From: Armatimonadota bacterium
GTDB taxonomy: Bacteria > Armatimonadota > Fervidibacteria > Fervidibacterales > Thermosaccharophagaceae
NCBI GenBank assembly: GCA_025062195.1
Contig: JANXAS010000013.1
Span: 3,501-67,500 of the forward strand
DNA: 64,000 nt
Direction: 5' to 3'
This document shows, piece by piece, positions 1 to 64,000 of this stretch. The translations under genes were made by a program, and so were the position numbers. Under the pieces are notes generated by a model. The model was not told the origin of the DNA. It made no database searches and worked only from the letters and a program-made list of their open reading frames with translations. Each line of letters begins with the position of its first letter. Position 1 is the stretch's first letter.

Positions 1-3000
1 GCCCATGCTGCCATCCTGAATGAGAAAGCTTAGCTTGATGCGTTTGCCCGAAACCGGCTCTATGCCGCTGAGTTCATCCCAAGGTATAGCAAGCTCATAG
101 ATGTAACCGCCTTCAACTTGCTTTACTATCACCTTTGAATCATCCACCTTGCAATGGCGTGCAAGGAAGCCATAGTCAATTGGCAGCGGGTGAAGGTAAT
201 AAAACTTGGGCGTGCGCACACGCATCACTTCGGCGTTCCCGTCATTTGTCGGATAAACAATGTAGCAGTATTCGGAACACATGTGATGCCCAAACTTGTA
301 TAGGGGGGATGTCATCGGGAAGACTTCATACTTACGCATCCAATCTTTCCCAATTCTTCCAAGAGCAATCTGAATGAGGTCACCTACAGCTGCAGGTATT
401 GGTCCCATCTCGTAGTAGACATAATCTCCGGGCGGATTTTGAAAGCGGTGCAAACTCCTGCCGGCAAGCAATGATGGCAAGATATCGCGCTTCCCATCTA
501 TCACTCTTGCAGCCATGTAGAGGTTGCGCTCGTCGTATGCGAATGCCGCTTGAGCAGCAAAACCTTTTGTTAATGTGCGAACTTCCTCCCACGGAAACCA
601 TGCCTTGAGCAAGAGCGCATCCAAACGAGTTGTCGCAAGCGCAATTGGGACAGCACCTATGTATTGCCAATCGCTAACATCACCATCAACGGAGATGCTG
701 CCGCGCTTAATAACCGCTACATGCAAATCTTCATTTAGCGTCGCTGCGCCAACATTTGTTGTCACAACAAATTCAGCTGGATAGCAATTCACCTCATTAT
801 TGTTTGCCGCTTTAACTTTGAATTCAAAGCACCTTCTCTCCACCGGCGCAAGTGAGAACACCACTCCATCGGGCTGCAGTGCAAGCCCACTGACACTGAC
901 CAGCAGTTTTCCAATCAACTTAAATGGGTGCGCGTTACGAAGCTCAACGAGCAGCTTCGGGTGCTCATCAAGCGGTTGTCCAATTTGGTGCACGATGATC
1001 TCAACCGGACGAAGGTCATGATAAACTGCTTTTGAAAGCAACGACTCAAATTCCTTTGGCGGCAAGCTCGCCACCAAAAACTTAGGCACAACATCCACCG
1101 CAATATGTGTCTTTCTTCCCACCCTTTTAAGTTTGATCTCGTTGCCATACATATCAAATGCTCGCAGTGACTCGTGATGGTCAATCTCCATAACACATTT
1201 TGAGGCGGCAAATTGTCTTCTGAAGCCGCCAGAGCGAACAAGCGGTGCTTCATCAAGTGTTGTTGCGATAACTGCAATGCTCTTCCTCCCATCGGAAAAG
1301 AGCAGGACAAATGGAGGGCGTTCAGGATGGACAACACCATAAAAGCGCATACCGTTAAGGAAGTGAGCAGCAGCTGCTACCCACGCTGCAGTTGTCGTCG
1401 GAAAACCCTCGGAATCAAAGAGCAAGTCACGATGCAGCGGGCTAACCTTCCTTGCACCAAGGGCAAGTTGATACAGTGTGCGCCGAAGTGAAGAGGCATC
1501 GCCGAGCCAAGTCACCCAAGTTTCCGTATCCCAAACTTCCTTACCATAGTATCGTCCCATGGCAAAAGCTTGACATGCTTGTGGGCGCTCGTAATGCACC
1601 GAGATCACATCAATGTGATCGTCCATTTTGGCGGCAAAGATTTTCCAATCGGTGTTGTGAGACGAATCGGCAGCAACTATTTTGATGGTCCTGTCAACGG
1701 CATCCCTTGCCAGCTTTAGGTGTCTAAGCAAAAGCCTGTAGTGGTCACCGGTTGATTTCCAACCGCTTATCCCACCGCCTTCCCAAGGCTCATTCCAAAG
1801 GTTGAGCACCGGACACACATCCCTATATCGGCGCAGAAACTCCGCCCATGCATTCTCCCAATCGCCCATAAACTCTCGCCCGGGGGTGTTATCAAGCTTG
1901 ATGGTGTAGTTCTTGTATGGGATGTCAATAAAGTCACCCTTCGGCTTTGCCCAATCAGGGGCGTGCGACGCGAGGTTCATCACATAAACCTTGCTCTTTC
2001 GGCATGCATCAAAGAAGCGGTCAAGTTCTCCCCAACGCCAAACACCTTTCTGTGGCTCAAAGCTATCCCAACCTATTTCCGTGCGAAACCAATCAATCCC
2101 TATGCGCTTGTATGCCGGGATAAGCTCAAGTTCTCTCGTGCCGGCATGCCCAACTGAAGCCATGAATATGCCCTCCGGCTCAAACTTGCTCATATCCCTT
2201 CGCGGGACGATGGCAACATTGGCGATGTAAACGGGGAGCATCTCTCCATCGCGACGAAGCAAGGCGAGCACACCAAAAGTCCCATACCTTCGCGTTGGCA
2301 ATTGTAAAGTCACCTTCATCGGCGCCGATGCGCGAAGGTTGAGCCTCAGTGACCTGTGTAAAAGCGTTGAAGTGTGCACGACACGCACATCTGGCGACCA
2401 ATCAGCTTCGCCGGTTGTATCGTCAGCCAAGCTGAGCTGCACCGCAAAAAACTCAGCTCTTATAACAATATCGGCATCGGACGAAATCGCAAGCTGCAGT
2501 GCCGGCTTTTCATCCGCAAAGAAAACGAAATTTCGCTCGTCGCGCACAGCGGATACCTTGAGCGAGGTTGAGAGAGCCCTGTGCAATACAATACGGTCAA
2601 GCATTGACTTTGGGGGCACTTGAATTGCGATGGTATTTATGCCACGCTCAAACTTCAGCGGTATGAGGAAAAGCATCCTTGACATAGTTTTAGCGCCGCC
2701 GAGCATAAGGAAGTGCGGTCGGTAGGTTCTGTTCCACCCTTGGGGATACATCAACACCTTGCCATTCAACAGGATTTTGTATCGTATGGTTTCAACTCCG
2801 ATGTCATCCGGGAGCGATGCGGCGAGTTCCAATAATGCCACACTTGCAGAGGGCACATTTACCTCAAACGAGGTCTCTCCGCCACCCTGCGAAGTAACTG
2901 CCCTGCCACCGCTCGCTCCACTCACAGTGACAATCTTCAAATCGCCACTAAGGCTGCCAGCCTCAGCCTCAATTAACAGGGTTGAGTTTGAAAACCCAAT

Positions 3001-3084
3001 TGCGCACCAAGTTGGGAGATTTTGGAGGGTCAAAACCGCAGCGGTAGTTAACCAAAAGATAAAACTCCTCACCTGTGTGTCCAT
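1..3084 (-). CDS. Large secreted clan GH-A glycoside hydrolase (GH39/GH5-like) with C-terminal CBM9-like domain; 3' end runs off the window
   Basis: Not in the ORF track because there is no stop in the window. ATG at 3084 after GAGAGGG gives MDTQVRSFIFWLTTAAVLTLQNLPTWCA (signal-like). Segments translated in this frame include LNLWNEPWEGGG (acid/base, ~1790), EVWDTETW (nucleophile, ~1530) and GGYIYELAIPWDEL (CBM9-like, ~90). I spot-checked the frame rather than translating it end to end. Confidence 0.8.
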   Translation of the reverse strand, partial: MDTQVRSFIFWLTTAAVLTLQNLPTWCAIGFSNSTLLIEAEAGSLSGDLKIVTVSGASGGRAVTSQGGGETSFEVNVPSASVALLELAASLPDDIGVETIRYKILLNGKVLMYPQGWNRTYRPHFLMLGGAKTMSRMLFLIPLKFERGINTIAIQVPPKSMLDRIVLHRALSTSLKVSAVRDERNFVFFADEKPALQLAISSDADIVIRAEFFAVQLSLADDTTGEADWSPDVRVVHTSTLLHRSLRLNLRASAPMKVTLQLPTRRYGTFGVLALLRRDGEMLPVYIANVAIVPRRDMSKFEPEGIFMASVGHAGTRELELIPAYKRIGIDWFRTEIGWDSFEPQKGVWRWGELDRFFDACRKSKVYVMNLASHAPDWAKPKGDFIDIPYKNYTIKLDNTPGREFMGDWENAWAEFLRRYRDVCPVLNLWNEPWEGGGISGWKSTGDHYRLLLRHLKLARDAVDRTIKIVAADSSHNTDWKIFAAKMDDHIDVISVHYERPQACQAFAMGRYYGKEVWDTETWVTWLGDASSLRRTLYQLALGARKVSPLHRDLLFDSEGFPTTTAAWVAAAAHFLNGMRFYGVVHPERPPFVLLFSDGRKSIAVIATTLDEAPLVRSGGFRRQFAASKCVMEIDHHESLRAFDMYGNEIKLKRVGRKTHIAVDVVPKFLVASLPPKEFESLLSKAVYHDLRPVEIIVHQIGQPLDEHPKLLVELRNAHPFKLIGKLLVSVSGLALQPDGVVFSLAPVERRCFEFKVKAANNNEVNCYPAEFVVTTNVGAATLNEDLHVAVIKRGSISVDGDVSDWQYIGAVPIALATTRLDALLLKAWFPWEEVRTLTKGFAAQAAFAYDERNLYMAARVIDGKRDILPSLLAGRSLHRFQNPPGDYVYYEMGPIPAAVGDLIQIALGRIGKDWMRKYEVFPMTSPLYKFGHHMCSEYCYIVYPTNDGNAEVMRVRTPKFYYLHPLPIDYGFLARHCKVDDSKVIVKQVEGGYIYELAIPWDELSGIEPVSGKRIKLSFLIQDGSMG

Positions 3085-3561
3085 CAACCCTCTCACCCCG
3101 CATCCTCTGAGAGCGCTGAGACGAAGCAACTCTCGGTGTGGAGATTTTTCACTATACAAAAAATGCCGAGGCACAGTGCTCAAATGTAGCACGCTTATTT
3201 GTGGGCGATAGACTTCGGTGCGAGCCAACTCGTGCTCGCCGAACCAACCCCGCAAATTAGCCTCAATTTAATGCTCACATGGCTTGGTGATCAAAGAGAG
3301 CGATGCTGAGACGACAAACGGAGATAAAACAGATTGAACATGAGTCTGCACTGCTCCTTCCCGAATATCCGATGTTCCGCCACCTGTTCCGTCATCCCTA
3401 CGGGTATGAGCTGCAATGGGAAAAGTTGCGCCCTCTTGCCGAGCAACTTTAAATTGCCCTCCAAGAGCTGCGAGAGCAGCTTGAGCAATTCATTAGCGAA
3501 CTCTAATTGTGCCTATGGCACAAGTGCATCGTCTTTCCACCGGGTCTTTACTGGCATCTGC

Positions 3562-5475
3562 CTAACGCAAAATGAGTATCCTCGGATAGTCGCTGACGCT
3601 AACTTCCAAAGCTATAGTGCTGCGTGTAGCTTTGAGCAACTTCACCATAAGCCATTTATCATTGAGTGGGTCATAAAGGCGCACCGATGTCGGCTTCCCA
3701 GCAATACCGTTGATCGTTAAACGGTAGCGAGCTTCACCATGTGGCTTTGTTATGTCATAGGTCATCTCGTAAATGGCGATTGCAAAAGCATTTTCACCAA
3801 TCTGGAATGGCAGGAAGGCAAATGCCTCTCGCTGCCAAAGTGGCGGATTCTTTTCATCGCCCTCAAAGATCTTGCGCTGCTCACCAAGCGAGATCACATC
3901 CACATTGAGCTGCCGAATTTGCTCATCGCTCAGTGGCTTGCTTGCGGAAAATAACCTTACCAAGTTGCGTAGGGCTTTCATTGGGGGCGTCGCCACATCT
4001 TCAAACTTTACATTTACTGTGAACTTTGTTACCTCTGGCGGTAGAAGACCCATTCCAAGCGGTGTTCTGTCATAGGCGCAGTAGTAGTGCATCACATCAA
4101 TACCCTTGTTGAGCCAGAAGCAGAAGGAACGCAATGCGGTTTTCGCCTTGAGCAACCACGCGCCCTGTTCATCGTTGACCCCACACTCTGGCGGGACGAC
4201 ACCGTGTTCGGTCATGTAATGGTAGAAGCGCTCAACGCCTTTTGGCTTCCGCTTCTTCCTTGCATCAGTGTTGAGCAGCCTCATCAAGCTCTCCGTTTGG
4301 ATGAATGTATGTGCCCAACCCTCCGGCATGCGCATCTCCATCTTCGGGATAAAGCCCTCAAGGCACCGCCACGGTTCATTTGGGGCTTGCTCATGCTCCG
4401 GGAGTTTCCTCGTCCCAGTGCCATATGGATGATAGCTTTGCCCATCTGTCATTGGCGGCAGCTCCTCAATCGGCGTATGAAAGAAAGTCGTGTTTGAAAA
4501 GCCCCAAATACAACGAGCATTTGGAAAGCGCAATTTGACAAGCTCAACTGTGCGGCGTGCTATCTCCCATGCATGTCCTCCTGGGCGAAGGAAGTCAACC
4601 TTGAATTTGACTATCGGTGGGTCGTAATAGTGATTGATGCCGTGCGTGCCCATGAATGCTGAGCCGAAGGAAAGCTCGTTCCAAATCTCAACATCAAAAT
4701 CGCTAATGCCGGCGGATTTAAGCAAGTCAAGGACAAGCTGCGTATATCTTACCCAGCCGTTTGCCATAGCCTCAAATTCTGGTGTTCCAACTGGATGTGC
4801 CGGAAGATACTTCAGCGTCGCAAGCAGCACCCTCTCGCCAGCTTTTAAGTCTTTGGGGAGCGGCTTGCTCAATTTGCATTCCTTGGTCTGGGCATCAACA
4901 TCGGTGATGAAGACTTCGCATGCCATGTATGTGGTTAGGTTGGATAAGCCGCTATATCGCGGGACAATGTCCTTGACGCTGTCAAGCTTAACTGTCCTAC
5001 TTCCCTTAGGCGCATCTTCAATCAGGCGGCGCTCAAAGAAACGATGCGGGCATGGAACGCCATGATGAGCATTGAGCAATATTGTTGGACGAATGCCGTA
5101 GTGCTTGCAAAGCTGAAGCAATGTGCGCCATCTATCTTCATTGCTCAACTTCGTCTCATCCCAGTTGACATTGCTCCAACCAATCTCAATTCGGAATGTC
5201 TTAAAGCCGGCTTCATAAAGGAGGCGTATGGCAACTTCATGGTTGCTTGGCACATTGTAGTTAATGCCAATACCTTTAAGGAAATCGTGAGCGCTCCTCG
5301 TCTCAAGGAAAGCCCTCCACGGAAGTTTGTAATGGCTATGCTTTGGCCACGGGACTTCAAGCTGAGTCGGATCAATGTATGGATACACCGGGAATTCATT
5401 TGTCCCGTAAAAAGCTGCCTCAAGTGGGCTTGCAAACAGGCTTACTGAGAGAGCCAACAAAAGCCACCTACACAT
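3562..5475 (-). CDS. Secreted putative clan GH-A glycoside hydrolase, unclassified
   Basis: Signal peptide MCRWLLLALSVSLFASPLEA after GAGGTGG; motifs FRIEIGW, EIWNEL, YHPYG and YMTEHG. Confidence 0.65.
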   Translation of the reverse strand: MCRWLLLALSVSLFASPLEAAFYGTNEFPVYPYIDPTQLEVPWPKHSHYKLPWRAFLETRSAHDFLKGIGINYNVPSNHEVAIRLLYEAGFKTFRIEIGWSNVNWDETKLSNEDRWRTLLQLCKHYGIRPTILLNAHHGVPCPHRFFERRLIEDAPKGSRTVKLDSVKDIVPRYSGLSNLTTYMACEVFITDVDAQTKECKLSKPLPKDLKAGERVLLATLKYLPAHPVGTPEFEAMANGWVRYTQLVLDLLKSAGISDFDVEIWNELSFGSAFMGTHGINHYYDPPIVKFKVDFLRPGGHAWEIARRTVELVKLRFPNARCIWGFSNTTFFHTPIEELPPMTDGQSYHPYGTGTRKLPEHEQAPNEPWRCLEGFIPKMEMRMPEGWAHTFIQTESLMRLLNTDARKKRKPKGVERFYHYMTEHGVVPPECGVNDEQGAWLLKAKTALRSFCFWLNKGIDVMHYYCAYDRTPLGMGLLPPEVTKFTVNVKFEDVATPPMKALRNLVRLFSASKPLSDEQIRQLNVDVISLGEQRKIFEGDEKNPPLWQREAFAFLPFQIGENAFAIAIYEMTYDITKPHGEARYRLTINGIAGKPTSVRLYDPLNDKWLMVKLLKATRSTIALEVSVSDYPRILILR

Positions 5476-5882
5476 TTTCCCCACCTCAATCAACTTGAGA
5501 TGCACAAAGTTTCGCCAACACTGCATCCACCCATGCAGTGTGAATCCCCTTATGAACAATGGCACACTCAATTGCTCTCGTTATGTGCCGAGCATTGTGG
5601 CTCACTTGGGAGTTTGCCTTCCCTACAGCCCTCCTCAAACAACCTTTTGATAAGGGTGATTGAGTTAAAGGAAAGCTGCAGATAAGCCGTGAAACCAAAT
5701 AAGTTAGATGTTACCTTAATTTTTGAGGATGACATTGCCGTGCGTTGTTTACGACTGCCTGCGAGGGCGACAAAATGCACTCTCAGGTTGACCAAATTGA
5801 TGAACGCTATCCTCGCTCTCAAATGATTGCGAACGGCTATTGCTCTAACCTTCTCGCCATGCATGGGTTAGGGGTGGTTAGC

Positions 5883-6203
5883 GTGAATGAATTTTTTAAA
5901 GGCTTGCTTGTAGGTTTGCTCATTGGCGAGGGACATTTTGGCGGCGATGGAAAGCAGCCGCATATAACTCTTAGAATGCACACACGCCACAGGAAGCTAT
6001 TTGAATTGCTCACAAAAATCGTGCCAGGTTCAAGGGTCTATGGACCATATACACACGGTGGGAGAAGTTACTATCAATGGATGGTGCGCGGGGAGCCACT
6101 TCGCCAGCTTATGGAATGGTTTGAGAATGTCCAGTTAAACGAAATTGATGATTATGCATGGCAGCGCTATAAAGAGATGAAACACCGCTACAGGCTTGAA
6201 TGA
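5883..6203 (+). CDS. Free-standing single-motif LAGLIDADG-family protein (~106 aa)
   Basis: GTG after GGGGTGG; LVGLLIGEGHF matches the LAGLIDADG helix with E at the catalytic position; followed by ITLRM...L..L...PGSRVY...YYQWMVRG. Confidence 0.7.
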   Translation: MNEFFKGLLVGLLIGEGHFGGDGKQPHITLRMHTRHRKLFELLTKIVPGSRVYGPYTHGGRSYYQWMVRGEPLRQLMEWFENVQLNEIDDYAWQRYKEMKHRYRLE

Positions 6204-6332
6204 GCACCATTGTAATGATGCCCGCTTGACAAACCCAAATGCCTTGCCAACACAGACACAACGGAATTTTCGCCTTCATCGTCTAAACACTTGAAACTAT
6301 AACCCCAAAATACCCATTTGGAGGTGGTAAGG

Positions 6333-7406
6333 ATGGGTCGCTCAGTATCAAGACGTGAGTTTCTGAGAGATGTGGCGTTATACGGGGCAGCAATTGCTGG
6401 TGGTTATCTTGTTGCAAGTGAAGGCGAGGGAAAACTCGCAACGAGGGTGCTTGGAAGGACAAAGCTAAAGGTGACGGTTGTATCATTTGGTGGATTGCGC
6501 CTTGAGAACCCGGATGTCCTGAGTATGGCGATTGATAAGGGCATGAATCTCATCCACACATCGCCCGGCTATGCTGGTGGGAGAAGCATAAAGGCGTTTG
6601 GAGAGGTGATGAAGACAAAGCGCAGCAAAGTATACCTTGCGCTTAAGGACTCGCCAACTGGGAACATAGATGGCGCCCTAAAGATACTCAACACCGATTA
6701 TGTGGATATACTTCTGCCGCAAATTGACATACCAGACCAAGTCAGAAACGAGCGCTGGATTGAGGGCTATGAGAGGCTGAAGAAGGAGGGCAAAATAAGA
6801 TTCACCGGCTTTGCATGCCACACTAATATACCTGCTGTTATGGAAGCAGCGATTGAATTCGGCTACCACGATGTGATGCTCATCTCCTACAACATCGGTA
6901 ACAGGAAAATGCTTGACCCGTTAATTGAGCGTGCCGCCGAAAAAGGCATCGGTATCATGGCGATGAAGGCAATGGGTGGCTTGAGGCGCGGCGACCCAGA
7001 AACTATTGTGGCTGGATTAAAATCGCTGCTCACAAACAAGGGTGTCCATACATTGCTCATTGGAATGACCACTTTTGAGGAAGTTGAATGCAATCTGAAG
7101 GTTGGCGCTGGCGAACTTACAAAAGCTGAGGCAGAGCTTCTGGAGCGTCATATGGCAGTTGTGGCAGCAACTCTTTGTGCGGGTTGCGGGAAATGTAATG
7201 TCTGCCCGAAGGGGATAAGCATTGCTGACTTGATGCGGTGCTATGAATATGCAATGCGTGGTGACCTTGATGTTGCAAAGGAAGCCTACACGAGTTTGAG
7301 GGCATCTTGCGTTTCATGTGACGGCTGCAAAAAGTGCGAATTGGCATGCCCCAAAGGGTTGCCAATTGCGCGGAGGCTAAACCAGCTTCACACCTTGCTT
7401 TCATAA
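6333..7406 (+). CDS. Aldo/keto reductase with Tat signal and C-terminal 4Fe-4S dicluster domain
   Basis: SRREFL twin-arginine signal; LGRTKLKVTVVSFGG; GKIRFTGFACH; CAGCGKCNVCP and CVSCDGCKKCELACP. Confidence 0.88.
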   Translation: MGRSVSRREFLRDVALYGAAIAGGYLVASEGEGKLATRVLGRTKLKVTVVSFGGLRLENPDVLSMAIDKGMNLIHTSPGYAGGRSIKAFGEVMKTKRSKVYLALKDSPTGNIDGALKILNTDYVDILLPQIDIPDQVRNERWIEGYERLKKEGKIRFTGFACHTNIPAVMEAAIEFGYHDVMLISYNIGNRKMLDPLIERAAEKGIGIMAMKAMGGLRRGDPETIVAGLKSLLTNKGVHTLLIGMTTFEEVECNLKVGAGELTKAEAELLERHMAVVAATLCAGCGKCNVCPKGISIADLMRCYEYAMRGDLDVAKEAYTSLRASCVSCDGCKKCELACPKGLPIARRLNQLHTLLS

Positions 7407-7598
7407 CTGAATTGCACAAGCCGATTGGTTATTACTGGGAATTGCAAACCGCACATAAGTGGTGTCTAAGGGCGACTAAATTAGATGTGTGATGGGTAAA
7501 AGGGTAAGGCTATCTGGTGTGAGAGATAAGGTTGCACTGACCTTGGCGGTGTAAAGGGAAGGGTTAGCCACCTTGATTTCGCTAAGGCAAACTGGCAA

Positions 7599-8351
7599 GT
7601 GTTAGAGATGAGCTATCTTCAAAGAAGTGTGTCTTTTGGGGGCGCATTTGTAGGGGTGGATGTTCCTGGGAGCGAGACGAAACCATTTTTTGTTGCGGTG
7701 CTTATATCCACCGAAGAAAAAGCGCATCTTATCAGCGTTGAGCAACTTATCGGTTTAGAAAGGGCGATTGATTTTATCCTCCAAAACAAACCGTGCGCAA
7801 TAGCGATAGATGCTCCTCAACCGTTGTGCAGCAGGGCACATGAATTGCAGTTTGAGGAATTTTTCAAAGCGTGCGGGTGGGCAAGGAATGGTTTGCGGGA
7901 ATGCGAGCGTGAGCTTATTCAGCGCTTCAAAATAAGGTGCTTCCCAACCACGCCAACAACATTTGCTTCTTTCAGGAGGCTAATCCTTATCGGATGGCGA
8001 CTATATGCAAAACTGATCAGCCATGGCTACCGCATCGCCAAGGGCAAACGCAGAGGGAAACTTGAGCGATGGTTGATTGAAGTCTATCCACATGCCACCT
8101 TTGTTATGCTTGCGGGTAGCAAGCTTCATCCCAAAGCCAAAGCCATTGGAAGAGCACAAAGGCTTGCTATACTTGAGCGCTACATAAGCGGCATCTTGCG
8201 ACCTCAAAGAATTACACGATGTGCCGATGAACTTGATGCCATAGCGGCTGCGCTTACAGCCTTCCTATGGTGGCATGGCAAATGCATTATCCTGGGAAGC
8301 CCCAAAAAAGGTGGATGCTTAGTTATCCCGAAGGCACATAACCTAATGTGA
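7599..8351 (+). CDS. DUF429-family protein (predicted RNase H-fold nuclease)
   Basis: FVGVD, IAIDAP, RECER, IEVYPHA, DELDAIAAA and G.LVIP motifs. Confidence 0.8.
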   Translation: MLEMSYLQRSVSFGGAFVGVDVPGSETKPFFVAVLISTEEKAHLISVEQLIGLERAIDFILQNKPCAIAIDAPQPLCSRAHELQFEEFFKACGWARNGLRECERELIQRFKIRCFPTTPTTFASFRRLILIGWRLYAKLISHGYRIAKGKRRGKLERWLIEVYPHATFVMLAGSKLHPKAKAIGRAQRLAILERYISGILRPQRITRCADELDAIAAALTAFLWWHGKCIILGSPKKGGCLVIPKAHNLM

Positions 8352-8449
8352 GATCGCTGCCTATCTGTGGGCGTAGCGTATTTTCAGTCGGCTAATGCCT
8401 TATGGTATATGCCCATTGATGCCAATAAGCGCCCAGAAGGTGTTCTGCA

Positions 8450-9967
8450 ATGACATCAATTAAAACTGAGAGGGTTGCACAGGAGTTAGACAGCGCGAGA
8501 ATAGGAAAACCGTTGCAGAAGCAGATTGCAATCATGGTTGGAATTGAGGGTGATGTCGCAAAAGAGTGCGAAGAGGTGCTTACGAGGCTCGGCTTTCATT
8601 CACTTAGGTGCGTGAGCTTTGAGGAAGCCAAAGAGCAGTTGGAAAAACGAAGTCCACAGCTCGTTGTTGTAAGCACTGCGTTGCCAAGTAGTGACCCATT
8701 GGAATTGCTTCGCGCTGTAAAGGAGCACAATCCCCTTATAACAGGCATACTCGTGGCGAGGCAAGCAACATATGACTTCGTAATCAAGGCGCTCAGGGTT
8801 GGGTGCGATGGATTGGTTTACGGTGATTTTTCCACCGAGGAGTTCTATGCAACCGTAAGTGAGGCGCTTGAGAAGTCAGCATTGCGTGAAGATGTGAGTA
8901 AGCTGAAATCGTTGCTGTCGTTATATCGCCTCAGCCAGATGATAACCGTCACACTTGATTTGGATAGACTCCTATCACTGACACTTGACCTTGCTATAAG
9001 TGAACTGCACGCAAGCAGCGGTTCAATAATGCTGCGTGACGAGGTAACTGGCGACTTGATCATTGCCGCTGTGCATGGCTTGCCAAAGACTTTGATCGGC
9101 AAGCGCCAATCAATCAACGAGGGAATCGCCGGATTGGTTGCGAGGCAGCAAAAACCAATCATCATCTCTCCGAGCGTGAGTGTTGAACCACAGGTGCTAT
9201 CAATGCTCAAGCGCAAGGAGATAATCTCTTCAATCTCCTTCCCGATGATGTTTGAGGGGAAGCTCGTCGGAATATTGAATGTAAACAGCGTTGAGGGCGA
9301 GGTGGTGTTTGGAGAAGGCGAACTTGAAATACTCTCAGTGCTGTGCGCTCAAGCTGCTTCAGCAATAACAAATGCAAGGCTACACGAGCAAGTGCGAAGG
9401 AGCTACCTTGGAGCCATAACAGCCCTTGTCCAAGCAATAGAAGCACGCGACCCCTACACTAAGGGACATTCGGAAAAGGTTTCCGAGTATGCGGTGCAGC
9501 TTGGCGAGACAATCAAACTGAGCGCCGATGAGTCTGAAGCCATACGGATGGCTGGTCTTTTACACGATGTCGGCAAGATAGGTATACCAGACCAAATCTT
9601 GCTCAAGCCGGGCAAGCTGACAGAGGAAGAATACGAGCAGATAAAGCGTCACCCAATAATCAGCTCACTCATTATTGAGCCGGTGCCATTCCCTTGGGAT
9701 ATAAGGACACCGGTGCGCCATCACCATGAACGTTGGGATGGTAAAGGCTATCCTGACGGACTCAGAGGCGAGGAGATACCGCTGACAGCACGCATCATCT
9801 CCGTTACGGATGTGTTTGACGCCATCACTTCCGACAGAGCATACAGGGGCGCAATGAGCGCTGAGGCGGCTTTTGAACTCATTCTGGAGGTGGCTGGCAC
9901 GCAGCTTGACCCCGAACTTTCACGGGCGTTTGTCAATATGATGCGCTCAAAAAAGCGGCGAAGTTAG
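8450..9967 (+). CDS. REC-like/GAF/HD-GYP c-di-GMP phosphodiesterase
   Basis: EARDPYTKGHS, LHDVGKIG and HHHERWDGKGYP motifs; central GAF domain; N-terminal receiver-like domain. Confidence 0.92.
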   Translation: MTSIKTERVAQELDSARIGKPLQKQIAIMVGIEGDVAKECEEVLTRLGFHSLRCVSFEEAKEQLEKRSPQLVVVSTALPSSDPLELLRAVKEHNPLITGILVARQATYDFVIKALRVGCDGLVYGDFSTEEFYATVSEALEKSALREDVSKLKSLLSLYRLSQMITVTLDLDRLLSLTLDLAISELHASSGSIMLRDEVTGDLIIAAVHGLPKTLIGKRQSINEGIAGLVARQQKPIIISPSVSVEPQVLSMLKRKEIISSISFPMMFEGKLVGILNVNSVEGEVVFGEGELEILSVLCAQAASAITNARLHEQVRRSYLGAITALVQAIEARDPYTKGHSEKVSEYAVQLGETIKLSADESEAIRMAGLLHDVGKIGIPDQILLKPGKLTEEEYEQIKRHPIISSLIIEPVPFPWDIRTPVRHHHERWDGKGYPDGLRGEEIPLTARIISVTDVFDAITSDRAYRGAMSAEAAFELILEVAGTQLDPELSRAFVNMMRSKKRRS

Positions 9968-10163
9968 AGACCGCTTCACTTCCCCAAGCGTTGCATCTCA
10001 AAGCCATTATTAACACGGTTTGACATGTGAATCCTGCCCACGAGAACTTTCGGCAAAATGCCTCATGCCGAAGCGAGCAAAGCACGGCTGCAAATAACGA
10101 TTTAAAATAGCATACAATGATGCTCACTCTGATAGTAAGGGATGCAAATTGCGGGGTGTGAAC

Positions 10164-10538
10164 ATGGCTAAGAAGATAATCATAGCTGATGATGAGCCAG
10201 TGGTGCGTCAGGTGTTAAAGCAAGTGCTGCAAAGCGAGGGCTATGATGTCATTGAAGCGGAGAACGGTGAGGAAGCTGTCAAGCTGGTCAAAAGTGAGAA
10301 ACCGGATTTGCTCATCTTAGATGTGCGGATGCCCGTAATGGATGGAATGCAAGCGTGCCGAGTTATAAGGCAGCTTGATGAGCCGATGAGGAATGTGCCT
10401 ATCATCATCCTCACCGCTGTTGATACAACGCTTGGCAGGCGTGTCAGTGCTGAACTGGGCGTTGATATGTATCTGACAAAACCGATAAGCCCAAAGGAGC
10501 TGCGCAGCAAGGTCAGAGAGCTTGTTGGACCACCTTAA
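10164..10538 (+). CDS. Single-domain response regulator (CheY-like)
   Basis: IIIADDE, LLILDVRMP, IILT and TKP. Confidence 0.92.
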   Translation: MAKKIIIADDEPVVRQVLKQVLQSEGYDVIEAENGEEAVKLVKSEKPDLLILDVRMPVMDGMQACRVIRQLDEPMRNVPIIILTAVDTTLGRRVSAELGVDMYLTKPISPKELRSKVRELVGPP

Positions 10539-10632
10539 TATTAGCCGAATTGCATTCGCTTCAGTGTGGGAGAGAATCGCTCCGTGAACAGGCGATTGAG
10601 TGCACCCTTATGAACTCAAGCGGTGATAAAGG

Positions 10633-11562
10633 ATGGGTATGGTTGACATTTCAAACAAGATTCGGACGCATCGCACCGCTGTTGCAGAGGCATTTGTTAA
10701 AGCCTCCAACAGGGCTGTAGAGATGGCATTCACTGGCAAACTACCAAAGGGAGAAGCTATCTCCGTTGCCAAAGTCAGCGCCATACAAGCAGCAAAGATG
10801 ACGAGCTCGCTAATACCTTATTGCCACCAGGTGAGGCTCACCAACATTGATGTTTCCTTTGAATCGGCTGATGAGGGCATAAGGGTGATTGCAAGCGCTT
10901 CGGCAATAGACCGCACCGGTGTTGAAATGGAGGCACTCGTAGCCGCAGCTGTTGCAGCTCTTACGCTGTATGACATGCTCAAGTCGGTTGAAGCCGGCAT
11001 TGAAATTTGTTCAATCAAATTGGTGAGCAAGTTTGGTGGCATAAGCGACTTTTCAGAGCCACTTGAGAGACAATTGCGTGCCGGTGTCGTGGTTATCTCA
11101 GACAGCGTATATTGTGGCAGACGCTCAGATACCTCTGGCGTGTCTATTGTCAACAGGCTATCGGAGTTAGGGATGAATGTCGTCCACTATTCAGTTCTCC
11201 CGGATGATGAGGAACGCATAGCCAATGAGCTGATACGATTGTGCGATCAAGAAATGCTTGATATCGTCTTCACAACCGGCGGCACTGGCATAGGTCCGAG
11301 GGATAGAACACCAGAGGCAACTGCAAATGTGATTGAGAGAGAACTTGAAGGTGTTGCTGAAGCGATGCGGTCATACGGCATTGAGAGGACACCGCTTGCA
11401 TCCCTTTCACGCGCCAAGGTTGGCGTGAGAGGTTCCACAATCATCATCAACCTTCCCGGGAGTGAGAGGGCTGTAAACGAATCCCTAAATGCGATCTTGC
11501 CATGGGTGCTGCATGCCATAACTATGCTCACAGGTGAGCACTCAAAGCTTCACTCCCCGTGA
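10633..11562 (+). CDS. moaCB: Bifunctional molybdenum cofactor biosynthesis protein MoaC/MoaB
   Basis: MVDISNK, LIPYCH and TGVEMEAL (MoaC) fused to TTGGTGIGPRDRTPEAT and INLPGS (MoaB/MogA). Confidence 0.92.
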   Translation: MGMVDISNKIRTHRTAVAEAFVKASNRAVEMAFTGKLPKGEAISVAKVSAIQAAKMTSSLIPYCHQVRLTNIDVSFESADEGIRVIASASAIDRTGVEMEALVAAAVAALTLYDMLKSVEAGIEICSIKLVSKFGGISDFSEPLERQLRAGVVVISDSVYCGRRSDTSGVSIVNRLSELGMNVVHYSVLPDDEERIANELIRLCDQEMLDIVFTTGGTGIGPRDRTPEATANVIERELEGVAEAMRSYGIERTPLASLSRAKVGVRGSTIIINLPGSERAVNESLNAILPWVLHAITMLTGEHSKLHSP

Positions 11563-11623
11563 TCCCGCTCGTCGGAAGACACACTCCCACCAAACTGATA
11601 ACCGATGTGAGGTGGAAAAAACG

Positions 11624-12406
11624 ATGGCTGTCTTTGCTGGCGACAGAGTTTATCATGTGCGCTGCCGAAAAGGAGAGGTGGGGAAATATGTCCTGATGCC
11701 CGGTGACCCAAAGAGATGCGAGCTTATAGCGCGCTATTTTGAAGACCCAGTTAAGGTGGCGGAGCACCGAGAGTATGTAACCTTCACTGGAATGCTGGAT
11801 GGAGTCACAGTCTCAGTCACTTCAACCGGAATAGGCTGTCCATCAACTGCAATAGCCGTTGAGGAGTTGAGCACCCTCGGTTGCGATACCTTTATCCGAG
11901 TCGGGACATCGGGGGCAATGCAGGCGCACATCCTTCCGGGTGACATAATTATCGGCACGGCGGCGATAAGGGATGAGGGCACAACACTTCACTATATGCC
12001 GGTTGAGTTTCCAGCGGTGGCTGATATAACAGTCACTCAGTCGCTGATTGAGGGTGCAAAGAGATGCGGTGTGCGATATCATGTCGGCATAGTTCACTCC
12101 AAGGATTCATTCTATGGAGAGGTTGAACCATCACGAATGCCAGTCCATAGCAGGCTGACGCAGCGCTGGGAGGCTTGGGTGAAGGGCGGTGCAGTCGCAT
12201 CCGAAATGGAGGCTGCAGCTCTCTTTGTTGTCTCTTCCATTCTCGGGGCGAGAGCCGGATGCGTGCTTCTTGCGGCTGCAAATGTTGAGCACGCAAGGCA
12301 GACTGGTAAGTTCACGATCATTGAAGATGTGAGCATGCTCATAAAAGTTGCCATTGAGGGCTTGCGCACGCTCATCGCTTGGGATAGGGAAGCGGGAAGA
12401 ATTTAG
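11624..12406 (+). CDS. udp: Uridine phosphorylase
   Basis: PGDPKR, HREY, STGIGCPSTAIAVEEL, RVGTSG, RDEGT and EMEAA. Confidence 0.9.
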   Translation: MAVFAGDRVYHVRCRKGEVGKYVLMPGDPKRCELIARYFEDPVKVAEHREYVTFTGMLDGVTVSVTSTGIGCPSTAIAVEELSTLGCDTFIRVGTSGAMQAHILPGDIIIGTAAIRDEGTTLHYMPVEFPAVADITVTQSLIEGAKRCGVRYHVGIVHSKDSFYGEVEPSRMPVHSRLTQRWEAWVKGGAVASEMEAAALFVVSSILGARAGCVLLAAANVEHARQTGKFTIIEDVSMLIKVAIEGLRTLIAWDREAGRI

Positions 12407-12476
12407 AATTTAAAGGGGTCACCGCATCCTCCGCTGCACGTATGGTCAAACGAGTGAAAGGGATGGAAAGCTCAAG

Positions 12477-13430
12477 ATGTCAAAAGAAGCGCTTGTGGCG
12501 GTTAGAAGGTGCAATTCATACGATCATGAGGAAGTTTACTGGGCTTGCAAAAGCGCTGTGGAGTGCATTGGTGGCTTGCGCAGCATTTTTGGGCGCGGTG
12601 ATGTCGTATTGCTAAAGCCAAACATGCTCTCAATTGCCCCACCAGAGTCAGCCGCAATAACCCATCCTGAACTCATTAGGGCGAGCATACTGCTCTTAAG
12701 GGGGATTGGATGCACACCAATCGTTGCTGATAGCCCGGCTTTTGGAACGGTGATGCAAGTGGCCGAAGCTTCCGGAATAGCAAAAGTCTGTAGCGAGCTT
12801 GATGTGCCAATTCTTACATGGCGCTCAACAGCGCACATCAATCACCCATTTTACCGGTCACGCTATCTTGTAGTCGGTAAGGAGGCTGTGCAAGTTGATG
12901 GCATCATAAATATCCCGAAGTTCAAGACGCACATCCAAGTCGGCTTCAGCGGTGCAATAAAAAACATGTTTGGATGCCTCCCTGGGAAGCGAAAAACAGT
13001 TATGCATATGACGACCGGCTTGAACGAGTATCGGTTTGCGGAGATGCTTCTCAGTTACTGTGTTGCATTGCGTCCATCGCTCACGATAGTGGATGCCATT
13101 GTGGCGATGCACAAAAACGGACCAAGAAAGGGAGAGCCATACAGGTTGGGCATGATACTTGCAAGCCGTGATGCTATAGCCGCAGATGTGGCGCTTGCCG
13201 GCATAGTGAGGATGCCAAATGCACACCAACTTTTGTTGGAAGTTGCAAGGGAGCATGAATTGCCGACCGCGTTCAGCGAGAATGTGTTCGTTGATGCGGA
13301 GGGGCTTGAGTTACCAAACGAGCCGTTTGTTTTCCCGAGGCTTGTTGGAACCGGGTTTAATCCGGGGCGAGTTATTAAAAGCATCATTAAGAACTGGATA
13401 ACAATGCTTACAGGGCGAATGCCTGAGTGA
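12477..13430 (+). CDS. DUF362-domain protein without a C-terminal ferredoxin domain
   Basis: VLLKPN, ITHPEL, INIPKFKTH, GAIKNMFG and IVDAI. Confidence 0.85.
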   Translation: MSKEALVAVRRCNSYDHEEVYWACKSAVECIGGLRSIFGRGDVVLLKPNMLSIAPPESAAITHPELIRASILLLRGIGCTPIVADSPAFGTVMQVAEASGIAKVCSELDVPILTWRSTAHINHPFYRSRYLVVGKEAVQVDGIINIPKFKTHIQVGFSGAIKNMFGCLPGKRKTVMHMTTGLNEYRFAEMLLSYCVALRPSLTIVDAIVAMHKNGPRKGEPYRLGMILASRDAIAADVALAGIVRMPNAHQLLLEVAREHELPTAFSENVFVDAEGLELPNEPFVFPRLVGTGFNPGRVIKSIIKNWITMLTGRMPE

Positions 13431-13447
13431 CGAAGGGGAAAACTACC

Positions 13448-13936
13448 ATGGAATTGACTGTGAGCACCTTCATTGAAGCGCCAGTTGAAGTTGTTTTTAA
13501 TGTGCTGAGGGATGTGGAAGGTTATCCGAGCATGTTTGCGTATGTAAAGGAACTGCATGTTGTTTGGTGCTCAGAGGATGGCAACGAACTTGTTGCAGAC
13601 ATACTTGAGGACATGTTCGGTTTCCTGAAATGGGTTCGTTCAAAATTTATCTTTAAGCCGCCGTCGCGAATAGAAGTCAGGCAACTATCAGGTCCATTCA
13701 AATCGGCTATTGGTTGGTTTGAACTTGAGCCGCAGGATAACGGGACATTGTTGAGGCACGGCGCAACAATCCACGCGACGGGGCTCACAAGGATATTCGG
13801 GATGCTGATGCTGGAAAGCGGTGAGGCTGAGGCGAGGATGAGAAGCGAAGTCGCTGCAATAAAGAAGCGCTCTGAAGGGCTCGCCAAAGCGCGCTCAGGG
13901 GGTTTGAAGGGATGCAGAAGGACAAAGAGGAATTGA
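13448..13936 (+). CDS. SRPBCC/START-fold (polyketide cyclase, Coq10/RatA-like) protein
   Basis: IEAPVEVVFNVLRDVEGYP, SGPFKS and GWFELEP. Confidence 0.8.
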   Translation: MELTVSTFIEAPVEVVFNVLRDVEGYPSMFAYVKELHVVWCSEDGNELVADILEDMFGFLKWVRSKFIFKPPSRIEVRQLSGPFKSAIGWFELEPQDNGTLLRHGATIHATGLTRIFGMLMLESGEAEARMRSEVAAIKKRSEGLAKARSGGLKGCRRTKRN

Positions 13937-14223
13937 GCATAGGGAGGTTTCAAAGGCTTATAGCAAATGCGTATGTCACAAGGGATAAAGAGAGGGGCAT
14001 TGAGAGGACATTTTTGTGGTTTGTTGAGGAGGTTGGGGAATTAGCCCGAGCAATAAAGCGTGGTGGGCAAAGTGAATTGGAAGAGGAATTTTCGGATGTG
14101 CTTGCATGGCTCGTCAGTTTGGCTACACTGTTGAATGTGGATATGGAAAAGGCTGCAAGGCGATACCTCAACGGTTGCCCAAAGTGTAAGAGTTCGCCGT
14201 GCACATGCCCGATGCAAAGGTGA
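13912..14223 (+). CDS. MazG-like nucleotide pyrophosphohydrolase
   Basis: WFVEEVGELARA, EEEFSDVLAWL and C-terminal CPKC...CTC. Confidence 0.88.
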   Translation: MQKDKEELSIGRFQRLIANAYVTRDKERGIERTFLWFVEEVGELARAIKRGGQSELEEEFSDVLAWLVSLATLLNVDMEKAARRYLNGCPKCKSSPCTCPMQR

Positions 14224-14277
14224 GTTTTAACGCCTAACCTTTCATCTCCGCGAGCGCGCTATAATGAGATTATGGCA

Positions 14278-14304
14278 TTAGCACTCTCTTCCCTTGAGTG
14301 CTAA
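14278..14304 (+). promoter_or_regulatory. CIRCE element (HrcA operator) upstream of groES
   Basis: Perfect TTAGCACTC-N9-GAGTGCTAA; TATAAT -10 box at 14260-14265. Confidence 0.97.
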
Positions 14305-14404
14305 CATTGGCGGTGCGCAAAGAAGAGTCTCTGAAACTGCAAACCCCAATTAAGCCATTTAGCGGTGGTAATTCCACGGGAGTTCAATTTGAGGAAGTGG
14401 GGGT

Positions 14405-14704
14405 ATGAGGATGAAAGTGCGTCTGCTCGGCGATAGAGTTTTAATTAAGCCGCTTGAGCAAGATGAGAAAAGTCCGGGCGGAATTATTCTCCCAGACACT
14501 GTCAAAGAGAAGCCTCAGGAAGGTATAGTTGTGGCTGTTGGTGAGGGGCGATTGCTCGCTAACGGAGAATACCACCCCATGAGGGTCAAAATTAACGACA
14601 CCGTCATTTTCTCAAGGTATGCTGGCATTGAAATACGGATTGACGGCAAGGACTACATTATCGTTAATGAGGAATCTGTTCTTGCCGTCAAGGAGGGAGA
14701 ATAG
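14405..14704 (+). CDS. groES: Co-chaperonin GroES
   Basis: LGDRVLIK, GGIILPD, KEKPQEG.VVAVG. Confidence 0.96.
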   Translation: MRMKVRLLGDRVLIKPLEQDEKSPGGIILPDTVKEKPQEGIVVAVGEGRLLANGEYHPMRVKINDTVIFSRYAGIEIRIDGKDYIIVNEESVLAVKEGE

Positions 14705-14759
14705 GAAAAAGCTGAGCCAGAGAATGACAAACAATATCAATTTTTGGAGGTGATTGCTA

Positions 14760-16397
14760 ATGGCGAAGGAGTTGTTATTCAGCGAGGAGGCAAGGCGAGC
14801 TTTGCTTCGTGGAGCCGATATGGTTGCAAACGCTGTTAAAGTGACTCTCGGACCAAGGGGGCGAAATGTGATCCTTGACAAGCGCTTCGGCTCGCCATCG
14901 GTGACAAAGGATGGAGTTACAGTTGCCAAGGAGATTGATCTCGTCAATCATTTTGAGAACCTCGGTGCGCAACTTGTGCGTGAGGTCGCATCAAGGACGA
15001 ACGATGTTGCCGGTGATGGCACAACAACAGCGACTGTGCTCGCTCAAGCAATGCTCTATGAGGGCATGAAGAATGTTGCTGCAGGCGCAAATCCAATGGC
15101 GTTGAAGCGAGGCATGGATAGAGCAGTTCAGAGAGCTGTTGAGAGGCTCAAAGAGATAGCAATTGAGGTTGAGTCAAAGGAGGATATTGAACATGTTGCA
15201 GCAATAGCCGGTAATGACCCCGAGATCGGAAAGCACATTGCTGATGCCATGGACAAGGTTGGCAAGGACGGCGTCATCACAATTGAGGAGAGCAAAGGTA
15301 TGGAAACAACTGTTGAAGTTGTTGAGGGACTGCAGTTTGATAAAGGTTACCTGTCGCCATACTTTATCACCGACATGGAGCGGGTTGAGTGCGTGCTTGA
15401 GCAGCCATACATATTGCTGCACGAGAAAAAGATTAGCTCGGCAATGGACCTCATACCGGTGCTTGAGAGGGTCGTGCAAACTAATAGAGCATTGCTGATT
15501 ATCGCTGAGGATGTTGAAGGGGAAGCGCTGGCAGTCCTCGTTGTGAACAAGCTTCGTGGTGTGCTTCAATGCTGTGCTGTCAAGGCACCCGGCTTCGGTG
15601 AGCGCCGTAAGGCAATGATGGAGGACATAGCTATCCTAACGGGCGGCACATTCATCTCTGAGGACTTAGGGATCAAGCTTGAGAATGTGACCCTTGATAT
15701 GCTCGGGCAAGCGGAGAAAGTTGTCGTGACAAAGGACAACACAACAATCATTGGTGGGAAAGGAAGCAGGGAAAGGATAGCTGGGCGCATCGCTCAGATT
15801 AAGAAGCAGATTGAGGAAACGGAATCTGATTATGACCGTGAGAAGTTGCAAGAGAGGCTCGCAAAGCTTGCCGGCGGAGTGGCTCAAATCAAAGTTGGTG
15901 CACCAACTGAGACTGAGATGAAGGAGAAGAAACACCGATACGAGGATGCTTTAAATGCGACGAGAGCTGCAGTTGAGGAAGGAATCGTCTCTGGTGGTGG
16001 AGTAAGTTATGTGCATTTGATACCGATCCTTGAAGAGCTTGAGAAGGAAACTGAAGACCCGGATGAGCGTACCGGAATTGCGATAGTCAAGAAAGCGCTT
16101 GAGGCACCGTTGAGGCAAATTGCTGACAATTCAGGTTGGGAAGGCTCCGTTGTTGTTCAGCGTGTGCGTTCGTTTGAGCCCAAGGTAGTGGATGGCAATA
16201 TTCACTATATCGGATTTGATGCGTTGCGTGAGGAGTTTGTAGATATGGTTGAAGCCGGTATTGTAGACCCAGTGAAGGTGGTGCGCTGCGCCCTTGAAAA
16301 TGCGGTGAGCATCGCTGGAATGCTTCTCACAACTGAGGCATTAGTTGCTGAGAAACCGAAGGAGGAGGAGACGCCAGCGCATCATCATGGATTCTGA
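14760..16397 (+). CDS. groEL: Chaperonin GroEL
   Basis: [28 protein letters not shown] and [15 protein letters not shown]. Confidence 0.99.
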
Positions 16398-16494
16398 TTG
16401 TGATGCCACCGGCGAGAGAAAGAGTTTTAAACCAGCTCTTTTCGGGCTTGATCTCAGGGGCAAACGCAACGCAGCTTTATGCCGTTTTCAAACT

Positions 16495-16578
16495 GAGGTA
16501 GCATCCAACCTATATAGCGACATGGCTTGCTCACAATGTCATTAAGCTCTGCAACCAGAAATGGCGACGCTGCATGGT
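16495..16578 (+). repeat. Degenerate copy of the REP-like unit and 3' part of repeat A
   Basis: aggtagcatccaacctatatagcgacatggcttg...gtcattaa...aaatggcgacgctgcatgg aligns with 58010-58061 and 58738-58812. Confidence 0.6.
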
Positions 16579-16663
16579 GAGAGTTTTTGTCGTTCCGTGA
16601 TTCAAGGGGGCATATCTCTAAAAGCTTTCACCGTGAGGATGCCCGTGCTACTTTAATTTGGCA

Positions 16664-17680
16664 TCAAGACACCTCCAAATAATCACGGAGGTGTTTGCTC
16701 AGCAGCGAATTCCTGATCTTTCTAAAGATCTTTTGTTCCGCCTGCCGCACCGCTTCCCTCGTCACTTTGAGTATACTACTGACCTCACTCAATGACCTCT
16801 CCTTGCCATCCACAAACCCATAGCGCAAGCTCAGGATATCCCTCTCTCGTTCTGTGAGCGTGGAGAGCAATTTCCTGAGGTGCTCCTTCATTGCGGCTTG
16901 GCATGCTGCATCCTCGGGTGAGAGCACGGCGTCATCTCTTACCAACTCGCCAAGTGTTGTTCCGTCTTCAGCGCTAACCTGCACGTCAAGTGAGAGTGGC
17001 TGCGGAATTAAATACATCAGCTCCTTGAGTTTCTTAAGCGGCAATTTGCTTGTCTCAGCTATTTCTTCAATTGTTGGCTGACGCCCGAGCTTTTGCGTCA
17101 GCTTATGAGTCACAGCCGATATTTTTCCAATTAAACTGGCGACTTTAATGGGCAACTTTATGCTTCTGCTTTGCTCCGCTATAGCGCGTTTAATTGCCTG
17201 CCTTATCCACCAAGCAGCATATGTCGTAAAGCGATATCCTCGCCGCCAATCAAACTTATCAACAGCGCGCACCAAACCCAAACTTCCCTCCTGGATCATA
17301 TCGGCAAGCGGCAGAGAGGTCTGAGAGGCAAATTGCTTCGCTATATGGATCACCAAGCGCAGGTTGGCTTCAACCATCTTACGGCGAGCTTCCATGTCAC
17401 CCTCTCTCACGCGCTTTGACAACTCCACTTCTTCTTGTGGTGTCAAAAGCGGCGTTCGTGAGATGATGCGCATATACATCTCCACCGAATCGTATTCCGC
17501 CTCATCACTGCCCTCGCCTTCACTGATTAAGCTATCTTTAAATCCCTCATCAGCCTCACTCTCAAACTCAGCACTGTCACCATTCATAACGCTATTTAAG
17601 AGTATCTCCTGATCGTCCCAAAGCTCACCTCTATAGCCATCAAACTCATGATGCTCCTTAACTGGGTCATCCTGAAACAC
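16664..17680 (-). CDS. RNA polymerase sigma70 factor, RpoD/SigA family (divergent)
   Basis: Regions 1.2 (DSVEMYM), 2 (EANLRLVI...QEG.LGL.RAVDKFD...TYAAWWIRQAI), 3 and 4 (VTREAVRQ); lies directly downstream of dnaG. Confidence 0.92.
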   Translation of the reverse strand: MFQDDPVKEHHEFDGYRGELWDDQEILLNSVMNGDSAEFESEADEGFKDSLISEGEGSDEAEYDSVEMYMRIISRTPLLTPQEEVELSKRVREGDMEARRKMVEANLRLVIHIAKQFASQTSLPLADMIQEGSLGLVRAVDKFDWRRGYRFTTYAAWWIRQAIKRAIAEQSRSIKLPIKVASLIGKISAVTHKLTQKLGRQPTIEEIAETSKLPLKKLKELMYLIPQPLSLDVQVSAEDGTTLGELVRDDAVLSPEDAACQAAMKEHLRKLLSTLTERERDILSLRYGFVDGKERSLSEVSSILKVTREAVRQAEQKIFRKIRNSLLSKHLRDYLEVS

Positions 17681-17830
17681 GCTGTTCACCCCTCCCTTCA
17701 CCCTGAGGGGAGCAAGAAATACCTTCCACTGGGTGAAGCAATTATTGAAACTCATCGCTCAAAGTTCAATGTGCAGGCTTAATCCAAAGCCGCTTGAGAA
17801 ACACCTATCGCTTTGTAAGGTGTAACTGGC

Positions 17831-19636
17831 TCAGCATTTTCCGCGCAACTGCTTCTCAAGCTTAAGTAGCTGTGCAACCTCTGGCGATGAACTGTCAATA
17901 CTTCCGCTTTCAGCCATCTTCAACAACCGTTCCCGCATTTGCCTTGACTGCTGTTTAATCTTGTAACGCTTGATAGTCTCAACGCGCGATTCAATTGCAC
18001 CCTCGGCATTTATAAAGCTTAGGTCAGCCATCATCAGCCCGCAAGCCTGAGAACGCAGTTGCTCATCTGTCAACTCGGATATGTATTGCGGGAGATTGTG
18101 GAATTCATCCCCCTCAATGCACGCCACGACAATGCGCGCTATTTGGCTGTGTGATTGCAGTATAAACTCATCTGGCGAGAGTAGCTCAATTATTCGCCGT
18201 GCCGCAAGCTCATCCTGTAACATCGCCGCAACAAGCTCTCTCTCGGCTTGCTCAACGCCCTTTGGCAGAGGCGCTTTTGAGCGTTCAAGCAATGCCCGCT
18301 CAATTGCATTATCAGCGCTGGTGGAAATTGCGCGAGTTGACGATGCTGCCTCATGTTTTCTCCAAGCACTCTGTATGGCTTCAAGAGTTCGGATGACCCG
18401 CTCACCATCCCCTTCAGACCAACACCTTGCCACACGCTGCATCACCCTCTCCCTTTCGAGCGGGTCATCCACCTCTCTCAATATCGCCATGAGATGACGC
18501 AATGCTTGAGAAGTTGGTCTTGAACCCTCACTTGATAGCAGGAAACGCTCAACCTTGTAATCAATCATCTTGAAGCTCTTCTCAACCAACGCTTTAAAAG
18601 CCTCGGCTCCCTCCCGCCTAACATACCCATCTGGATCCATCCCCTCGGGCATTGCCACCACCCTCACCTCAACATCCATTTGGCGGAAGAGAGCCGAAGA
18701 GCGAAGTGTTGCGCTCATACCAGCTGAATCAGCATCAAATGCGAGATACACAATACCAGCATACCTGCGCAACTGCGAAAGCATCTGCGGTGTCAAAGCG
18801 GTTCCCATTGTTGCAACTGTGTTTTGAAAACCAAATTGATGCAACGCTATTGCATCCATGTAACCCTCAACGACAATAGCTGCACCGCTTTGCTGAATGG
18901 CTTTGCGCGCAATATGTAAGGCATAGAGGACATCTCGCTTTTGGAATATCGGTGTCTCCGGTGTGTTGATATACTTTGCGGGGTTGTCGCCCAAGGCTCT
19001 GCCGCCAAATCCTATGACATCACCACTTGCTGACATTATTGGGAACATGAGCCTGTCACGGAATCGGTCATAATATCTATCACCCGTCTCAGCACGAATG
19101 ATTAAACCGACTCTAACAGCCTCCTCTGGGGCTACGGAGCATTTCTTCAAGTAGTTCGTCAATGCCTCCCACTCAGCTGGCGCATAACCCAAATTGAAGC
19201 ACCTTGCAATCTCTTCACTTATCCCCCTGCGCTTTAAGTAATCCCTTGCGGCTTTTCCAACATTTGACCATAAGGCAAGTTCGTAGAAATTCATAGCGAG
19301 TTTGTTTATCTCAATCAATCTTGCGCGGAGCGAGGCTTCGCCACCACTTAGCCTTTCAATTTTTATTCCGACTCGTTCGGCAAGCTTCCTCAAAGCTTCC
19401 CCGAATGGGATGTTTTCAACTCGCTGCACAAAACTAAACACATCTCCGCCAAGCCCACAGCCAAAGCAGTGCCACAACTGCTTATCGGGGCTAACTGTAA
19501 ATGAGGGTGTCTTTTCCTGATGGAACGGGCACAAGGCTACATAGTTTTTACCGGCGCGCTTAAGGGACACATATGAGGAGACCACTTCAACTATGTCATT
19601 CCGTTCGCGCACCTCTCTAATCAGTTCCGCGTTCAT
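17831..19636 (-). CDS. dnaG: DNA primase
   Basis: CPFHQEKTPSF...HCFGC zinc finger, DRFRDRLMFPI, KYINTPET, VEGYMD and FDADSAG. Confidence 0.98.
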   Translation of the reverse strand: MNAELIREVRERNDIVEVVSSYVSLKRAGKNYVALCPFHQEKTPSFTVSPDKQLWHCFGCGLGGDVFSFVQRVENIPFGEALRKLAERVGIKIERLSGGEASLRARLIEINKLAMNFYELALWSNVGKAARDYLKRRGISEEIARCFNLGYAPAEWEALTNYLKKCSVAPEEAVRVGLIIRAETGDRYYDRFRDRLMFPIMSASGDVIGFGGRALGDNPAKYINTPETPIFQKRDVLYALHIARKAIQQSGAAIVVEGYMDAIALHQFGFQNTVATMGTALTPQMLSQLRRYAGIVYLAFDADSAGMSATLRSSALFRQMDVEVRVVAMPEGMDPDGYVRREGAEAFKALVEKSFKMIDYKVERFLLSSEGSRPTSQALRHLMAILREVDDPLERERVMQRVARCWSEGDGERVIRTLEAIQSAWRKHEAASSTRAISTSADNAIERALLERSKAPLPKGVEQAERELVAAMLQDELAARRIIELLSPDEFILQSHSQIARIVVACIEGDEFHNLPQYISELTDEQLRSQACGLMMADLSFINAEGAIESRVETIKRYKIKQQSRQMRERLLKMAESGSIDSSSPEVAQLLKLEKQLRGKC

Positions 19637-19663
19637 AATCCTTTCTCCCTCAACTTGAGGTGC

Positions 19664-20680
19664 TTAATCTGGTCCGGCACGCTCCGGAATGAATATGAAA
19701 ATGCGTGTGACGCGATAATCGTGAAGCGTGAAAACAATATTGCTGCTTCGGTGATAGCGAATTTCAACATCCCTGCTGAGCAAGCCACCACCTGCCGAAC
19801 GAATTTCGTCGGGCCAGCCATAGCGGGACAAAACACGCTGAAGCGTATCACCAAGCATTATAGTCTTGAACGGATTTCCAAGTGCAGTCCTTGCCGCATC
19901 AAACCTTTCTCCAGCTACGATTATTCCAACTACAGCGCCATCGCCATCTATAATGAAACCGAGCGTGGCATCACCACGCCTATATAACCATAAACTTTGA
20001 TTGCCACGCAATGGGACTATAGCCGGCAATGCCCATGAGAGTTCCGGAGCTAATGCTGGTGCGGCGGGCATACCTGGAGTGGGTGCACCAGGGACAGTTG
20101 GCATACCCGGTGCTGCACCACCTGGCATGGCTGCACCCTCAGGTGGGGCACCAAAAACGCCAGCAGCGCCTGGGGCAGTGACGCTGGTCATCAGTGGCGG
20201 CATCGTTTGTGCGAGCACACCTGGCGCTTGAATTACCGTAGTGCCACCTGCAAACGGCTGTATCGGGCCCGGTGGTGCTCCACCTGCTACCCCCGGGGCG
20301 CCGAGCGGATATGGCATACCAGGCATAGCACCCGGCATTGCACCTGGCATTGCTCCCGGAGCAACACCCTCAGCACCAGGCATAGGAGCTGGAGTTGTAG
20401 TTGGAGCGAGCATTGGCGGCACTTGAGCAATCACATAATCTGGCACGCCCCAAACACGCAACAAGCATGAGGGCGATAGGTGACCATTTTCGTCTCGCTC
20501 AACTGCGAGTGAGCCAAGCCTTATTCCAGCAAGTTGCACCTCCGGCAAACGGCGTCTCCTGCCCTCTTGAGCGTTGCAAACTTCGTTGGAAAACTCAACA
20601 GCTGCAGTGAATGCAAGCACGCAAAGCACAAAATGCAGCACTGACAACTTTCTCTCCTTGTAATATCGTCTAACTTTCAC
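19664..20680 (-). CDS. Secreted hypothetical protein with a central Pro/Gly/Ala/Met-rich low-complexity region
   Basis: Hydrophobic N-terminal signal; PGAM repeats; C-terminal MLGDTLQRVLSRYGWPD (SmpA/BamE-like pattern); GAGGTG RBS. Confidence 0.7.
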   Translation of the reverse strand: MKVRRYYKERKLSVLHFVLCVLAFTAAVEFSNEVCNAQEGRRRRLPEVQLAGIRLGSLAVERDENGHLSPSCLLRVWGVPDYVIAQVPPMLAPTTTPAPMPGAEGVAPGAMPGAMPGAMPGMPYPLGAPGVAGGAPPGPIQPFAGGTTVIQAPGVLAQTMPPLMTSVTAPGAAGVFGAPPEGAAMPGGAAPGMPTVPGAPTPGMPAAPALAPELSWALPAIVPLRGNQSLWLYRRGDATLGFIIDGDGAVVGIIVAGERFDAARTALGNPFKTIMLGDTLQRVLSRYGWPDEIRSAGGGLLSRDVEIRYHRSSNIVFTLHDYRVTRIFIFIPERAGPD

Positions 20681-20756
20681 AGCTGTCTCACCTCTTCGTC
20701 TGATGCTCGCTCATAACATCACTTTTCAATTTAACCTTAACTTTAACTTGCGTCAA

Positions 20757-21950
20757 CTATGGTGGTTTGTCATCCCCGCATTTTAACTTTATTTCCTCAT
20801 CATTCAGATAGCAAGCTGGGTCTGAAGCGAACGCATCTCCGAGCATAATGTCGGCTCGCACCCTCATCCCACCACCGCAAATTTCAAAAAAACGGCACTG
20901 TGCACATCTTCCGTGAATGTGCTTCCATCTCTCCCTCAACCTCAGCAACAATTCGTCTTCGGTTTCAAACCATATCCTGTAAAATGAATTTGAACGCACA
21001 TTGCCGAGACTGTAATGCCACCAAAACTGATCTGGGTGAACATTGCCAACATAGTCAATGCATGCTATGCCAACACCGGAACCGCTAAACGCACCGCCGC
21101 TGCGATGGAGCAGCTTATATACCTCGCCGGCTCGCTCATTGCCCTCGCTGAGCAACTTAAGGTAGATGAACGCCCCGTCTGCAGGGTTGTCCACAGTGAG
21201 CACTTCAACAAATCTACCCCGCTCAACAGCCTCCAAAGTGCGATGCAATATGCGTTCAACGGAAAGCCTCGTTTGCAATGCGCTGAGGGGCAACTCCATA
21301 GCATGCAATCCACGCCCTGCCGGGATGAAATGATAAAAGCAAAGCCTTTCAACACCCTCGCTAATTGCCAGATCAAACATGGCATCAATTTGGGCGACGG
21401 TTCGGCTTGTAAGCATCATGCGAATACCCACGCGCAACCCAAACCGCTTACAGCTTTTAATACCGTTGACTGCCCTCTCAAAAGCGCCGCGCACGCCACG
21501 AAACTCGTCGTTTGCCTCACCAATCCCGTCCAAGCTTATCCCAACATACCGAACACCGCACGCTTTAAGTTCCCGAGCGATTGAATCATCAATCAATGTG
21601 CCATTTGTTGAGAGGGCTACCTTCAACCCACCTGAGCTTGCATGCCGAATGAGTTCAAATATATCCGAACGCATGAGCGGCTCGCCGCCAGAAATAAGCA
21701 GACGAGGTATGCGCAATTGAACAAGCTCATCAATTAGCCTCTTAGCTTCGTCAGTGGTAAGTTCGCCATCGCTTAAATTAGTGCTTGAGTCGCTATAGCA
21801 ATGAATGCACCGCAAGTTGCAAATCCTGGTTAGATTCCATACGATCACTGGCGGGCGAATGCCAACTTGTGTTGAGCGCTTCTCATAGCCATACCTCAGG
21901 TCATCGCTTTCACAACAAACACCACAATAAAGCCTTGTCACATTGACCAT
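20757..21950 (-). CDS. Radical SAM/SPASM protein, AhbC/NirJ1-like (alternative heme biosynthesis)
   Basis: N-terminal TRLYCG...DDLRY; WNLTRICNLRCIHCY; SGGEPL; TVDNPADG; GNVHPDQFW; CAQCRFFEICGGG.R.RA...DPACY. Confidence 0.85.
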   Translation of the reverse strand: MVNVTRLYCGVCCESDDLRYGYEKRSTQVGIRPPVIVWNLTRICNLRCIHCYSDSSTNLSDGELTTDEAKRLIDELVQLRIPRLLISGGEPLMRSDIFELIRHASSGGLKVALSTNGTLIDDSIARELKACGVRYVGISLDGIGEANDEFRGVRGAFERAVNGIKSCKRFGLRVGIRMMLTSRTVAQIDAMFDLAISEGVERLCFYHFIPAGRGLHAMELPLSALQTRLSVERILHRTLEAVERGRFVEVLTVDNPADGAFIYLKLLSEGNERAGEVYKLLHRSGGAFSGSGVGIACIDYVGNVHPDQFWWHYSLGNVRSNSFYRIWFETEDELLLRLRERWKHIHGRCAQCRFFEICGGGMRVRADIMLGDAFASDPACYLNDEEIKLKCGDDKPP

Positions 21951-21980
21951 GAAACATCGCCCCAGGGACGAAAGCTTCTC

Positions 21981-24900
21981 TTATCCCGCAACGCTTGAAG
22001 CTGCCTCCTCAAGCGACAGCGAAAGCATCCTTGAGACACCATCATCATCCATGGTCACGCCATAGATTCTGTCAACCACCTCAAGTGTGCCTTGATTATG
22101 CGTGATGATGATGAATTGTGAGCGCCTGCTGAACTCCTTCAGGAGCCCAGCGAACTTGCTCACATTGGTGTCATCAAGTGCCGCATCAACTTCATCAAGC
22201 ATACAAAAAGGCACAGGGCGAACGCTGAGCATGGCAAACAGCAAGCATATAGCTGTCATAGCTCGCTCGCCACCAGATAGGACAAGCAAATCCTGCATAG
22301 CTTTGCCTGGCGGACGCACCCTCACTTCAACGCCAGCACGCGTTATATCTTCGGTGTCAGTAAGCGCGAGATGAACTTCGCCACCGTCAAACACCTTTGA
22401 AAACAGCGCTTGAAATTCGCACTCAACTGCCATCACCGTTTTGATAAGATGGCTTCTTGTCTCATCATCAATTTGCCGGATAATTGTATGCAGGTCTTCC
22501 CTTGCCCCCTCCAAATCTCTCTCCTGCTCCTTTAGATACTCAATTCTTGAGCTGAGGCGTTCATATTCCTCAATGACACCGACATTGACCGTGCCCATCT
22601 GCTCAATTTTGCGCTTCAATTCGTTTAATTCTTCAACTGCAGCCTGTTTGTGCTGCAACCCCTCGGCACATTGTAATGCTTCCTGAGGCGTTACACAAAA
22701 CTCCTCTACAAGTCGTCTCGCAAGTTCATCACCCTCAGAGCGCGTCTCCGCTTTTCGCACTTCAATCCTGTTTAGCTCGCTTTCAATGCTGTCCTTCTCC
22801 TCGGAGAGCCTGCGCAACTCTGCACTAACTAAATCAAGTTCTGAGAGCAACTCCGAACGATACTTACGCCACAGCTCAAAAGCGCTTTCAGCTTCATCGC
22901 GAGACCGCCATAACTGTTTGTGTTCCTCCTCAAGCCTATGGAGGCGCAGGGAGAGTTCATTCAACTGAGCGTTGAGGGTAACCATAATTTGCCGGCAGCG
23001 CAACGCCCTTTGTTCTGTCTCCTCAAGCAGCTTATGGATTTCCTCCTCCTCCGATTGAGCGGAGTTGAGTTTTTCTGAGAGCCGAGCCAACCTCATGCGG
23101 ACATCGGACAAACGGGAGCGCAATTCATCCCTCGCCTTGAGCAACTCATCCATTCGCCTCAATGCTTCGGATATGTCATGTTCAATCCTGCCGGCGTAAT
23201 TTTCAGCCTCTCTCAACTCCGACTTGCATGACTCAACTTCATTTATGATACGCTCGTGTTCACCCTCAATCTGTTTCTGCTCCATGTCTAACAGCTCGAG
23301 GCGCGCATTGAGCTGTTCGGAGCGCCGCCCCAGCGCTTCCCGCTCAGCATCCAGCCTCGCCTCAAGCTCTGCCAGCTCGGAGAGTTCGCCAATCAAGGCT
23401 TCAGCGGTGTTTTTGCGCCGCTCAAACTCGCTCGACTTCTCCCTCAGCTCAGCCTCACAGCGCTGCAATCTCGCTTCAATATCCCGTATGCGGTTGCGCA
23501 GCTCCTCAATCTCTCGCCTGCGCGCAAAAAGCATGTGAAGCGAATGCGCTTCATGCCCGCCGGATATTGGCCCTCCGGGAATGATGAGTTCGCCATCAAG
23601 CGTAACTATCCGTATGCCAGAAATCAGTCGCCTGCCTAAATCTGTGGCAACGGTCATATCTCTGACGACGAGCACATTGCCGAGCAGATATTCACGCACA
23701 GCTTCATAGCTGTCGGCTATTTCAACGAGCTCATTTGCCCACCCGATGATGCCATCTGAATGCTCGCCAATAAGCCTTTCAATATCCTCACTGCGCCTCA
23801 AATTCGGTCGTATGAAGTCAAGGCTCAGGAAAGTGGCTCTCCCTGAGCGGCTTTGCTTCAAGTAGTTAATTGCGGCTCTCGCCCCCTCTGCTGTTTCGGT
23901 AACAATGTATTCAATTGCGCTCCCAAGCGCTGTGGCTATGGCGATTTCAAGTTCGCCGGGAACGCAAAGCAAGTGTGCAACGAGTTGGTAATTGGCGGAC
24001 AACTTGCCGGCACGAGAAGCCATGAGCACACTCTTGGGTCCTTCCCTAATACCTTGCAATGTGGCTTCATTCTCCTCAAGGGCACTAAGGCGCGCCCTCA
24101 GCCCGCTGAGCAACTCGCGCAGCGTGGCAACCTTGTAGCGCAACTCATCTTTGAAGCGTTCAAGCTCCGAGAGTTTCAAACGCTCCGTGCGCAATCTCTC
24201 CTGTATGTCTGCTCTCTTGTGCCTTACAGCATTTGACTCACTGTCAATCTCGTCCATTTTGACCTTCAACGCTTCGGCTTGTTCGCCAAGTTCGGCTCGC
24301 TCACGCTCAAGCTCCGATAAGCGCAAGCGCAATGCGGTCTCTGTGTGAGCATAATCAATGAGCCTGTTTCGCAGGCTTGTTACAGCCCTCATGGCTTCAA
24401 CATGCTTTGAACGAAGGGATTCGACTTCCGCCTCTCTGGCAGCTACCTCAGCCTCGATTCGTTCAAGCTCCTTTAGAACCTCTCCCTGCTCATGCTCACA
24501 TTCATTTACGGACCTGCATAACTCTGCCATCTTTTCTCGCACATCACTAAGCCTATTAAGGAGTGCTTGTTGTCTTTCAAGCGCCCTTTGCAGTTCGCTT
24601 TGCTCAGCTTCAATCCGCTCGGATATGTGGTGCTGCTGTTGCTTTGTGAGCTCAATTTCCCCTTCAAGACTCTTTGTCATTTCTACTGCTCGCACGGAGC
24701 GCTCCCGCAGCTGTTCCAACTGTTCTTCAAGCTTTTGTAACTCCACCCTCGCTTCGGAGCGTCTTCGCTCAAGCTCGCTTATGCAGCCCTCAACTTGCTG
24801 GAGTCGCTCACGCCATTGCTCCGACTCCTCAGAAAGCCTTTGCAGGCGCCTCTGCCTGATGCCCCACTCCCATCCGAGCAAGCCCATTTGCAAAGCACGG

Positions 24901-25565
24901 TAACGCTCCATCAGCTCTTTGTATTGCCTTGCCAGTTCAGCCTGTTCAGCGATCGCCCCAAGCTGCGCTTCAAGCTCATGCCTTATGTCCTTGAGCCTGG
25001 TGATGTTTCTCTCCGTCTTCTCAAGCTTTCGCATAGCTTCTAAGCGGCGAACCTGATAACGCTCTATACCAGCCACCTGTTCAAACAAGGCGCGCCTATC
25101 TTCAGGGCGTGCGGCAAGAATAGCGTCAACTTCATTTTGACCAATGAGTGTGAATGCGTCCGCCGATAGCCCAACATTAAGGAGCAAGTCTTGGATATCT
25201 CGGAGCCTACACGGTGTCTTGTTGATGAAATAATCGCATTCTCCCGAGCGATATATCCGCCTCGTTATTGAGACCTCGTTAAATCCGAGTGGGAGAGCAC
25301 CATCGCTGTTATCAAATACGAGCGTAACTTCAGCGATGTTCATGGGCTTGCGTTTCTGGCTGCCAGCGAAGATGATGTCCGTAGAACGAGCGCTCCTTAA
25401 TGCTCTATAGCTGCGCTCGCCAAGAACCCACTGTATTGCCTCAGCTATGTTGCTTTTCCCCGAGCCGTTTGGTCCGACTATGGCGCTCACTCCGGGCAAA
25501 AATTCAATCTCGGTTTTTGCAGCGAAGCTCTTGAAACCGTGCAACTCAACACGCTTTAGATACAT
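21981..25565 (-). CDS. smc: Chromosome segregation protein SMC
   Basis: GFKSFA, Walker A GPNGSGKSN, hinge GRATFL, LSGGE signature, Walker B LDEVDAALD, long coiled coils. Confidence 0.98.
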   Translation of the reverse strand: MYLKRVELHGFKSFAAKTEIEFLPGVSAIVGPNGSGKSNIAEAIQWVLGERSYRALRSARSTDIIFAGSQKRKPMNIAEVTLVFDNSDGALPLGFNEVSITRRIYRSGECDYFINKTPCRLRDIQDLLLNVGLSADAFTLIGQNEVDAILAARPEDRRALFEQVAGIERYQVRRLEAMRKLEKTERNITRLKDIRHELEAQLGAIAEQAELARQYKELMERYRALQMGLLGWEWGIRQRRLQRLSEESEQWRERLQQVEGCISELERRRSEARVELQKLEEQLEQLRERSVRAVEMTKSLEGEIELTKQQQHHISERIEAEQSELQRALERQQALLNRLSDVREKMAELCRSVNECEHEQGEVLKELERIEAEVAAREAEVESLRSKHVEAMRAVTSLRNRLIDYAHTETALRLRLSELERERAELGEQAEALKVKMDEIDSESNAVRHKRADIQERLRTERLKLSELERFKDELRYKVATLRELLSGLRARLSALEENEATLQGIREGPKSVLMASRAGKLSANYQLVAHLLCVPGELEIAIATALGSAIEYIVTETAEGARAAINYLKQSRSGRATFLSLDFIRPNLRRSEDIERLIGEHSDGIIGWANELVEIADSYEAVREYLLGNVLVVRDMTVATDLGRRLISGIRIVTLDGELIIPGGPISGGHEAHSLHMLFARRREIEELRNRIRDIEARLQRCEAELREKSSEFERRKNTAEALIGELSELAELEARLDAEREALGRRSEQLNARLELLDMEQKQIEGEHERIINEVESCKSELREAENYAGRIEHDISEALRRMDELLKARDELRSRLSDVRMRLARLSEKLNSAQSEEEEIHKLLEETEQRALRCRQIMVTLNAQLNELSLRLHRLEEEHKQLWRSRDEAESAFELWRKYRSELLSELDLVSAELRRLSEEKDSIESELNRIEVRKAETRSEGDELARRLVEEFCVTPQEALQCAEGLQHKQAAVEELNELKRKIEQMGTVNVGVIEEYERLSSRIEYLKEQERDLEGAREDLHTIIRQIDDETRSHLIKTVMAVECEFQALFSKVFDGGEVHLALTDTEDITRAGVEVRVRPPGKAMQDLLVLSGGERAMTAICLLFAMLSVRPVPFCMLDEVDAALDDTNVSKFAGLLKEFSRRSQFIIITHNQGTLEVVDRIYGVTMDDDGVSRMLSLSLEEAASSVAG

Positions 25566-26017
25566 CGTTGCTTCATCTCCTGCTGCATATGATGCGCTTG
25601 TATTTACCCGCGCAGAGAGCTTTGCCTTGCAGACTAAAACACTCAATGCAAATTTTAGCGACTCAATACCAGCTTAACCACGCTCAACCACACGAGGAGT
25701 TACACAACTGAATGCAACGCATCATCACTTTGATTTCCATTTTCATTGTATTGGACTTGGGTCGTAAACGCTCCTCAACGCTCACATCTGGCATTTGTGG
25801 CAATCATTATCAGCCCAACAAATCTCAGTAACAATGACAGACGCTGATAAATCTCGGGGCGCTGCTATTTTAACGCCTGACTCTCAGTTCGGCAGGAGTT
25901 GACCCACCAGAGAAAAACCGAATTCACGGTCGGGCAGTAGCCCGAGCCTCCGATACACCGACAAATCTTTGAGCGAAGAGCTGGTCTGGTAACGCTGAAA
26001 GGAAAACGGACTAACCA

Positions 26018-26050
26018 GTAGCTGTTAGGCTGCTTTCGTTTTTTCTTTTT
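26018..26050 (+). terminator. Putative intrinsic terminator
   Basis: GTAGC-tgttag-GCTGC hairpin followed by TTTCGTTTTTTCTTTTT. Confidence 0.45.
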
Positions 26051-26110
26051 GGCTGGCTGTCGTCCGCCCATACAAGGTTGCACAAACTGCGCAACCCCTG
26101 TTCACCTTAA

Positions 26111-29089
26111 TCATCTTAACCTTGCAACACATGTAGCCATTGCTGATCTGCCGACGCTATCCTCACCGATGACTTCAACAATGGCAACCGCCGCTACAAC
26201 ATCTTTCGGGATGGGGCAAAGAAGCGCTTGTGCGCCTTTCCTCATTTCACTTCTCTGAAGAATTGTCGCAATGACTCTTCCAGTTAACGCTCGCAGGCGA
26301 ACTGTCACAGCCATATCGGTGAGGAGCGTAAACCGTATGCTTAACCCGCCTCGGTTTGGCGTCGCAGAAAGCCCGACTATACTTGCCCTTGAGCCAGCGC
26401 CTGCCTGTGCAACCACTCGCAATTTGTGCGGTTCGCTGCGCCGAGGGAGGAAAACAAAGCTGTAGCGGCGCATGCATATAGCCTTGCCTGTATTAACATC
26501 AACCAGCGTGAGGCGATATGATGAAGGCACTTCAAATGCGCCCTCCCAAGAGAGGATAACATCATCCAAATTTGCATCCACGACAATATCCCAAGAAGCG
26601 TAAGCACTATATTGCTGAACGGCGACTTCATACTCAGCCGACCTGCTTCCAAATAACTTTTGCAGGGCGAAACAACGCACCTTCGCGTTCGGCGGTGAAG
26701 GTGGCTTCAACACATCAAGGGCATCATGAGAGGCGCGCCCTAATGGCGACATCACCAATGTGACGGAATCGCTCTCGCCAGCGCAACTTGCCGTTAACCT
26801 GATTCGCCATACTTCCTCACTCGCGGGCGGTGCAAGATGCTTTGAGAGGGCTGATGAAAAACGCTCAACGGATCTAACTTCGTCAATCGGCGGCATGAAT
26901 CGCATCACAACATCTGTTGAGGTGGCAATCCAGAAGGCAGAAAACGGTTGCAACTCAAAGCTGTGTCCAACAGTTGCATATCTTCCGGCAGCGAATGGGT
27001 CGCTTGAGGGCAAGTAAATGAACGGCGGTGAAAGGACGATACCTTTCGCCAATGCGTCTTCAAGGGTCATTTTCACGCCGTTGTGAATAGCGAAGATAGA
27101 ACTCAGCCTGACGGGGACAGGGAATGGATTACCAAGCATGTGCCAAGAGATGTTGGTGCCATCCATTGGGAGGGAGACATCGTAAGGCTGTGAGGGGTCA
27201 ATCGGCTCTCCGGCATGCAGCACTGTCACATCGCCCTTCAATCGCACAAAATATCCAACACCGGCTGGCGGCGAGTTGACGCCAATGTTCTTCGGCCGGA
27301 ACGACGCGTAGCCATCACGGTCAGCTGCCGGGAATATGCGATATGCTGAAGCAGCATTGTCCCAGCGAGCCAACATCGCAGAATCGTCATTGAGCACAAC
27401 CCTTGGGTCATGTGATGCTGTCGCCATTGGGAGAGAGAGCATGCGAATGCCTCTGCTAATCTTGTATGGGACAACCTCAAAGGAGATTGACGATGAAGCG
27501 CTGTTGTCAAAGTTATCCTTCGCTGAGACCGTGATTGAGTGCCTGCCTGGATTCAGTGGCGCTTTTGGCTTCACTTTGAGCAATGCTGTTTGCGCATCGT
27601 AGTAGATCTCACCGGAACCCAATTTAGCCCCATCAACGCTGACTGAGATTGAAGCCTCATTTAAGCCGGCGTATCCATCATCCCTCACCTCAACGATGAG
27701 CATGGGATAAGTCAAATGCAGCTTTACACCATCAGCGGCTGGTATGAGAAAGCGAATGGTGGGCGGCAGCAAGTCCGTCCCGGAGCGAGCCGCAAGGAAT
27801 CTACCCCACTCACAATCCCTCCCAAAATCAAGGTCGGTGAGGTAACCGGGCTCAAAGCCCTCCGTTGGCGGAAAGTAAATTGCGATGCCGTGAGCGTTGT
27901 CCACATTGATGTCAAAGCCAGTCCTGTGAGCCTCAGCAAACAATGCTCCAGAGCCGTTTGGACCATGAGCTTTTATGACATTGCGTGCCGCATCTTTCAC
28001 CTCCTCGTCTGGGAAACGCTGAATAAGCAATTCACAGAAGTGATAAAGGTCACGGTAAATGTGTTCGGAAAACGACTGTGTCATTCGCCTTAATTCCTCA
28101 ATGAGGCTTGCATAACTTGAGAGCCTTTGCCTCAACTTCACGGAGAGGTCGCTAATGGCAGATATAAGCTTTTGCAGTGCATTAAGCCTGTAAACGGCGA
28201 TCGTGACAGAGCTGCCAGCGCCGTTTGTTGGTCTGCCAGGTTCATACGATGTGATGTAATGCTTGACGAACCTATGAAGGAAGTCCTCGGTGGAGATGTT
28301 TGGGTTTGATGTGAGGTCGCTCAAGAAACGGTCATATGGATACCCATCGTTTGGCTCTGACAATTGCGATGCAATGAGATACTTCGCTGCGTGCCTGACT
28401 TGATACGCATTCTCAATCATGCTCATCTCCGATGCGTCATAGCCGAGTATCTCAAGCGGTTTTTCGTTGAGGATGCCTCTTCGCAACTCCAAAAATGCCT
28501 CTTTAAGTTCGCGGTTTGAGAGATGGTCATTGAAGCTGTCGGAAAAGATTATTGCCCTGCGCAACAGCCCGCGCTCAAAAGGTCGCACACCGGAGCCGTG
28601 GTCTGACAGGATGAGGAAGTAGCGCTCTGCCGGATAATTGGCGACTGCCCATGTGACAAAATCAACGAGCGCCTTCTTTGTGCCCATGTTGAGCATGCCC
28701 ATTTCGGAAAGCACTTGTGAGCGAATGGTGTTATTGGGCAGCACATCTGGCGATGGGTCCTCATATGGGTCTCTCGTGACGAAGTAACGCCTCACACCAA
28801 CCCAGTTGTTATTTGAGGTGTCATACAGTGGCGAGCGTGAGAGTTGGGCAACAATCCTCACATCATTTGTTGAGCCTATCTTCTCCATCTCGTTTAAGTC
28901 CTTGATGAGGGCGCTCTCAAGGTCGTTATCACCGCACATGTAGACCATGACCGTCCACTTGCTTGGTTGCGCGGCGAGTTCAAAGAGCCACCCACCTAAA
29001 AGGGTGTGCAACCAAGCCGCTGTTAGCATGATTTGTTTCCACCCAACTTTCAACGCCCGAAATTTGCACAGCGGCCTACCCATCTCCAA
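26111..29089 (-). CDS. Secreted clostripain-related (peptidase C11) multidomain protein with catalytic Cys replaced by Ser
   Basis: KWTVMVYMCGDNDLE, NMG...LVDFV.WA..NYPAERY.LIL.DHGSG, and GYDASEM.MIE.AY; Ig-like and beta-rich C-terminal domains. Confidence 0.88.
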   Translation of the reverse strand: MEMGRPLCKFRALKVGWKQIMLTAAWLHTLLGGWLFELAAQPSKWTVMVYMCGDNDLESALIKDLNEMEKIGSTNDVRIVAQLSRSPLYDTSNNNWVGVRRYFVTRDPYEDPSPDVLPNNTIRSQVLSEMGMLNMGTKKALVDFVTWAVANYPAERYFLILSDHGSGVRPFERGLLRRAIIFSDSFNDHLSNRELKEAFLELRRGILNEKPLEILGYDASEMSMIENAYQVRHAAKYLIASQLSEPNDGYPYDRFLSDLTSNPNISTEDFLHRFVKHYITSYEPGRPTNGAGSSVTIAVYRLNALQKLISAISDLSVKLRQRLSSYASLIEELRRMTQSFSEHIYRDLYHFCELLIQRFPDEEVKDAARNVIKAHGPNGSGALFAEAHRTGFDINVDNAHGIAIYFPPTEGFEPGYLTDLDFGRDCEWGRFLAARSGTDLLPPTIRFLIPAADGVKLHLTYPMLIVEVRDDGYAGLNEASISVSVDGAKLGSGEIYYDAQTALLKVKPKAPLNPGRHSITVSAKDNFDNSASSSISFEVVPYKISRGIRMLSLPMATASHDPRVVLNDDSAMLARWDNAASAYRIFPAADRDGYASFRPKNIGVNSPPAGVGYFVRLKGDVTVLHAGEPIDPSQPYDVSLPMDGTNISWHMLGNPFPVPVRLSSIFAIHNGVKMTLEDALAKGIVLSPPFIYLPSSDPFAAGRYATVGHSFELQPFSAFWIATSTDVVMRFMPPIDEVRSVERFSSALSKHLAPPASEEVWRIRLTASCAGESDSVTLVMSPLGRASHDALDVLKPPSPPNAKVRCFALQKLFGSRSAEYEVAVQQYSAYASWDIVVDANLDDVILSWEGAFEVPSSYRLTLVDVNTGKAICMRRYSFVFLPRRSEPHKLRVVAQAGAGSRASIVGLSATPNRGGLSIRFTLLTDMAVTVRLRALTGRVIATILQRSEMRKGAQALLCPIPKDVVAAVAIVEVIGEDSVGRSAMATCVARLR

Positions 29090-29119
29090 AAACCTGCCTT
29101 ATGCCAAAGTTGACCGCAC

Positions 29120-29395
29120 CTACAAGCTCTTAAGCCTGATGAGGCAATTCATAAGCTGTTCAACTGCTTCCTCAACATCCTCGGTGCGAGCTGTCACCGA
29201 AAAGAGCGTCTCAGCATAATTTCGCACACACAGCCTCCTTACTGTCTCAATGTGCTCTACCAGCCTAAATAGGCACTCAAACTGCCCTGAGAAGTCGTCC
29301 TCTTCAACCTTCTTACCCATATGCCTTGCTTCATTCTCCACGGCTTGAAGCAGCCTTATGATTCGTTGTTTCCTGTGCTCGGTGTGCAATGCCAA
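29120..29395 (-). CDS. Small helical protein, CsoR/RcnR-like fold (degenerate)
   Basis: Length and pattern (RLLQAVENEAR.M.K.VEED...EEAVEQLM..L.RL) resemble CsoR; GAGGGTGG RBS; lies 27 bp downstream of the G1PDH gene. Confidence 0.5.
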   Translation of the reverse strand: MALHTEHRKQRIIRLLQAVENEARHMGKKVEEDDFSGQFECLFRLVEHIETVRRLCVRNYAETLFSVTARTEDVEEAVEQLMNCLIRLKSL

Positions 29396-29422
29396 ACACC
29401 ACCCTCAGCATCACGGTTTTTT

Positions 29423-30781
29423 TCAGATCTGCGAACGCTCCATAAGTTCATCAAGCTCATCGGGCAATATGCCAAGTTCGCTTGCCAAGTCAAGCACGGT
29501 ATACCTTGAGCGTATCGTGCGAGCCAGCATGACAGCCTCACGGAACTCACCCCGATTTATGCCCAACTCGTCAACTTTTGTTGGTGCGCCAGCTTCAAGC
29601 AACGCTTTGCGCAGCTCATCATGGCTTCGCAACACCTTGCAAAGCATTGACTTAGCATCCTCCCAAACTGAGATAGCGCATTCCACCCTGCGCAGGAACT
29701 CATCCTGCGATGCGGGATACTTCATTGCGAACTGCTCAAAGACGCGATTATAAACCTCGCCAAAGAAACGGCGCAGCCTCGTGATCCATTCATCAAGGGC
29801 TGTATAGCGCTGCGCTAACCCATAGGGGTTAAGCTTTCTCACATCAAGCTCAAACAGGCGCTCATAAAGCGCCACTGAGAATAGTGTTGCGACTCCAACC
29901 TGCGCGCCGTGAAGGTTCACCTTACGCCCGATGACACTCGCATGCATATCAAGGGCATGCGATATAAGGTGCTCACCGCCTGAAACAGGACTTGAACTGC
30001 CGGCTATGGTCATCGCTATCCCGGCGAGGCAAAGCGCTTCCATGAGCGCCCTGATAGCGGTTGGCTCACGACTTTTCAGTGCCGAGGCATTTTGCACGTA
30101 TAGCGGCTCCGCATGGGAGAGCAATTGAAGACAAAACTCGCATATGTGCTCCCCAAAAAAGATATGTGCAAGCATCCAATCGGCATTTGAGACTGGCTTT
30201 GAAATAGCATCGCCAAGCCCGGCAGCTATTAATTCATATGGCGCTTCACACAGCACCTTCAAATCTGCAAGAACAAAAACAGGCGGGTTGGCAGGCAATG
30301 TCATCTTCAACCCGCCGACGGTTAATGCAGCGATTGATGATGTGTAGCCGTTCATTGACGGCGCGGTAGCAACAACAGCATAGGGTTGGCTTGCCTTCGT
30401 GCTCACAAACTTAGCTATATCGTTAATTGTGCCTGAGCCGACAGCGAGCCAAAATTCGCCATGAGGGTTTGCAAGCGAAATCACTGCCTCACAAGTCTTT
30501 TCGTCCGCCCTCGGGTTATCAAGCACAATCTCATGGGGATGAATCCCGCTTGAGCGAAGTTCACTTGCAGCCTCTCTCCCACAAACTTCGTAAGTCGTGC
30601 TGTCAGCCAAAAGGTTACACTTGCCGGTCATGCCGTTGCGCTCGCACAGCTCGCTTAACAATCCAATTGCTTCATTCTCAACCACAACTTGCTTAGTAGG
30701 TATGAAATGCTCTCTTCCGCAGGCGCACTTGAAGCGTGCACCAAGCAACCCACACATTTTAAGCTCTGCATCACGCATCAT
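29423..30781 (-). CDS. sn-glycerol-1-phosphate dehydrogenase (AraM/EgsA family)
   Basis: CACGREH, AVGSGTINDIAK, TAPSMNGY, AAGLGD, SGGEHLISH and LHGAQVG. Confidence 0.9.
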   Translation of the reverse strand: MMRDAELKMCGLLGARFKCACGREHFIPTKQVVVENEAIGLLSELCERNGMTGKCNLLADSTTYEVCGREAASELRSSGIHPHEIVLDNPRADEKTCEAVISLANPHGEFWLAVGSGTINDIAKFVSTKASQPYAVVATAPSMNGYTSSIAALTVGGLKMTLPANPPVFVLADLKVLCEAPYELIAAGLGDAISKPVSNADWMLAHIFFGEHICEFCLQLLSHAEPLYVQNASALKSREPTAIRALMEALCLAGIAMTIAGSSSPVSGGEHLISHALDMHASVIGRKVNLHGAQVGVATLFSVALYERLFELDVRKLNPYGLAQRYTALDEWITRLRRFFGEVYNRVFEQFAMKYPASQDEFLRRVECAISVWEDAKSMLCKVLRSHDELRKALLEAGAPTKVDELGINRGEFREAVMLARTIRSRYTVLDLASELGILPDELDELMERSQI

Positions 30782-30898
30782 GCTGTGCCATCTCCGCACC
30801 TTTAAACATGCCTCTTCAACAGCTGCCCAAGGTGATATAATGCGTATCATTGAAGGTGAAGACCTTGCCTCAATTTCAAAGGGAAGGTAGCGGGCGCA

Positions 30899-31681
30899 AT
30901 GCATCCAGTTTTAATTCGCATTGGTTCGTTTGAGTTGCGCACATATGGTGTGGCGATCGCTCTTGGCTTATTAATAGGCTTAGCATGGTCAAGGCGCGAG
31001 TTCCAACAGCGCGATCTTCCGGTTGACTTCATTGGCATAGCAACCCTCGTTGTCGTCCCCACAGGGATTATTTGCGCGCGCATACTTTATGTTGCCCTCA
31101 ATTGGAATGAATATACAAACGCCCCATTGAATGCCCTCAATTTGCGTGCCGGCGGGTTATCGCTTTTTGGGGCACTCATTGGCGGCATAACAAGCCTTGC
31201 GCTGGTCTGCAAATTGCACGGCATCAACTTTTGGGAGGTAGGAGACGCCCTCTCACAGGGCTATATCTTGGCTTATGCGCTTGGGAGGGTTGGCTGCCTC
31301 TTCAATGGGTGTTGCATCGGCTATCCAACTGACCTGCCTTGGGCAATGCGCTTTCTAACCGAGGAAGGAACAATGACACCGCCATCTCACCCTGTGCCAT
31401 TGTATGAAATTGCAGGTGCGCTGCTTGTCTTCATCATTTTGAGGAAATTGCACAGGGTGAGAAGTTTCTCCGGTCAGGAGATGATTGTGACACTAATCCT
31501 GCACTTGCTCCTCAGATTCGCAAACGAGTTTTTCCGAAGGGGCATCTCAGCAAAGGTTATCGTCATCGGTTTGACACAGGCACAGCTTGCGTGCATTGTG
31601 GGAATTATAATTCTGGCATGGCTTTACTGGCACAGGAAGGTGAAGGGATGCGTGGCGATTACAGACACACGGTCATATTAA
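30899..31681 (+). CDS. lgt: Prolipoprotein diacylglyceryl transferase
   Basis: MHPVL, TYG, ARILYV, GGLSLFGALIGG, LGRVGC.FNGCC.G, HPVPLYE and RFANEFFR. Confidence 0.95.
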   Translation: MHPVLIRIGSFELRTYGVAIALGLLIGLAWSRREFQQRDLPVDFIGIATLVVVPTGIICARILYVALNWNEYTNAPLNALNLRAGGLSLFGALIGGITSLALVCKLHGINFWEVGDALSQGYILAYALGRVGCLFNGCCIGYPTDLPWAMRFLTEEGTMTPPSHPVPLYEIAGALLVFIILRKLHRVRSFSGQEMIVTLILHLLLRFANEFFRRGISAKVIVIGLTQAQLACIVGIIILAWLYWHRKVKGCVAITDTRSY

Positions 31682-31911
31682 GAAAGCGCTTGCAGGCGCG
31701 CGTTGAGCGCCACAGGTGGGAGCTTTTAAAGAGGGCATTACCATCGTTGCGTCGGTTGCCATCCGGAGCATGGAAGAGACACATACGAAGTCTCTTTCTG
31801 CAACCGCGCATTGACGCTTCCGATATATGGATTATCCTAAACTTGCAACGGCAGCGCGGCAAACAGAGAAGTTATTGAAATCCCATTGGTGCAATTGAAA
31901 GCATACATTGC

Positions 31912-32973
31912 TTATCGTGAAGACATCTCCTCTGCAAGCTCAACAAGCTTTAGGAAGTTTAAAGCAGCCCTCTCACCATAAGTCCCGGACGCTGTCCCGC
32001 TCAAGACGAAGCCATCCGGACCTGCAACCTCGATCAATTCCCTGCCGATGGAGAGAACAACTTCCGGCGGTTTGCTATTTAACACTTCCATATCGTCCAT
32101 ATTCCCAACAATGCACACTTTGCCACGAAGCAACCTTTTGGCCTCCGCCAAATTGCAATCGCCCCAAGGCGGAGACTCAAGCGGGTCAAGGGCATCAACA
32201 CCTATGTCAGCGATCATCCCAAGATAGCGCATGATCGGCCCATGGTTGTGATAATAGGCGATCGCACCGTATTCATGCATCAGAGCCACAAGGCGCTTAT
32301 CAAATTGGCGCACCAGAATATCAAACGCCTTGGGACCAAGTTGGACAGATGCATATTCGCCGCCGATTATCCTAAAGCCATCAACGCCAGCTTTGCAAGC
32401 TCTCTCAACAAACATCATCAAGCGCTCATTTGCCACGCTTACCAACTCAATCATGGCATCAGGCGCATCAGCCCAAAGTAGGCAAAAGTCTTGTGGAGAG
32501 AACCACTCTGCCGGAAAGCAAATAGCATTCGGCAACTCCCACAAAACTACACCCTCATCTCTAACCCTGTCCTTCCAATAGTTGAAGTTAGCAAGCGCTG
32601 CGTTGAACTCCTCATCGGATGGCGGCACATAGGTGATTGAGAGCAGCTTCTCCACATCGTCAGGTGACTTGCATGGGAACTCAATAGCTGCTCTCGTTAT
32701 TCCGGTTGACTTCACCAAGCGCTTAATATCGCCTTTCGGGGTGTGGTAGGTGATGGTTGTCAAGGCACCATCAGTCTCAACATCAAACTTCACTTCACTC
32801 CCAATGAAGCAATTGCAAGCACTGCCAGCGTAGATGATGATATCGGTGCGCTCAATGAGCAACCTCGCAAGCTCCCCATCCTTATCAAGCCTTCCGAGCC
32901 CCTGCGGCGATACAGGAATCCTGTCGGGCGAGCCACATGAAAAAGCACATAAGAGCCGTTCACGAGAGGTCAT
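31912..32973 (-). CDS. Uroporphyrinogen decarboxylase (URO-D/MtaA)-family protein
   Basis: MTSRERLL...PDRIPV, HNHG, DALDPLESPPWGD, GNMD and GFVLS. Confidence 0.8.
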   Translation of the reverse strand: MTSRERLLCAFSCGSPDRIPVSPQGLGRLDKDGELARLLIERTDIIIYAGSACNCFIGSEVKFDVETDGALTTITYHTPKGDIKRLVKSTGITRAAIEFPCKSPDDVEKLLSITYVPPSDEEFNAALANFNYWKDRVRDEGVVLWELPNAICFPAEWFSPQDFCLLWADAPDAMIELVSVANERLMMFVERACKAGVDGFRIIGGEYASVQLGPKAFDILVRQFDKRLVALMHEYGAIAYYHNHGPIMRYLGMIADIGVDALDPLESPPWGDCNLAEAKRLLRGKVCIVGNMDDMEVLNSKPPEVVLSIGRELIEVAGPDGFVLSGTASGTYGERAALNFLKLVELAEEMSSR

Positions 32974-33023
32974 TCCCACGATGACTCACCGAACCGCTCA
33001 GCATTTTCAACCTGAATAATAAC

Positions 33024-33524
33024 TCACCTTCGCTGCTCAAAGAAGCGCCGAAGCAAACCCGCACACTCCTCACACAACACGCCACCAACCACTGCAACGA
33101 TGCCATCAAAAGGGCTTAAGCCAAACAGATTTACAACCGACCCAGCCGCACCGGCTCTCTCATCGTATGCACCAAAGACTAGCCTTCCAAGCCTCGCTTG
33201 AATCATTGCACCAGCGCACATAGGGCATGGCTCAAGTGTGACATAAAGAGTTGCTCTATTAAGACGCCAATCACCGGTGGCTTTGGCAGCTGCTTCAATG
33301 GCGAGCATTTCTGCATGCGCCAACGGTGACCTTAGGCTTTCGCGCATATTGTGTGCCCTCGCTACCACCTTTCCGCCGCACACAACAATGGCACCGACAG
33401 GCACTTCGCCGCTCTCAAAGGCTTTCATTGCCTCTTCAATTGCGAGGCGCATGAACGCCACATCTTCGTTTGAGACGAATATGGGAGAACTTACAGCTTC
33501 ACCTGACCTTCGGGAAGGCATCAC
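33024..33524 (-). CDS. tadA: tRNA adenosine(34) deaminase
   Basis: GEVPVGA, AHAE, LYVTLEPCPMCAGA and LLRRFF. Confidence 0.95.
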   Translation of the reverse strand: MMPSRRSGEAVSSPIFVSNEDVAFMRLAIEEAMKAFESGEVPVGAIVVCGGKVVARAHNMRESLRSPLAHAEMLAIEAAAKATGDWRLNRATLYVTLEPCPMCAGAMIQARLGRLVFGAYDERAGAAGSVVNLFGLSPFDGIVAVVGGVLCEECAGLLRRFFEQRR

Positions 33525-33569
33525 AACTCACCAATGTGAGCTATCTTGGGGCTCTCCAAACATTTGGTG

Positions 33570-33642
33570 TGCCCCTGCCCGGACTCGAACCGGGATCTAC
33601 GGCTTAGGAGGCCGCCGCTCTGTCCTCTTGAGCTACAGGGGC
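33570..33642 (-). tRNA. tRNA-Arg(CCT); CCA not encoded
   Basis: GCCCCTGTAGCTCAAGAGGACAGAGCGGCGGC-CT-CCT-AA-GCCGT...GGTTCGAGTCC cloverleaf. Confidence 0.95.
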
Positions 33643-33671
33643 AGCAATCTATGGCTTTACCAATACGCCAG

Positions 33672-33745
33672 TGCGCCCGGCGCGACTCGAACGCGCGACC
33701 TCTGGCTCCGGAGGCCAGCGCTCTGTCCGGCTGAGCTACGGGCGC
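33672..33745 (-). tRNA. tRNA-Arg(CCG); CCA not encoded
   Basis: GCGCCCGTAGCTCAGCCGGACAGAGCG CTGGC-CT-CCG-GA-GCCAG...GTTCGAGTC cloverleaf. Confidence 0.95.
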
Positions 33746-33793
33746 ATTTCAATCCACGCCACCCACAATTCATTCGGAAGGCTAAAAACACTT

Positions 33794-33871
33794 TGGCGCG
33801 CCCGGAGGGATTCGAACCCCCGACCCCGGGATCCGTAGTCCCGTGCTCTATTCCAGCTGAGCTACGGGCGC
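33794..33871 (-). tRNA. tRNA-Arg(ACG)
   Basis: GCGCCCGTAGCTCAGCTGGAATAGAGCA CGGGA-CT-ACG-GA-TCCCG...GGTTCGAATCC...GCCA. Confidence 0.97.
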
Positions 33872-33894
33872 GCCCTTTCGCAACCCAAATTGTA

Positions 33895-33989
33895 TGGCGG
33901 AGGGACCGGGATTCGAACCCGGGAGGGAGGCTTCATAACCCCCCTACGGCTTAGCAGGCCGCCGCCTTAGCCACTCGGCGCATCCCTCC
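33895..33989 (-). tRNA. tRNA-Ser(GCT)
   Basis: GGAGGGA...GCGGC-CT-GCT-AA-GCCGT, long variable arm, GGTTCGAATCC, ends TCCCTCCGCCA. Confidence 0.95.
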
Positions 33990-34004
33990 ACAATGCCGCT
34001 TTTC

Positions 34005-34033
34005 ATTTTAACACTGTGCAGCTACATCGTAAA
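34005..34033 (-). promoter_or_regulatory. Putative sigma70 promoter of the tRNA-tadA operon
   Basis: -35 TTTACG, 17 bp spacer, extended -10 TGtTAAAAT, ending 15 bp before tRNA-Ser. Confidence 0.5.
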
Positions 34034-34061
34034 GCACGGCACAGATCAGGATGGATTATCC

Positions 34062-34856
34062 TCACTTGGTGCCCGGAATGAATTTTTCAAAATCCACTTT
34101 GGCATAATCCTTCGGAGGGGCAAAGAGGCTTTCTTTCAGAGGCTTGCTCTCCACCTTCGTAACGGTGCGAGTTATCCTCACAGGCTTGTATAACTCTTGC
34201 CTCATCGGCAATCCACTAACCCTCTCTGTAATGGCTTCATAGACTTGGCGCACCATTGCCGGCACAGGCGTCAATGCAAACGCCACATCCATAAGCTCCT
34301 TGATGTTCACCATGACTTTCAAAGCCTCGCAAAACCAAAACTCCGCAACTAAATCCCCATCACCGAGAGCCTGAAATCGTTTGCACATATACCCTGCAAT
34401 CTTATCCATACCAGCCTCCTTAACAACGACTGACTTAAACCTTTGATTCAGGAAAGCGAGCATGGCAAGCAACTGTATGAGCTTTTGCTTCTCCTCGGGT
34501 TTAGCCTCCTTCATTCGTTCCTCAAGCTTTCTAAGCTGTTCTTCAAGCGCCCTGCGCATGCCCTCAGCAATCTGGCGCAATCGTTCAAGCTTGACGATGG
34601 CATACTCACGGCGAGATTGTGAAATGACTGTGACCTCATCCCGTTTTGTGTCAGCAATTACGACCAAATCCCTGAACTCATACCGCAGCTTCTCACCGCT
34701 TATGTAAGTAACCTCGTATACCGGCTTTGCTTCTTTGCCGGGCTCAAAGCCACCAGAGATTGTTGCATGAACGACATAGCCTTTTGGTTGAGCGATCGCT
34801 TTTGCACACAAAATCGTGAGTGCCAACCATATCAAACATGGCTTCATCAGCCTCAC
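34062..34856 (-). CDS. Secreted DUF4412-like protein
   Basis: Signal peptide; YISGEKLRYE; KIAGYMCKRF; GLPMR; C-terminal SLFAPPKDYAKV. Confidence 0.7.
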   Translation of the reverse strand: MRLMKPCLIWLALTILCAKAIAQPKGYVVHATISGGFEPGKEAKPVYEVTYISGEKLRYEFRDLVVIADTKRDEVTVISQSRREYAIVKLERLRQIAEGMRRALEEQLRKLEERMKEAKPEEKQKLIQLLAMLAFLNQRFKSVVVKEAGMDKIAGYMCKRFQALGDGDLVAEFWFCEALKVMVNIKELMDVAFALTPVPAMVRQVYEAITERVSGLPMRQELYKPVRITRTVTKVESKPLKESLFAPPKDYAKVDFEKFIPGTK

Positions 34857-34872
34857 CCCTTCATCGCATGAG

Positions 34873-35763
34873 CTATTGTTTTAGCAAACCTCTAATGCAT
34901 AGGTAGTCATGAAGTGCCTCACGCCAATCCCTCAGCGGCTCAACACCAAAATCGTCCAAGCGAATGCTAACAAGGGGTGTGTATTTTGGGCGGCGCGCTG
35001 GGCGATCAAGCTCGTCCGATACGATCGGTATGACTTGGACATCCAAACCCATTAGACTCAATGCGCGGCTTCCAAACTCATGCCAGCTGCACTGTCCAGA
35101 GTTGACTACATGCACTATACCGTGAGCCTCGGCTTCAACGAGCTCGCATAGCTTTGAAGCCAAGTCTCTTGTGAATGTCGGACTCGTCACCATATCGGTG
35201 ACAAGGCGCAATGGCTCATTCTTAAGCGCTGCACCAATCACGAACTCAACAAAGTTTCCACCTTTGGATCGGCTTCCACGAATACCATATAGCCCAGCTG
35301 TGCGGACTATTAAATGCTCATCACAGTAATTGCGCACGAACATCTCGCCAAAGAATTTTGTGAGTCCGTAAACATTGATCGGGTTTGGCACATCGGCTTC
35401 AGTGTATGGCGAATTCTTCTCGCCATCAAACACATAGTCTGTGCTTATTTGCACCAACTTAACTTTGGCTTTTGAGCACAGCACCGCAATGTGCCACACT
35501 GCGAGCGCGTTGACTTTGATGGCGGCTTCCACATCAAGCTCACAAGCATCAACATTCACCATCGCCGCACAGTTTATGAACACGCTTGGGCGATGCTCCC
35601 TGATGGCTGCAGCTACCGCACCACAGTTCGTAATGTCAAGCTGAGAGCGAGAGAGCGCCACAACATCGTGCGAGCGCATAAGGAGTTCATCAACAAGGTC
35701 ACTTCCAAGCTGTCCGGAAGCCCCTGTAACAAGAACTTTCAATTTGCTCACGCCCTCCACCAT
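34873..35763 (-). CDS. rfbD: dTDP-4-dehydrorhamnose reductase
   Basis: VTGASGQLG, INCAA, ISTDYVFDG, YGLTK, SPT and ARRP. Confidence 0.95.
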   Translation of the reverse strand: MVEGVSKLKVLVTGASGQLGSDLVDELLMRSHDVVALSRSQLDITNCGAVAAAIREHRPSVFINCAAMVNVDACELDVEAAIKVNALAVWHIAVLCSKAKVKLVQISTDYVFDGEKNSPYTEADVPNPINVYGLTKFFGEMFVRNYCDEHLIVRTAGLYGIRGSRSKGGNFVEFVIGAALKNEPLRLVTDMVTSPTFTRDLASKLCELVEAEAHGIVHVVNSGQCSWHEFGSRALSLMGLDVQVIPIVSDELDRPARRPKYTPLVSIRLDDFGVEPLRDWREALHDYLCIRGLLKQ

Positions 35764-35852
35764 CCATCTCCTCAAAGGCGGTGAGGAAAGCAATTCCAAA
35801 CCCTGCTCGTAATCAAAGATTGCTTGGGTGTTTCAGGGAGCATCATTTGGGC

Positions 35853-37535
35853 TTATTCACCGGTCTGATTTTCCCTAAGCTTCCTGCGGAGCACTTTCCC
35901 TATTGCTGACTTGGGCAACTCGCTCACAAATTCCACAGCTCTTGGAACCTTATATGGCGATAGCCTCTCACGGCAGAACTCAATTATCTCAATTTCAGTT
36001 GCATCTTGCCCCTCACGAAGCACAACATATGCTTTGACTATCTCGCCGCGCACAGGGTGTTTCTCGCCCACCACCGCAGCCTCTTTAACTTTCTGGTGAC
36101 TGTAAAGCACTTCCTCAACTTCCCTCGGATAGACATTGAAGCCTTCAACTATGATCAGGTCCTTCTTTCGGTCAACGATGTAAAAGTAGCCATCCTCATC
36201 CATCTTTGCGATGTCGCCGGTGTATAGCCATCCATCACGCAATGTTTGCGCTGTCTCTTCCGGTCTATTCCAATAGCCCTTCATCACTTGCGGACCCCTT
36301 ATGATGAGTTCACCGACCTCTCCAACTGGAACGCAGTTTGCTCCGGTCTCCAAATCCACCACCCTGCACTCAGTATCCGGTATGGGCAAACCTATGCTGC
36401 CAATCTTCGCCTCTCCACCCCAAATTGGGTTGATGTGCGTAACCGGAGATGCCTCGGTCAAGCCATAACCCTCAACGAGCTTACCACCAGTAACACGCTC
36501 AAACTCAACCGCAATTTGCTTCGGCAAAGGCGCACCACCGCTAATGCATGCCTTAATTGAGGTGATGTCAATGTTGCTGCGCTGCGCATGATAGCTGACT
36601 GCACCATACATGCTTGGGACGCCCATGAAGACGGTGACACGATACCTTGAGATAAGTTTTGTTGTCTCGGCAACATCAAACCTTGGCGCCAAAACAAGCG
36701 TGGCACATTTAAGCACACCAAAGCTCAGACATGCAGTCATCCCATATGAGTGGAAGAAGGGCAGGACGCAGATGAAAGTTTCCTCGCCGTCTTTCAACTC
36801 CGTTGCCCAAGCACTGCACTGATGAGCGTTAACTACAAGATTGTAATGGGTTAGCATGGCGGCTTTCGGCAAGCCTGTTGTCCCACCAGTGTATTGGAAA
36901 ACAGCCGTATCATCGCGAGGGTTTATGTTGTGCGGGGCTGGTTTGCCCTGAACACGCAGCAGTTGCTCAAACTGATGAACGCTGACATCGCTCGGCAACT
37001 CAACCTTCCCCTTGGGGCGCGTCTTTAGCCACACGGGCAAACTCAACCACACTGGCACATAGCTTGCAAGCGATGAGGCAACCACATGCTTTATTGCTGT
37101 GCCATGCAGCGCTGCACTGACTTTATCCATGAGCGCATCCAGAGTGATGATCATCCTCGCGCCGCAATCCTTCATCAGCGCATTAAGTTCATACCAGCTC
37201 AAAAGCGGATTCAATGGCACAACGATGCACCCAGCCCTTACAACCCCATAGTATGCGATTACGAACTGCGGGCAATTCGGCAGCATAAGCGCAACCCTCT
37301 CACCGAAGCCGACACCAATGTTTTGAACGGCAAACGCAAACTTGGTCGCAAGCTCATCAAGCTCACCGTAACTCATGCGAGCACCGTATAGCAGCGTGGC
37401 AGCCTTATTTGGATAGCGCTTTGATGCCTCGCTCAAAATGCTATCAAGAGGCACCTCGGGATATTGGAGTGATGAAGGAACACCCTGCGGATAACGCCTA
37501 AGCCAAACCTTTTGGTCATACCATTCGCACCCCAT
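35853..37535 (-). CDS. Long-chain fatty acid-CoA ligase
   Basis: QYTGGTTGLPK, EGYGLTE, GPQVMKGYW, TGD, DRKKD and LPKSAIGK. Confidence 0.92.
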   Translation of the reverse strand: MGCEWYDQKVWLRRYPQGVPSSLQYPEVPLDSILSEASKRYPNKAATLLYGARMSYGELDELATKFAFAVQNIGVGFGERVALMLPNCPQFVIAYYGVVRAGCIVVPLNPLLSWYELNALMKDCGARMIITLDALMDKVSAALHGTAIKHVVASSLASYVPVWLSLPVWLKTRPKGKVELPSDVSVHQFEQLLRVQGKPAPHNINPRDDTAVFQYTGGTTGLPKAAMLTHYNLVVNAHQCSAWATELKDGEETFICVLPFFHSYGMTACLSFGVLKCATLVLAPRFDVAETTKLISRYRVTVFMGVPSMYGAVSYHAQRSNIDITSIKACISGGAPLPKQIAVEFERVTGGKLVEGYGLTEASPVTHINPIWGGEAKIGSIGLPIPDTECRVVDLETGANCVPVGEVGELIIRGPQVMKGYWNRPEETAQTLRDGWLYTGDIAKMDEDGYFYIVDRKKDLIIVEGFNVYPREVEEVLYSHQKVKEAAVVGEKHPVRGEIVKAYVVLREGQDATEIEIIEFCRERLSPYKVPRAVEFVSELPKSAIGKVLRRKLRENQTGE

Positions 37536-37542
37536 CGTCTTA

Positions 37543-38943
37543 TCACCTGCCAATCTCATACGATAATGCGAGCAACTCAGCTATGTGCATCACCTTCACA
37601 TTTAAACCATAGCACCTAACGCCATATTGCAGTTGCAGCTGGCAACCTATGTTTGCGGTCACTACAACATCAGCGCCGCTTTCCCTTATCCTTTCCAGTT
37701 TGCGCTCAAGCAGCCACATTGAATTCTCGCTGAAGAGCAAGCCATAAATTCCGGCGCCACCGCAGCAAATATCCGACTCCTCAAGCTCAACAAATTCAAT
37801 TGAGGGTATCGCCGCAATTAGCTTTCTTGGCTGCTCCCTTATACCTTGGGCATGAAGCAGATGGCATGGGTCATCGTAAGTGACACGCATGAGCAACGGT
37901 TTCATCGTTTCTGAGAAGGGCAGCTCGCAAACTAACTCGCTGAAGTCGCGCACGAGTGAAGAGAACTTGAAAGCGCGCTCGCTGAACAGTTCATCATCTC
38001 TGAGCCATTGCGAATATTCCTTCATTGCAGCGCCGCAGCCAGCTGCGTTTGTAACTATGGCATCAAGCCCGAGCTTTTCAAAAACCTCTATGTTGCGCCT
38101 TGCAAACCTCTTTGCATCCTCTTCAAATCCAACATGCATAGCGATTGCGCCACAGCAAGTTTGTCCATTCGGTATGACCACCTCACAGCCAAGGTGTGCA
38201 AGGACTTTGACGCTCGCTTCATTGACACTCTTTAGCAGCACATCTGAAGCGCAGCCCAAAAGGAATCCGACCCTCATCCTGCGCTTCCCTTTCGGTGGTA
38301 TAACGCTCCTTCCATCATAGAAAGCATTCCTTTGGCGCTCACGCGGCAACATGCCTTCAACTTGCAGCCATTTGCGCAACCTGTCAGTGAAGGCAATATT
38401 ATCTGCGAGCTGACTCGCCAATTTCACAAGCCCAATTTTCCTCACCATCTCCACGAACGAAACAAATGCATTGAATCGCCGCCTGTAAGGGAAAACCCAC
38501 TTTATGAGCATTCTGAGCAAGGGGCTGTGCCTTGTTACACCATATCCCATCCTCTCAAGCCTTGCCCTCACAAGCTCAATCAAAAAGCCATAACGCACAC
38601 CCGATGGACAAACAGCTTGACAAGCCCTGCATGCTAAGCACACATCAAAGTGCTTGAGCAGTGTTTCCGTCAGGTTTATCCTGCCCTCAAAAAGTGCCCG
38701 AAGAAGATGCAACCTTCCACGAGGGGAATCAGCTTCATCAAGCGTCTGTGCGAATGCTGGGCAAGACGCCAGACAAAAACCGCAGCGCACACAGTCAAGC
38801 AACAGCTCGTGCTCATCCTCGCTAAGGATTATGCCGGGACGCAACGCATCGGAATGACAACCACCACTTGCATAAACTGTCTTTCGGAAAGACAAGGCAT
38901 CAAATAGAGGCATCTTTGCCACCTGTCTCACAGCCCATTTCAC
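37543..38943 (-). CDS. glcF: Glycolate oxidase iron-sulfur subunit-like (Fe-S/CCG domain) protein
   Basis: CVRCGFCLASCP, SPRGR, CLACRACQAVCPSGV, QTCCG, NAAGCG, DPCHL and CCGGAG. Confidence 0.85.
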   Translation of the reverse strand: MKWAVRQVAKMPLFDALSFRKTVYASGGCHSDALRPGIILSEDEHELLLDCVRCGFCLASCPAFAQTLDEADSPRGRLHLLRALFEGRINLTETLLKHFDVCLACRACQAVCPSGVRYGFLIELVRARLERMGYGVTRHSPLLRMLIKWVFPYRRRFNAFVSFVEMVRKIGLVKLASQLADNIAFTDRLRKWLQVEGMLPRERQRNAFYDGRSVIPPKGKRRMRVGFLLGCASDVLLKSVNEASVKVLAHLGCEVVIPNGQTCCGAIAMHVGFEEDAKRFARRNIEVFEKLGLDAIVTNAAGCGAAMKEYSQWLRDDELFSERAFKFSSLVRDFSELVCELPFSETMKPLLMRVTYDDPCHLLHAQGIREQPRKLIAAIPSIEFVELEESDICCGGAGIYGLLFSENSMWLLERKLERIRESGADVVVTANIGCQLQLQYGVRCYGLNVKVMHIAELLALSYEIGR

Positions 38944-40385
38944 TTCACTACGCCGACACGAACATTCCGGAAACGAGCCGGTGGAACTCCATGCCCAACA
39001 TGCATTGTTTGCATCGGTTCACCCTTGCCGCAATTTGGCAGCCCCCAAAGTTGCCATTCGCTCTCATTCCCAACGGCATCGCAATTTCTCCAAAACTCGT
39101 AAGTGATGCCGGTGTATGTTGGGTTCTTGATCATCTTCACGAGCCTGCCGTTTCGTATCAACCATGCTATCTCGCATCCGAACTGGAAGTTGAGGCGTTT
39201 GTCATCAATGCTCCAACTCTTGTTCGTGTCCATAAAAATGCCTTCGCCAACGTCGCTTATCATCTCCTCAAGCGTGCAATCTCCCGGCTCCAAATTGATG
39301 TTCGTCATCCTGATGAGCGGGATGGCGTTGTAATTTTCGGCGCGCATGGTGCCATTGCTCCCTTTCAAGCCTATCAAAGGGGCGGTCTCACGGGAAGCCA
39401 AGTAGCCGACGAATATGCCTTCCTTAACGAGGTGGAAACGTTGTCCCGGTATACCTTCGTCGTCATATGCAAAGCTGCCAAGTGAGCCTTCAATTGTGGC
39501 ATCAGCGACAATGTTCACTATTTGGGATCCATATTCAAAATTGCCCAACTTATCCGGCGTCAGGAAACTTGTCCCAGCAAAGCTCGCCTCAGTCCCAAAC
39601 ACCCTGTCAAGCTCGGTCGGATGACCGCACGATTCATGCACCTGCAACGCCATCTGGTTGGAACCGATTATGACTGTCGTAACAGTTGACGGGCATGGTT
39701 CGGTATCAAGCAACTGGACTGCCTCCATAGCGATGCGCCGCGCGTGCTCCTCCAAATTCAGCGACAGGATAAACTCATATCCCTTTGCCGCGAAGTTTCC
39801 ACCATGCGCAGCTGGATATGAACGCCGTTGGACATCGCTCCCTCTCACCGCAGTTGCTGTCATTCCAGCTCCAACTTCAATCCTCTCCTGCTCAATAGCT
39901 GCTCCTTCGGTGCTAACGAACAACTTCCTTTGATGCCAAAGCGACATGCTCGCCTCACTGAGCTGTATCCCTTCAACCGAGCGCATCAATTCATCAACTC
40001 GCAAGAGCAACGAGAGGCGCTCTTCCAAAGGCACTTCAAATGGGTCAATCTCAAACGGCATCCTATGCTTTGCCTTTACCGGTTTTGCGGGCGCAAGGAT
40101 GACATCTCGCCTCTTCAAATACGCGCTTGCTTTAGCTATCTCAATTGCCAACTTAGCCACCCTCTCGCCTTCCTCATCGCTCAAGATTGAACTGCTCGCA
40201 AACCCCCATGCACCGTTGTAGATAAGGCGCACACCAAACCCTATTTTGCAATCGGACTTTATTGTCTCGGGTTGCCCATTCTTTACGACGAGTTCCTCAA
40301 AGCGAGTCTCAACAAAGCGCACATCTGCGTAACTGACACCATCAACCGAACACCGCTCAAGGACCTTCTTGGCAAATTCCTCCAC
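38940..40385 (-). CDS. tldD: TldD/PmbA-family metalloprotease
   Basis: YADVR, GFGVR, HESCGH.TELDR, YDDEG, RMTN and CGKG. Confidence 0.9.
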   Translation of the reverse strand: MEEFAKKVLERCSVDGVSYADVRFVETRFEELVVKNGQPETIKSDCKIGFGVRLIYNGAWGFASSSILSDEEGERVAKLAIEIAKASAYLKRRDVILAPAKPVKAKHRMPFEIDPFEVPLEERLSLLLRVDELMRSVEGIQLSEASMSLWHQRKLFVSTEGAAIEQERIEVGAGMTATAVRGSDVQRRSYPAAHGGNFAAKGYEFILSLNLEEHARRIAMEAVQLLDTEPCPSTVTTVIIGSNQMALQVHESCGHPTELDRVFGTEASFAGTSFLTPDKLGNFEYGSQIVNIVADATIEGSLGSFAYDDEGIPGQRFHLVKEGIFVGYLASRETAPLIGLKGSNGTMRAENYNAIPLIRMTNINLEPGDCTLEEMISDVGEGIFMDTNKSWSIDDKRLNFQFGCEIAWLIRNGRLVKMIKNPTYTGITYEFWRNCDAVGNESEWQLWGLPNCGKGEPMQTMHVGHGVPPARFRNVRVGVVK

Positions 40386-40745
40386 TGCTCATGCACCCCC
40401 ACCAAAATGATTGCTGCTAAGAGGTGCTGAAGAGCAGCAAACTATCGCCCGCCACCTACTCCACCTTAATGCAATGTTTGCACTCCTAAGGAGTTCAACT
40501 GTATGCGGCATAGAAAGAAATGCTGCTTGGCAATCCGCATTTTAACGCGCGCCTCCAATTCGTCTTCATCCGTCGTTCAGCCTCAACGGCTGAGTTTGGC
40601 GGAAGCCTGATATAATAACCTTGCGACGCAGCATTGCAGGGTCACATTGAATTGCTCAAAGATTTGAGCGGACATCATTTGCCCTACTAAACTCATAATG
40701 GTTGCGCCATTCGTGTTCCGAGATGTGAGAGGTGAGCGTTCGGTC

Positions 40746-42026
40746 ATGCAGCAAGTTGAGGTTAAGTCATCGCTGCTCAGCAACGGCATGCAGGTGACTA
40801 CGATGAGATTGCCGTGGGCGAAAAGTATCGCCATCGGGATCTGGTTCAAAGCTGGGTCGGCATACGAATGCGAGGATGAGCTTGGCATGGCGCATTTCGT
40901 CGAACACCTGTTGTTTAAGGGCACAAAGAGACACACAGGCAGAAGGATAGCACAGGTTGTGGATGAGCTTGGGGCATATCTTGAAGCCTTCACAGAGAGG
41001 GAATTGACATGCTACTACGCCCGGGTCCTACCTGACGGCTTAAGCAAGATGCTCAGGTTGATGGCTGAGCTCGTGAGTGAGCCCGAGATGTCAGTGAAGG
41101 ACATAAAGGTTGAGCAAGATGTTGTGTTATCCGAAATCAGCGAGGTGAATGACACACCTGAGGAGCTCGTTCAAGAGTTGCTTTTAGAAGCTCTTTGGGA
41201 CGGGCATCCGCTTGCAAGACCAGTTCTTGGTAAGCCTGAGAGCGTAAAATCGTTCACAGCAAAGTCAGTCAAGTCATTCCTAAAGCGTTTCTACACGCCG
41301 GATAATGCCGTTGTCACCGCTTCCGGATGCTTGGAGCATGAAAGGTTTGTTGAAGAATTGCAAAAAGCGTTTGGGTCATTTAACGGTAAGGCACAGGTTC
41401 CAAAGCTCTTTCCACCCGTTCCAAAGCCTCAGCTAAAAATCGCCAAGAGGGAAATTGCACAAGCATATGTGTGCATTGGCTCTCACGGCTTTTCACAGCG
41501 CCAGAGGAAGCGCTTCCTGTGTATGGTGCTGCTTGATTTCATACTCGGCGGGAACGCCAGCTCAAGATTCTTCCAATCAATTCGTGAGAGGTTAGGGTTG
41601 GCATATTCCATCGGTAGTGTAAGCATTGGTATGAGAGATGCTGGCTTCCTTGTGATCTTATTCAATTGCCTGCCAGAAAATGTTGAGAAGACAGCCGTTG
41701 CACTCAGGCACGAAATACAGAAGCTATTGGAAAACGGCATAAGGAAGAGCGAGCTAAGAAGGGCAAAGGCACAACTGCGCTCATCACTAACTATGTCGCT
41801 CGAGAGCGTGATGGGACAGATGCTTCAAATGGGTCGGCAACTTATCTACTTCAACAAACTCATACCAAGCGAGGAACTCCTCTCAAACATTGACAGCATA
41901 ACTCCCGAGGATGTTATGGAGACAGCCTTTAAGCTTTTTGAGCGCGGCAAGCTTGCAGTCAGTTTTGTCGGCTCGCTTGACCCATTGAAGGTTGAAAAGA
42001 TAGCGAAAATACTGACCGAGTTTTGA
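40746..42026 (+). CDS. Peptidase M16 (pitrilysin-family) zinc protease
   Basis: HFVEH (HXXEH), LFKGT, HPL.RPVLG, SSRFFQ.IRE..GLAY. Confidence 0.92.
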   Translation: MQQVEVKSSLLSNGMQVTTMRLPWAKSIAIGIWFKAGSAYECEDELGMAHFVEHLLFKGTKRHTGRRIAQVVDELGAYLEAFTERELTCYYARVLPDGLSKMLRLMAELVSEPEMSVKDIKVEQDVVLSEISEVNDTPEELVQELLLEALWDGHPLARPVLGKPESVKSFTAKSVKSFLKRFYTPDNAVVTASGCLEHERFVEELQKAFGSFNGKAQVPKLFPPVPKPQLKIAKREIAQAYVCIGSHGFSQRQRKRFLCMVLLDFILGGNASSRFFQSIRERLGLAYSIGSVSIGMRDAGFLVILFNCLPENVEKTAVALRHEIQKLLENGIRKSELRRAKAQLRSSLTMSLESVMGQMLQMGRQLIYFNKLIPSEELLSNIDSITPEDVMETAFKLFERGKLAVSFVGSLDPLKVEKIAKILTEF

Positions 42027-42386
42027 ATCCGGCTGTATGGCGCATCTATAAACGCACCGTTACATACCAGCGTTAGCGCATCTCTCCGCAACGGAGATTG
42101 TTGTTGCGGTTTGGAATCTATCCCTGCAAACTTAGCTTCGCCCACGTTTCCAAGAGATTATAGCGTTAAAGTTGCTTGGGTGTGTTTTACGGGGTTTTAA
42201 ATTCGCCCATTTAGCTGGGTGAGGAAATATTCATGAATACCGATAGCATGCCAAAGCCACCTTTTCGCTCTCTGGGCTTTGAGTCCGTTTAGCCGCTGTC
42301 AGATGCACCCTTAGGTGGTGAATGCACATAAGAGCATTTGCCGATGAGCTCATAATGGAGCGCTTTGGCAGGGGGTGAGAATAAAA

Positions 42387-42764
42387 ATGCCGATAGTTGG
42401 TATAGGCATTGATGCAGTTGAGGTTGAACGCATAAGGTCAATGCTTGAGCGCTATGGCAACCGATTCATAAACAAAATTTTCCAACCCGAGGAAGCAACC
42501 TATTGCATGTCACAACATGATCCAGCACAGCACTTTGCAGCACGATATGCCGCAAGAGAGGCATTTGCAAAGGCGCTCGGAACGGGTTTTGTGGGCATAA
42601 GTTGGCGTGATATATCTGTTGTGCGGGATTCCGGTGGTGTTCCGAGGGTTTGCCTTTATGGTGCCGCTGCAAAAGTTGCTTCTAAGAGGGGTGTCAAACG
42701 GGTTTGGCTCTCACTGACGCACACAAACACATTGGCAATCGCAGTGGTTGTGCTTGAGGGATAG
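42387..42764 (+). CDS. acpS: Holo-[acyl-carrier-protein] synthase
   Basis: IVGIGID, FAARYAAREAFAKALGTG and SLTH. Confidence 0.93.
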   Translation: MPIVGIGIDAVEVERIRSMLERYGNRFINKIFQPEEATYCMSQHDPAQHFAARYAAREAFAKALGTGFVGISWRDISVVRDSGGVPRVCLYGAAAKVASKRGVKRVWLSLTHTNTLAIAVVVLEG

Positions 42765-42810
42765 CATATAAAGCTTGCATTTGAGTTTGCCACCTTGGAT
42801 GGTGATAGCT

Positions 42811-43560
42811 ATGCGGATGGAGTTATCAAACAAGGTTGCTTTGGTGACGGGCGCTTCAAGGGGCATTGGGGCGGCGATTGCGATTCGCCTCGCAAAGGAG
42901 GGCGCGTCTGTAGCCGTAAATTACAGGCAGGATGCTGAGGGCGCAATGAGAGTTGTCGGGTTAATTCAGTCCCAAGGGGGAGAAGCACTCGCAATACAAG
43001 CGGATGTGCGAGACGCATCACAAGTCAACGAGATGTTTTCTAAAGTGGTTGCACAGTGGGGCAAAGTAGACATACTCATCAACAACGCCGGCATCTTGAA
43101 AGAGAGTTTCGTGATGCTGATGAGCGAAGCCGAATGGAATGAAGTCGTGGACACCTCGCTGAAGGGCGCTTTCCTGTGCACGAAAGCGGCGCTCAGGAGC
43201 ATGACAAAAAATCGGTGGGGACGCATCATCAACATCTCTTCGGATGCTGGGCTGATGGGGGATGTAATGAGAGCGCACTACTGTGCTGCTAAAGCCGGAT
43301 TGATTGGCTTCACAAAAGCTGTTGCGAGAGAGGTGGCGAGGTCGGGAATAACTGTCAATGCTGTTGCCCCAGGGGTAGTTGAAACCGATATGATAGCGTC
43401 TCTGTCAGAAACAAAAAAGAAGGCGATGCTTGAACTTATCCCGATGCAGCGATTCGCGCGCCCTGAGGAGGTCGCTCACCTTGTGGTTTTCCTGTGCACT
43501 GAGCTTGCTGGTTACATTACAGGGCAGGTCTTCGTAATTGACGGCGGATTGAATATGTGA
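42811..43560 (+). CDS. fabG: 3-oxoacyl-ACP reductase (SDR family)
   Basis: TGASRGIG, NNAGI, YCAAK, NAVAPG and YITGQ...DGG. Confidence 0.85.
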   Translation: MRMELSNKVALVTGASRGIGAAIAIRLAKEGASVAVNYRQDAEGAMRVVGLIQSQGGEALAIQADVRDASQVNEMFSKVVAQWGKVDILINNAGILKESFVMLMSEAEWNEVVDTSLKGAFLCTKAALRSMTKNRWGRIINISSDAGLMGDVMRAHYCAAKAGLIGFTKAVAREVARSGITVNAVAPGVVETDMIASLSETKKKAMLELIPMQRFARPEEVAHLVVFLCTELAGYITGQVFVIDGGLNM

Positions 43561-43570
43561 GGGATTAGAC

Positions 43571-45610
43571 ATGATGCGAGCGGCGAATGTGCCGAAAGAA
43601 CTTGCAGAGACCCATCATAGCAAGGTGTCAAGATGGCTTTTGCTAACGATGCTAATGCTGTGTATCAGTTACATCCTCGCTGCACCGCCATTTAGAAGAC
43701 CGCTGCAAAGGCAAACGACTCTCCACGAACAATACGAAGAGCTGGAAGTAAGATATTCACGCCTTGAAAGATCACTTGGGAGTGAAGAGCATTGTGAGCT
43801 TGGTGCGTTAGCTCGTCTGAAACTTGATAAGGCTAAAATCATGCTTGGCGGAGGTAGCTGGTGGTGGAGCAACAGCGAGATAGCGAAGGCGCTCAGGGAA
43901 GCTGAAGAGGCTATGAATGCGTGGGAAAGAAAGGAGGACATGCTCAGGGGGGCGGTCGGATTAGTTGAGCGTGCGTATTTTTCGCCGGCTGATGGCTCAG
44001 CGCAACCTTACTGGGTTTATGTGCCCCAAAATTACAAGCCGTCATCAAAGCATGCCCTCATCGTTTTCCTTCACGGCTATGATCCATCAATCAACAAAGC
44101 CAACCCATGGCTGCTTGGCGATGATATATATCGCATAGCCGACAAACACAACCTAATCATTCTTCAACCGCACGGAAGGAAGAACACCGACTTCATACAC
44201 ATAGGTGAGCAGGATGTCTTGGAAGCCCTCAAAAGGACAATATCACATTACAGCATTGATGAGGATAGGATTTACCTTTTAGGCGTCTCAATGGGTGGCT
44301 ACGGTGCATATATAATTGCGCTGCACAACCCGCATCTGTTTGCTGCTGTCGCTGTTGTTGCTGCAAGGCGCTATCACTTCCTTTGGGGTGAACTTGACCA
44401 AACAACACTTCCACCGCCAAGGGCGTGTGTGCTCATAGCTGAGAACCCATATATGCTTGCCGAAAACGCTTTAAACTTCCCCACATTAATTATTCACGGC
44501 GAGAAAGACCTGCTTGTCCCTGTGGCAAACGCAAATCTTATGGCTAAACGCCTGTCAAGCTTTGGCTGCCCAGCAACGGTAAACATACTCCGAGATGAGT
44601 CGCATTGGATTTACTTTGACAGCTCTCTGTTTGAAAAGGTGTTTGAGTGGTTTGAGGGCAAGCGCCGTCAGGCATTGCCGAAGCGCCTCATTTATCACAC
44701 CTTCACTACAGCGTATAACAGAGCATACTGGGCGACGATTGACGAACTTGAAGAATGGTGCACCCGTTCCACTGTCAAAGCCTCAGCTCTCCCCAACGGA
44801 ACAATTTTTGTGAACACGAGAAATGTAGCAGCACTCTCATTGGAGCTTCACCCAGAGCTTATAAAGCCGGCAAAGAAGTTCCGACTAATATTGAATGGGA
44901 GCACCATCGCGCAGGGTGAATTGGTAAAGCCGATAAAACTTTCCCACAGGCTTCGCGAGCGCAAAGGTGTCTTAGCAAAGACGCACAATCTTTGCGGTCC
45001 TGTATGGCATGCATACATGCACAGGTTCATCATAGTGCAAGGGACATTGGGTGACGAGGAGACCAAAGCTGAGAATGAAGCTAAGGCAAAGCAGCTTGCA
45101 GATGAGTGGGTTGAATTCTCGGATGGGGTGGCAACAATACTTAAGGACACCGAGGTAACAGAGGAGCAAATCAAACAGTATAACATTATCGCCGTTGGCG
45201 GACCAAATGAAAACCGTCTCGTTAAGCTCATCTCCGGAGAGCTCCCGGTGCGTTTCCTTGAGGATGGCTACCGTATAGGCATCCACGAAATTACAACGAG
45301 GGCGATCAAAAAGAAGCTTGGGCAAGTGCTTGTTTATCCCAATCCATTAAACCAGAGCCGTTACATTCTCATTTACGATGGTGTGCTATGGGGAAAGGGG
45401 CTACCGATAAACCACAAATTTGACACGCTGCCAGATTTCACCATATTCACCGAAGACCAAGAGACAGACGGTGCAAATGAAATAGTGTGTGCTGGCTTCT
45501 TTGACACCCACTGGCAAGTTGACGGGAAGCTCATTTGGTGCAAATTGAGCAAATGCCAATCTAAGCCACGCTACAGCGAAATCTCATCCTCAGCCCATGA
45601 CGGCGACTAA
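43571..45610 (+). CDS. Secreted alpha/beta-hydrolase (S9/esterase-like)
   Basis: SPADGSAQPY, VFLHG, G-V-S-M-G-G nucleophile elbow, HGEKD..VP, and a catalytic His in ESH. Confidence 0.82.
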   Translation: MMRAANVPKELAETHHSKVSRWLLLTMLMLCISYILAAPPFRRPLQRQTTLHEQYEELEVRYSRLERSLGSEEHCELGALARLKLDKAKIMLGGGSWWWSNSEIAKALREAEEAMNAWERKEDMLRGAVGLVERAYFSPADGSAQPYWVYVPQNYKPSSKHALIVFLHGYDPSINKANPWLLGDDIYRIADKHNLIILQPHGRKNTDFIHIGEQDVLEALKRTISHYSIDEDRIYLLGVSMGGYGAYIIALHNPHLFAAVAVVAARRYHFLWGELDQTTLPPPRACVLIAENPYMLAENALNFPTLIIHGEKDLLVPVANANLMAKRLSSFGCPATVNILRDESHWIYFDSSLFEKVFEWFEGKRRQALPKRLIYHTFTTAYNRAYWATIDELEEWCTRSTVKASALPNGTIFVNTRNVAALSLELHPELIKPAKKFRLILNGSTIAQGELVKPIKLSHRLRERKGVLAKTHNLCGPVWHAYMHRFIIVQGTLGDEETKAENEAKAKQLADEWVEFSDGVATILKDTEVTEEQIKQYNIIAVGGPNENRLVKLISGELPVRFLEDGYRIGIHEITTRAIKKKLGQVLVYPNPLNQSRYILIYDGVLWGKGLPINHKFDTLPDFTIFTEDQETDGANEIVCAGFFDTHWQVDGKLIWCKLSKCQSKPRYSEISSSAHDGD

Positions 45611-45645
45611 TGGTCCTGCAAGAATTAGTTGAGGACGCCGTCAGC

Positions 45646-46617
45646 TCAATGGCTCACCTTGCAATTCATCGGATGAGACAGCTGCGCGAATGCAAATGTT
45701 TTGCTCGTAAGCCACTTCCTGAGCACCAAAACTGTAGTGCTGTTGCTTACCCCGTAGCGCGGTATGCGATAAGGGTTCGTGTGAGGCGTAAACGGCTTTG
45801 GGGCAATCGTCACTGCCCATTTGTATCCAGCAGCACGAGCTATCTCCATAGCGACGGAATCAACTATACCACAAGTGTAAGCGAGCCCGTTCACTTTTAC
45901 GCCGAGCTTATGTTCAAGCAAGCGCTTTGAGGCGATGAACTCATACACCAAGCGCTCACGATAGTCATCCGGGCTGAGTCTTTTCTTGAGGCTATTCGGA
46001 TTGGTATGAGTGACAGTGTGCGATGCGACTTCAATTCTGCCCGACTGGACCATCTCCTTGAGTTGCCCCCATGATAGACCGAACCTGCCCACAGCGTTTG
46101 TGTAAATGAACAATGTCGCCTTGGCACCATGCTTGGAAAGCAACGGATAGGCGATTTTGTATGCCGAACGAAAGCCGTCATCTATCGTTATAACGACGGG
46201 ACGCTTAGGGATAGGCTTATCCCAACGACCCCGCATTATTTCTACAGCCTCACTCATGGTTAGGAATTTGAATCCAAGAGCATTCAGCATTTGCAAGTGC
46301 GCTTCGAATCGCTTTGGTGGCGTCACCCAACGCATGTGCTCCCCATCATCACGGAAGTCGTGGTAGCAAAGGATTGGAACAGCATAGCCACTTGGCGGGG
46401 ACGTAATTCTGGGCTCTTTTGACTTCACAACACCGTTAAATTGTTTTTCCTGGGACGCTTTGTGACGCGTGAAAATGGATGATAAAGTATGGCGGTTGGT
46501 AAAGCTTGTGCAGATAATCAGTGCAAGGAGCAATATTGGAACCGCTATATATGCAACCTTTGACCAGAGCATGCAGTGTTGATGCCGATGCGAGTGCGAT
46601 GATGTTGTGTAGCGCAC
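45646..46617 (-). CDS. Membrane-anchored polysaccharide deacetylase (CE4, IcaB/PgaB-like); start uncertain
   Basis: VPILCYH, ITIDDG, ATLFI, ASHTVTH and IPR; N-terminal TM helix. Confidence 0.85.
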   Translation of the reverse strand: MRYTTSSHSHRHQHCMLWSKVAYIAVPILLLALIICTSFTNRHTLSSIFTRHKASQEKQFNGVVKSKEPRITSPPSGYAVPILCYHDFRDDGEHMRWVTPPKRFEAHLQMLNALGFKFLTMSEAVEIMRGRWDKPIPKRPVVITIDDGFRSAYKIAYPLLSKHGAKATLFIYTNAVGRFGLSWGQLKEMVQSGRIEVASHTVTHTNPNSLKKRLSPDDYRERLVYEFIASKRLLEHKLGVKVNGLAYTCGIVDSVAMEIARAAGYKWAVTIAPKPFTPHTNPYRIPRYGVSNSTTVLVLRKWLTSKTFAFAQLSHPMNCKVSH

Positions 46618-46849
46618 TGTTGCCTTTTCCTCCTTGCTTTGATGGAAGCCTGTTGCTTCAACTATTGTATCACGCAGCAGCAATTGCAGCGCCGCAGAGT
46701 GGTTGGATGAAGGTAAAGCAGAACACATATCGGGCAGTCAGACAAATTAGTGGCATAGTAAATGCGTTATACTTGCGTGAGGTTACATTTGTGCTGTTGA
46801 GCAAGCGCAGGTGAGGTTGTAAAAGAGCAATGGAAGGAGGGGGATTGAG

Positions 46850-47125
46850 ATGCCGTATGTCATCACCGAGGGCTGCACAAAGTGCATGACATGCGTTGAG
46901 GAGTGCCCTGTAAGCTGCATCCATGAGGGCACAGATATGGTTTACATTAATCCAGATGAGTGCACCGAATGCAGCACATGCAACGAAGTATGCCCACAGG
47001 AACCACCAGTGCCACAGCATGAAGATGATGTGCCAGATGAGATGAGGGGCTACATCCAAATGAACCGCGATTTCTTTGAGCTATCAGACGAGGAGTTTGA
47101 AGCCAAATACGGCAAGCCGAAATAG
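46850..47125 (+). CDS. Dicluster ferredoxin
   Basis: CTKCMTCVEECP and CTECSTCNEVCP; strong AGGAGG RBS. Confidence 0.92.
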   Translation: MPYVITEGCTKCMTCVEECPVSCIHEGTDMVYINPDECTECSTCNEVCPQEPPVPQHEDDVPDEMRGYIQMNRDFFELSDEEFEAKYGKPK

Positions 47126-47145
47126 CTCGCTGCCTGCCAACATTT

Positions 47146-47934
47146 TCAGAATTGCAACGGGTTAACAGGTATAAGCCCCGAACCGATTGGGAACGCTCCT
47201 TCAATGGAGCGTTGAATAAACTGTTTTGCGCTTTTAATTGCTTCAGCTTCGGTGGCTCCCTTTGCAAGGGCAGCAGTTATCGCGGCTGAAAAGACGCATC
47301 CAGCACCATGCAATTTCCCTTTGGTAGAGCGCTTTGAACGGAGCTCAAGAAAGCGGTTACCATCGTAGACCAGGTCAATAGCCTCATCTCCCTCTAAATG
47401 CCCGCCTTTGATCACAATCACGGATGCGCCAAGGTCATACAGCGCTATCGCTGCATCCATTGCGCTATTAAGCGATGTCACTTTGATGCCGCTAAGCACC
47501 TCGGCTTCATAAACATTGGGCGTGACTATCGTGGCGAGCGGCAACAATTCCCGTTTCAACACATCAATGGCATTTTCGCTGAGCAATCTTGCACCAGTTC
47601 CGGCAATGATGACGGGGTCAACAACGAGCGGTTTTAAGTTATGCTCCTTCACCTTCGCCGATACAACTTCAACGATGCTTGCATTTGATAGCATGCCAGT
47701 TTTAGTTGCGCCGACTTTTAAGTCGCTTGCAACGGCATCAATTTGAGCGGCAACAAATTCGGCGGGCACCTCCAAAACCGAACTTACGCCGAGGGTGTTT
47801 TGAGCTGTCAATGCCGTTATAGCGCATGCCCCAAAGACACCCAATGCTGTGAATGTTTTCAAATCGGCTTGCACGCCCGCACCGCCACTTGAATCTGAAC
47901 CTGCTATGGTCAATGCACACGGGGTGAACTTCAT
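47146..47934 (-). CDS. thiD: Hydroxymethylpyrimidine/phosphomethylpyrimidine kinase
   Basis: [39 protein letters not shown] and HGAGC. Confidence 0.96.
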
Positions 47935-48047
47935 TCACATCAACCCATCGTCACAGCAAGTATTGATTAAAGAACTCACAACTTCATCCATAGAGGCAAC
48001 ATCGTTTTTGGATGAATGAAGTTGCTCAAAATGGCTTGAGCGGTTTA

Positions 48048-48201
48048 AACCATTTCAACAAATTAAAGCGGCATGATTGCCGTTTGGATCATGAAACGAT
48101 AAAAACTAACAAAACGCAGCCACTTTTTGGCGGAGAGCCCAAACGGCCGCCTCGGACAAGCACGAACGCTACATGGGTTTAGGTGTCACCTTAATCTTTG
48201 A
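48048..48201 (-). repeat. Intergenic repeat modules: REP-like unit plus a ~45 bp module shared with 54577-54620
   Basis: Reverse complement aaggtgacacctaaacccatgtagcgttcg resembles 58010-58037; reverse complement catgatccaaacggcaatcatgccgctttaatt resembles cgtgattcaaacggcagtcgcgtcgctttaatt. Confidence 0.6.
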
Positions 48202-48248
48202 AAATGGCATTATTAGTCACCCATCCAATCAACTGCATCCACCCTTAA

Positions 48249-49250
48249 TCAAATCAACCTGCCGCCAACAACTTGCCGTATCTCATCAGCAGTTACTGGA
48301 GCAACACCAACCTTGCGGACTGCCGCAGCTGCTGCAGCGTTCGCCAATTTAGCCGCCGTCACAAAATCAGCCCCGCAAGCCAAAGCTAAAGCGATCGCAG
48401 CGAGGTATGTATCACCAGCTCCGGCAACATCATATACCGTCACGCGATAGGAAGGTATGTCACATAACCATCCATTGCCATCAAACAAGCTTGCCCCTTC
48501 CTCACCCCTTGTTATCACAAGCCATTTGACATTGAGCGAGCTTGCAAGCAAGCTTCCAACTTGCTTGTAGTCGTTTGCCGGCTCGCCATTGAGCATGGCT
48601 GACTCAATCGCCTCGGCAGTGTTAAAGCTCAGAAGGTCAAATCCAATAAATGAAGCTATATTGCGCGGCTTCGGACCGCCACACAGCAATATGGTGTTGC
48701 GCGCTGGGGCTTTTTTGAGTGCTTCCAGCAATCTCTCCCTAACAACACCCTTTGCATAGTCCGAGACTATTAGAGCATTCACTTTTGGAAGCAAAGGCAT
48801 GATGCGCTCAATTATTGCATCACATGTCATGTCACTTATCGGCGTTCTAACTTCGTAGTCAATCCGCACAAGCTGCTGTTTGTGGGCGATGACACGAGTT
48901 TTAAGTGTTGTCGGGCGAAAGGTCTCGGTGACGATTGCGCTGACATCTGCACCAATTGATTCAAGGAGGCAAATCAACTCATCCCCTGCAGTGTCATCAC
49001 CGATAACGCCCGCTGCAAAGACTTGAGCGCCCAATGAGCGCAAGTTGCAAACAACATTCGCAGCACCGCCAGGTCCAACCTTGCGCTCACGGCGCAACAG
49101 TACCGGCACAGGCGCCTCTGGCGACAGGCGTTCCGCATCGCCGATGATATATTCATCAAGCATTAAATCGCCCACAACAAGCACACTCAAGCTTTGGAAC
49201 CGTTTCAGCAGTGGCTCAACTTCGTCCAAGGTCAGCATTGGGACATCCAA
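48249..49250 (-). CDS. RfaE/HldA-type D-glycero-D-manno-heptose-7-phosphate kinase (PfkB family)
   Basis: VVGDLMLDEY, RLSPEAPVPV, GGAANV, TTLKTR, SDYAKG and DVAGAGDT. Confidence 0.88.
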   Translation of the reverse strand: MDVPMLTLDEVEPLLKRFQSLSVLVVGDLMLDEYIIGDAERLSPEAPVPVLLRRERKVGPGGAANVVCNLRSLGAQVFAAGVIGDDTAGDELICLLESIGADVSAIVTETFRPTTLKTRVIAHKQQLVRIDYEVRTPISDMTCDAIIERIMPLLPKVNALIVSDYAKGVVRERLLEALKKAPARNTILLCGGPKPRNIASFIGFDLLSFNTAEAIESAMLNGEPANDYKQVGSLLASSLNVKWLVITRGEEGASLFDGNGWLCDIPSYRVTVYDVAGAGDTYLAAIALALACGADFVTAAKLANAAAAAAVRKVGVAPVTADEIRQVVGGRLI

Positions 49251-49319
49251 TTCAAGTCACCCCACAGAGCTGAACTTATGAGCATCATGATTCAAACTCG
49301 CATGCCCAACACGGCGCTG

Positions 49320-50663
49320 TCACTGGATGAGCGGGCATTCTGCGGGTATATCGGAAATCGCATCGCCCTTTGCCCCCTCAATCAAGATGCGCTCAACCGC
49401 CGAAGACGCAGCTACAGCGCAGAATTGACCGCACATGCTGCACACACCCTTATCAGCATCCCTCATATCAGACCTGTATTCCATTGCCCTATCGCCATCC
49501 ATTGCCAACTCATACATCCTCTTCCAATCAAGTTCTTTCCTTGCCCTTGACATTTGCTCATCCCAACGGAGTGCCCCTTTAACCCCCTTTGCTATGTCGG
49601 CGGAGTGAGCTGCAATTCGGCTTGCTATTATGCCAACGCGCACATCTTCAGGCGTTGGCAACCTCAAATGCTCCGCCGGCGTGACATAGCAAAGGAAATC
49701 AGCACCAGCCGACGCCGCGATAGCACCACCAATAGCAGCAGCTATGTGGTCGTAACCGGCTGCCACATCGCATGTCAGCGGACCAAGCAGGTAAATTGGT
49801 GCCCCATGGCAAAGAGCCTTCATCATCTTCACATGTGCTTCAACATGGTGCATCGGAACATGCCCGGGTCCCTCAATCATCACTTGCACATTTGCTTCCC
49901 ATGCACGCAGCGTCAATTCACCAAGCACCGATGTCTCATACCATTGAACAGAATCGCCAGCATCAGCCAACGCCCCGGGACGCATTCCATCACCTAAGCT
50001 CAAAGTGACATCGTATCGGCTCGCTATCTCAAGCAGCCTATCAAAATGCTCGTAAAGCGGGTTCTCTGAGTTGTTTGCCACCATCCACATCGCAAGCAAG
50101 CTACCGCCTCTGCTAACTATCCCCCCTATACGCCTTGAGCGCTTAAACAACTCAAGCGCGTGCTTTGTGATACCACAATGGACGGTCATGAAATCAACGC
50201 CTTGCCTTGCCTGACGCTCAATCACCTCAAACAGGTGTTCCTTCTCCATTGCGCTTATCGGCTTTCGCTCCATGAGCAGTTCCTTTGCGACCTGATAAAT
50301 TGGGACTGTGCCAAGCGGCTTTCGCCAACGCCTCAATATCTCAATCCGTATTTCATCCAAGTCGCCACCCGTGCTCAAATCCATGACTGTGTCAGCACCG
50401 TAGCGAATGCACATCTCAAGCTTTGCAAGTTCTTCATCCAGATTGGAATGCAGAGGTGATGTGCCAATGTTGGCGTTCACTTTTGTCCTTAAACCTTCGC
50501 CAATGCCGATTGGCTCTGGCATGTGAATCTTATTGCACGGAATTGCAACCCTACCACTGGCGACTTGCTCAAGCAACCACTCAACATCCACACATTCATC
50601 CTCAGCCACTTTCCTCATCTGCTCTGTAACGATGCCTTTTCTTGCAGCTTCCATTTGGGTCAT
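49320..50663 (-). CDS. thiC: Phosphomethylpyrimidine synthase, short type (a BzaA/B/F paralog is not excluded)
   Basis: TKVNANIGTS, ADTVMDLSTG, SRGGS, EGPGH, GYDHI, CYVTPAEHL and CSMCGQFC. Confidence 0.88.
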   Translation of the reverse strand: MTQMEAARKGIVTEQMRKVAEDECVDVEWLLEQVASGRVAIPCNKIHMPEPIGIGEGLRTKVNANIGTSPLHSNLDEELAKLEMCIRYGADTVMDLSTGGDLDEIRIEILRRWRKPLGTVPIYQVAKELLMERKPISAMEKEHLFEVIERQARQGVDFMTVHCGITKHALELFKRSRRIGGIVSRGGSLLAMWMVANNSENPLYEHFDRLLEIASRYDVTLSLGDGMRPGALADAGDSVQWYETSVLGELTLRAWEANVQVMIEGPGHVPMHHVEAHVKMMKALCHGAPIYLLGPLTCDVAAGYDHIAAAIGGAIAASAGADFLCYVTPAEHLRLPTPEDVRVGIIASRIAAHSADIAKGVKGALRWDEQMSRARKELDWKRMYELAMDGDRAMEYRSDMRDADKGVCSMCGQFCAVAASSAVERILIEGAKGDAISDIPAECPLIQ

Positions 50664-50822
50664 ATCTTTTCACCTTTGCTTGCGCGCCCACTTATGCCCG
50701 GGGCACTACGCCGCATGTTCTGTCCATGTGAGCATCTCAAGCGATATCGTGTGATACGCCTCACAGTGTGCCGAAATTTCACTGCCCTTATTTGGTTCGT
50801 TTGGTTTAGAGCGAGCTGCCAC

Positions 50823-51386
50823 CTACTCAGCTTGCTTATCATCTGTTTTCTTAGCTCGGCGCTGTTGCGAGCGCTTGCCGGTTATTAACTCAGCGTCACC
50901 TCTGCGGGTTTGTTCCTCATCACCCCAATTTAAAAGTTGCCCCTTACCAAGCAAAAGTTGGGAGCGTGAGTAACCGCCAAACTGCCAAACATGGCTGTGA
51001 ATGAGAGATGGCGTTGGACAAACTTCAACACACAACCCGCAAAAGCTACAAAGGCTTAGGTCAACGAAGAACTTAACCGGATAGCGCCCATGATGCCCTT
51101 CACGCCTTTCAACCTCAATATAAATGCAATGGCCCGGACAGACGCGCATGCATGCCATACAGCCAACGCAATTTTCTTTACCAGTTTGAAGGTCAGTGGT
51201 CAACGCAACTATCCCGCGATACCTATCGGCTATTTTCCTTGAGCCCCACTTCTCGGTTATTGTCATTGCCTGCCTAAGAGCAACCGTGCGAAGGAAGTTT
51301 TTGCCCGTTATACCAAGTCCCTTCATAAGCCCAATTGTCGCCCTCACGAAATTGCCCACAAATGACATCAGCATCACCCTCATCAA
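50823..51386 (-). CDS. nuoI: NADH-quinone oxidoreductase subunit I-like
   Basis: [16 protein letters not shown] and [12 protein letters not shown]. Confidence 0.85.
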
Positions 51387-52039
51387 CCAATATGCTTTGC
51401 TGCAAATGACATTAGCGCCTCTTTTTGCTCCCTCGGCATGCGCCTAACCTCACCGCGAAGTATCTTGTCCTGAAGCATCTTCACCCCCCAAAGCAACTGT
51501 TCGGGTGTCGGCGGACACCCGGGAACATACACATCAACTGGGATGACTTTGTCCACACCATTCAACACGCTATACGAGTCATAAAACGGACCGCCACTAA
51601 TCGCACAAGCGCCCATTGCGATCACCCATCTTGGCTCAGCCATCTGTTCATACAGCACTTTTATCCTTGGAGCCATCTTGTATGTGACTGTCCCCGCAAC
51701 TATCATCAGGTCAGACTGACGAGGTGTTGCCCTCGGCATCATGCCATATCTGTCAAAGTCATATTTTGGTCCGATTGTGTGCATCATCTCAATTGCACAG
51801 CATGCCAGCCCAAATGTCATATACCAGAGCGAGTTCTTACGAGCCGCATCAATGAGCCTTGCAATGCCGACGCCCTTCAAGAAGTCCTCAAGCCACCCCT
51901 TGAAAGGCTCAAGGCGAGCCATGAGAATATCAACTCGCCCATCCATCCCCGGGCAACCGCCCATACACACAAGATTGCCCTTATCACCTGATAGCTCACT
52001 TCGCTGCTCGCTATTACACATACTCATCCTCTCCTCCAC
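51383..52039 (-). CDS. nuoB: NADH-quinone oxidoreductase subunit B
   Basis: [27 protein letters not shown] and DVYVPGCPP. Confidence 0.93.
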
Positions 52040-52427
52040 CCATCACTCATGAGGGCACTACTCAAGCGGGAAAAACACAGGGCGCTATGTCCACCCTTTT
52101 AGTATGGCACAAAAGCGACTTAGGTAGTGAACAAGCTATGAGCATCAGTGCGCGAGATGTGCCCCAAAACTGGGCACACTTCATCCCTTTAACGCATACA
52201 GTAACCGTCTTGCTCCATACTTTTTAACAGTAGCAGGCTTTCAAACAGTTTTAAGAATCGGCGATATATTGAGGTCAGACTTGCACTTCTTTGAGGGCAA
52301 GCAAAAATCCACCCTCCGTCACCCATACCTCATAGACTTTGTGCAGAAAATTCTTCTCCACTTCACAGATTAGTAGACCACATCATCTGGCACAGTGAGG
52401 TGAAACAAATTCCACCACTTGTGTTCG

Positions 52428-52730
52428 TTAGCGGCATTCAGCGCGCACAGCATTCACCCAATTGGGATCCCTACAAGTCGTTCCTGCTGCAGCTCTGCTA
52501 AATTCCCACATGCATACTGGTTGGTATGTATGCGTCCATTTCATGATCTTCACATGCCCATCAACGAAAAGGAAGTTGCCATAAGCATTGTGGTCACAGC
52601 GTGCGCTACCGCCGCACCATGCGCAATGGTCTATACAACTTGTGTGTGTCTCAACGATCATCAAAACATTTGATGGAGACCTTACCATTGATTGATGAGG
52701 TGGGCGGGCACCCCAACCGTATGAGAAGTT
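52428..52730 (-). pseudogene. C-terminal fragment of a DUF1559/prepilin-associated H-X9-DG protein, lacking the N-terminus
   Basis: In frame: NFSYGW...SMVRSPSNVLMIVE...HNAYGNFLFVDGHVK; in-frame stop at 52770-52772 upstream; no prepilin FTLIELLVV leader. Confidence 0.65.
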
Positions 52731-52785
52731 AACTGAGTCAGCTGCGATTGTAACTATTACAGAAAAGGTTTAAGGGGGTGGTTGT

Positions 52786-54159
52786 ATGGTTCGCACCGAA
52801 GATATACTCAGCACGATACGAATGATCCACGAGGAGAACTTTGATGTGCGCACGGTTACAGTCGGAATAAGCTTGCTTGGATGTTCATCCGATGACACTG
52901 ATGTGCTTTGCAAACGCATACGCTCAAGATTGATTGAGCGTGCAAGCAAGCTGCACTCAGCCTGTGAGGCGCTTGAGGTCAAATACGGCGTGCCAATTGT
53001 GCATCGGCGAATAGCCGTTACCCCGATAAGCGTTGTAGCCTCGGGACACGGTCATAGCGGTTTCATAAAGGTGGCACATACGCTTGATGCAGTGGCTTGT
53101 GAACTGGGTGTTGATTTGATCGGCGGCTATACAGCGCTCGTCCACAAGGGGATGACTGAAGACGATGAGATACTCATACGCTCACTGCCAGATGCTTTGA
53201 GCACGACCGAACGTTTGTGTGCATCAGTAAATGCTGCATCAACAAGCACAGGGATAAACATTGATGCCGTTCTGCTCATCAGCGAGATGCTAATTCAAGT
53301 TGCAAGGCGCACTGCTCACCTTAACGGATTTGGATGCGCCAAGTTTGTCGTTTTTGCTAACGCTCCCGAAGACAACCCATTCATGGCAGGCGCGTTCAAT
53401 GGTATTGGTGAGGCAGACTGTGTTGTTAATGTTGGCGTGAGCGGTCCTGGCGTAGTAAAAGGCGCAATTGAGCGTGCAAAGGAGATGAAGCCCAAGCTGA
53501 CATTGAATGACATCGCCGAAGTGATAAAGACAACAGCATTCAGGCTTACTCGCATAGGGGAGCTCATTGGCAGGGAGATTGCGCAGTCAATTGGAGCCAA
53601 GTTTGGCATCGTTGACTTATCGCTTGCGCCAACGCCGAAAATCGGGGACAGTGTTGGCGAGATCCTTCAAGCTATGGGAATTAACCATGTAGGTGCACCG
53701 GGTTCAACTGCAGCCTTAGCGTTACTGACCGATGCCGTTAAAAAGGGCGGAGTGTTTGCCTCTTCGGCAGTTGGCGGATTATCGGGTGCATTCATACCTA
53801 TTGCTGAAGATAGCGGATTATCACACGCAGTGGAGATGGGTTACTTGACGATTGAGAAGCTTGAGGCGATGACGAGCGTTTGCTCTGTCGGACTTGACAT
53901 GATTGCAATACCAGGGGATGTTGATGCCGATACGATTGCCTCTTTGATAGCTGATGAGCTTGCTATTGGCGTGTTCAACCACAAGACGACAGCAGTGCGC
54001 ATCATACCGGTCCCGGGAAAACGCCCCGGTGATAAGGTTAAGTTTGGAGGGCTATTTGGTGAGACTGTTGTTATGGAGATACGGAATGCGGGTTGCAGTT
54101 CTGATTTCATCAGGATGGGCGGACGAATACCAGCTCCGTTAACGAGCTTGAGGAATTGA
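52786..54159 (+). CDS. PFL-family protein (UPF0210/DUF711)
   Basis: DVRTVTVGISL, R.AVTPI, EDNPFMAGAF, NVGVSGPGVV, DLSLAPTP, KLEAMTSVCSVGLDM and ends SLRN. Confidence 0.93.
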   Translation: MVRTEDILSTIRMIHEENFDVRTVTVGISLLGCSSDDTDVLCKRIRSRLIERASKLHSACEALEVKYGVPIVHRRIAVTPISVVASGHGHSGFIKVAHTLDAVACELGVDLIGGYTALVHKGMTEDDEILIRSLPDALSTTERLCASVNAASTSTGINIDAVLLISEMLIQVARRTAHLNGFGCAKFVVFANAPEDNPFMAGAFNGIGEADCVVNVGVSGPGVVKGAIERAKEMKPKLTLNDIAEVIKTTAFRLTRIGELIGREIAQSIGAKFGIVDLSLAPTPKIGDSVGEILQAMGINHVGAPGSTAALALLTDAVKKGGVFASSAVGGLSGAFIPIAEDSGLSHAVEMGYLTIEKLEAMTSVCSVGLDMIAIPGDVDADTIASLIADELAIGVFNHKTTAVRIIPVPGKRPGDKVKFGGLFGETVVMEIRNAGCSSDFIRMGGRIPAPLTSLRN

Positions 54160-54350
54160 AGCCGAACGCTTTAAAAATGGCTCACACTCATGCGTGGTTA
54201 TGCCATATAGGACTGGGCAGTTGGCATTGTTTCTCAGAGGCATGCGACAGTCTGTCTGAAAATATTTACAAATGCCCTTCACTACAAATTGCAAATTTAG
54301 CGGATGGCTTGTCCGTCGGTTTAATACATAACCAAATTTTGAAAAGGGCT

Positions 54351-54567
54351 GGCGGACTATGCCTCAAACACGCCTACACTCCTCGCTCAAAAGTTCGTTT
54401 GTGCCAAGTTACTCACGCCACTGGCTTTAACCATCAATTGATGGTGAACAAATTAGAGCCGAATTTATTCGGCTGAGAAATTTCTGACCTATGCAGCATC
54501 GCGGCTTACCCGCGACAGCCGTTTAAATTTCTTCGCCCAAAATTGGCGATGCTACATTGAGTGACTT
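54351..54567 (+). repeat. Repeat A, copy 1 (~215 bp, non-coding)
   Basis: Colinear with 58607-58820 (ggactatgcctcaa...gccactggc...ctgacctatg.agcatc...aaatttctt.gccc.aaatt.gcga.gcta.attgag). Confidence 0.85.
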
Positions 54568-54628
54568 ACGCCGCCTCGTGATTCAAACGGCAGTCGCGTC
54601 GCTTTAATTCCATGAAATGGTATTAAAG

Positions 54629-54950
54629 CCTCACGCTCTTTATCACAAACTTTGTTAGTTAGGTTCGTAGTTAGCCACGAAGCGAAAGCGTAGTGGCGTT
54701 AAGTTGGTGCAATGTGCAATGTTATCATTTTACTTGCCTCGCACCTTACACTCACTTTGACGGCACTTCGCTTTGCCCTGTGCCTCACTGTGAACCAACG
54801 AACATTTGAGTAAAGAGCGAAACCTGAAATAGAATTGAATGCCAACAGCGTGTGAATGCACTCCACCTCACTTTCGTTTTGCGGCTAACTACAAACTTGA
54901 GTGAGCGAACGCCGCTTCGCTACCGCTTTGTGGCTGATTATGAACTTATC
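54629..54950. repeat. Repeat B, copy 1, with long imperfect inverted repeats (REPIN/MITE-like)
   Basis: 54629-54819 is colinear with 58097-58276; the left arm aggttcgtagttagccacgaagcgaaagcgtagtggcgtt recurs inverted at ~54860-54898 and ~54908-54947. Confidence 0.8.
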
Positions 54951-54967
54951 AACCTAATCAACCGCAG

Positions 54968-55552
54968 TTAAAGCGTTGGTGCCGCAAGTGAACGCAAGTC
55001 ATGCGTCACTTTGAACAAGTTCTCGTGTTGGAAGTGCGCCGATAGCCCAATTGAGCGTCCCAGCTCTTCAAGGTCTTGCTTGAGTTCCCTTGGGTCAAGC
55101 TCCGGTGGGACGGATAACTCAAGCACCATCATGAAACCGCCATTGCTTGTCCTTCCGTAAAGGTCGGTGATATTAATTCCCCTTGATGCGAGATATGATG
55201 CCATGCGATATATTATCCCGGGTTGGTCCTTACCATACACGGTGAGTATGAAGCGATCGTAGTTTTCGGGTGTTGCACTCAACGGCTCATCGGCATAACG
55301 CAATGTCGCCATCACATGCAACTCCCCGGGCATACCGGTTGATCCAACTGCCCTCACAACCTCTTCAAGCGGTGGCTGTGGTTCTGGAAATGTAGCACAA
55401 ACTATGATTGTGAAGTAGCCCCTCACCACCGTTTGGCTTAACTCCTCTATGTTGCCGCCAAGCTCATAGATCGCCTTACCAATGCCGGCTACTATTCCGG
55501 GTCTGTCACGAGCCATCACACTGACAATGTATTCGGGAAGCTGCGCCGACAT
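54968..55552 (-). CDS. Tandem ACT-domain protein (GcvR/UPF0237-like)
   Basis: VMARDRPGIV and VYGKDQPGII...NITDL; C-terminal FQHENLF. Confidence 0.85.
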   Translation of the reverse strand: MSAQLPEYIVSVMARDRPGIVAGIGKAIYELGGNIEELSQTVVRGYFTIIVCATFPEPQPPLEEVVRAVGSTGMPGELHVMATLRYADEPLSATPENYDRFILTVYGKDQPGIIYRMASYLASRGINITDLYGRTSNGGFMMVLELSVPPELDPRELKQDLEELGRSIGLSAHFQHENLFKVTHDLRSLAAPTL

Positions 55553-55754
55553 ATTGATCACCACCTTGTAGCGAGCAATAAAGGACTTATGGTAAGGCAA
55601 TGAAACGAAGTTAAGCACCCTTTGAAGTAAGGCAATGAAGAGGTTGAAACGCCGCTTTGCGGCTCATTGCGAATCGTTTTCAAACTTTGTTTCCTCACCA
55701 CATCATGGCTTATCGCAAACTGTGCATCACTTGTGATGTCCGTGCACTCGCACT

Positions 55755-56705
55755 TTACACAAGCTCCCACTTTCTCCCTTCAACTTTGAGACTCCCTTTG
55801 CCTTCATGCTCATCAAATGTTTTCTCAGCTTCATAGATATCGTCAAAGAAACCAACAATGTGCACGGCTCCAAAGCTGTCGCTTGCTCTCACCTTCAACC
55901 CACCAATCTCTTGAATCATGCACACATAACCGCGTTGATGACACCATGCTTCGTAAACAATTGATGGCTTAAGACATATACCGAGCAGCCAAACTCCGTT
56001 TCTAAGTTGCGCGCCTCGTATGAAGCGCTTTGGCACTTTGCCATCCTCACGCCGATATAGGTATCGTTCATGCGGTGGGAAGTCCTCAAAGAATGCCTCA
56101 GCAGGTATGAAGCCGTAGTAGCTGAGGTAAACTTGCTTGAATGTGTCGCCACGATTATGCCTTATGTGGCATGGCATGTCCATGCGCAAAAGTAGACAAT
56201 CAACATCGTTTGCGCTCGTCACCGAATCATATGAAATGAACCAACGAACGCCGTCCGGGAAGACAAGCCATTGCTCCCACTTTGAACCGGCTTTGTATGG
56301 TTGGCGGGATATGTTCCAAGTGAACCACTGATGCACTGCAATGAAGCCATCGCCTTCAACAACTTCAAATGGCAGCTCCTTAGCTTGAGTGCAAATCTGA
56401 GGCAGCTCAACATAGCGCTTTGGTATGTTGCCATGAATTGCATCTCCCCAATGGTAGCGCAATTCCTTTGGCGTGTCCTCAGCATCAATGCCCGGCTCGA
56501 GAAGGAAGTCAACTATAACTAAACCAAACCCAACATCTTTTGCGCCCGTTGCCTTGTCAATGAAGCTGCCACCCATGACACCAGTGACATAGCCCTTAGT
56601 TTGAACGGCGGCATAATAACAGTCCGTCTCAATTCGCACCACTGAACCATCAAGCCACGCTTTAGCCAACCACTCCACCTCCATGACGAAAGTTTGTATG
56701 CTCAC
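55755..56705 (-). CDS. Conserved-looking hypothetical protein (316 aa)
   Basis: Long aromatic-rich ORF that overlaps the stop of the upstream Gfo/Idh/MocA gene by 4 bp. Confidence 0.7.
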   Translation of the reverse strand: MSIQTFVMEVEWLAKAWLDGSVVRIETDCYYAAVQTKGYVTGVMGGSFIDKATGAKDVGFGLVIVDFLLEPGIDAEDTPKELRYHWGDAIHGNIPKRYVELPQICTQAKELPFEVVEGDGFIAVHQWFTWNISRQPYKAGSKWEQWLVFPDGVRWFISYDSVTSANDVDCLLLRMDMPCHIRHNRGDTFKQVYLSYYGFIPAEAFFEDFPPHERYLYRREDGKVPKRFIRGAQLRNGVWLLGICLKPSIVYEAWCHQRGYVCMIQEIGGLKVRASDSFGAVHIVGFFDDIYEAEKTFDEHEGKGSLKVEGRKWELV

Positions 56706-57952
56706 ACTGGCTTTACAGTCTCCGTCGCTTCGTCAAACTCCATCGTGCGCCCTTCAAGGTAAGAGCGTATGCCCATATGGATTGCAGCCATAACATAATA
56801 GCCCAATATGGCATTGCTCCTTGGCTGTTGTCGTGTGCGTATGCAATTCAGAAAGTCACGCCAATGCTCCTCAAGCGATGCACCACGAGTGCGCGCAATC
56901 TCTTTCCTCGGTTGATCGCCAACAACTTCACGCTGCGGATGAATTACTGCCCCAGGACCTTCAAAGACAAGCGTTGCTTTGCTTCCACGAATGAGCATTG
57001 GCATGCCATAGTTATTGCCCAAGCACGCTATGAGCAGCACCGAAGGACCATTAGGGTATTCAACGAGCATCTGGAATATATCTGGCACTTCCCACCTGCC
57101 CTTATGCTCGGGCAAATACAAACCACCTGATGCCGTCACGCGCTTTGGGAATCTCAAACCCATCGCTCTGACAAGCGGCGTAAGTATGTGCGGAAACCAA
57201 TCAGAAGCCAACCCACCTGAGTAATCCCAAAAGATGCGGTATGCAAAGAACCTGCTTGGCTCCCATGGGCGTTTTGGAGCAAGCCCAAATTGCCAACCAA
57301 GCCACATATCCCAATCAAGGTTCTCGTCGGGCTTAGCGCTTGGGTCAATATCCCTTTCACATCCGCAAAGGACACCCCAATGCCCAGTGCGCATATCGGC
57401 AGCCTGAGCATGAATAAGCGTCCCAATTTCGCCAGCACTTATCAGTTCGCCAACTTGCTCCCAAATGCTATCTGACATGCCCTGTGTTCCAACTTGAAGA
57501 ACCCGTTTTGTCCTTTGAAGCGTCTCAACAATTCGCTTTGGTTCATCAATCGTCTTCCAGTGTGTCATCGGCTTCTCGCAATAGACATCTTTGCCTGCTT
57601 CCATTGCATCAGTGGCTACCTTTGCATGCCAATGGTCTGGTGTTGCGATGCAAACTGCATCCACAGCTTTGTCCTCAAGCAACTTACGATAGTCCATGTA
57701 TGGCGTTGCACCAGTTGCTTTTGCCACTGCATCAAGGCGCTTGCGCCAAACATCACAAACGGCAACAAGCTCAACCGCTTCACCCTTCTCTTTGAGCCTT
57801 CTAACTGTGCCGATGTGAGCACCACCCATACCGCCGCAACCAATGACACCAACGCCGATCTTTTCATTTGCGCCAGATACAGATTTGCTAAGCACTGTTA
57901 CGGAAGCAAGCAAAACTGCATCCCCCAGAAACTGCCTCCTTGTTAGCCTCAT
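56702..57952 (-). CDS. Tat-exported Gfo/Idh/MocA-family oxidoreductase
   Basis: TRRQFL signal, VGVIGCGGMG, IATPDHWH, YCEKP, LDWDMWLG and WDYSGG. Confidence 0.92.
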   Translation of the reverse strand: MRLTRRQFLGDAVLLASVTVLSKSVSGANEKIGVGVIGCGGMGGAHIGTVRRLKEKGEAVELVAVCDVWRKRLDAVAKATGATPYMDYRKLLEDKAVDAVCIATPDHWHAKVATDAMEAGKDVYCEKPMTHWKTIDEPKRIVETLQRTKRVLQVGTQGMSDSIWEQVGELISAGEIGTLIHAQAADMRTGHWGVLCGCERDIDPSAKPDENLDWDMWLGWQFGLAPKRPWEPSRFFAYRIFWDYSGGLASDWFPHILTPLVRAMGLRFPKRVTASGGLYLPEHKGRWEVPDIFQMLVEYPNGPSVLLIACLGNNYGMPMLIRGSKATLVFEGPGAVIHPQREVVGDQPRKEIARTRGASLEEHWRDFLNCIRTRQQPRSNAILGYYVMAAIHMGIRSYLEGRTMEFDEATETVKPV

Positions 57953-58009
57953 GCTTCTCTCACCTCGCACAAGTCATTGCTCATTACCTAAATTTTCACA
58001 CCATATTGT

Positions 58010-58379
58010 AAGGTGACATCCAACCTCTGTAGCGTCGTAGCTTTCCCACGACGGTCATTAACATCGTCGCTCCAGGGAATGATATCACAGTTTTATCCTC
58101 ACGCTCCTACCACAAACTTTGTTAGTGTTAGCCACGAAGCGAAAGCGTAGTTGCGTTAAGTTGGTGCAATGTGCAATGTTATCATTTTACTTGCTTCGCA
58201 CCTTACACTCACTTTGACGGCACCATGCTTTGCTCCGTGCCTTATTGTGGACCAACAAACTTTTGAGTAAATAGCGTTGTTCTCAAACTTCCCTCATGCA
58301 CATGAGACGACACTACAGTTTTATCCTAAAACTGTTCTCGGTTCTCAAACTTCCACCGTCCACAAGTGACGACGCTACA
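58010..58379. repeat. REPIN-like composite: a GTAG-REP on +, repeat B copy 2, then two GTAG-REPs on -
   Basis: GTAG-CGTCGT-N9-ACGACG at 58029; inverted REPs with GTAG at 58313-58316 and 58375-58378; direct repeat gttctcaaacttcc at 58279 and 58341. Confidence 0.75.
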
Positions 58380-58606
58380 AATACTGTTTCAAGGCAGCGT
58401 GTATATCATGCTCGTAAATACTATCGGTGAAGCGCCGATGCAATTTGCATCATAAGAGGGTTGAATTTCCACACACTCTGAATGATACCTCAATTTTTGA
58501 AAATGGTATTGCACCACACTCGGTTTTGACAGTGCCTCGCTTTACGTTGTTGCAAAAGTTTGGGCAGGGCGCCAATGCTACTGCATTACCATTTGCAAAA
58601 ATAACA

Positions 58607-58820
58607 GGTGGACTATGCCTCAACTGTGTTTACACTCCCTGTTCAAGATTTTGTTTGCGCTAAGTTATCCGTGCCACTGGCATTAGCCATCGGTTGATGA
58701 CGAAAAAATAGAGCAAAATTTGCTCGGTTAAGAAATTCTGACCTATGTAGCATCATGGCTTATCCACGACGGTCATTAAATTTCTTAGCCCCAAATTAGC
58801 GACGCTAAATTGAGGGACTC
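58607..58820 (+). repeat. Repeat A, copy 2
   Basis: Colinear with 54351-54567. Confidence 0.85.
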
Positions 58821-58880
58821 CCACTCTTTCGTGACTATAAATTGAGCCTGCCAGAGCCATTTTGCAAACTTTTTGGAATT

Positions 58881-60191
58881 TTATCCGCCATTTTGGTTTT
58901 CTTGTCTTTCCCTCACATTCCGTATCATCCATGAGCCGATGGCAAAGTAAATGACGCACATTACGAAGACTAATCTCCAACCAACACCCTTTCCGAGAAC
59001 TTGGTTTCCAAAATCACCAACGAAACCACCAATAAAACTGGAAGTAGCCTGTGGCAAAGTGAATGCAATGTGAAATACAGCCATAAACTTTGCAGCCCAC
59101 TCCCTTGGGACTAAATTACATGCCAAAGCCCAATCAACAGCGCTAAATGCACCAAAGCCTGCTCCGAGAATTGCTGCCGCAATCATTGCCAGAACTTTTG
59201 AGTTTGCGCACACGAATATTATGCCGCCAAATATCGCAATTGAGCAGGAAAAAAATATGATCATCCTTTTGCTGTATTTATCGGCAAGTTTTCCCGCCGG
59301 AAATATTGAGATGGCACTCCCGCATATCGCACAGATGCCAATTATAGCTGTATCAAAGACCACTTTCTCACTAAAAAGCGTATCACGAACATACCATCTT
59401 AAGAACGGTATTGAGCCATAAACGCCCATTTGTATGAGGAAGCGAGAAGCAAATAGCCACATAAAGCTTCTATGTCCAATCACATCCTTAAAATTCATTG
59501 CCGAGAGAATTTGTCCAATAAACCTCGTTGTTTTCCTTTCAGCTTCTCGAGCCGATTCTTTGATCAAAACAGCCGTCAAAATTGCCACAATAAACAAAAG
59601 AAGCCAAGAGCAAAAAATTATGGCTGATAATGCCAATTCTGTTGCATGCACTGAAATCCTGCCAAGAAAAACTATGCAAATTGCCATGCCAGCAAGATTA
59701 CCAATTAGCGCCCACATCGCCATGTATGCCGATGCTATCCCATGTTTACTTCCGGGCAAAATATCCGGAATAAGGGCTTGAAAGGATGCAGCAGCACAAT
59801 TTATCGCAAACTGCAGCAGCGCAAAGTTTAATACCAATACGTCAAACCTTCCGGTGTGAAGGAAAAGGTAAACCGGGAAGAAAGCAAACAAAGTCCCCAT
59901 TATCAATGGCAACCGTCTTCGGATGGCACTCCATGGCAATGTATCGCTTATTGGACCAACCACAAGCTGCGTTAAAGTTGAAACGAGGGCACCAATAAAG
60001 TTTAGCCACCCAAGTGCTCTTCCTACAACCCACTCTTCAACCAAGCCCTCAATTCGGATTTGTAGCCCATGGACGAGCAAAATGCTCCAGAAAATGTTGA
60101 ACGGTAACCACCATAGCGTAACTCCAAGCAATGTCCTCAATGTCGGCTCAGCCTTATGCCCCATATTCCCCGATTTTGGTTCCCTCAGCAC
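58881..60191 (-). CDS. MFS transporter
   Basis: About 12 hydrophobic segments; GPISD...RRR, ALIPD, GKLADKYSKR and VDWALA. Confidence 0.9.
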   Translation of the reverse strand: MLREPKSGNMGHKAEPTLRTLLGVTLWWLPFNIFWSILLVHGLQIRIEGLVEEWVVGRALGWLNFIGALVSTLTQLVVGPISDTLPWSAIRRRLPLIMGTLFAFFPVYLFLHTGRFDVLVLNFALLQFAINCAAASFQALIPDILPGSKHGIASAYMAMWALIGNLAGMAICIVFLGRISVHATELALSAIIFCSWLLLFIVAILTAVLIKESAREAERKTTRFIGQILSAMNFKDVIGHRSFMWLFASRFLIQMGVYGSIPFLRWYVRDTLFSEKVVFDTAIIGICAICGSAISIFPAGKLADKYSKRMIIFFSCSIAIFGGIIFVCANSKVLAMIAAAILGAGFGAFSAVDWALACNLVPREWAAKFMAVFHIAFTLPQATSSFIGGFVGDFGNQVLGKGVGWRLVFVMCVIYFAIGSWMIRNVRERQENQNGG

Positions 60192-60200
60192 ATGAAATCC

Positions 60201-61682
60201 CTACCCCATAATGACTACTATTTCGTCGCCAATTCCGCCGGCTTTTTCTATGGCGAATTTTGCATCCTTTGGTATTGGTTGATGTGGTCCACCTTTGACA
60301 TAAATAGGTGGCTCAATATCCAAACGAACACCTTGCTCAATCAATTTTGCCCGTAAAGCTTGGACATCAACTTGCCTTGGCGTGACATTTTTCCGAATTG
60401 AAATTGCAGCAGCAGTCCCTGCAGCTTGCCCCATCGTCATACATGTGAAAATCAACCTTGCACCAGATTGAGCCTCAAATGTTGAAGAGAGACACCTTCC
60501 AGCTACAAGCAAATTCTCAACATTCAATGGCACTAAGCATCGGTATGGAATTTCATAGTATTCGCCGGGTCTAAGATAAGCATCATACATCCCTGCTTTT
60601 TCCTCGCTTGGGAAACAAACTGCTGGTTCTTTTGGCTCTTTCAAGTGAGTATGCTTGATATGAGGCAAATCAGTCGGATTGTGGATGTCAAAGCCATGAG
60701 TATCACGGGCAATAGCATCCTCAAACTTCCTTGCGAGCACAATATCCTCAGCAGTTAGCACATATTCCCCAATAATTCTCCTTGAATCACGGATGCCAAG
60801 CATTGGCGCACTGTAGACAAGCCGGCAATTCTCAAATCCTGGCACATATTTCCTGTAAAACTCCACAATTTCCCTCATCTGCCTCCTTTGCTCTATAGCA
60901 ATTCTTGTTAAATCCTCAGCATCTGTAGTGCGACAATTTCGGCTATGAGCTGAACAAACATAGACCTCGCAGCCTTCAGGTTGCCTTCCGGGCAACGGTC
61001 CAAGGTAGCCAGTTTCCACAAGTTTTGAAAGAACTCCTTCCTCCACAGCTTTGAAGGCAATTTCCTGCAGATAGTTATACCAGCGCTTGACCGAGCTTTG
61101 GAACTTATGCCAATCAACATTTGCGAGGACGAAATCCAAAGAAACAGCCTGATTATAGCCACCTTTTTCATCCCAGCCGACTTCAAAAGGTGCTCCAGCA
61201 TATGCTGCTACATCGCCATCCCCGGAGCAATCTACAACTCTTTCAGCTAAAATAGCCTGTATTCCTGATTTGTTATGAACGATGACACCTTTAATAACAC
61301 CACCTTCAACTATGCTGTCAATCGCCATCGTGCCGTAGAGAATGCGAGCGCCAGATTCCATGACCATCTCCTCAAGAATATGCTTTGTTTTTTCCGGATC
61401 GGCAATTCGTCTTTGCGGGCTAACCGCACCCACCTCCGTTAACCTTTCAAGCAATTCATTCCCAATTCCTTCCGGATAACCAGCCAAATAGCACACATAG
61501 CCGAGCGTTACCAATCCGCCAAGCGCAAATTGTCCCTCAATAAGCAGTGTATTCATTCCATTTCTTGCCGAAGAAATTGCCGCAGCTACACCGGCAACGC
61601 CACCACCAACGACCAAAACATCAACCTTCTCTTTGACTTTCACTTCTTTGGACCATTTAAGCGAATTTTTCACCAAAATCAC
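60201..61682 (-). CDS. FAD-dependent oxidoreductase
   Basis: DVLVVGGGVAG, DCSGDGD, GIRDSRRI.GEY.L, YEIPYRCL and VAGRC. Confidence 0.88.
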   Translation of the reverse strand: MILVKNSLKWSKEVKVKEKVDVLVVGGGVAGVAAAISSARNGMNTLLIEGQFALGGLVTLGYVCYLAGYPEGIGNELLERLTEVGAVSPQRRIADPEKTKHILEEMVMESGARILYGTMAIDSIVEGGVIKGVIVHNKSGIQAILAERVVDCSGDGDVAAYAGAPFEVGWDEKGGYNQAVSLDFVLANVDWHKFQSSVKRWYNYLQEIAFKAVEEGVLSKLVETGYLGPLPGRQPEGCEVYVCSAHSRNCRTTDAEDLTRIAIEQRRQMREIVEFYRKYVPGFENCRLVYSAPMLGIRDSRRIIGEYVLTAEDIVLARKFEDAIARDTHGFDIHNPTDLPHIKHTHLKEPKEPAVCFPSEEKAGMYDAYLRPGEYYEIPYRCLVPLNVENLLVAGRCLSSTFEAQSGARLIFTCMTMGQAAGTAAAISIRKNVTPRQVDVQALRAKLIEQGVRLDIEPPIYVKGGPHQPIPKDAKFAIEKAGGIGDEIVVIMG

Positions 61683-61757
61683 CTCCCAAGAAATGGGCGG
61701 ACTTTAGCCTGCCAGAAAATTGACAATAAAAAGCCAATGATGTGAGCAACTTTGTAG

Positions 61758-62052
61758 CCACTTTGTGCCACAAAATTCAGTTCAACTTTGTTGGACTCAA
61801 CTTGAACACAATATGAGCACACTGTAGAATTTTATGGCACAAAACTGTTCAAATTCGCAATAGCTGAATTATCACGAAAAAAGTTCAAACTTCTTGCTTC
61901 TTGCACCACAAAATTCGGTTCAATTTTGCTGGGCTTAACCTTGCGCAATAAAACTCTGTTCAATTTTACCGCGCTTAACTTGAACACAACAAGAATGCAT
62001 TGTAAAACTTTAGAGCACAAAATTGCTCAAACATGCAATGGCTGAGTTATCC
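61758..62052. repeat. Degenerate tandem duplication (~115-150 bp units)
   Basis: ccacaaaattc.gttcaa.tttg.tgg.ct.aac...ttgaacacaa...gcacaaaa.tg.tcaaa...gcaat.gctga.ttatc occurs twice; the second unit carries an extra internal duplicated segment. Confidence 0.7.
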
Positions 62053-62148
62053 GAACTCTTGCAACTTCAGCATCAGATAAACATCCCGCTTTTTGCAGCA
62101 AAGTCGCAAGTTATTACACAAGAAGTTTTATACACACAACAATTGCTA

Positions 62149-64000
62149 TCATCTACTTACAACCCATAGCGCAAAATCTCGCCCCAATTCCGCAATTTGA
62201 ACCGATAATTTTCCATTAAGGCATTTTGCGTGGTAATCCGCTTCTATCCCACTCTTCCATGTGTTCCACTGAACAACACGATAATTTCCGTCCTTTAATC
62301 CAAGAACTTCAAACCGAATGTTTTTCAGGACCTGTTCATTTTCATTTTTTTGCTCCCTTGCAACTTGAAAATTGCTATGTTGATTGTGCACCCAGATGAG
62401 TGCCATTTTGTCTGTCTGCAAGCCAATGATGTCAACTTCGGCATACCTTCGGTCACGATAAGGCGAAAATCGGATATACGAAATAGTGCACCAATCAGCG
62501 CCTTGATTGTCAAGTTCAATTGTGTGCTTCCCTTTCGGAATTGGCGCTATAAACTCTCGCTCGTAAATGTAGTCCCACTTTTTCCATGCTGTATCCCATC
62601 GTCTTTGTTTGTAACTGCCCTCACGATAGGTTCGCCCTTGCTCGTCCTTTCGTTCCTCTCCCTCAGGCAAAACTTGCCTCCAAACTTCTTTGCCATCAAC
62701 TCGGACAATCAACACCGCATTTGATGAGACGGTGCCAACTTGAAGAGCCATCACGCCATCCTGAGGGAAGTCAACAACAAATTTTGGTGGGCGATAAAGG
62801 TCGGGTTTGCTCGGCGAAAACAGAAAAACGCTTGTCTCGCCATCGCCCTCAACCTTTCCATCCCTGTGCACAACGAAGGTGTCCCCAGTTGGGCGCTGCC
62901 AACCCAATGTCAGCGCAAAGAACAAATCGCCAAAAGGTATATCTGGCGGAGTTTCAAGCATCGGCTCAGTGTGCTGCAATGGTCGCCAATCTTGAAGCCA
63001 AGCTTTACCAACCAAATTGACAAAATCTGCAACTGGGCGAAAATGATGCCAAAGGTTAAGCCTGTCAATGTAGTTATCCCAATACCAAACGCAAGCAGTT
63101 CCCATACCACCACTCATCAACGATGACCACACGCCATTGTGCCAATGCAAGGCATTCCCCTTAGGGTCGTAAGTTAGGTCGCTTGTTCGCCAATCAATTC
63201 CAAACTCGCCAAGCAAGAAAGGTTTGCGATAGCGCTGCAAATGCAAGCGATGAATTTTGAAAATTCTCTCTACGCAATCCCTTTGGCTTCCATCGCCATA
63301 CCAATGAGTTTGCGTAAAGTCCATTTCAGGCAACTGCCAAACAGCATCGTCGCCGTAAGTGGTCGTTAGCAAATGACCGTAAATGTCAATGCTGCGCATA
63401 TATTGAGCCATCTCTTGAATCCAATGGGCAGGTGCATAAACTTCGTTCCAAAACTCAAAAGCGAGGACATTTGGGCTGTGAGCGTAACGGGCTACGATGT
63501 AACGAAGGCGTTGTTTGTAAAATCGTCGTGCTTCAGGGTTCGTCCAAAAATCCGAAGGCTTATCGCACGGACCGCCGCTTTTGCGGTTGTATGGATTTTT
63601 GTCCCATGCTTGCTCGCCGAAGTAAAGGGGTCTGTCAGCCAGTTCGCCGTGATAGCCTAAACAAAGCATCAGGTAAACTCCGTTGCGTTCAGCAATGCGT
63701 ATAAGTTCGTCAATTCTCCAAGCATTGTCAAGGGCGTATTTGCCCAAACCAAGATACATTCCACTACCGTCGCCCGGTGTCCATTCCAAGCCCATGTTCC
63801 AACGGACAAGCCAGATGCGTGCAAAATTTGCTCCGTTTTGACCCATTGAAGAGAACCATTTTTCGTAAAGGCTCAAATCGTTGCCTGACCAGCAGACATT
63901 CAAGCCAACAGGCACAAAAGGCGTCCCGTCATCAAATTGCAAATGCAAAAACTTGCCCTTGCGAACGAAACCTTTCGCCTTTGGGTTGGGCAAAACTTGC
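62149..64000 (-). CDS. Clan GH-A (GH5-like, DUF5060-type) glycoside hydrolase; 5' end outside the window
   Basis: GANFARIW, RYIVARY, FEFWNEV (acid/base) and LLGEFG (nucleophile). Confidence 0.8.
   Translation of the reverse strand, partial: QVLPNPKAKGFVRKGKFLHLQFDDGTPFVPVGLNVCWSGNDLSLYEKWFSSMGQNGANFARIWLVRWNMGLEWTPGDGSGMYLGLGKYALDNAWRIDELIRIAERNGVYLMLCLGYHGELADRPLYFGEQAWDKNPYNRKSGGPCDKPSDFWTNPEARRFYKQRLRYIVARYAHSPNVLAFEFWNEVYAPAHWIQEMAQYMRSIDIYGHLLTTTYGDDAVWQLPEMDFTQTHWYGDGSQRDCVERIFKIHRLHLQRYRKPFLLGEFGIDWRTSDLTYDPKGNALHWHNGVWSSLMSGGMGTACVWYWDNYIDRLNLWHHFRPVADFVNLVGKAWLQDWRPLQHTEPMLETPPDIPFGDLFFALTLGWQRPTGDTFVVHRDGKVEGDGETSVFLFSPSKPDLYRPPKFVVDFPQDGVMALQVGTVSSNAVLIVRVDGKEVWRQVLPEGEERKDEQGRTYREGSYKQRRWDTAWKKWDYIYEREFIAPIPKGKHTIELDNQGADWCTISYIRFSPYRDRRYAEVDIIGLQTDKMALIWVHNQHSNFQVAREQKNENEQVLKNIRFEVLGLKDGNYRVVQWNTWKSGIEADYHAKCLNGKLSVQIAELGRDFALWVVSR

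Follow-up and report, generated by a model that had tools for sequence, protein, structure and literature searches.

A decayed family of GTAG-tagged doublet repeats with a MITE-like shell between the genes of an Armatimonadota bacterium

A doublet repeat inside a longer palindrome

Profile searches of the genome of an Armatimonadota bacterium (G000; 3.42 Mb in 170 contigs, 97% complete) reveal a large family of intergenic repeats, here called family A, in which an inverted doublet of GTAG-tagged palindromes lies within a longer palindrome bounded by ~30-bp terminal inverted repeats (TIRs). Every copy in this genome is decayed, homologous doublets surround a RAYT gene in a genome of the sister genus, and one insertion shows a duplication of the trinucleotide TAA. 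On balance, family A is probably a MITE shell that captured a REPIN doublet and is now a dead, hybrid, non-autonomous population. The repeat was studied starting from a window of 64,000 nucleotides, the whole stretch of DNA analysed, which corresponds to G000:C44:3501-67500; positions without a contig name are window positions, i.e. the position on contig C44 minus 3500.

The course of events that we favour can be outlined as follows. The doublet core is of the kind on which RAYT (HUH/Y1) nucleases act, and in the sister genus a RAYT gene still lies amid intact copies of it. A MITE shell of 162-174 nt, made up of ~30-bp TIRs and a further hairpin (hairpin 3), would have picked up the doublet. 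The hybrid would then have multiplied as one unit, served in trans by a DDE-type transposase, with insertion at TAA or TTA (TWA) and duplication of the target, in a burst that probably followed the split from the three sampled congeners. The enzyme or enzymes would since have been lost, and the copies may have been decaying neutrally between genes.

Copy number and placement in the genome

With nhmmer, a profile built from a five-copy seed finds 71 matches at E<1e-3 in the whole G000 assembly. When the hits were extended by 120-200 nt and re-aligned, conservation was seen to continue well past the unit delimited in the first-pass annotation of the window, and a full-length profile of 209 positions gives 169 matches at E<=0.01 across the assembly. 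Seven of these lie in the window, for which that annotation had described a dispersed GTAG repeat of at least seven copies. Measured against a gene map that is crude (ORFs of at least 100 aa, covering 84.5% of G000), 144 of the 169 hits overlap ORFs by 10% or less, where random placement gives 18.7±3.9; the copies had been called intergenic from the window sequence, and this holds genome-wide. Family A is a real, dispersed and intergenic family, far above chance.

Among 142 classifiable copies, 47 lie between convergent, 77 between tandem and 18 between divergent genes, while G000 as a whole has 320 convergent, 1666 tandem and 315 divergent spacers (2301 in total), i.e. convergent-gene spacers are enriched for family A (47/142 copies vs 320/2301 spacers). 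This enrichment speaks for a signal under host selection, in RNA or in DNA (a terminator, for example, a site bound by a protein or an element that stabilises mRNA), a reading that we nevertheless consider very improbable in view of the evidence described below.

The copies in the window differ in completeness. A full-length winged copy with TAA at both flanks is found at 48036-48220 on the minus strand (nhmmer model positions 13-202, E 6e-35), and a winged copy without the outer right end at 16470-16659 on the plus strand (model 14-178, E 5e-30). Two plus-strand copies lack the left wing and consist of the doublet, hairpin 3 and the right wing, at 54480-54630 (model 47-198, E 2.8e-35), or part of the right wing, at 58736-58877 (model 49-184, E 1.7e-19). 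The partial copy at 5663-5741 on the minus strand keeps the left wing and hairpin 1 (model 17-95, E 5.4e-9) and is the one that had been listed as a flank motif alone near 5704. The plus-strand copies previously placed near 16495, 54484 and 58738, and the minus-strand copy near 48150, are likewise family members (seed-profile nhmmer E 3e-10, 1e-11, 4e-12 and 8e-9, respectively). The remaining winged copy, at 57993-58519, is interrupted and is described separately.

Anatomy of the element

The element is uniform in size, 162-174 nt, and contains no ORF. It begins with a left wing of ~30 nt, followed by ATGTAG, hairpin 1 (8-bp stem, 5-nt loop) and a 13-nt A/T-rich spacer; then come hairpin 2, CTACAT, ~15 nt, hairpin 3 (7-bp stem) and a right wing of ~30 nt, which repeats the left wing in inverted orientation and with it forms the TIRs. 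Read on the minus strand, hairpin 2 is itself a GTAG unit, and its outer stem (CGTCG) and loop are the same as those of hairpin 1. As the two hairpins mirror each other, the core consists of two GTAG-tagged palindromes in inverted orientation and has the architecture of a REPIN. The unit first noticed in the window, at 58010-58061, reads exactly as it was described, but it is merely the left inner part of the element of 162-174 nt. The tetranucleotide at the 5' foot of the hairpin is GTAG in 45 and GCAG in 32 of 131 copies, and its right mirror is CTAC in 41 of 123.

Wings in opposite orientation occur at a characteristic distance, with nearest plus/minus pairs clustering at 162-174 nt (9 of 34 pairs). 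Over the 27 paired positions of the wing inverted repeat 66.6% of the pairs are Watson-Crick, compared with 25-33% after sliding one partner along the other. When natural full copies are folded, each forms a single long hairpin, and the junctions and hairpin 3 are constant among winged copies. With regard to module content, 32 hits are complete, 22 have the left wing and the doublet, 18 lack the left wing only, and 22 are matched over the doublet only. There are 13 clear doublets in G000 that have unrelated flanks and are thus naked (wingless), indicating that some of the spread needed no shell.

An interrupted copy, repeat B and the C-module

Families A, B and C are nested together in two intergenic clusters of the window, at 54160-54968 and 57971-58880. 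In the second of these, the left part of a winged copy (57993-58091, plus strand; model 18-125, E 4e-16; equal to C44 61493-61591) has a shortened left wing, GTAG with hairpin 1 (58029-58056), the spacer and a degenerate hairpin 2 at ~58062-58090. The right wing that closes the copy is at 58479-58519 (a minus-strand nhmmer match to model 13-53, E 0.0067; repeat family D17). Between the two parts are found repeat B, at 58102-58276, and, within 58283-58385, two extra half-units of the hairpin-2 type (~58283-58325 and ~58340-58385), the second of which falls within an nhmmer hit at 58347-58513 (plus strand; model 91-195, E 0.0097). The half-units look like local duplications. Taken as a whole, 57993-58519 is one winged copy broken by the insertion of repeat B and by local duplications, the history of which is partly readable.

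At this locus the first-pass annotation had proposed a REPIN-like mobile composite, 58029-58378, that carries repeat B as cargo. GTAG units of opposite orientation do bracket repeat B, and the minus-strand copies at 58293-58317 and 58356-58379 on which the proposal drew are indeed inverted GTAG units, of the hairpin-2 half-unit type. However, they are not the doublet partners of hairpin 1, because the canonical hairpin 2 sits 13 nt from hairpin 1, and here a degenerate hairpin 2 can be seen ahead of repeat B, at ~58062-58090. The arrangement occurs once: no second copy is found in G000, and BLAST depth over 58290-58480 is 1-3, which means that the composite did not multiply. Repeat B is moreover a TIR element of 356 copies with an 8-bp duplication of its own. 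What had been read as a composite results from a single nested insertion, that of another MITE (repeat B), and is not a mobile unit; the reading as a REPIN-like mobile composite is hardly tenable.

Repeat B is a separate MITE of ~175-190 nt with ~25-bp inverted ends, and at 356 genome-wide nhmmer matches in G000 (E<1e-5) it is more numerous than family A. The nested copy at 58102-58276 (plus strand) is 91% identical to 54670-54819, within the other nhmmer-detected copy in the window (54636-54819, plus strand), the flanks of which match at 6 of 8 bases. Another winged copy of family A is also interrupted by repeat B, at C93:17626-17806, where the flanks agree at 7 of 8 bases (8-bp duplication). 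The 37-nt GTAG-containing core of repeat B stands alone, 89-95% identical, in the congener G002 and in G004 and G006, and in G002 it occurs as a tandem array with a period of 50 nt (L054:3040-3250).

The C-module is a third dispersed repeat, of ~100-140 nt with two small palindromes, for which 111 nhmmer hits are found. Its window copies are at 54340-54481 (plus strand; the query of the C-module search and direct repeat D3) and at 58603-58736 (plus strand; nhmmer E 2.6e-17). Both are directly joined to the left-wingless family A copies that follow them. Such joins are found in these two window copies only, which suggests an old local duplication of the composite between the two intergenic clusters. 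Just upstream of the first C-module, at 54300-54350, a hairpin-1-like fragment is followed directly by a wing-like stretch, and this is probably a deleted family A copy.

Decay and stem pairing

All family A copies in G000 are decayed, and the population is probably dead. The 31 near-full copies have a mean pairwise identity of 67% (range 56-80%) and are 78.5% identical to the consensus, with a ts/tv of 2.25. When a doublet is counted as intact if each of its stems retains 7 or more of the 8 pairs and both GTAG and CTAC are present, none is intact among 63 that align without gaps. Watson-Crick pairs make up 56-59% of stem cells, and the mismatches include 11-18% G-T and 13-18% A-C; the similar frequencies of these two kinds indicate that neither strand is favoured as RNA.

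Covariation of the stem had been claimed from the window copies. As a control, the 3' partners were shuffled within columns 1000 times. Hairpin 1 has 610 Watson-Crick cells, compared with 597±12 after shuffling (a value reached by 145 of 1000 shuffles), and hairpin 3 has 340 compared with 343 (727 of 1000); for the pairing of GTAG with CTAC the figures are 390 and 385 (270 of 1000). The result for hairpin 2 is marginal, at 587 cells against 566±11 (26 of 1000). Double changes in the stems are at the level expected from shuffling. The claim is thus not upheld for the family as a whole, and the example on which it was based (54498 vs 58035) amounts to a single compensated pair, confined to a single copy. 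Between lineages, the master copies do differ by compensated pairs, the G000 consensus having inner stems of TGG/CCA and CCC/GGG where those of G008 are GGGG/CCCC and TCC/GGA. Such differences would fit a hairpin requirement in whichever copies were replicating.

These results bear directly on a host-selected signal. RNAalifold finds virtually no consensus structure in 20 full copies (4 pairs, -0.38 kcal/mol), compensatory changes do not go beyond the shuffles, and G-T mismatches equal A-C mismatches. The hairpins of the window copies are degraded; folded as DNA, they are matched by between 13 and 85 of 200 shuffles. Rfam at the gathering score has no match to the repeat, returning four tRNAs only in the search, to which a relaxed threshold of E<=1 adds one chance miRNA hit. 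Together with absence of the family from all three congeners, these observations outweigh the excess of copies between convergent genes. Four tRNA genes are clustered on the minus strand at 33570-33989.

RAYT genes and family A in related genomes

The single RAYT of G000 is located at C97:22119-22478 on the minus strand (152 aa; L001 1384-1842). It scores 88 bits against NCBIfam REP_Tyr_transpos (NF047646; cut-off 80) and has a sub-threshold hit to Pfam Y1_Tnp, and an HUH motif as well as a Y-x3-NPV motif can be recognised in it. On both sides it is flanked by an inverted doublet that belongs to another sequence family, 10 of whose 13 genomic hits are on C97; the locus is a low-copy REPtron of its own. 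For wider comparison we used R1, a sequence-only covariance model built from 20 full copies of family A, which was searched against 30 relatives. Beside the C97 RAYT, R1 finds no family A copy, the best match (7.7 bits, E 0.042) being ~1 kb away. No cognate RAYT for family A was found in G000, an assembly (97% complete, 170 contigs) in which a gene may have remained unassembled.

Among the relatives, R1 has no hits in the three congeners (G001-G003; 2.4-2.7 Mb, 96-98% complete), in the two genomes of genus g3 or in seven genomes of other families. In the sister genus g2 it has hits in 11 of 18 genomes, with at least 90 in G013, at least 63 in G007, at least 56 in G004, at least 46 in G017 and at least 26 in G008. 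The matches span the doublet only in most g2 genomes; G016 and G017 also have winged copies.

The first-pass annotation had proposed a search for an HUH nuclease flanked by the same repeat, in the genome itself or in its relatives. In G000 the sole RAYT carries a different repeat, as described above, and the expected association is found in G008. The RAYT on contig C41 of that genome (174 aa; NF047646 122 bits, cut-off 80) has doublets homologous to family A on either side, at least 13 in all (E<=0.003), six of them upstream, three directly downstream and four past a small insert. These doublets have no wings. Their stems are perfect, with folding energies of about -21 kcal/mol and z-scores of -4.1 and -5.6, values equalled by none of 200 shuffles. 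Between the doublet arrays downstream of the RAYT are two small ORFs (L046 2230-2730), the layout of which resembles a toxin-antitoxin pair.

The G008 RAYT and the C97 protein share 28% identity, and G000 has no closer homologue of the G008 enzyme. In the 24 genomes of the order in our collection its nearest homologue is 38% identical, and the nearest homologues outside the order, from WOR-3 and Chloroflexi MAGs, are 45-50% identical. A RAYT flanked by family A is found in 1 of the 24 genomes of the order; no family A was seen beside the other RAYT loci examined, neither at eight loci nor at 16 loci of homologues from outside the order. Many intact-looking doublets are present in G007, G013 and G004, and no close homologue of the G008 RAYT was found in these three genomes. 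The RAYT of G004 (198 aa; L047, G004:C11:95208-98615) is accompanied by a third GTAG-tagged doublet family, in which the GTAG ends point towards one another with 7 nt between them. RAYT loci lie within arrays of repeats, at which short-read assemblies tend to break, and the RAYT of G017 is situated at the edge of a contig.

REPIN-RAYT systems in this order thus comprise at least three versions, represented by G008, G004 and G000. Family A belongs to the G008 version, which is an orphan in G000. The original description of the window repeat as a REP/REPIN system is supported with regard to the inverted GTAG doublet and the RAYT link, the latter in G008; it does not extend to a cognate RAYT in G000, and the unit that was amplified there looks more like a MITE.

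Insertion sites and the unit that multiplied

The wings, linker, hairpins and spacer have diverged to a similar degree (73-82% identity to the consensus). TAA or TTA is present just outside the left end in 29 of 48 copies and outside the right end in 20 of 41, compared with 3.5% for both words in non-ORF DNA. Since TAA and TTA both occur on both sides, they are direct flanks and not an extension of the inverted repeat. The clearest case is the copy at C22:5899, which sits in the middle of a small palindrome of a C-module with TAA on both sides; in the two empty C-module paralogues, on C92 and C132, the palindrome is continuous and TAA (or TGAA) is found a single time. A second empty-site comparison, of C33 with C148, reads GAA/GAG and is ambiguous. 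The two 3-mers that flank a copy agree in 4 of 12 cases, where shuffling gives 3.2, a difference that is not significant because TAA dominates.

The wings also occur apart from the doublet. Of 123 wing hits, 28 are outside family A and enclose other internal sequence, and at C80:51401-51486 there is an element of 86 nt that goes from wing to wing. The equal divergence of the parts, the TWA flanks, the TAA duplication on C22 and the wings with other cargo together indicate that a unit of 162-174 nt was copied whole by a mechanism that recognises its ends.

If the wings were instead an older dispersed palindrome that had served as a repeated landing site for doublets, each winged copy would be a separate insertion. 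Target palindromes of this kind have been described for GTAG-23 of Thermomicrobium roseum (Di Nocera et al. 2013, PMC3733652), and wing-only elements do exist in G000. However, these are few (the 28 hits above) and mostly enclose other sequence, the doublet shows no sign of being the younger part (73-77% identity to the consensus vs 82% for the wings), and the junctions and hairpin 3 are constant. A landing site is for these reasons an improbable origin for the winged copies, and we return to the MITE shell as the unit that multiplied.

No transposase with matching ends was found in G000, nor in G016 and G017. Several candidates were considered and rejected. An autonomous IS might be enclosed by a pair of wings, but the 1.5-kb pair on C1 encloses ORFs that resemble hypA/hypB in their translations, and other pairs enclose unrelated sequence; in G016 a wing-like pair 1.2 kb apart on C222 has no transposase ORF inside. 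Searches of G000 for the DDE families PF01609, PF13359 and PF13358 return fragments or nothing. Fragments of IS701_2 type are present at C84:3-599, C139:13031-13267, C170:44912-45100 and C162:2594-2758; one of them has five stop codons, two are situated at a contig end or close to one, and the inverted ends are unlike those of families A and B. The exact wing pattern has 16 genome-contig and 11 metagenome-contig hits in two public collections, all scattered singles, and none of these is family A according to R1.

It is also conceivable, though rather unlikely, that the whole palindrome of 162-174 nt is a long REPIN that was moved as single-stranded DNA by a lost RAYT, with wings that lengthen the hairpin and TWA as the preferred target. 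IS200/IS605-like chemistry inserts without target duplication, and elements of this type have subterminal hairpins in their ends. In family A the hairpins are central, and TAA is present on both sides of the C22 copy and once in the two empty paralogues; in addition the wings are found with other cargo, and the doublets that adjoin the RAYT in G008 are wingless. These points have to be set against the homology of the core to those same RAYT-flanking doublets, the folding of natural copies as one long hairpin, and the lack of a DDE enzyme with matching ends in G000, in G016 and G017, and in the two public collections. A long REPIN would furthermore have parallels in Anabaena variabilis and Halothiobacillus neapolitanus, where GTAG dimers are described within long palindromes and no DDE enzyme is invoked (PMC3733652). 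On balance we prefer the captured doublet in a MITE shell.

Timing and genomic setting

Genes around both window clusters are syntenic in the congeners, at 75-86% DNA identity. The orthologous spacers in the three congeners are much shorter, 48-112 nt where G000 has 805 nt and 203 nt where it has 951 nt, and at both sites the extra DNA of G000 consists of families A, B and C. Presence or absence at orthologous intergenic sites had been suggested as a check, but the congener spacers do not align, and exact insertion boundaries are unreadable in them. As these spacers have no similarity while the copies within G000 are still 67% alike, the amplification burst most likely postdates the split from the three sampled congeners.

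A lineage-specific protein encoded in the neighbourhood has 78-85% identity to its counterparts in three Candidatus Thermosaccharophagus MAGs and 70-73% to those in Candidatus Fervidibacter MAGs. The region is found in hot-spring metagenome runs. In contigs from three hot-spring DNA runs (two studies; one run may be the source of the assembly) the clusters are unchanged, and no clean empty allele was seen in those contigs; no RNA run was listed as holding the region.

Families A, B and C make up much of the extra intergenic DNA of G000, the genome of which is 3.42 Mb compared with 2.4-2.7 Mb in congeners of similar completeness, and they account for the breakage of the assembly into 170 contigs. 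The distribution invites a broader and more tentative suggestion, namely that capture in a TAA-duplicating MITE may have allowed a REPIN to escape its dependence on RAYT and to reach more than 100 copies without a cognate RAYT. The hybrid, together with repeat B, is patchy in two hot-spring genera of Fervidibacter-like Armatimonadota and absent from the closest congeners, which could point to horizontal spread of non-autonomous elements. We regard this scenario as possible rather than probable.

Relation to known systems

Tourist-type and IS5-family MITEs make target duplications of TAA or TTA. Family A is like them in its size, its ~30-bp TIRs, its TWA flanks, its lack of coding sequence and its many decayed copies. 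Unlike them, it has no identified parent IS, and its interior is a RAYT-type doublet and not a deleted transposase gene. With the exception of a known parent IS, family A has the structure of a MITE.

It also has the structure of GTAG REP doublets, and the combination of repeats with their RAYT that defines a REPtron is found in the relative G008 and not in G000. The GTAG-tagged REP superfamily is described from Proteobacteria, Cyanobacteria, Chloroflexi and the PVC group (Di Nocera et al. 2013, PMC3733652); Armatimonadetes do not appear in the main text of that paper. Family A resembles the superfamily as described there in having GTAG at the foot of the stem, in an 8-bp stem and a 5-nt loop that are within its ranges, in forming dimers, and in enrichment between convergent and tandem genes. 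Dimers within a longer palindrome are also described, for GTAG-15 of Anabaena variabilis; unlike GTAG-15 in that description, the outer palindrome of family A occurs without the dimer as well, and one insertion shows a TAA duplication.

REPIN-RAYT systems are described from Pseudomonas fluorescens and other Proteobacteria (Bertels and Rainey 2011, PMC3116915). The features shared with that description are paired, inverted short palindromes with a short spacer, an intergenic location and, in G008, a single-copy RAYT amid the same repeats. The differences are that G000 has no cognate RAYT, that all of its copies are decayed, that most of them have ~30-bp wings and TWA flanks, and that the lineage is Armatimonadota. 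The first-pass annotation knew of no REP/REPIN system described in this lineage, and our literature searches, in full text, likewise returned no account of REP, RAYT or MITE elements from Armatimonadota/Armatimonadetes. The nesting of several repeat families in intergenic clusters recalls the BIMEs of E. coli and the mosaic intergenic repeat regions of Neisseria (PMC3733652), from which the sequences differ.

Family A is ordinary selfish DNA, and no host function is known or suggested for its clusters. Its interest lies in its occurrence in this lineage, in its being both an orphan and decayed, and in what looks like a fusion between a RAYT substrate and a TIR-TSD shell. GTAG-REP/REPIN-RAYT systems are now extended to Armatimonadota, and G000 provides a natural example of a REPIN population without its enzyme, in which decay is complete. 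If the hybrid reading is true, substrates of HUH and DDE enzymes, whose transposition chemistries are unrelated, can fuse into one amplifying unit, which would bear on the origin and persistence of REPINs.

Elsewhere in the window, at 61760-62051, just upstream of an FAD-oxidoreductase gene (60201-61682, minus strand), there are two to three direct repeats of 39-114 nt that are 74-82% identical.
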